DNA from: a virus
Strand: one strand, 5' to 3'
DNA length: 15,563 nt
IMG/VR virus record: IMGVR_UViG_3300045988_111434
Coordinates: 1 to 15,563 of that record
Shown: positions 1 through 15,563 of the stretch, in pieces
Position numbering within the stretch: the stretch's first letter is position 1
How the letters are laid out: each line of letters starts with the position of its first letter
Translations under genes and position numbers: made by a program
The notes under the pieces: generated by a model
Seen by the model: only the letters and a program-made list of their open reading frames with translations
What the model was told of the DNA's origin: nothing
Database searches by the model: none

Positions 1-301
1 AAAGTTACATAGTCCGTACAGGACGGACACTGTTTTCCCCAAAAATACAAACACTTGTTCGATTTTCAGATATTAAATTCGCTACGGAAAACTTGATAGA
101 ACATAAGATGTCAATAGTAATATTGCACAAACATACACCAAAATTTTATGCACTTTTACCATTGATTTTATTAGAATCAGACAATAGAACAATTTATCAT
201 AATTGTATATACAATTCAAACAAAAAGTGTCCGTCCACCGCGGACACAACCTGTCTTTGGTGGGCGAACACTATCGAACACTTGTTTGGTGTGGATAACT
301 A
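1..301. repeat. Left inverted terminal repeat (ITR), 301 bp, perfect reverse complement of 15263..15563
   Basis: I compared bases 1-92 with the reverse complement of the right end by eye. The identical 69-aa ORF translations at 93.. and ..15471 confirm identity through base 299. Identity breaks at 302/15262. The terminus is 5'-AAAGTTACAT; phi29's 6-bp ITR is AAAGTA. Confidence 0.95.
201..216. promoter_or_regulatory. Perfect 16-bp palindrome AATTGTATATACAATT inside the ITR (second copy at 15348..15363); possible protein-binding site
   Basis: Read directly: AATTGTAT|ATACAATT is self-complementary and is present in both ITR copies. Confidence 0.3.
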
Positions 302-409
302 CAAATTACGGTTTAATACCAATTAAGACTGTAAATGATATTGGAATAGCTTTGTTAATATCTGTCGTATCATCCATGCCTGTCCTAATTTGAAAACAAG
401 TATTGCCCC

Positions 410-982
410 CTATATTATATTACGCTCGATTATAAATGTTGTAGCAAAGTATACAAATTTATCATCCGGTCTTATATTTGTTCTAATTTCAAATAAAGTT
501 TGGTTAGCCCTTGCAGCAACATTACATTTTTTAGAATTGTCTATACTTGAATTAACATTAGAAATTAAAGTGCCTTGGATATTAGAGTTATACTGTCTAG
601 ATGTAGTAGTCAATGTTTTTAAGCCGATCTCTGCAAGTGATATATTTACAGTGCCTTTGAACTCTCCGCGTATGCTAATTACGCTTATATAGTTCCCAAC
701 ACCGTATGCACACGAATGTACATTTCTTCTCGCTCCTATAGCTGTATTTGCATCGTTTAGAATTCTAGTAGCCGATCCCATTTGCGCTATATATTCACTA
801 ATCCGGTTACTAATTGCAATATCAGTGTTTTCCCTGTCTGTTTCTTCTTTTTTCAGCGCCGCGTCAATCTGCACAAGTGCATTACTTAACGGCTCTAAGC
901 CCGTGCTTTTAGGGCTAGTGAATCCATAATTTTTTGTATCGAAAACAATGTTTTCATCTGGGTGATAGTCTTTTTTATACAT
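410..982 (-). CDS. Hypothetical protein, probably a tail or receptor-binding accessory protein (last gene of the tail module)
   Basis: 190-aa ORF with ATG at 982. It is preceded by GAAAGGAGTAAGAA, the same translation-initiation sequence as the upstream tail-fibre gene. TAG stop. No recognisable catalytic motif. Confidence 0.55.
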   Translation of the reverse strand: MYKKDYHPDENIVFDTKNYGFTSPKSTGLEPLSNALVQIDAALKKEETDRENTDIAISNRISEYIAQMGSATRILNDANTAIGARRNVHSCAYGVGNYISVISIRGEFKGTVNISLAEIGLKTLTTTSRQYNSNIQGTLISNVNSSIDNSKKCNVAARANQTLFEIRTNIRPDDKFVYFATTFIIERNII

Positions 983-996
983 TTCTTACTCCTTTC

Positions 997-2079
997 TTAC
1001 TGCACATTATTTTTATACCAATCTGGCGTAGTAGTGCCTAACTGCGTTTTACCCCCCTCGTAGATATAAAATAGGCACGTGTCTCCACTATCTACAGTAG
1101 CCCATGACGGCACTAAAATTTCGTATTCTGTGCTTGTGTTTGGTTTTTTTGGAAAGTTAATCACAGCGGGGTAATATATATTTTTGGTATTATTGTACAC
1201 ACTTGCTCCGCCAAACGCTGGATTGCTTAAAAGATTTACAAGATAGGTAAAATTAGGGTCATCAATATCCACATTTTCTGTCACAAATCGACCTATACGT
1301 TTTGAACCTGTGACTTGTTCCGGTGCGGCATTAAATGTTGCCGAGATAATAGCGCTAATAAAGCGTATAGTAACCTCTGGATAGACAAGGTCATACCAGT
1401 CCATAGCCCCATAGTTATTGTCGCTATGTTCACTTCCCGCGGCATGAACATTAACGTGTCCGTGTTTTTTGATAGGCATCACGTCAACGCTAACATTAAC
1501 GTTTGTTACGTCTCCCTGTATATTAGAAATAGTATTGTTAATTTCCTGTTTATATGTGTTCCATTCATTTTCTATTCGTGTAAGAAAATTTTGTACTTCT
1601 TCGATTAACTGATTAATTCTGTTTATATAATTATTAAATTGTTCATCCCAGTTGTCGATTTTTTGCGACCATTCGTACCACGTGTTTACCCAGTTGCTCC
1701 ATTGTGTTTTCCAACTATTAAAAGTTGATTTCCAACTATTAAAAGTTGATTCCCAACTATTAAAAGTTGATTCCCAATTATTAAAAGTTGATTCCCAACT
1801 GTTCCACGTGTCTACCATGCTATTCCATTCGCTGATAATCTGGTTTAGAAGATTTGTTGCGTCCTCAATAAATTTCTTCTGCGCGTCCGTCAGTTCGTTT
1901 ACCTGTTTAATAAGCTGATTAAGCATAGCGGCAATGCGGCATAATACCTCATAGTACGATAGCGCGTCATCATAAACAAGCGGTTGTGTCTTTTGTAACC
2001 AAAACGCAAAGTCCGGAAAATGTACGTCATAAAGTCCAGAATTTACGTTAGGGTTAAATGGGTCAATTTTGTGTGCCAT
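997..2079 (-). CDS. Tail fibre / appendage-like receptor-binding protein with a Trp-rich heptad-repeat stalk
   Basis: 360-aa ORF with a strong SD (GAAAGGAG) and a TAA stop. It occupies the phi29 gp12 position, after the lower collar. The N-terminal motif PLVYDDALSYYEVLCRIAAMLNQLIKQVN is typical of Firmicute phage fibre anchors. The central region is W-x-S-T-F-N-S repeats followed by a beta-rich C-terminal domain. Confidence 0.6.
   Translation of the reverse strand: MAHKIDPFNPNVNSGLYDVHFPDFAFWLQKTQPLVYDDALSYYEVLCRIAAMLNQLIKQVNELTDAQKKFIEDATNLLNQIISEWNSMVDTWNSWESTFNNWESTFNSWESTFNSWKSTFNSWKTQWSNWVNTWYEWSQKIDNWDEQFNNYINRINQLIEEVQNFLTRIENEWNTYKQEINNTISNIQGDVTNVNVSVDVMPIKKHGHVNVHAAGSEHSDNNYGAMDWYDLVYPEVTIRFISAIISATFNAAPEQVTGSKRIGRFVTENVDIDDPNFTYLVNLLSNPAFGGASVYNNTKNIYYPAVINFPKKPNTSTEYEILVPSWATVDSGDTCLFYIYEGGKTQLGTTTPDWYKNNVQ
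1711..1815. repeat. In-frame 21-bp tandem repeat (4 near-identical copies plus degenerate flanking copies) encoding (W)ESTFNS heptads
   Basis: CCAACTATTAAAAGTTGATTY occurs at 1711, 1732, 1753 and 1774. A degenerate copy is at 1795, and further degenerate copies lie upstream to about 1690. Confidence 0.9.
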
Positions 2080-2092
2080 TTCTTACTCCTTT

Positions 2093-2872
2093 CTACCTCA
2101 TCCAGTCAATAGACAGTCCTAAGTTTCCGCGGTTTCCATAAGCCGCCATATTAAAATCGTTTCCATGTTCAGAAAAATCGTCAAAAATTGACATAAACAA
2201 TTCCTCACAATCAGCAATTATCGCGTTATTGACGTTTACAATGTGCTCACGATACATAATGAGTTCGTTCATCTTACTTCCGCGCCACCCTTTTTCCGTC
2301 CTATGGCTAGTGTCTACGATTGACGTGTTACTGCTCCCTGTGTTTCGTTCGCTGACTGCGCGGCTATCTTCTCCGGTGCTTTGTCCTCTTGTCATACCAC
2401 TCGCATAGTCAGTACCGGAAAAATTAACTTGCGGGTTATCACTGTTGATACGTTGGTCATTAGTGTTACTATTGCTAGTATCACTCATGGTTCGGTCTGC
2501 TTGTGATGTGTTGTTACCGTCACTAGTGTCGGTATCGTCAAACGTCATATTTGTATTTTCTAAAATCTGTGCAACACTTAAATTGCTGTCGTACATTGCT
2601 TTGTATTTAGGCATGTTTCGTGTAAGCGTATCATTAAGCTTAAGCTTAAAAAGACCGATTGTTTCAAACCCGATTTCACACATATAAAAATGGATGATAA
2701 ACATGCGCTCAAATTTCGCTTTGCTTGTCTCATCTCCATTGTACCACGGGTACGTAAAATCAAACAGGTGTGGGCGTCCATTGGCTATTTTGTCGTAAGT
2801 AGTAGCATTTACGTCTTTCCAATCTGTAAAACTTTCGATGTACTCTCTAATTCTGGTTGTATATGTCGCCAT
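2093..2872 (-). CDS. Lower collar protein (phi29 gp11-like position)
   Basis: The ORF-track start at 2893 is a TTG. The ATG at 2872 is preceded by GGGGGTGG. It lies directly after the connector gene. The motif FERMFIIHFYMCEIGFETIGLFKLKL resembles lower-collar proteins of small podophages. TAG stop. Confidence 0.55.
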   Translation of the reverse strand: MATYTTRIREYIESFTDWKDVNATTYDKIANGRPHLFDFTYPWYNGDETSKAKFERMFIIHFYMCEIGFETIGLFKLKLNDTLTRNMPKYKAMYDSNLSVAQILENTNMTFDDTDTSDGNNTSQADRTMSDTSNSNTNDQRINSDNPQVNFSGTDYASGMTRGQSTGEDSRAVSERNTGSSNTSIVDTSHRTEKGWRGSKMNELIMYREHIVNVNNAIIADCEELFMSIFDDFSEHGNDFNMAAYGNRGNLGLSIDWMR

Positions 2873-3737
2873 TTTCGCCACCCCCATTTGCAAGATTTTC
2901 TTTTCGCTCTACACCCAATCCACTGCCGATATATCGTACCTCAACGTTAAGACCGAACAAACGGTTAATTTGCTCGCAAGCGCGTTTTCGCACGCTTAAA
3001 AATGATTGGCGATTGATTAACGTTAGGTCAGCGTCCTGTTCGACTTCGCTTGTAATTAGCCGTTCTTTTTTCGTACCGTCAATATTGCTAATACCAAACT
3101 GTACGCAAAAATCAGCAATTTCTTGTCGCATAGCTGTTGTAATATCTCCAAATACGTTTGGCGGGTTTAAATTTAGCACTTTCATGTTTTCCACATTGCT
3201 AATACCGTCTTTTACGCTAATAAATGGTACAAAATCGTTATATTGTTTAAAGAGGTTTTTTGTACTTAATCGTTGGTTTTCGCTCCCCGCTATAACTACA
3301 GGTGTCCTTTGTGCATAGATATTAAGATTTCTCGTCATTCTCATGTTAGCCAAACTTTCCGCATACATCTGTACATAATCTACGCTCGGATAGCCCACAC
3401 TGCTATCCCAGATAATGACGCTGTTATTTTTCCCCAGTGTCTTAAAATACTGCTGTGCATAAGCAAATCGCATGTTTGGCACGCCGTAAATATCTACAGT
3501 GCCGCCGAGGTTGGTTTTCATTACGGCGTATTTTTCCACTACGTCGTCCTCAAAAAAGACCGCCTGTCCCCACCAAAAAAGGTAATCTTCCAACACGCGC
3601 GGCGGGATTTCATCTGGAAGTCCTGCCCATTCAAAACGATTCACAATCATTTCGTGCAACATATTAAAATAACGTATATAATAGTTGCGATATTGTGGCG
3701 TACTGAAATATTCAGCGTCCTTTGATTGTCCTTTCAT
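2847..3737 (-). CDS. Head-tail connector / upper collar (portal) protein, phi29 gp10 family
   Basis: Blocks align with remembered phi29 gp10. [16 protein letters not shown] matches [44 protein letters not shown] matches [38 protein letters not shown] matches [25 protein letters not shown] matches ACEKINELYGLNVKV. The size, 296 aa versus 309 aa, is similar. Confidence 0.9.
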   Translation of the reverse strand: [296 protein letters not shown]

Positions 3738-3755
3738 TTTTCTACCCCCTTTCCG

Positions 3756-5441
3756 TTAATTATTTGCTAAACTATAATTACCAATGTCATTAGTGTGCCA
3801 TATTGTCACACCGCGGTCAAATATTGACCGTAAAATAACAAGGTAATCAAGGTCAATGTTACCGCTGATTGTGCAATTACGTGTTTTGACAAAATCCCAC
3901 GCCGTCCGATTATTGATAGCGGGCGTTCCGATTTCGCCAATTTTATAACCAAACATACTAAAGTAGTCATCAATTTTTCGTGCGTACTCTGCACGTATCT
4001 GCATAGGGTAGTAGCTTATGTGGTCATTACCGATAATCTTACTAGCGTTTCCGCTTGATGTCGTAACATTACCGCTCGGCTGTAGATAATGATTGACTAC
4101 GGATTTAATACCGTCTCCAATAACTTCTGACCAATCGGTACTGCTAAGTGTGGCAAGTGGACTAGACTTAAAAGCTTCACTCGCGGCATCTTTTCCGGTT
4201 GCTAAAGTATTCCCCGTAGCGCTAGCCGCCGCACCCAAAAATCCAAAGCCCGCGCCACTTAACGCTTTTCCAACTCCGCTAAATACTCCGGCAGCAGTGT
4301 CTACACCTTGAGATACTGCGTCGCCCGCACTCATTAAAGCGCTAGCGCCCGCCGTGCTTGTCATCTGTGCAATATATGCCTTGTAGGCGTCTGTCATGAT
4401 TGCGCATTTAGGATAATCCGAAAAAGTTAGCATATCTGTGTAATCTTGTGCGAATCCTTTATACTGGATTGGGTAAGATACTAATAAGGGGTTAGGTGTC
4501 ATTGCTACTGTGTAGGTAAAACTACAAGCATCACTTGAAAAGTATTCGTATTTATATTCGATACCTGTACCGTTATTATTATTTCCGTACAAAAAATTAT
4601 ACGGATAACAAAAAAGCTTTTTGTTTTTCGGAACATAACCATCTATATTGTCATATTTTTTAGGCAAATTTAATTGTTTGAACTGTGTTTCCTCTGCGAT
4701 AAAGCTTGTTGGCATCATAAACGCATTTAAAATGCCGTCAATAGTGCCGTTAGCATTAGCGGAAATCAAAAACTCGCTTACACCGTCGCCGTTGTCAAAA
4801 ACATTAAAAGTGATAGCGGTATAAATACCATCACGGAATTCGCCTCCGTTAAAATTGCCGCTCTCGTCAAACGCGCTAGGAATTACTACACTCATAATAT
4901 TTCTATCGCTCAATTCTGGCGCGTCGTAATTTTGCTCGGTTTCTTGCTTTACAATATAGTCTCCGGTTTCCAAACCCTCCGGAAACGTGTATCGCCCAAT
5001 AACGTCATCACTCTTTTTTACAATCTGTCGTTCGATATAGCATTTGTTTAGTACCATATCGAATTGACAGTTTGTCCAAACGTCCATAATAAAATGTACG
5101 CGGCACGAATTAACTGATAATGGTTCTACGCTTGTAATAAAGCCATATTCCCAATTATCCATATAGCCTACATTTTTAAATGCAATATAGTTAGCACTAT
5201 CTGCATACAGTTCGTTAACAGGCGCGGCAAAATCCGCATAGCCTCTTTTGACTGGTGCGGCATTATCAGTTCTATAAATTGCTTTGCTATCAACATAAGC
5301 AAAAAGTTCTTCGCGGCTGTTGAAAAGACGAACATGATTATAGGACGAATCCCACGGAATCCCGCGGCATATTCTAACCTGTGCTACAGGCGCTATTCCA
5401 TCTACGTTTTTTTGTGTTGGCATCGGTATCATGTTATCCAT
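3756..5441 (-). CDS. Tail knob / distal tail tube protein, phi29 gp9 family
   Basis: 561 aa versus 599 aa in phi29. The N-terminal blocks VRICRGIPWDSSYNHVRLFNS and YIAFKNVGYMDNWEYGFITSVEP...VHFIMDVWTNCQF parallel gp9's [21 protein letters not shown] and YIMFQNADYGNKWFYAFVTELEF...VHFEIDVLQTWMF. It sits between the capsid and connector genes, as in phi29. Confidence 0.8.
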   Translation of the reverse strand: MDNMIPMPTQKNVDGIAPVAQVRICRGIPWDSSYNHVRLFNSREELFAYVDSKAIYRTDNAAPVKRGYADFAAPVNELYADSANYIAFKNVGYMDNWEYGFITSVEPLSVNSCRVHFIMDVWTNCQFDMVLNKCYIERQIVKKSDDVIGRYTFPEGLETGDYIVKQETEQNYDAPELSDRNIMSVVIPSAFDESGNFNGGEFRDGIYTAITFNVFDNGDGVSEFLISANANGTIDGILNAFMMPTSFIAEETQFKQLNLPKKYDNIDGYVPKNKKLFCYPYNFLYGNNNNGTGIEYKYEYFSSDACSFTYTVAMTPNPLLVSYPIQYKGFAQDYTDMLTFSDYPKCAIMTDAYKAYIAQMTSTAGASALMSAGDAVSQGVDTAAGVFSGVGKALSGAGFGFLGAAASATGNTLATGKDAASEAFKSSPLATLSSTDWSEVIGDGIKSVVNHYLQPSGNVTTSSGNASKIIGNDHISYYPMQIRAEYARKIDDYFSMFGYKIGEIGTPAINNRTAWDFVKTRNCTISGNIDLDYLVILRSIFDRGVTIWHTNDIGNYSLANN

Positions 5442-5456
5442 GCTTTCCTCATTTCT

Positions 5457-5477
5457 AGGGGAGCATTACACTCCCCT
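5457..5477 (-). other. GC-rich stem-loop (AGGGGAG-7 nt-CTCCCCT) between the capsid and tail-knob genes; possible RNA stabiliser or partial terminator
   Basis: 7-bp perfect stem read directly. There is no U-tract downstream on the coding (minus) strand; the T-run lies upstream of it. Confidence 0.3.
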
Positions 5478-5487
5478 CAAAAATCAA

Positions 5488-5503
5488 TGTTTCACGTGAA
5501 ATA
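5488..5503. promoter_or_regulatory. parS: parS-like site, 15/16 match to the consensus (TGTTTCACGTGAAATA)
   Basis: One mismatch (C to T at 5502) relative to the three perfect copies. It lies immediately after the capsid gene's TAA stop. Confidence 0.6.
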
Positions 5504-5504
5504 T

Positions 5505-6782
5505 TTACTGATTGACTGTGACTGTGCCTGTACCGCTGATTGTGCTATTATATCTGGATGTTGCTTTGACTGTAAGCGTCGCCGCTTTTTCGTCATTTGC
5601 AATATGCAAGATATTTGAGCCAGGAATAAAGGACGTATACTGACTAGTTGCGCCATCGACGTCAAAGTCAAGCATTTGCGGCGTATACTGGCTTGTTCCG
5701 CTCGCTAACGCTGTAATTTCAACATCAGTTCCAACGTTTCCGGCTGTGTCTGTAACACTTACAGTTGTGAGTCCGACTGTATCTGTCGTGAAAACGATAC
5801 AAGGGAAAAACGGCGAATAAGAAAACATTTCAGACATAGTGTAGAAATAATTCCATGTCAGAGCCGCACCATTTCTGGAATCTGTCAGTGTCCGGAAATT
5901 CTCGCGCACATTGAAAAATCTCATATCGAACAGCGCAAGCTTGATATTAGAGTCATCGAACTTGTCGATGATAATTTTGCGAACGTTAATATCAACCTTG
6001 TCCATATTAAACGCCGTCGCAAGAACCTCAACGTCTAATTCCGCGTCTATCTCCGGTGTCGTGATGTAAAAGATAGTCTGGTCATTCGCACAACTATCTG
6101 CACCTGCAATGTTGTACTCTGGGTGCGGGAATTTCATCTGCCCGATGTACGATTTGACAAGTTTTGTCAATTTCTTTGCGTTCTCCGCGTTTGCCGTAGG
6201 GTCTGCAATATTAACTGCGTAAAGCTGGTCTGCCGCACTTGCGCTCTCAATCAAACGCTTCATGCACAAATATTCATCCCAGTTCGCCGCCGCAAAAAGC
6301 GACTGCACTTTTGCGTTAATCAAATCGCGCACGCCGTACTCCGATTTAAACGCCGTACGTAAGTTGTCAAACGTGACTGTAACTGCGTACTGGATAGCCG
6401 GTGTTATCTTATGGTAAGCCGCCATGACGCTTGACTGGTAATAAGCATATAATTCTGCTACAGTTGCAAACTGGTTAAACTGCTTACCCTTTGCCATGTT
6501 AACAAAGATTTCTTCCTCTGTTCCGCCATAACGCATAGGGTCTCTCTTAAGCACTCCCAGAGGATTCTCAAAAAAGACGGTTTCGATTCTCTGCTCCATA
6601 ATCTGTTCAACTAATGCATTAGCAAACGCGTTTCTCAACGGTACAATATTAAGCAAACTCTCGTAGATACTCGAGATATTCTCCGCTGTCGCTTTCGGAA
6701 TCCTTTCACGATATTCCAAACTCTGCATTGACCTCACAGCATTTAAAATAGCTTCGTTTGTAGCCGCTACCTTGTTATCCAT
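5505..6782 (-). CDS. Major capsid protein, phi29 gp8 family, with a C-terminal Ig-like (BIG2-type) domain
   Basis: [28 protein letters not shown] parallels gp8's [58 protein letters not shown] parallels [30 protein letters not shown]. The C-terminal region of about 90 aa is beta-rich (TVSVTD...VTVKATS...GTVTV). Strong SD (AAAGGAGAG). Confidence 0.85.
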   Translation of the reverse strand: [425 protein letters not shown]

Positions 6783-6799
6783 TTTCTTCTCTCCTTTCT

Positions 6800-7090
6800 T
6801 TACTCTGTACTACCATCAAAATCAAGCATTTCCGGCGTTACATCTTCGGTAACGCCCACATCTGCTACAGGATCTTCTATGTCCTTGCTAGGCATTTCCT
6901 GACCCGTCAGCATTTCTCCAAAACGCGCAATGTACTTTTCGCGCAAGTCCTCATAGCGCTCTTTGTACCCATCGTCAGATACGTTTGCGCCGCTTCTGAT
7001 TGACTCCGTAATTACATTGATTTCTTCGTCTAATTCTTCCGGCGCGTCGATTTTTCCTAAGATAGCTTTTAAAGCTTCTTCTGCTGTCAT
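6800..7090 (-). CDS. Putative scaffolding protein (phi29 gp7-like size and position)
   Basis: 96 aa, highly acidic and predicted helical, immediately upstream of the capsid gene. SD GAGGTAAAAGAA before the ATG. Confidence 0.55.
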   Translation of the reverse strand: MTAEEALKAILGKIDAPEELDEEINVITESIRSGANVSDDGYKERYEDLREKYIARFGEMLTGQEMPSKDIEDPVADVGVTEDVTPEMLDFDGSTE

Positions 7091-7095
7091 TTCTT

Positions 7096-8241
7096 TTACC
7101 TCACTTTCCCTAAAAATGGTTTTAGATAATATATAAAAGGCGTTTTTCTCCCGCTCGGAACGGGCGACACACCTAATATATTGATTGGAACATCTTGATA
7201 AACATTAACATCATCATTGATATAAAAACGTAAAACAATACGCGTTAATGCTGTGTTTGCAATTTTTATGTAAACGCTGTTGCCATCTTTTCGATACAAG
7301 CTAGCACCGCTAGGTACTCTAACACTCCATGCTCTATTAGCTGATACCATAAATCGTACTACAGTATTAACATTAGCCGTCTGGCTATAAGGCGTTACGC
7401 GGATAGACGGCGCCGGTGGCGCGGGTCTGTTAATACCAATCTGGCATTGCGTCTGTATACTAGCATCATCTATAAGCCAAAAGGCTATGGCTGTTGTAAT
7501 CTGCGCGGCGTTTGCATTTCCGCTGACTACAAGCGCGCCATCAGTTTTTTCTACAAGTGAGAGATACTGCCCCAAGTTGTACGTCCATTCTCCGCTCGCG
7601 TTAACGTTAATAGTAAGAGTATCCCCATCTACAATACTAGCACTGATTGGCGATATAGTCAAGCTTTTTCTTTCAATCGGCGCAGAACCATTAAAAGTAT
7701 CGTAAATATCTTGAGAGTAAGCATAACGTTTATCTTGCACTTCTTGTCCTTGTAGGGTTGGATTCTCAAAATAAAATAATACATGATTGCTTGCGGCGCG
7801 TATATCTGTTGCGTTTTGCAAAACTGACAAAGTGTCATTATATCCATGCGTTTCTAGCTCCGATTTAAGATATGCTAATGCTAAATCTATGTTTCCAATG
7901 CTGTCATAATTTCCGTTTTTCCACATATTATACAAAGCTTGCTTTCGGGAATAATACGACCATTGCGCTAATCCATATCCGGGTTTTCCCTCATAGAGTC
8001 CACCATTGACAAAAGCGTTCTCGCTTACCACTCCGCTATCAACATCTTTAGTATAATTTTTACTTGCCAAAAACTTATTAGTGCTATTGTTATCTTTTTC
8101 ACATCTATAAGGCACTATTCCACTCTCTGCAAATAAGTTACCCATCATCGCCGCTACGCCTATAGGGTTATTTATGTACGTCATTAAATTATCCCACACC
8201 GCTTTACTATATCCATAGTCTACATAATCACTCAATGCCAT
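7096..8241 (-). CDS. Putative virion-associated peptidoglycan hydrolase (phage tail lysozyme-like N-terminal domain) with two C-terminal Ig-like beta modules
   Basis: The N-terminal motifs GVAAMMGNLFAESG ... GYGLAQWSYYSRKQAL resemble the phage tail lysozyme family. The C-terminal half has two beta-rich modules separated by RPAPPAPS. Confidence 0.5.
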   Translation of the reverse strand: MALSDYVDYGYSKAVWDNLMTYINNPIGVAAMMGNLFAESGIVPYRCEKDNNSTNKFLASKNYTKDVDSGVVSENAFVNGGLYEGKPGYGLAQWSYYSRKQALYNMWKNGNYDSIGNIDLALAYLKSELETHGYNDTLSVLQNATDIRAASNHVLFYFENPTLQGQEVQDKRYAYSQDIYDTFNGSAPIERKSLTISPISASIVDGDTLTINVNASGEWTYNLGQYLSLVEKTDGALVVSGNANAAQITTAIAFWLIDDASIQTQCQIGINRPAPPAPSIRVTPYSQTANVNTVVRFMVSANRAWSVRVPSGASLYRKDGNSVYIKIANTALTRIVLRFYINDDVNVYQDVPINILGVSPVPSGRKTPFIYYLKPFLGKVR

Positions 8242-9309
8242 TTACATCAACCTCACACTCAATATATCCAACACAATATTTTTGCATTTTAAATCCTTAA
8301 ATCTTAATAGCCCCATATCATAAGACCTCTTTAAATAGTCATAAATAAAAGACTTGCTCGATAACATCAGCGTATCTGCATTATGACTTGATGGGTCAAA
8401 AGTAAAAACATATCTCGCGTTCGGGTCTGCTGTATAGTCAATATAAACTATACCTTTTTCCGGATATTCCCTCACAGCGAAACGGTCTTTCCCGCATACA
8501 AGGGTAAAAATATAGTTGCTGTTGCCACTGATTTTCTCAACAAAAGCCGTTGCGTCGCACAGATACGTTCCATCTGCGCTAGATTTTTGGTATGCACTAT
8601 TGCTAAAAACTTTTGTCAATCCGCTCTCATTGATAGCTTTTTGTGCGTCCTTATTAACGGTAAACTGCGCCACCCAACCGTTGCCGCGCAAGAATTTTGT
8701 GTTATCACGCAATCTCTTATGTATGCCAAAATAGATAAAATAGGGGTTAAGCAAGCTAACATAATTTGCTAACATGTAGACAGGCACTTCCCGCACTTGC
8801 TTGCCCTTACCTCTACAAATACTCCGCAATACACTCTCAAATTTTGTAATCTCATTTCGCAAATATCCGTTATTTTCAAGCACAAATTCGTCAAAAACAA
8901 TCAAATTAACCTCTTTAAACATCGGGCTATATTTCTTAATTTTATCGGAATTACTAAAATATACCGCATATCCAAGCACGCCTTGGTTGTCCTCTGCATC
9001 ATGTAAAATTAAAGCACTAATAAGCCCTTTTACTACACTTTTGTTAGTAACAACTTTTCCGTATTCTGGATAAATCTCCAACACATCTTCATACATCTTT
9101 CCACTGCTTGCTATTTCATCCTGTGTACGGTATAAAAAGACAACTTGCGAACCGTCCTCTTTATGATTATTCAAGCTTTCAATCAGCAAAGCCGTTGTTT
9201 TTCCGGCACTTCGATTGCCAATAATCATACGCAAAATCGGTTCACAACCGTCTAAATCTTTTACACTTTTAATTTCATCTAAATTATAATAAGGTTTTGT
9301 AAACTTCAT
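8242..9309 (-). CDS. DNA encapsidation (packaging) ATPase, phi29 gp16 family
   Basis: Walker A is GNRSAGKTT and Walker B is LIVFDEF. The size, about 355 aa, fits. The ORF-track start at 9324 is a TTG. The ATG at 9309 (MKFTKPYYN) follows a GGGGGGAATAAAA SD. Confidence 0.85.
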   Translation of the reverse strand: MKFTKPYYNLDEIKSVKDLDGCEPILRMIIGNRSAGKTTALLIESLNNHKEDGSQVVFLYRTQDEIASSGKMYEDVLEIYPEYGKVVTNKSVVKGLISALILHDAEDNQGVLGYAVYFSNSDKIKKYSPMFKEVNLIVFDEFVLENNGYLRNEITKFESVLRSICRGKGKQVREVPVYMLANYVSLLNPYFIYFGIHKRLRDNTKFLRGNGWVAQFTVNKDAQKAINESGLTKVFSNSAYQKSSADGTYLCDATAFVEKISGNSNYIFTLVCGKDRFAVREYPEKGIVYIDYTADPNARYVFTFDPSSHNADTLMLSSKSFIYDYLKRSYDMGLLRFKDLKCKNIVLDILSVRLM

Positions 9310-9328
9310 TTTTATTCCCCCCAAAAAA

Positions 9329-9399
9329 CTAGCGCGGCGGGAATCGAACCCGCATTGATAGAATTAAAATCTATTGTTCTGCCGTTAAACTACACGCCA
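9329..9399 (-). tRNA. tRNA with anticodon UUA (predicted ochre/UAA suppressor, tRNA-Sup-TTA); acceptor features resemble tRNA-Gln
   Basis: Hand-folded cloverleaf. Acceptor UGGCGUG/CGCGCUA with two G-U pairs. U8. D arm GUUU-AACGGCA-GAAC with G18G19. Anticodon arm AUAGA-UUUUAAU-UCUAU with U33 and A37. Variable loop is 4 nt. T arm GCGGG-UUCGAUU-CCCGC. Discriminator G. The anticodon lies at 9365..9367 (plus strand TAA). CCA is not encoded, and a T6 run follows. Confidence 0.85.
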
Positions 9400-9403
9400 A
9401 TAA

Positions 9404-9419
9404 TGTTTCACGTGAAACA
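9404..9419. promoter_or_regulatory. parS: Perfect parS consensus site TGTTTCACGTGAAACA, within the 22-bp palindrome 9401..9422
   Basis: Exact match to the ParB/Spo0J consensus TGTTNCACGTGAAACA. It overlaps the holin stop codon and lies 5 nt upstream of the tRNA. Confidence 0.75.
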
Positions 9420-9743
9420 TTAAGAAATCTTTTCTAAAATAGACCGGATTTTTTCGGGTACTAAGTTTTTGTTTATTCTCCCGACATTTTCCAAAATCGA
9501 GCCAATCTCCATAAGGGTAATATAACTACACATTGAATAGGAAACCGGAACGGTAAAACCAAGGTCAAGATAACTCTGCCCCCAGTCAATGAGTACGGCG
9601 CATGCAATCACACAAACAGAGCCGAATTTGTTAAAAAGACCTTCTCTCATGATTGAGGAATTAAAGTTTTTGTTTTTTACCGCCATCACGATTCCAGACA
9701 CAAAATCCAGAACCATAAATAAAAAAGTAATTAAATAAATCAT
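9420..9743 (-). CDS. Holin (LL-H / TcdE-like Phage_holin_4 family)
   Basis: 107 aa starting MIYLITFLFMVLDFVSGI, from the ATG at 9743 after AAGGGAGAGGAAAAAAGG. It has hydrophobic segments plus the family-typical ...YITLMEIGSILENVGRI..VPEKI tail. The ORF-track extension to 9887 starts at a TTG and covers structured noncoding sequence. Confidence 0.75.
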   Translation of the reverse strand: MIYLITFLFMVLDFVSGIVMAVKNKNFNSSIMREGLFNKFGSVCVIACAVLIDWGQSYLDLGFTVPVSYSMCSYITLMEIGSILENVGRINKNLVPEKIRSILEKIS

Positions 9744-9844
9744 CCTTTTTTCCTCTCCCTTATTTATTTTAGAGGTTCGCCGCCACCCTTGCGGACACCA
9801 CTCCGCGCCCCTGCGTTTTTCCGCATGGTGTACGGGACTTAACG

Positions 9845-9960
9845 GGATGGCGGGTAATACTCCATTATGGACTTTGAGCGGACACAAACAAACAAAATAA
9901 GAGGAATTATGAAAGTTATCTCAAAGCCCATAATGCAATACACCCGCCTACCCGCCATCC
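9845..9960 (-). ncRNA. Candidate structured RNA: 116-nt extended hairpin (12-bp and 16-bp helices) in the 333-nt noncoding gap upstream of the holin
   Basis: 9845..9856 (GGATGGCGGGTA) is the exact reverse complement of 9949..9960. 9863..9878 pairs with 9920..9935 over 16 bp. The single non-Watson-Crick position is G-U on the minus-strand transcript but A-C on the plus strand, which favours minus-strand RNA. Confidence 0.35.
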
Positions 9961-9966
9961 ATCGGC

Positions 9967-9972
9967 ATTATA
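9967..9972 (-). promoter_or_regulatory. Candidate -10 box (TATAAT) of a late promoter lacking a good -35 element
   Basis: The minus strand reads ...GCATTGCACAGCATTAAATGTTGTATAATGCCGATGG. The predicted start falls at the 5' edge of the 9960..9845 helix. No TTGACA-like hexamer occurs at 16-18 nt spacing. Confidence 0.25.
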
Positions 9973-10076
9973 CAACATTTAATGCTGTGCAATGCCGATA
10001 AATGCCATTCAATGACATTCTACTGCATGCATGTTGTTTCATGCGGTTGGATGGCAGATATGCGGTTTATCATTAT

Positions 10077-10505
10077 TTAATTGTCATCTTCGTCAAAGTC
10101 CATATACGGTTCTGCTTCAACAAGTTCGCGTACATTGATAGCCTTGAGATACGCTGACTGGAATTTCTTAGACTTGTACCGCCCGTCCATCTGCTCGCGG
10201 ACGCGGATGGTTACTGCCGAACCATTGCCGATTTTGCGCAATTCCTCGATGTTTTCGTCATCGTTATCTGTTACCACGGGTTCGCCCTGCATGTAGAGAT
10301 TGACCGGATATTTTGTGTGCGCCTTGTATAACACCTTGCCATCAAGATTACCTTCGCCATCCTTTAACGGATTCTCAACCTTTGCGTCGTACACCTCGCG
10401 GAGTTCTGCCGCTGTTTTCTCATCAATCTCGATTAAAATTGATACATCATTGTCATCTTTAACAAAAAGATTTCTTACGATTCCTCTGATTTTTCTGCTT
10501 GCCAT
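10077..10505 (-). CDS. Putative single-stranded DNA-binding protein (acidic C-terminal tail)
   Basis: 142 aa in the early region, with a C-terminal DFDEDDN tail typical of SSBs and a beta-rich core. There is no direct family recognition. Confidence 0.4.
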   Translation of the reverse strand: MASRKIRGIVRNLFVKDDNDVSILIEIDEKTAAELREVYDAKVENPLKDGEGNLDGKVLYKAHTKYPVNLYMQGEPVVTDNDDENIEELRKIGNGSAVTIRVREQMDGRYKSKKFQSAYLKAINVRELVEAEPYMDFDEDDN

Positions 10506-10543
10506 TGTTTTTATTCCTTTCTTATTTAAGATTTGTTAGTTAA

Positions 10544-10559
10544 TGTTTCACGTGAAACA
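10544..10559. promoter_or_regulatory. parS: Perfect parS consensus site TGTTTCACGTGAAACA
   Basis: Exact 16-mer with palindromic AA..TT flanks (10542..10561). It lies between the stop of the 99-aa gene (10566) and the start of the SSB-like gene (10505). Confidence 0.75.
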
Positions 10560-10565
10560 TTTGTC

Positions 10566-10865
10566 TTACTTGGAAGCCTGTGTAGACTCTGCCGTTGCAG
10601 ATTTACGATTATTCCAATCCTTTTCCGTCATGGAGTGCGCCATGAAATCCTCGTAGGAAATGTAGCGCTTTTCCTCTGTTCTGCCGGATTCGATGAACTG
10701 GATTTTTTTGCCGGAGTACTTCTTCTCGATTTCCTTTTTGGTAGCCGTGTCAATATCGTCCGCTAAATGCAGATGATTAAGAATTTCAATCCCCTTGTTC
10801 GGAGTTACCGTTACGACGTCATAGTCTACGGATGTCGTGACCGTTCTTGTGAATGGTGCTTTCAT
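10566..10865 (-). CDS. Hypothetical early protein
   Basis: 99-aa ORF with SD AGAGGAACAACACA before the ATG and a TAA stop. No recognisable motif. Confidence 0.6.
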   Translation of the reverse strand: MKAPFTRTVTTSVDYDVVTVTPNKGIEILNHLHLADDIDTATKKEIEKKYSGKKIQFIESGRTEEKRYISYEDFMAHSMTEKDWNNRKSATAESTQASK

Positions 10866-10945
10866 TGTGTTGTTCCTCTCTTTCTTTTTTGTTTTGCTTG
10901 ATTTCTGTGGGCTTGTTTGAAATGTTGCTTGCCATCATCAGACGC

Positions 10946-10983
10946 AAGGTTGCAACCCTTGTACGTGACGCCCGTTAGGGCGT
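10946..10983 (-). other. Two adjacent hairpins after the 62-aa gene: ACGCCC-GTTA-GGGCGT and the near-palindrome AAGGTTGCAACCCTT
   Basis: Read directly. They begin 6 nt after the TAG stop. No U-tract follows on the minus strand, so this is not a canonical terminator. Confidence 0.3.
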
Positions 10984-10988
10984 TTCGG

Positions 10989-11177
10989 CTATTCCTGTTC
11001 GCTTAACAATAATGAGTTTTTATAAAAACTTAAAACTTCAAAATTTTTGTATTTATAAATCATGTCTAACGCCTGTCCATAATCCCATTTAATACCGCCT
11101 AAATGATTATATCTAATACTTAATACTGTGTCTGGTTTCCATTCTGCGTTTGCTGTGAATAAATCAAATAATGTCAT
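10989..11177 (-). CDS. Hypothetical early protein
   Basis: 62-aa ORF with SD GCGAGGAAACCACA before the ATG and a TAG stop. It is the first full-length gene downstream of the tandem-repeat leader. Confidence 0.55.
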   Translation of the reverse strand: MTLFDLFTANAEWKPDTVLSIRYNHLGGIKWDYGQALDMIYKYKNFEVLSFYKNSLLLSEQE

Positions 11178-11254
11178 TGTGGTTTCCTCGCTTTCTTGTT
11201 TTTGTGTTTTATTGTTTTTATCTTCCTTACATTATTTATTATACGCTTGCTTCT

Positions 11255-11314
11255 CTATTTTCTTGTGTCTACTGTGCCGTACTTTTTTACCTTTTCATAA
11301 AATGTTCTTCTCAT
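11255..11314 (-). CDS. Possible 19-codon leader mini-ORF (MRRTFYEKVKKYGTVDTRK), copy 2
   Basis: ATG at 11314 preceded by GCGAGGAAACAAAC; TAG stop at 11255. Identical to the copy at 11377..11436. Expression is unproven. Confidence 0.25.
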   Translation of the reverse strand: MRRTFYEKVKKYGTVDTRK

Positions 11315-11376
11315 GTTTGTTTCCTCGCTTTCTTGTTTTGTATCTCCCTTACATTATTTATTATACGCTTGCTTCT

Positions 11377-11436
11377 CTATTTTCTTGTGTCTACTGTGCC
11401 GTACTTTTTTACCTTTTCATAAAATGTTCTTCTCAT
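11377..11436 (-). CDS. Possible 19-codon leader mini-ORF (MRRTFYEKVKKYGTVDTRK), copy 1
   Basis: ATG at 11436 preceded by GCGAGGAAACAAAC; TAG stop at 11377. Confidence 0.25.
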   Translation of the reverse strand: MRRTFYEKVKKYGTVDTRK

Positions 11437-11481
11437 GTTTGTTTCCTCGCTTTCTTGTTTTGTATCTCCCTTACATTATCT

Positions 11482-11509
11482 ATTATACACTACTTCTCTA
11501 TTTTGTCAA
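11482..11509 (-). promoter_or_regulatory. Consensus sigma-A type promoter: TTGACA - 16 nt - TATAAT
   Basis: The minus strand reads TTGACAAAATAGAGAAGTAGTGTATAAT (-35 at 11504..11509, -10 at 11482..11487). It lies 15 nt downstream of the polymerase stop. In repeat units B and A the -35 equivalent is TAGACA at 22-nt spacing, so those are probably weak. Confidence 0.6.
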
Positions 11510-11524
11510 CTATTATTTTTAAAA

Positions 11525-13708
11525 TTATTCAGAAAAATTTATGCATGAACCTAACACCGCCGCGTATTCGTCTGATATACCTAGCGTATATGTGGTATCT
11601 ACGATAGCTATGTTAGACGCTGTGGTAAACTCACATTCTTTTCCTGTATAATCTTTTACTTTTATAGTATGTATATTGCTCTCGTTAAAATAAGACACTG
11701 TACGCCCAGAATCTATAAAAATTTTGCCAATTTTAAAATCATCTAAACCATTTCCTCGTGCTAATTCTGCCGCTCCCTTTGATTTTGATAGACCGGATAC
11801 AGTAACATGCAAAACATCCTCTGTTTTCCCTGTTTTTTTGTTTTTCTCGGACGCTATGTATGCGTACTTTTTAGCTCCCAAAGTTTTAAATTTTTTGTAG
11901 TATCCGTCATCGTCCCATACACCGAGCGTATAACGCGTAGTAGTGCCATCATCATTAACACGTTCACTGTAGTTTCTATACTTTTGCTTTTTGGATAATA
12001 AGTAATTATTTCTATCTTCAAATGATTTTAAGTGCTCTTTATTTATAAATTTTACGCTGTCAGTATCTGCATAAACAAAATCATAGCCGCAAGCGTCAAT
12101 CATGCACTGTAGTTCATACCGCGCGTTTGCCGTAATGTATACACCCCATTGATATAGCAAAAAAGAGTTTTTGCTTGCGGCGTAAGCCGCTATAGCACTC
12201 TCTTCGTCCGGCATTGACTTAGTCCACTTCCCATCTATGTATTCTATCTCGCCTTGACATATGTCTGTTACCATTGCGCCAAAAATAGCATTTAATTTAT
12301 TCTTGCTTTTTGCGTACTCGTATTCTTTTCCGTCGACATCCTTAAGTTGTGTTTTTTTGTCGTACCAAGCTAACATTATATCAACTATTGGTTGTGGCAA
12401 GTAGTCTTTTTCTGCCTTATAACCCTCTAGCCACTCTACACGCTCGGTATCATACTTATATTGATTGTTAATAATTAAAAAGTCTAACTCTGTACATGCA
12501 TATATTATCCAATCGGCAGATAATACGCGCCCGTTATCATTTACATAATTTTTGCTATATGCAATGCAGTGCGCAAAATCAATATATGGGACAGTTACAT
12601 CTTCCCGCACTTCTAGGTCAAAAAGAGTTATACGCATTATAATAGCGTTTTTCTCTTTACAGCAATCTAGTATAAGCCTATCGAAAGATTGTGGCTCGTA
12701 TTTAACAAACGGTGTCATAGGATATAAATCAGACGCTATACACGCGGGATAGCTAGATACCCTATCCATGCTATATACATCGTTTATTATTGCGTCCGCA
12801 TAATAGCGTGACGCGTGAGTATTGCCGCCCCTAAAAGCTTGCCGTAAAAGCTTGTAAATCGGTACAGTAGGCATAAGCATTTCAAACAGTTCTCGATACT
12901 CTGGATATTTGCGACATTCTGCGCGCATTGCACGACGTACATAACCTGTCGATGTGAGAGGTATCGTAGCTAATGTATCGCATTCATCATCTAACTTTGA
13001 TAAAATGCACTCTTCTAAACCTTTTACATCGTTATAGCAATACGCTAATTCTTCTTGCGTCATCGGTGTTATCGGTGTACGTACTTTTCTGTAATCATAC
13101 GTATCTACCAGTTTGTAATGTGTGCAAAATTTGCTATTTTCGCAAAATTTAGCTAAAGACATATTTGACAAAAAGTAACTACATCTAAATTCAAAAAAAG
13201 GTATTGCAGATGTTTCACGTGAAACATTTCCAATTTTATTTATACCTTTCTCATAATCGCTTTCCAAACAAGCTAACAATTTAATAACCTTGTGCGCTTC
13301 TCGCGCAAAAAGAGATTCTATATGCAGAAAATCCTTTACAAACATAAACTCATAAGCTAAATTATGCACATATATTACTAGCACTTTATTAGCGGCTAAT
13401 TCAAGCGCTATGCCTAAATTATGCATAAACTTTAGCCATTCTTCCCAAGTTCGCCCAAAACAAACTTTCCCATTTAAGCAAAATTGCCAATGATACATAA
13501 ATGCTTCTGGATTTTCTCCATCTATTGTAGTGCTTTCTATGTCAAACGTTGCCGGAGTTGCTATGTATGTAAGTCCATTTCTGCCTTTTTTCCTCACTGT
13601 AGTACAACCTAAAGCTATAGCGTCATACGGATATGACGCTACACTGTAAACTATCTCTTCTTCTACTGTTTCTTTTCCATTTTTTGTCTGTGCTACTGAT
13701 ATTACCAT
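11525..13708 (-). CDS. Family B DNA polymerase, protein-primed type (phi29 gp2-like)
   Basis: Exo I is FDIESTT, Exo II is VHNLAYEF and Exo III is YCYNDVKGL. Motif A is MDRVSSYPA, motif B is KSKNKLNAIFGAM, motif C is YADTDSV, and the KxY motif is GAKKYAY. Strong SD AAAGGGGAG. It co-occurs with ITRs and a gp16-type ATPase. Confidence 0.95.
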   Translation of the reverse strand: MVISVAQTKNGKETVEEEIVYSVASYPYDAIALGCTTVRKKGRNGLTYIATPATFDIESTTIDGENPEAFMYHWQFCLNGKVCFGRTWEEWLKFMHNLGIALELAANKVLVIYVHNLAYEFMFVKDFLHIESLFAREAHKVIKLLACLESDYEKGINKIGNVSRETSAIPFFEFRCSYFLSNMSLAKFCENSKFCTHYKLVDTYDYRKVRTPITPMTQEELAYCYNDVKGLEECILSKLDDECDTLATIPLTSTGYVRRAMRAECRKYPEYRELFEMLMPTVPIYKLLRQAFRGGNTHASRYYADAIINDVYSMDRVSSYPACIASDLYPMTPFVKYEPQSFDRLILDCCKEKNAIIMRITLFDLEVREDVTVPYIDFAHCIAYSKNYVNDNGRVLSADWIIYACTELDFLIINNQYKYDTERVEWLEGYKAEKDYLPQPIVDIMLAWYDKKTQLKDVDGKEYEYAKSKNKLNAIFGAMVTDICQGEIEYIDGKWTKSMPDEESAIAAYAASKNSFLLYQWGVYITANARYELQCMIDACGYDFVYADTDSVKFINKEHLKSFEDRNNYLLSKKQKYRNYSERVNDDGTTTRYTLGVWDDDGYYKKFKTLGAKKYAYIASEKNKKTGKTEDVLHVTVSGLSKSKGAAELARGNGLDDFKIGKIFIDSGRTVSYFNESNIHTIKVKDYTGKECEFTTASNIAIVDTTYTLGISDEYAAVLGSCINFSE
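13211..13226. promoter_or_regulatory. parS: Perfect parS consensus site embedded in frame in the polymerase gene (codons N161-T166, NVSRET)
   Basis: The 18-bp perfect palindrome ATGTTTCACGTGAAACAT at 13210..13227 lies between Exo II and Exo III. Confidence 0.7.
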
Positions 13709-14241
13709 AAAGTTCTCCCCTTTACATAAACATGTGTTGCGCTAGAATATTCTTGCAATTCTTGCTGTATCTCTGTATGCGTTTTCCCTTGTGAAAAAAG
13801 CAAATCATAGATTTCTATAATATCTTCCGACGGATTACGCATTTTTAAACTTTTGTATTCTTGACTATGCAGAAAAGTATAAAAATCTGCTTCATTTAAT
13901 AAATTTTCTGATACACCTAAATCGCGTAATGCTTGCGTGCGCTCTTGTCTTATTTCCCTTATACCAGTTAAAGTATGGGAGCGCGCTGTGACAAAACGAA
14001 CTAGCTTGAGATACGCCCGTGAATTATACTTGTCAATATCCCAATCCGTCCTCTTGTGCAACACATTTAATACACTTTCTTTCTCCAAACCTTGCTTTTC
14101 AATCCGTGCTTTTTGCTTGTTTGCTAACGGCACGAGTTGCTTGTACATCTCGCGCCGCTGTTTCCCCCGCAAACTTAAGAGGTAGTCCTTGTTATACATT
14201 GCGCAAATGCTCGGACGCAAACGTCCAAGCGATACGCTCAT
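13702..14241 (-). CDS. Putative terminal protein (assigned by position)
   Basis: 179-aa basic protein directly upstream of the polymerase start, overlapping it by 7 nt, the same arrangement as phi29 genes 3 and 2. The ATG at 14241 has a GGAG SD. An alternative ATG at 14199 overlaps the upstream stop. No sequence motif was recognised. Confidence 0.4.
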   Translation of the reverse strand: MSVSLGRLRPSICAMYNKDYLLSLRGKQRREMYKQLVPLANKQKARIEKQGLEKESVLNVLHKRTDWDIDKYNSRAYLKLVRFVTARSHTLTGIREIRQERTQALRDLGVSENLLNEADFYTFLHSQEYKSLKMRNPSEDIIEIYDLLFSQGKTHTEIQQELQEYSSATHVYVKGRTLW

Positions 14242-14449
14242 TTAGGCGCTCCAATACGTCATAATAATCGTCTTTACGCTCGATTATTACAGCCACGATG
14301 ATATTCACGCCATTATTTACGCACACGCAAAATGTTAAACCTAAAGAGCCGTCACTATAAGGACAGGCACTATCAAAAAGAACATCATCCCACTTTTCAT
14401 GCACGTTTTTCACGATAAAACTTTTAATTTCTTCCTGTGTTCTTGTCAT
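14192..14449 (-). CDS. Hypothetical early protein
   Basis: 85-aa ORF with a strong SD (GGAGGGATAAA) before the ATG, one base after the endolysin stop. Confidence 0.6.
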   Translation of the reverse strand: MTRTQEEIKSFIVKNVHEKWDDVLFDSACPYSDGSLGLTFCVCVNNGVNIIVAVIIERKDDYYDVLERLNERIAWTFASEHLRNV

Positions 14450-14450
14450 T

Positions 14451-15170
14451 TTATCCCTCCGTTATAATAGCCTTGAACCCCGCACTCTCAAGTGCTACTA
14501 ACAAATTGTGCGCATTTTCGAGATTGTGGAAAGCGCCCTTTTGATAGAGCACTGATACACGATAAATTTTATTCGTATCAGACTTTTCTGCTACATCTAA
14601 TTCATCATCCGGCATTGACGGTTCGTTCGTTGACACTGTAATGCAACGCTTCCCAGTGATACCGTAAACAATAGCCGCCGCCATTTCCTCTGAATTATAT
14701 AGTGATACGTCTTTATCAGACGACACAAAGCAACACTCAATTAGCATAGCCGGCGCGCTTGTACGCCGTAAAAACGCAAGCTTACTGTTTGTTTTAACTC
14801 CACGATTGCGAAAACCAAGTGAGCATATAGCATTTAAAGTTTCCCTTGCAGTGCTTACTGCTTGTGACCTGTCGGAGTATACATATACTTCTGCCCCGCT
14901 TGCCTGCGCGTTAGACGCAGAATTAAAATGAATTGATACATCCAAGTCAACTTTGTGTACGTTGCATTTTCTAATAATACGATTTAGTACATCGGATTGA
15001 GATATACCATCTTCTACCGTACAATCATATACAGTATGACCCATACGTCGTAATTCGTCCACCACTAAGTCTTTGACGCGTCTATTTTCAATCGACTCTG
15101 AAATAAGACCCACTGCACCACAAGCTACCTTTCCGTGCGGGTTATGCCCCGCGTGTACATTGATTACCAT
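14451..15170 (-). CDS. N-acetylmuramoyl-L-alanine amidase (Amidase_3) endolysin with a short SPOR-like C-terminal module
   Basis: Motifs are NVHAGHN...E...GH.V...DLDVSIHFNS...GAEVYVYS...RNRGVK...APAMLIECCF, resembling clostridial phage Amidase_3 endolysins and CwlC. The C-terminal IYRVSV..GAFHNLENAHNLLVALESAGFKAII resembles a SPOR repeat. SD AAGAGAGGAAAAATAA. Confidence 0.8.
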   Translation of the reverse strand: MVINVHAGHNPHGKVACGAVGLISESIENRRVKDLVVDELRRMGHTVYDCTVEDGISQSDVLNRIIRKCNVHKVDLDVSIHFNSASNAQASGAEVYVYSDRSQAVSTARETLNAICSLGFRNRGVKTNSKLAFLRRTSAPAMLIECCFVSSDKDVSLYNSEEMAAAIVYGITGKRCITVSTNEPSMPDDELDVAEKSDTNKIYRVSVLYQKGAFHNLENAHNLLVALESAGFKAIITEG

Positions 15171-15190
15171 TTATTTTTCCTCTCTTTCTG

Positions 15191-15216
15191 ATAGACTATT
15201 TCTATCTATAGTCTAT
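15191..15216. promoter_or_regulatory. Operator-like inverted repeat ATAGACTAT - 8 nt - ATAGTCTAT overlapping the -10 and start region of the right-end promoter
   Basis: 9-bp perfect arms at 15191..15199 and 15208..15216. The inner arm overlaps the -10 hexamer by 2 nt. Confidence 0.45.
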
Positions 15217-15243
15217 TATAAACATAGAGTATAATTTTGTCAA
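15215..15243 (-). promoter_or_regulatory. Perfect consensus sigma-A promoter TTGACA - 17 nt - TATAAT driving the early operon
   Basis: The minus strand reads TTGACAAAATTATACTCTATGTTTATAAT (-35 at 15238..15243, -10 at 15215..15220). It lies 20 nt inside the right ITR boundary and 45 nt upstream of the endolysin ATG. Confidence 0.7.
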
Positions 15244-15262
15244 TCAGAACTTGTGTTTGTAT

Positions 15263-15563
15263 TAGTTATCCACACCAAACAAGTGTTCGATAGTGTTCGC
15301 CCACCAAAGACAGGTTGTGTCCGCGGTGGACGGACACTTTTTGTTTGAATTGTATATACAATTATGATAAATTGTTCTATTGTCTGATTCTAATAAAATC
15401 AATGGTAAAAGTGCATAAAATTTTGGTGTATGTTTGTGCAATATTACTATTGACATCTTATGTTCTATCAAGTTTTCCGTAGCGAATTTAATATCTGAAA
15501 ATCGAACAAGTGTTTGTATTTTTGGGGAAAACAGTGTCCGTCCTGTACGGACTATGTAACTTT
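15263..15563. repeat. Right inverted terminal repeat (ITR), 301 bp
   Basis: Reverse complement of 1..301. It ends exactly at the window end, which implies a complete linear replicon. Confidence 0.95.

Follow-up and report, generated by a model that had tools for sequence, protein, structure and literature searches.

A complete genome of a phi29-like phage carries four copies of the palindromic parS site of bacterial chromosomes, and comparison with uncultured relatives shows strong DNA-level selection on these sites across the phage family. From the sequence, the four palindromes are probably functional binding sites for the chromosomal ParB (Spo0J) of the host, which would let the phage genome ride on the segregation of its host.

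The window, that is, the whole stretch of 15,563 nucleotides analysed here, represents a complete linear 15.5-kb genome because perfect 301-bp inverted terminal repeats are present at both ends. The sequence-only reading had called this DNA a phi29-like phage of 15.5 kb, and the gene content bears it out: in addition to the terminal repeats, the window encodes a type-B DNA polymerase, a phi29-type major capsid protein, the upper and lower collar (connector) proteins, a gp9-like tail protein and a gp16-type packaging ATPase, as expected of a protein-primed podophage. All genes are on the minus strand. The features relevant to the sites are:

1..301, no strand: left inverted terminal repeat (repeat I1), 301 nt, 100% complementary to the right copy
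5505..6782, minus strand: phi29-type major capsid protein gene (phrog_2006; PF25622, Phi29_MCP), parS after the stop
9420..9887, minus strand: holin gene (PF05105, E 1e-19), parS after the stop
10566..10865, minus strand: 99-aa gene, weak match to the p6-type dsDNA-binding family (phrog_6370, E 9e-4), parS after the stop
11525..13708, minus strand: protein-primed type-B DNA polymerase gene (phrog_1907, E 5e-56), with an internal parS
15263..15563, no strand: right inverted terminal repeat, partner of I1

The product of the 99-aa gene had no match in a Pfam search, and an Rfam search for any pRNA family (E <= 1) gave no match in the window. The non-coding stretch 11178-11524 (347 nt) contains 122-bp repeats. 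No near-identical genome was found among the GenBank phages.

The palindrome TGTTTCACGTGAAACA occurs exactly three times in the window, and a fourth copy, TGTTTCACGTGAAATA, carries one mismatch:

5488..5503, no strand: parS-like, one mismatch, 1 nt past the capsid stop (5505-5507), 46 nt before the gp9-like tail gene
9404..9419, no strand: exact parS, 0 nt from the holin stop (9420-9422), with a tRNA gene 3 nt downstream, followed by the packaging ATPase gene
10544..10559, no strand: exact parS, 6 nt past the stop of the 99-aa gene (10566-10568), with an SSB-like gene 38 nt further on
13211..13226, no strand: exact parS within the DNA polymerase gene, codons ~160-165, in-frame (N/D)-V-S-R-E-T (N-V-S-R-E-T in the window itself)

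The exact 16-mer is identical to the universal parS consensus (PMC7022226), and the 16-bp palindrome fits the consensus of chromosomal ParABS centromeres, TGTTNCACGTGAAACA (Livny 2007, as cited in PMC7022226 and PMC10197239), with three copies exact and one deviating by a single mismatch. All four copies are flanked by A at -1 and T at +16, and a repeat search clusters them as a 21-nt family (D5). Such a set does not arise by chance, as had been claimed from the same coordinates: at up to 3 mismatches, 200 dinucleotide shuffles averaged 0.14 matches and never reached four. The base-composition expectation for the exact palindrome, ~6e-6 per window, agrees with the 7e-6 given previously. The intergenic copies had also been placed within 0-3 nt of stop codons, at operon junctions. 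They do lie near stops, but at distances of 0, 1 and 6 nt downstream (minus strand), and the operon junctions are not apparent: a scan for promoter-like and terminator-like sites at the three intergenic copies found none, and the gaps to the next genes are merely 38, 3 and 46 nt.

The comparison covered a set of 70 related IMG/VR genomes (889,759 bases; DNA polymerase identity 32-88%). These genomes contain 124 exact copies of the 16-mer against 0.0003 expected, with at least one copy in 51 genomes and at least two in 46. At up to 2 mismatches, 14 of the 70 loci have no site, and neither do the GenBank relatives MT836155 and MT835998 at up to 3 mismatches; a replacement palindrome was sought in the parS-negative relatives and none was found. 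The existence of parS-free relatives implies that the sites are dispensable. Site placement is maintained within clades and differs between them. In the clade of the window, the sites are located at polymerase codon ~160 and after the p6-like, holin and capsid genes; in a clade with ~45% polymerase identity, they are found at polymerase codon ~15 and directly before a 379-aa gene, and L059-L063 carry them at other gene junctions. These clade-specific positions imply repeated gain of sites.

Within the clade of the window, the individual sites can be followed in alignments. The 10544 site is exact in 28/28 close relatives whose fetched DNA reaches the junction (of 29: L001-L029, L047). In an 11-genome alignment of the 9404 site, the 16-mer is identical in 10 genomes and has one mismatch in L020, and the neighbouring tRNA is variable. 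The junction between the capsid and tail genes holds an exact copy in L010 and L015, a one-mismatch copy in L003, L014 and L026, a two-mismatch copy in L006, L008 and L012, and none in the others; the 5488 copy genuinely belongs to the set but is decaying. In the polymerase gene of 29 genomes, the synonymous third positions of the internal site are almost invariant compared with a gene-wide third-position entropy of 0.71 bits; this 16-nt segment has the 16th lowest entropy among 2180, and the flanking protein sequence contains indels. The counts, the frozen synonymous positions and the pattern of variants described below all indicate that the sites are kept at the DNA level. That they are chance matches or functionless neutral remnants of captured host DNA is vanishingly improbable. 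Some relatives do lack sites, and nothing else favours this explanation. Conservation has already disproved it: besides the excess of exact copies and the frozen third positions, the copies share no host-like flanking sequence.

Most sites lie directly behind a stop codon, between an A-rich 5' flank and a T-rich 3' flank, and RNA hairpins of -7 to -9.6 kcal/mol are predicted at three of the window's sites. These features could point to a hairpin in RNA or DNA that serves as an intrinsic terminator, forms a cruciform or is processed by an RNase. We consider this highly improbable. The stem is AU-rich and is not followed by a U-tract, the terminator scan called no sites, the mismatched copy folds no better than shuffled sequences (z = +0.59), and one site lies midway in an essential gene. 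Furthermore, the parS core is invariant across 90 distinct sequence contexts, in the ACGT loop no less than in the stem. Each of the 22 variant forms breaks the palindrome, and compensatory double changes do not occur. An invariant core without compensatory changes fits a protein-binding site rather than a hairpin. Lacking a GC-rich stem with a U-tract, covariation and proper folding of the mismatched site, the terminator or hairpin reading was rejected.

A protein that would bind the sites does not seem to be encoded by the phage. Comparison of all ORFs in the window with PHROGs and Pfam found no ParA, ParB or helix-turn-helix family, and no DNA-binding match of any kind apart from the marginal p6-like one; hence there is no self-encoded ParABS module, in which ParB, usually with ParA, would be encoded beside parS. 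A search for an accessory protein family tracking the motif across clades found none. The palindrome could still be the operator of a phage regulator, for example, a small unannotated protein, that merely resembles parS: no function is assigned to the ORFs of 62, 85, 96 and 99 aa, and sites are found upstream of the SSB-like, ATPase and tail genes. This is very improbable, however, given that the small proteins are restricted to the 27 closest genomes. The identical 16-mer persists in clades with 38-46% polymerase identity, as well as in genomes of Bacillus and Clostridium phages and of an inovirus, where these proteins are absent. A coincidental exact match to a 16-bp host consensus is implausible, and a promoter cannot fit between the site and the next start (38 nt including the ribosome-binding site). 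A phage-encoded binder was therefore rejected, with no DNA-binding family match save the marginal p6-like one and no co-varying protein family.

The presence of parS copies combined with the lack of partition genes suggests that this phage and most of its uncultured relatives probably borrow the host ParB, as phi29 does. Spo0J-dependent segregation of phi29 into the prespore has been published (Meijer and co-workers, as summarised in PMC2731898), and Spo0J binding and spore trapping are demonstrated in phi29 alone. Like phi29, the phage represented by the window is a protein-primed linear podophage in the 15-19 kb range, without partition genes and, in our comparison, with a Firmicutes host (here probably a member of the gut Clostridia). 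Several chromosome-type parS sites are scattered over both genomes, some intragenic and some directly after a stop; in phi29, the site at 17243 immediately follows the stop of gene 16 (17242). The differences are substantial as well. The polymerase and capsid proteins of the window are only 22-29% identical to those of the Bacillus phi29-type phages, all genes are on one strand, the terminal repeats are 301 bp compared with 6 bp in phi29, and the site is the fully symmetric TGTTTCACGTGAAACA, in contrast to the TGTTCC variant of phi29. Of the earlier interpretation, the part that stands is that these are chromosome-type parS sites under selection, with host ParB as the simplest binder. The phi29 sites, described there as degenerate, are not: four of them are TGTTTCACGTGGAACA, the reverse complement of TGTTCCACGTGAAACA, and fit the B. 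subtilis consensus TGTTNCACGTGAAACA exactly. Nor is there any basis for the assertion that the window's phage recruits ParB more strongly than phi29, with three exact copies and one near-exact copy here against four plus one in phi29.

The second half of the phi29 spore-trapping system consists of Spo0A boxes at early or late promoters and the genome ends, which pause the lytic cycle. The phi29 genome has 6 such boxes (TGTCGAA) against 3.1 expected, whereas the window has none against 1.9 expected. Family-wide, TGTCGAA is depleted (82 vs 132 expected) and TGNCGAA is not enriched (538 vs 536 expected). The window accordingly combines a multi-parS, terminal-protein-primed genome that lacks its own ParB with an absence of Spo0A boxes. 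No mechanism that would delay lysis is visible in this phage.

Host-type parS sites are not confined to this family. Among the cultured phi29-like phages, phi29 has four sites plus one, B103 has 2, and HM2, CH17P1 and CS229P1 have 1 each; the C. perfringens phage phiCP7R carries 4 exact and 3 one-mismatch copies. By contrast, 44AHJD (S. aureus) and Cp-1 (S. pneumoniae) have no site, although both hosts possess ParB. B. subtilis, C. perfringens and Hungatella, hosts of parS-bearing relatives, are spore formers. A general link with spore formation, seen in 11 cultured phi29-like phages, was dropped when a GenBank-wide BLAST search detected the site in numerous phages infecting Actinobacteria, Listeria, Lactobacillus and Pseudomonas. 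Phages of Microbacterium, Arthrobacter and Gordonia, genera that are not known to form endospores, have sites as well. In a sample of 120 parS-bearing viral contigs, 27 were phi29-like. A 5.9-kb circular inovirus record with a Zot annotation contains six exact sites, again directly after stop codons; inoviruses are non-lytic and usually persist as an episome, so that this case fits a role in inheritance. A literature search, subscription-only papers aside, turned up no ParB-less phage beyond the phi29 group for which host-type parS had been described.

For the window's phage, we infer ParB binding, spreading and a benefit, either persistence or a carrier state. The phage would contribute the cis element alone, with neither ParA nor ParB. 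After injection, host ParB dimers would nucleate at the sites, and CTP-bound ParB clamps would then spread over a large part of the 15.5-kb genome. The phage DNA would behave as an additional centromere, to be positioned and partitioned by ParA/Soj, and perhaps SMC, alongside the host origin region. A genome with a delayed lytic programme might thus be inherited by daughter cells and, in a sporulating host, could be carried into the forespore, as is the case for phi29. Conceivably, host ParB binds the sites, but the benefit is not inheritance; instead, it might be the loading of ParB and SMC for compaction or resolution of replicating phage DNA, ParB roadblocks or silencing that time expression at gene junctions, or titration of ParB from the host origin by hundreds of amplified phage copies. 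Three of the four sites, most of those in the relatives and those in phiCP7R and the inovirus are intergenic and follow stops, which could suggest transcription punctuation; furthermore, Spo0A boxes that could pause lysis are missing, and isolate genomes yielded no carrier-state contigs. We nevertheless regard this alternative as rather unlikely. Intergenic gaps are the sole unconstrained space in such a compact genome, sites within coding regions also occur, and promoter-like sequences are absent beside the sites. The only experimentally studied case, phi29, points to segregation (PMC2731898), and take-over of the host is unlikely for an inovirus with six sites.

The host is probably a member of the gut Clostridia. 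A polymerase-profile scan of species-representative genomes gave 7 matches, all distant and all in MAG contigs (Clostridia, Eubacteriales, Cellulosilyticum and similar), with no close relatives and no matches in isolate genomes; a carrier state is thus not directly indicated. For the endolysin, the nearest named cellular relative is an amidase from a Roseburia sp. MAG (53% identical). Naming the host from the distant MAG matches and this amidase was rejected because the evidence is too weak. Cultured gut Clostridia possess ParABS, and origin-proximal parS sites have been located in them with the same consensus at up to 2 mismatches (PMC10197239).

The arrangement differs from other known systems. 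Chromosomal ParABS centromeres consist of the same 16-bp palindrome in multiple copies; however, these lie near oriC, at a few per megabase, whereas the sites in the window are phage-borne, at about one per 4 kb, with no adjoining parAB genes. The parABS systems of plasmid-prophages (P1, N15 and actinobacteriophages) are likewise phage-borne, with centromere sites that would support extrachromosomal inheritance, but they supply ParA and ParB themselves and rely on a private parS; the window's phage encodes neither protein and has the host-type site. The C. perfringens podophages (phiCP7R, phiZP2, phiCPV4, CPS2 and the CPQ series) are small and phi29-like as well; they are virulent and infect Clostridia. 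In phiCP7R, the sites are mostly intergenic, as in the window; for the others, 5-7 sites are implied by BLAST place counts. In these phages, the sites are paired 25 nt apart, and the gene order and strand organisation are unlike those of the window. The C. perfringens podophage genome paper makes no mention of parS.

For twenty years, parS and Spo0J in phi29 have been a single-system curiosity. Here, a host-type parS device is found under strong selection throughout an uncultured family of human gut phages. It is also present in cultured, tractable systems, namely, the C. perfringens phages, the C. symbiosum phage CS229P1 and the Hungatella phage CH17P1, which opens the question to direct experiment. 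The persistence of strictly lytic phages in dense, fluctuating communities such as the gut is still a puzzle; a recent survey detected thousands of their genomes accompanying clonal bacterial assemblies, without a proposed mechanism (PMC12768965). Tentatively, and with the balance somewhat against it, capture of the host centromere might be a general strategy at which small phages without lysogeny or partition genes have arrived convergently, giving nominally virulent phages plasmid-like vertical inheritance by a 16-bp cis element alone. Candidates are the gut phi29-like podophages, the C. perfringens podophages and inoviruses; vertical inheritance here would mean a carrier state that is heritable and extends to passage through spores. 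If hijacking of ParB does provide inheritance, the inference of a virulent lifestyle from gene content would change, for example, in the choice of therapeutic phages, and parS would become a simple sequence marker of carrier-state potential.

The 16-mer TGTTTCACGTGAAACA, the universal chromosomal ParB site parS (PMC7022226), is present exactly at positions 9404, 10544 and 13211 of the window and with one mismatch at 5488. As the sequence-only reading maintained, this set is beyond chance (no shuffle comes near it), and in all four copies the palindrome is lengthened by an A at position -1 and a T at +16. The window is a complete linear genome of 15,563 bp, in which the terminal 301 bases form perfect inverted repeats and the minus strand carries all substantial ORFs.

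Features of the window (gene rows run right to left)
14451-15170, minus strand: Amidase_3 endolysin
13702-14241, minus strand: candidate terminal protein, 179 aa
11525-13708, minus strand: type-B DNA polymerase
11178-11524: non-coding stretch of 347 nt, with three 122-bp tandem repeats (98% identical) and a consensus promoter
left of the 347-nt non-coding stretch, minus strand: small ORFs of 62 aa and 99 aa
10077-10505, minus strand: SSB-like protein
9420-9887, minus strand: holin
9328-9400, minus strand: tRNA (ARAGORN; Rfam tRNA, 63 bits)
8242-9324, minus strand: gp16-type packaging ATPase
left of the packaging ATPase, minus strand: tail lysozyme
between the tail lysozyme and capsid genes, minus strand: 96-aa ORF
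5505-6782, minus strand: phi29-type capsid protein
left of the capsid gene, minus strand: gp9-like tail protein
left of the gp9-like tail gene, minus strand: upper and lower collar proteins
left of the collar genes, minus strand: two further tail-end proteins
1-301 and 15263-15563: perfect inverted terminal repeats, 301 bp, each with GC-rich hairpins followed by T-runs

At 301 bp, the terminal repeats exceed those of phi29 (6 bp) and Cp-1 (236 bp) and are long for a genome of the phi29-like type. No GenBank phage is similar to the window at the DNA level; among cultured phages, the polymerase protein is closest to those of Clostridium phage HM2 (43%) and of Amedibacillus phages (41%), and the capsid protein to those of phages of Hungatella and C. 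symbiosum (about 31%). A perfect TTGACA-16-TATAAT promoter is located on the minus strand at 11509..11482, within the 347-nt stretch downstream of the polymerase gene, and a second perfect promoter at 15243..15215. A search of the window for an Rfam pRNA match yielded none; the 347-nt stretch could contain the promoter for middle or late genes, or a packaging RNA that escapes recognition.

Along the transcribed strand, parS lies 0 nt past the holin stop codon, 1 nt past that of the capsid gene and 6 nt past that of the 99-aa gene; the fourth copy, at 13211, lies within the polymerase gene. Thus, the earlier claim that the intergenic copies sit within 0-3 nt of a stop codon holds for holin and capsid but not for the 99-aa gene, and their placement at operon junctions is not demonstrated. 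Promoter-like or terminator-like sequences, sought at the parS sites of the window, are absent. A GC-rich hairpin (GGGGAG-TGTAATG-CTCCCC; 5441-5487, minus strand), not followed by a T-run, separates the 5488 site from the tail gene start.

We scanned 70 related genomes from IMG/VR, collected via the polymerase, with 88% to 32% identity to the window polymerase and the main groups near 87%, 72% and 45%. Over their total of 890 kb, the exact 16-mer was counted 124 times where 0.0003 copies are expected; 51 of the genomes carry at least one copy and 24 at least three. A neutral remnant of host DNA would account for such copies with hardly any probability. Members of the clade of the window share the locations of the three exact sites, both the gene junctions and the codon within the polymerase gene. 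The post-capsid site varies among these relatives: some have it exact, some with 1 or 2 mutated positions, and some lack it. In the clade with about 45% identity, parS occupies approximately codon 15 of the polymerase gene, in the same frame as the internal site of the window and likewise encoding V-S-R-E-T, and a second copy immediately precedes the 379-aa gene; in the related loci L059-L063, parS is found at three or four other junctions. No parS within 2 mismatches was detected in 14 of the 70 loci or in the GenBank relatives MT836155 and MT835998, and a search of all these for a substitute palindrome was also negative. Therefore, the sites are gained and lost, and they appear to be beneficial but not essential to the phages.

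Within the polymerase gene of the window clade, the third positions of the five codons over parS are nearly unchanged, compared to a third-position entropy of 0.71 bits for the whole gene, and the surrounding protein segment contains indels; the 16-nt parS stretch ranks 16th lowest in entropy out of 2180. The core is invariant over 90 distinct 36-nt contexts, and its flanks favour AAA at the 5' end and TT at the 3' end. In each of the 22 variant forms only one side of the palindrome is altered, and compensatory pairs are absent; the RNA hairpin has no U-tract and is of low stability (-3.6 to -9.6 kcal/mol). Together, the invariant core, the one-sided variants and the weak hairpin are, on comparative sequence grounds, the signature of a protein recognition site rather than a structural element; that the palindrome functions as a hairpin or terminator seems highly improbable.

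The palindrome could also be the operator of a phage-encoded regulator, an explanation to which we give only slightly more credence. Outside the window, its small unannotated proteins occur only in the 27 genomes most closely related to it, the spread of the motif across clades is matched by no accessory protein family, and neither ParA, ParB nor a recognisable sequence-specific DNA-binding domain was found among the ORFs of the window. A single invariant 16-bp site in phages as unrelated as those described below can be accounted for only by a host protein that is highly conserved. ParABS is present in gut Clostridia, where origin-proximal sites have been located by the same consensus (PMC10197239), and the parS sites of phi29 are published Spo0J targets involved in the movement of the genome into the prespore (PMC2731898). 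The parS copies of the window are thus predicted, with considerable confidence, to be bound by host ParB. Such binding would probably serve the inheritance or positioning of the phage genome, although this functional step is less secure than the binding itself; that ParB binds for compaction, transcriptional punctuation or titration instead is a possible but rather unlikely alternative.

Among cultured phages, phi29 carries four copies of TGTTTCACGTGGAACA, which is the B. subtilis form TGTTCCACGTGAAACA read as its reverse complement, and a fifth, degenerate site. Hence the sites of phi29 are not, as a group, degenerate as had been stated, which leaves the proposal of stronger ParB recruitment by the window without foundation. 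Two parS sites are present in B103, and one each in HM2, CH17P1 and CS229P1. Clostridium phage phiCP7R (NC_017980) contains four exact and three one-mismatch sites between 5096 and 12148, mostly in intergenic gaps and including three pairs 25 nt apart; the C. perfringens podophages phiZP2, phiCPV4, CPS2, CPQ1-10 and cpx have 5-7 sites each by BLAST place counts, and the paper on the genomes of C. perfringens podophages does not mention parS. The cultured parS-bearing phages (phi29, B103, phiCP7R, HM2, CH17P1 and CS229P1) differ from the window in all but the core phi29-like genes.

The exact 16-mer matches at least 120 stretches in IMG/VR; among the 120 matches listed, 27 are phi29-like podophages of several lineages. 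By BLAST, the flank-extended parS occurs in 460 of 50,697 GenBank phage records. The hosts of these phages include Microbacterium (62), Arthrobacter (34), Gordonia (25), C. sporogenes (30), Lactobacillus and Pseudomonas, and a genome typically has 1-2 sites; many of the records named "Listeria phage LM 4-11-1/4-14-1" consist of fragmentary contigs that may be host DNA. Also among the 460 is Bajarodino virus 6 (PQ006135.1), an inovirus with a 5.9-kb circular genome, which carries the exact 16-mer six times, in four cases 0-20 nt past a stop codon, and several related inovirus and microvirus records from rodent faeces also match parS. This pattern suggests that host-centromere capture is also used by small phages with chronic infection.

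Phages of spore formers carry parS whereas 44AHJD and Cp-1 lack it, which hinted at a link to sporulation. However, a spore-specific role is countered by parS in phages of Actinobacteria, Listeria and Lactobacillus, so that the sites fit better with a role in segregation or positioning in general. Spo0A boxes, which let phi29 pause the lytic cycle, number 0 in the window versus 1.9 expected and are depleted across its phage family (82 versus 132 expected). Distant relatives of the window are located in Clostridia or Eubacteriales MAGs, and the closest named cellular relative of the endolysin is a Roseburia MAG protein (53% identity). No close relative was found in species-representative genomes, all matches being MAG contigs, so a carrier state of this phage is one that we infer rather than observe.

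The tRNA gene at 9328-9400 lies downstream of the 9404 parS, at a distance of 3 nt, and ARAGORN assigns it the anticodon UUA, that of an ochre (UAA) suppressor. Among relatives, L001, L003 and L015 encode tRNA-Gln(UUG) at the same position, and L008, L012, L020 and L024 show abnormal anticodon loops of 6 or 8 nt there; the UUA suppressors occur on two tRNA backbones, one shared by the window and L010, the other in L029. TAA terminates 13 of the 17 phage genes of the window. Readthrough of TAA would extend the packaging ATPase ORF in frame into the tail-lysozyme ORF (8241-8244) and the gp9-like tail ORF into the connector ORF (3738-3758), each stop-free for at least 200 codons; the conjunction of these continuations with the suppressor tRNA may or may not be a coincidence. 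A type II hammerhead ribozyme is matched over its full length, with an intact catalytic core (CUGAUGA...GAAA), at 10923-10990 (minus strand), between the ORFs of 62 and 99 aa, but the match falls below the threshold (30 bits, where the gathering score is 37; E = 0.011 over the whole window); in 10 relatives, no type II hammerhead match reaches the threshold.

Host parS sites on phages of the phi29 group are already known, and the window is a new, distant example; our literature search found no report of host parS beyond that group. These observations generalise an old principle, host parS on phages, rather than introduce a new one, and are the first evidence we found of a parS device conserved across an uncultured gut phage family. 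They also point to cultivable systems in which one could test how "virulent" phages persist (PMC12768965).

Follow-up and report, generated by a model that had tools for sequence, protein, structure and literature searches.

The window, by which we mean the whole stretch of DNA analysed here, is a complete linear genome of 15,563 bp, bounded by perfect inverted terminal repeats of 301 bp that start with AAAGT in the fashion of phi29. Comparisons with PHROG and Pfam recover the gene set of a phi29-like podovirus, comprising a protein-primed family-B DNA polymerase, a gp16-like packaging ATPase, a major head protein, a tail knob protein, upper and lower collar proteins, a holin, and an endolysin. 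No near match to the window was found among 50,697 deposited phages, and among cultured phages the nearest relative is Clostridium phage HM2, with an identity of 43% in the ATPase. Homologues of the endolysin (50–55% identity) come nearly all from gut Lachnospiraceae (e.g., Roseburia, Acetatifactor, and Merdimonas) and the related contigs are derived from human-gut metagenomes, from which we infer that the host of the phage is probably a member of the Lachnospiraceae, a placement that applies at the family level. The classified phi29-like phages lack tRNA genes according to a review of the group, which reports them only from some metagenomic clusters (PMC11476376); this rarity agrees with the initial annotation, by which a functional UAA suppressor would be unusual in a phage of 15 kb.

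A single tRNA gene of 71 nt with the anticodon UUA and without an encoded CCA is located at positions 9329..9399 on the minus strand, the strand that also carries every protein gene of the window. ARAGORN detected it as the sole tRNA of the window (tRNA-Stop, tta; 9328-9400, minus strand). It matches the Rfam tRNA family RF00005 on the same strand (9399 to 9329) over the full model (positions 1-71) with 63.3 bits (E = 5.5e-12; gathering score 29), and both results, together with the covariation among fifteen alleles described below, place it in this family. The acceptor stem (UGGCGUG/CGCGCUA) contains U1-A72, G2.U71, and G3-C70 and is followed by the discriminator G73, the D arm is formed by the stem GUUU/GAAC with the loop AACGGCA, and the V loop reads CAAU and the T arm GCGGG-UUCGAUU-CCCGC. 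In the anticodon arm, the stem AUAGA/UCUAU encloses the loop UUUUAAU with U33, U34-U35-A36, and A37, which puts the anticodon at 9365..9367 on the minus strand, as the complement of the plus-strand letters. All invariants (U8, A14, G18G19, A21, U33, A37, G53, the T loop, C61, and an A15-U48 pair) are present, and the canonical UUA tRNA proposed in the initial annotation was thus borne out by ARAGORN, the Rfam score, and the invariants alike. Over a stretch of 6.3 kb that contains the UUA tRNA, the window agrees at 100% identity with an independent ENA assembly (L202, ERZ1314886) that has a coverage of ~58x and is reported in three samples, which rules out a read error at A36.

Directly upstream of the tRNA lies a holin gene (9420..9743, minus strand; PHROG holin) that encodes 107 amino acids from its true start MIYLITF, as set by comparison with the sibling genome L113; an apparent frameshift between the two holin genes results from an indel upstream of this start. 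Pfam Phage_holin_4_1 matches the identical holin product encoded in L202. Immediately 5' of the tRNA, a perfect palindrome of 22 nt, TAATGTTTCACGTGAAACATTA (9401..9422, on both strands alike), includes the holin stop codon (9422-9420, minus strand) and forms the upstream boundary of what behaves as a cassette. Its core, TTTCACGTGAAA, occurs in exactly four copies in the window and is kept in all relatives, and the palindrome is also found after the stop codons of other genes in the window. The downstream boundary is a linker at 9310..9328 (minus strand) that consists of UUUUUU (9328-9323), a Shine-Dalgarno sequence GGGGGG (9322-9317) that is conserved among the relatives, and the spacer AAUAAAA (9316-9310). 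It leads to the ATG at 9309 of the gene for the phi29 gp16-like DNA-packaging ATPase (8242..9309, minus strand; 355 amino acids; PHROG terminase, 2.5e-52), to which Pfam Podovirus_Gp16 was assigned in L202 and for which an exact-protein look-up with the product of the window gave no match. No promoter or terminator consensus was found flanking the tRNA, which fits co-transcription with its neighbours. A separate, highly structured, and conserved non-coding RNA candidate stands upstream of the holin gene, and this makes it unnecessary to regard the tRNA as a substitute for the packaging RNA of phi29.

For comparison, 36 relatives from IMG/VR and further gut contigs from ENA were assembled into a set of about 48 distinct genomic contexts with the tRNA, from which L041 and ~30 other pattern hits were left out as unrelated contigs. 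The syntenic tRNA stands between the palindrome and the Shine-Dalgarno sequence of the ATPase gene, at exactly the same position, in about 48 related genomes, and the more distant relatives HM2, CS229P2, and MT835854 have none. About 21 contexts have a normal 7-nt anticodon loop with UUG and are called tRNA-Gln. Among these is L113, which shares 98.6% identity with the window across 10.9 kb and whose tRNA and both flanks are identical to those of the window save for G36 instead of A36; the plus-strand position 9365 is T in the window and C in L113, the sole difference between the two tRNAs in that alignment. The window tRNA accordingly descends from a phage tRNA-Gln(UUG) by the mutation G36A, that is, an intact tRNA has gained the anticodon of an ochre suppressor by one base change, and comparison across the clade indicates that tRNA-Gln(UUG) is the ancestral form of the locus. 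The derivation from tRNA-Gln that had been put forward in the initial annotation stands, on grounds of direct homology (L113 and the about 21 syntenic UUG alleles) rather than on the identity rules of Escherichia coli; the identity elements cited there are those of the E. coli GlnRS, whereas the phages of this group probably infect Lachnospiraceae. The window tRNA has U1-A72 and G73, and A72 and G73 are invariant across the alleles. Glutamine codons (CAA and CAG) call for an NUG anticodon and cannot, by sequence, be read by UUA.

The UUA anticodon is found in 6 of the ~48 genomes. Besides the window, it occurs in a second lineage with the loop UUUUAAC (L020, L021, L025, L027, and L114), whose genomes share 87.5–95.8% identity among themselves and about 76% with the window, and since this lineage sits on a different backbone, UUA must have arisen at least twice. 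Searches for a donor or host tRNA gave no exact match of the 3' half of the tRNA in 185,579 species genomes, and no close homologue of the tRNA was present among the 50,697 deposited phage genomes.

The locus is highly polymorphic, with 39 distinct tRNA sequences in 49 contexts. Anticodon loops of 6 nt are found in 11 contexts and on both backbones, loops of 8 nt in about 9–10, and a scrambled loop in one, so that about 40% of the relatives carry loops of 6 or 8 nt that are unable to decode normally and about 50% of the alleles cannot read glutamine codons. In several alleles, the T stem, acceptor stem, or D stem is damaged. In L002, the 3' two-thirds of the tRNA are gone and GGGAG of the D arm serves as the Shine-Dalgarno sequence of an ATPase gene that is itself intact. 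The contigs at this locus are short-read SPAdes assemblies from the human gut, and sequencing or assembly error was rejected as the source of the odd loops, given that every large gene is intact in a single frame and that identical alleles recur across samples. Because 6-nt, 8-nt, and scrambled loops coexist with intact large genes, the tRNA has been deleted in L002, and the more distant relatives do without it, decoding of glutamine by the locus tRNA is, as judged from these genomes, dispensable in the clade.

Divergence of the tRNA is uncoupled from divergence of the adjacent ATPase gene. L024 (type A with UUG) and L025 (type B with UUA) are 99–100% identical for hundreds of bases on each side and only 64% identical across the tRNA, and from these matching flanks and differing tRNAs it follows that the tRNA is swapped as a cassette with the palindrome and the Shine-Dalgarno sequence as its bounds. 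The identical UUA tRNAs of L020 and L021 lie within a shared recombination block of 800 nt and are hence not independent, for which reason their identity was dismissed as a sign of purifying selection.

Constraint differs between the body of the tRNA and its anticodon loop. In the fifteen 71-nt alleles, 97.5% of cells in the cloverleaf are paired, compared to 34–49% in slid controls, and 11 of the 21 pairs have changed on both sides. Within the backbone groups, the diversity of the tRNA (0.028–0.082) amounts to 13–41% of that at flanking third positions (0.15–0.36; positions 1+2, 0.023–0.126), and common polymorphisms in the stems preserve pairing whereas those that break a pair are singletons. 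The covariation, the low diversity relative to third positions, and the retained pairing in common variants all argue that the body is under purifying selection, although part of the low diversity could be due to recent spread of the cassette by recombination instead. In group B (25–26 genomes), nucleotide diversity is 0.225 in the loop versus 0.044 in the body (column-permutation P=0.007), compared to 0.15–0.20 at flanking third positions, and the anticodon stem does not vary; the values for group A point the same way (0.163 versus 0.073, P=0.085). When distinct variants are counted, 11 of 75 fall in the loop, which is not a significant enrichment (P=0.12), and the excess in the loop is therefore one of allele frequency only; variants of the tRNA fall in every region of the molecule. 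On these figures, no part of the tRNA is less constrained than the anticodon loop, which varies at or above the synonymous rate; some of this variation may stem from slippage in the UUUU run, with selection unaltered.

Several lines of evidence bear on whether suppression of UAA is used by the phage. The 18 main open reading frames of the window stop at TAA in 14 cases, at TAG in four, and at TGA in none. Stop usage is 61% TAA, 30% TAG, and 9% TGA in the genomes with UUA and 68%, 23%, and 9%, respectively, in those with UUG, and the lengths of potential read-through extensions are alike in both. No in-frame TAA was found in the conserved genes of the UUA genomes by tblastn with all genes of the relatives as queries, and no stop codon has been gained or lost between the window and L113. 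Both hallmarks of recoding, i.e., suppressed codons in frame within genes and depletion of TAA as a terminator, are thus lacking, and because stop usage, extension lengths, and the in-frame search all gave null results, we conclude that the genomes reveal neither recoding nor a need for suppression nor an adaptation to it.

Several candidate cases of read-through were discarded. In the window, the TAA of the ATPase gene is followed in frame by the ATG of the lysin gene, which could suggest a programmed ATPase-lysin fusion; the identical junction is present in the UUG sibling L113, and the arrangement is lineage-specific, with the two genes in different frames in the relatives, including other UUA genomes, so that the junction was put down to coincidence. 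Pairing of the suppressor with a nonsense mutation was rejected since the search for in-frame TAA came up empty. Two apparent stops in the polymerase relative to L113 were artefacts of scoring single bases within multiply substituted codons, and the in-frame hits from an unfiltered scan were mostly spurious open reading frames in alternate frames and were set aside. The tail-collar junction is in frame as well; about one-third of junctions are expected to be so by chance. Glutamine codons number 67 CAA and 62 CAG, with a ratio of CAG to CAA of 14:1 in the capsid gene, and the demand for them is modest.

We consider it somewhat better than an even bet that the G36A change to UUA is tolerated in an accessory tRNA-Gln(UUG) gene, carried by a clade of ~15.5-kb phi29-like human-gut phages, and that suppression is incidental rather than a selected function. 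Codon reading does not appear to be what selection maintains, because the body is conserved whereas the loop drifts or diversifies among UUG, UUA, 6-nt, and 8-nt states, and the UUA tRNA is best read as a tolerated loss of glutamine decoding, not as a means of recoding or of programmed suppression. In the mechanism that we envisage, the tRNA is most likely co-transcribed in a late unit with the holin and packaging-ATPase genes. Cleavage by RNase P at its 5' end would give the upstream mRNA a 3' terminus at the palindromic hairpin, the cut by RNase Z would fall behind G73 and only some bases ahead of the Shine-Dalgarno sequence of the ATPase gene, and addition of CCA would follow. The ancestral product would read CAA and CAG as glutamine, and one transition in the window strain has converted UUG to UUA. 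If still charged, with glutamine or with glutamate if only a non-discriminating GluRS acts, the mutant tRNA would read UAA and more weakly UAG, as suppressors of the supB type do. G36 is an anticodon identity base for charging with glutamine, and A36-A37-A38 is the signal by which MiaA recognizes tRNAs for i6A37. Loss of the former and the sequence A36-A37-U38 in place of the latter would probably keep the efficiency of suppression low, and read-through of UAA by the window tRNA may occur, but weakly and at a low level at most. Three observations weigh against a merely tolerated allele: the type-B UUA tRNA spans genomes that have diverged by 4–12%, so that it is not ephemeral and could be favoured; the identical G36A change arose twice; and an arms race with tRNA-targeting defences would likewise be expected to yield a conserved body with a loop whose variation equals or exceeds the neutral rate.

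Such an arms race is the core of the explanation in which the cassette counters a host system that cleaves or senses tRNA-Gln, with loop variants that resist cleavage or act as uncleavable decoys on a body that is kept for recognition. A conserved body carrying an anticodon loop at least as variable as synonymous sites and the invariant anticodon stem of group B would suit this role, and swaps such as that between L024 and L025 are typical of accessory or counter-defence hotspots. According to published proposals and experiments, moreover, phage tRNAs evade tRNA-targeting defences by changes in the anticodon loop (PMC10264068; compare PMC11464382 and PMC11555353). However, the known evasion tRNAs retain their anticodon and a 7-nt loop, whereas about half of the alleles at this locus cannot read glutamine codons at all, variants are found in all regions of the tRNA and not only in the loop, one lineage (L002) has deleted the gene, and slippage in the U run can account for the changes in loop length. 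We consider this putative role rather unlikely on balance. An adaptive ochre suppressor, i.e., a charged UUA tRNA whose read-through of UAA and UAG is useful, for instance by extending host proteins globally during takeover or by yielding extended phage proteins, strikes us as quite unlikely, even though the tRNA folds into an intact cloverleaf that scores high and has U1-A72 and G73, TAA is the main stop codon in host and phage alike, G36A arose twice, and the type-B allele persists in genomes with 87.5–95.8% average nucleotide identity, of which L027 has acquired a compensated T-stem pair on the UUA background. The loop UUUUAAU also has the bases of the supB-type tRNA-Gln ochre suppressor of E. 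coli. Against these points stand the conserved genes without in-frame TAA, the UUA genomes without a shift of stops to TGA or shorter extensions, the 98.6% identical sibling that is one base away and shows no accompanying change, and the in-frame ATPase-lysin junction, which is older than the mutation and not conserved. UUA is also just one among several non-glutamine loop states at the locus, and about 78% of the phage's own genes would suffer read-through.

Equally doubtful is that the tRNA serves in cis as processing punctuation only, as a signal for RNase P and RNase Z that parts the holin mRNA with its hairpin end from the ATPase mRNA, in which case the loop would be irrelevant and UUA neutral. 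The order of hairpin, tRNA, UUU, Shine-Dalgarno sequence, and ATG is kept in all relatives, the tRNA has no adjoining promoter or terminator consensus, the palindrome recurs after the stop codons of other genes, and it is the acceptor stem, the T arm, and the D/T elbow that are conserved while the anticodon loop is free to vary. Yet the ATPase gene has remained intact in L002 despite loss of the tRNA, more distant relatives manage without a tRNA, and the anticodon stem, which is dispensable for RNase P and RNase Z, is nevertheless invariant in group B. Least of all do we favour a decaying relic or an assembly error at A36, which we deem very improbable. A relic would account for the many alleles with lesions in loops, T stem, acceptor stem, and D stem and for the one truncated allele, but not for the strong covariation, for a diversity of just 13–41% of that at neighbouring third positions, or for the pairing that is kept in common variants; an artefact is contradicted by the recovery of A36 in the independent ~58x assembly and by contigs whose large genes are free of frameshifts. 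A bolder statement of the alternatives holds that the locus encodes a tRNA-shaped RNA with a selected body and a loop under diversifying selection, a swappable counter-defence cassette in which the UUA, 6-nt, and 8-nt states are themselves adaptive, for example as decoys or inhibitors of a Lachnospiraceae nuclease directed at tRNA-Gln, or else that UUA is a natural ochre suppressor turned against the host; this we regard as unlikely.

A tolerated G36A allele in an accessory, cassette-borne tRNA-Gln thus remains our preferred reading, and it leaves the interpretation in the initial annotation standing in part. A real UUA tRNA that derives from tRNA-Gln in a phage without recoding was correctly recognized, as were the predominance of TAA (14 of 18 main open reading frames) and the absence of any phage gene that needs an in-frame TAA, for which tblastn and the comparison with L113 turned up no example. 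What finds no support is suppression as a designed role of the tRNA. The functions suggested for it, i.e., programmed read-through, takeover of the host, or a counter to a defence directed at termination, are hard to reconcile with a UUG sibling one base away and with unshifted stop usage and extensions. They are further weakened by the ~40% of relatives with 6- or 8-nt loops, the one deletion, the loop being the least constrained part, and the lineage-specific ATPase-lysin junction. A tRNA that reads UAA would matter if it pointed to recoding of TAA, of which we know of no established case in bacteria or phages, or to takeover by global read-through, and the evidence speaks against both; it thereby cautions against reading a new genetic code or programmed suppression into the window. 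What the locus does offer is a natural case, in population data, of the classical UUG to UUA mutation arising twice in phage tRNA-Gln genes, and a tiny phi29-like clade of gut phages whose sole tRNA moves by recombination as a cassette, its body conserved and its anticodon loop free of constraint. This population-level pattern is a more interesting lead than the UUA anticodon itself, and the locus can serve to test whether some phage tRNAs are retained not to decode but for another purpose, for instance to guide RNA processing or to interfere with tRNA-targeting immunity.

The closest known counterparts are E. coli supB (glnU) and psu2+ of bacteriophage T4, ochre suppressors that derive from tRNA-Gln(UUG) by a single G36 to A change and were obtained by laboratory selection for the rescue of nonsense mutants, with measured activity. 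The window allele shares with them the G36 to A change from UUG to UUA and an anticodon loop, UUUUAAU, which is the same in its bases as that of the classical tRNA-Gln ochre suppressors, and the T4 tRNA is likewise encoded by a phage. In contrast to these, it is a natural allele of an uncultured gut phage, has no nonsense mutation to rescue, and would act as a suppressor by prediction. Gut phages in which TAG or TGA is reassigned carry suppressor tRNAs, have late genes with numerous TAG or TGA codons in frame, and are depleted of the reassigned codon as a stop (bioRxiv 10.1101/2021.08.26.457843; PMC12386605). Surveys of gut phages have counted TAA suppressors beside those for TAG and TGA (bioRxiv 10.1101/2021.08.26.457843), and some phage suppressor tRNAs are apparently unused (PMC12386605). 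Like the recoded phages, the window phage is a human-gut phage with a tRNA that is predicted to read a stop codon, but here the codon is TAA, which is the main stop and never occurs in frame within genes.

A UUA tRNA in a phage that is not recoded, with a function that is likewise only predicted, has also been described in the Klebsiella jumbo phage phiKp24, where a tRNA-Sup-TTA with reported arginine identity occurs among many tRNAs under the standard code (PMC8386662). The window tRNA differs from it in being the sole tRNA of a 15.6-kb phi29-like phage and in its derivation from tRNA-Gln, an origin shown by population data. With respect to immunity, phage tRNAs are reported to evade tRNA-targeting systems by changes in the anticodon loop (PMC10264068; for PARIS and retrons, PMC11464382 and PMC11555353). 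As in the evasion tRNAs (PMC10264068), an accessory phage tRNA at a cassette-like hotspot varies in its loop while its body is kept; unlike in the known examples, which keep their anticodon and a 7-nt loop, both the anticodon and the length of the loop change at the locus described here.

A non-coding stretch of about 330 nt (window 9744-10076) separates the SSB-like gene from the holin gene and contains a candidate structured non-coding RNA on the minus strand (9760-9965). A promoter-like TTGCAC...TGTATAAT is present, and the predicted fold (minimum free energy -81.8 kcal/mol, z = -4.95) includes a long-range helix formed by GGAUGGCGGG and CCCGCCAUCC. The motifs of this element are retained in divergent relatives, among which apparent compensatory changes are found (GCGGAGUGGUGUCCGC versus GCGCCGUGGUUGGUGC). 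A search of the candidate against Rfam gave no match, and the element could be the packaging RNA of the phi29-like clade to which the window belongs. Further along the genome, in the gap between two small early genes, a second RNA-like element on the minus strand (10923-10990) matches the type II hammerhead ribozyme model RF02276 below threshold: it scores 30 bits, where the gathering cutoff is 37, and a search over 161 nt gives E = 1e-4. Its catalytic core, CUGAUGA / CGAAAC, is unbroken, and the match shows 98.5% conservation in L112, another of the contigs compared.

The palindrome at the holin stop, directly 5' of the tRNA, has a core, TTTCACGTGAAA, that occurs in four exact copies in the window (5490-5501, 9406-9417, 10546-10557 and 13213-13224). 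Three of these directly follow stop codons, namely those of the capsid gene, the holin and a 99-aa gene, while the fourth lies within the polymerase gene. Many environmental contigs that are unrelated also carry the palindrome 13-mer directly 5' of a tRNA gene, mostly one for tRNA-Arg(CCU) and in other cases one for Pro, Gln or Asn, and in one compared contig, L084, the 13-mer stands on both flanks of the tRNA. The core could fold into a hairpin in RNA, act as an operator or be a site of recombination. In the related phage genome L002 (1500-1560), the tRNA is deleted from the anticodon arm onward; the deletion joined the D-arm sequence GGGAGAAC directly to the ATPase ATG, and this former tRNA sequence is now the ribosome-binding site of the ATPase gene.

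Two gene junctions in the window are in frame across TAA, with about one third of junctions expected to be so by chance. The TAA of the packaging ATPase (8242-8244) directly adjoins the lysin ATG (8239-8241), and the tail knob TAA (3756-3758) is followed after six codons by the upper collar ATG (3735-3737). Read-through of TAA, if any, would fuse ATPase with lysin and tail knob with upper collar; the in-frame ATPase/lysin junction is not conserved in relatives.

Tandem repeats distinguish the window from its sibling genome L113. The two differ in copy number of a 122-nt repeat (2.4 copies in the window, 96% matches; 11212-11504), which lies in the non-coding DNA separating the DNA polymerase stop from a 62-aa gene, and by exactly one unit of an in-frame 21-nt repeat (4.3 copies in the window; 1711-1800) within a 360-aa tail-associated gene. 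The window is bounded by perfect inverted terminal repeats of 301 bp (1-301 and 15263-15563), and therefore represents a complete protein-primed linear genome. These repeats start with AAAGTTAC; the ends of phi29 start with AAAGTA.
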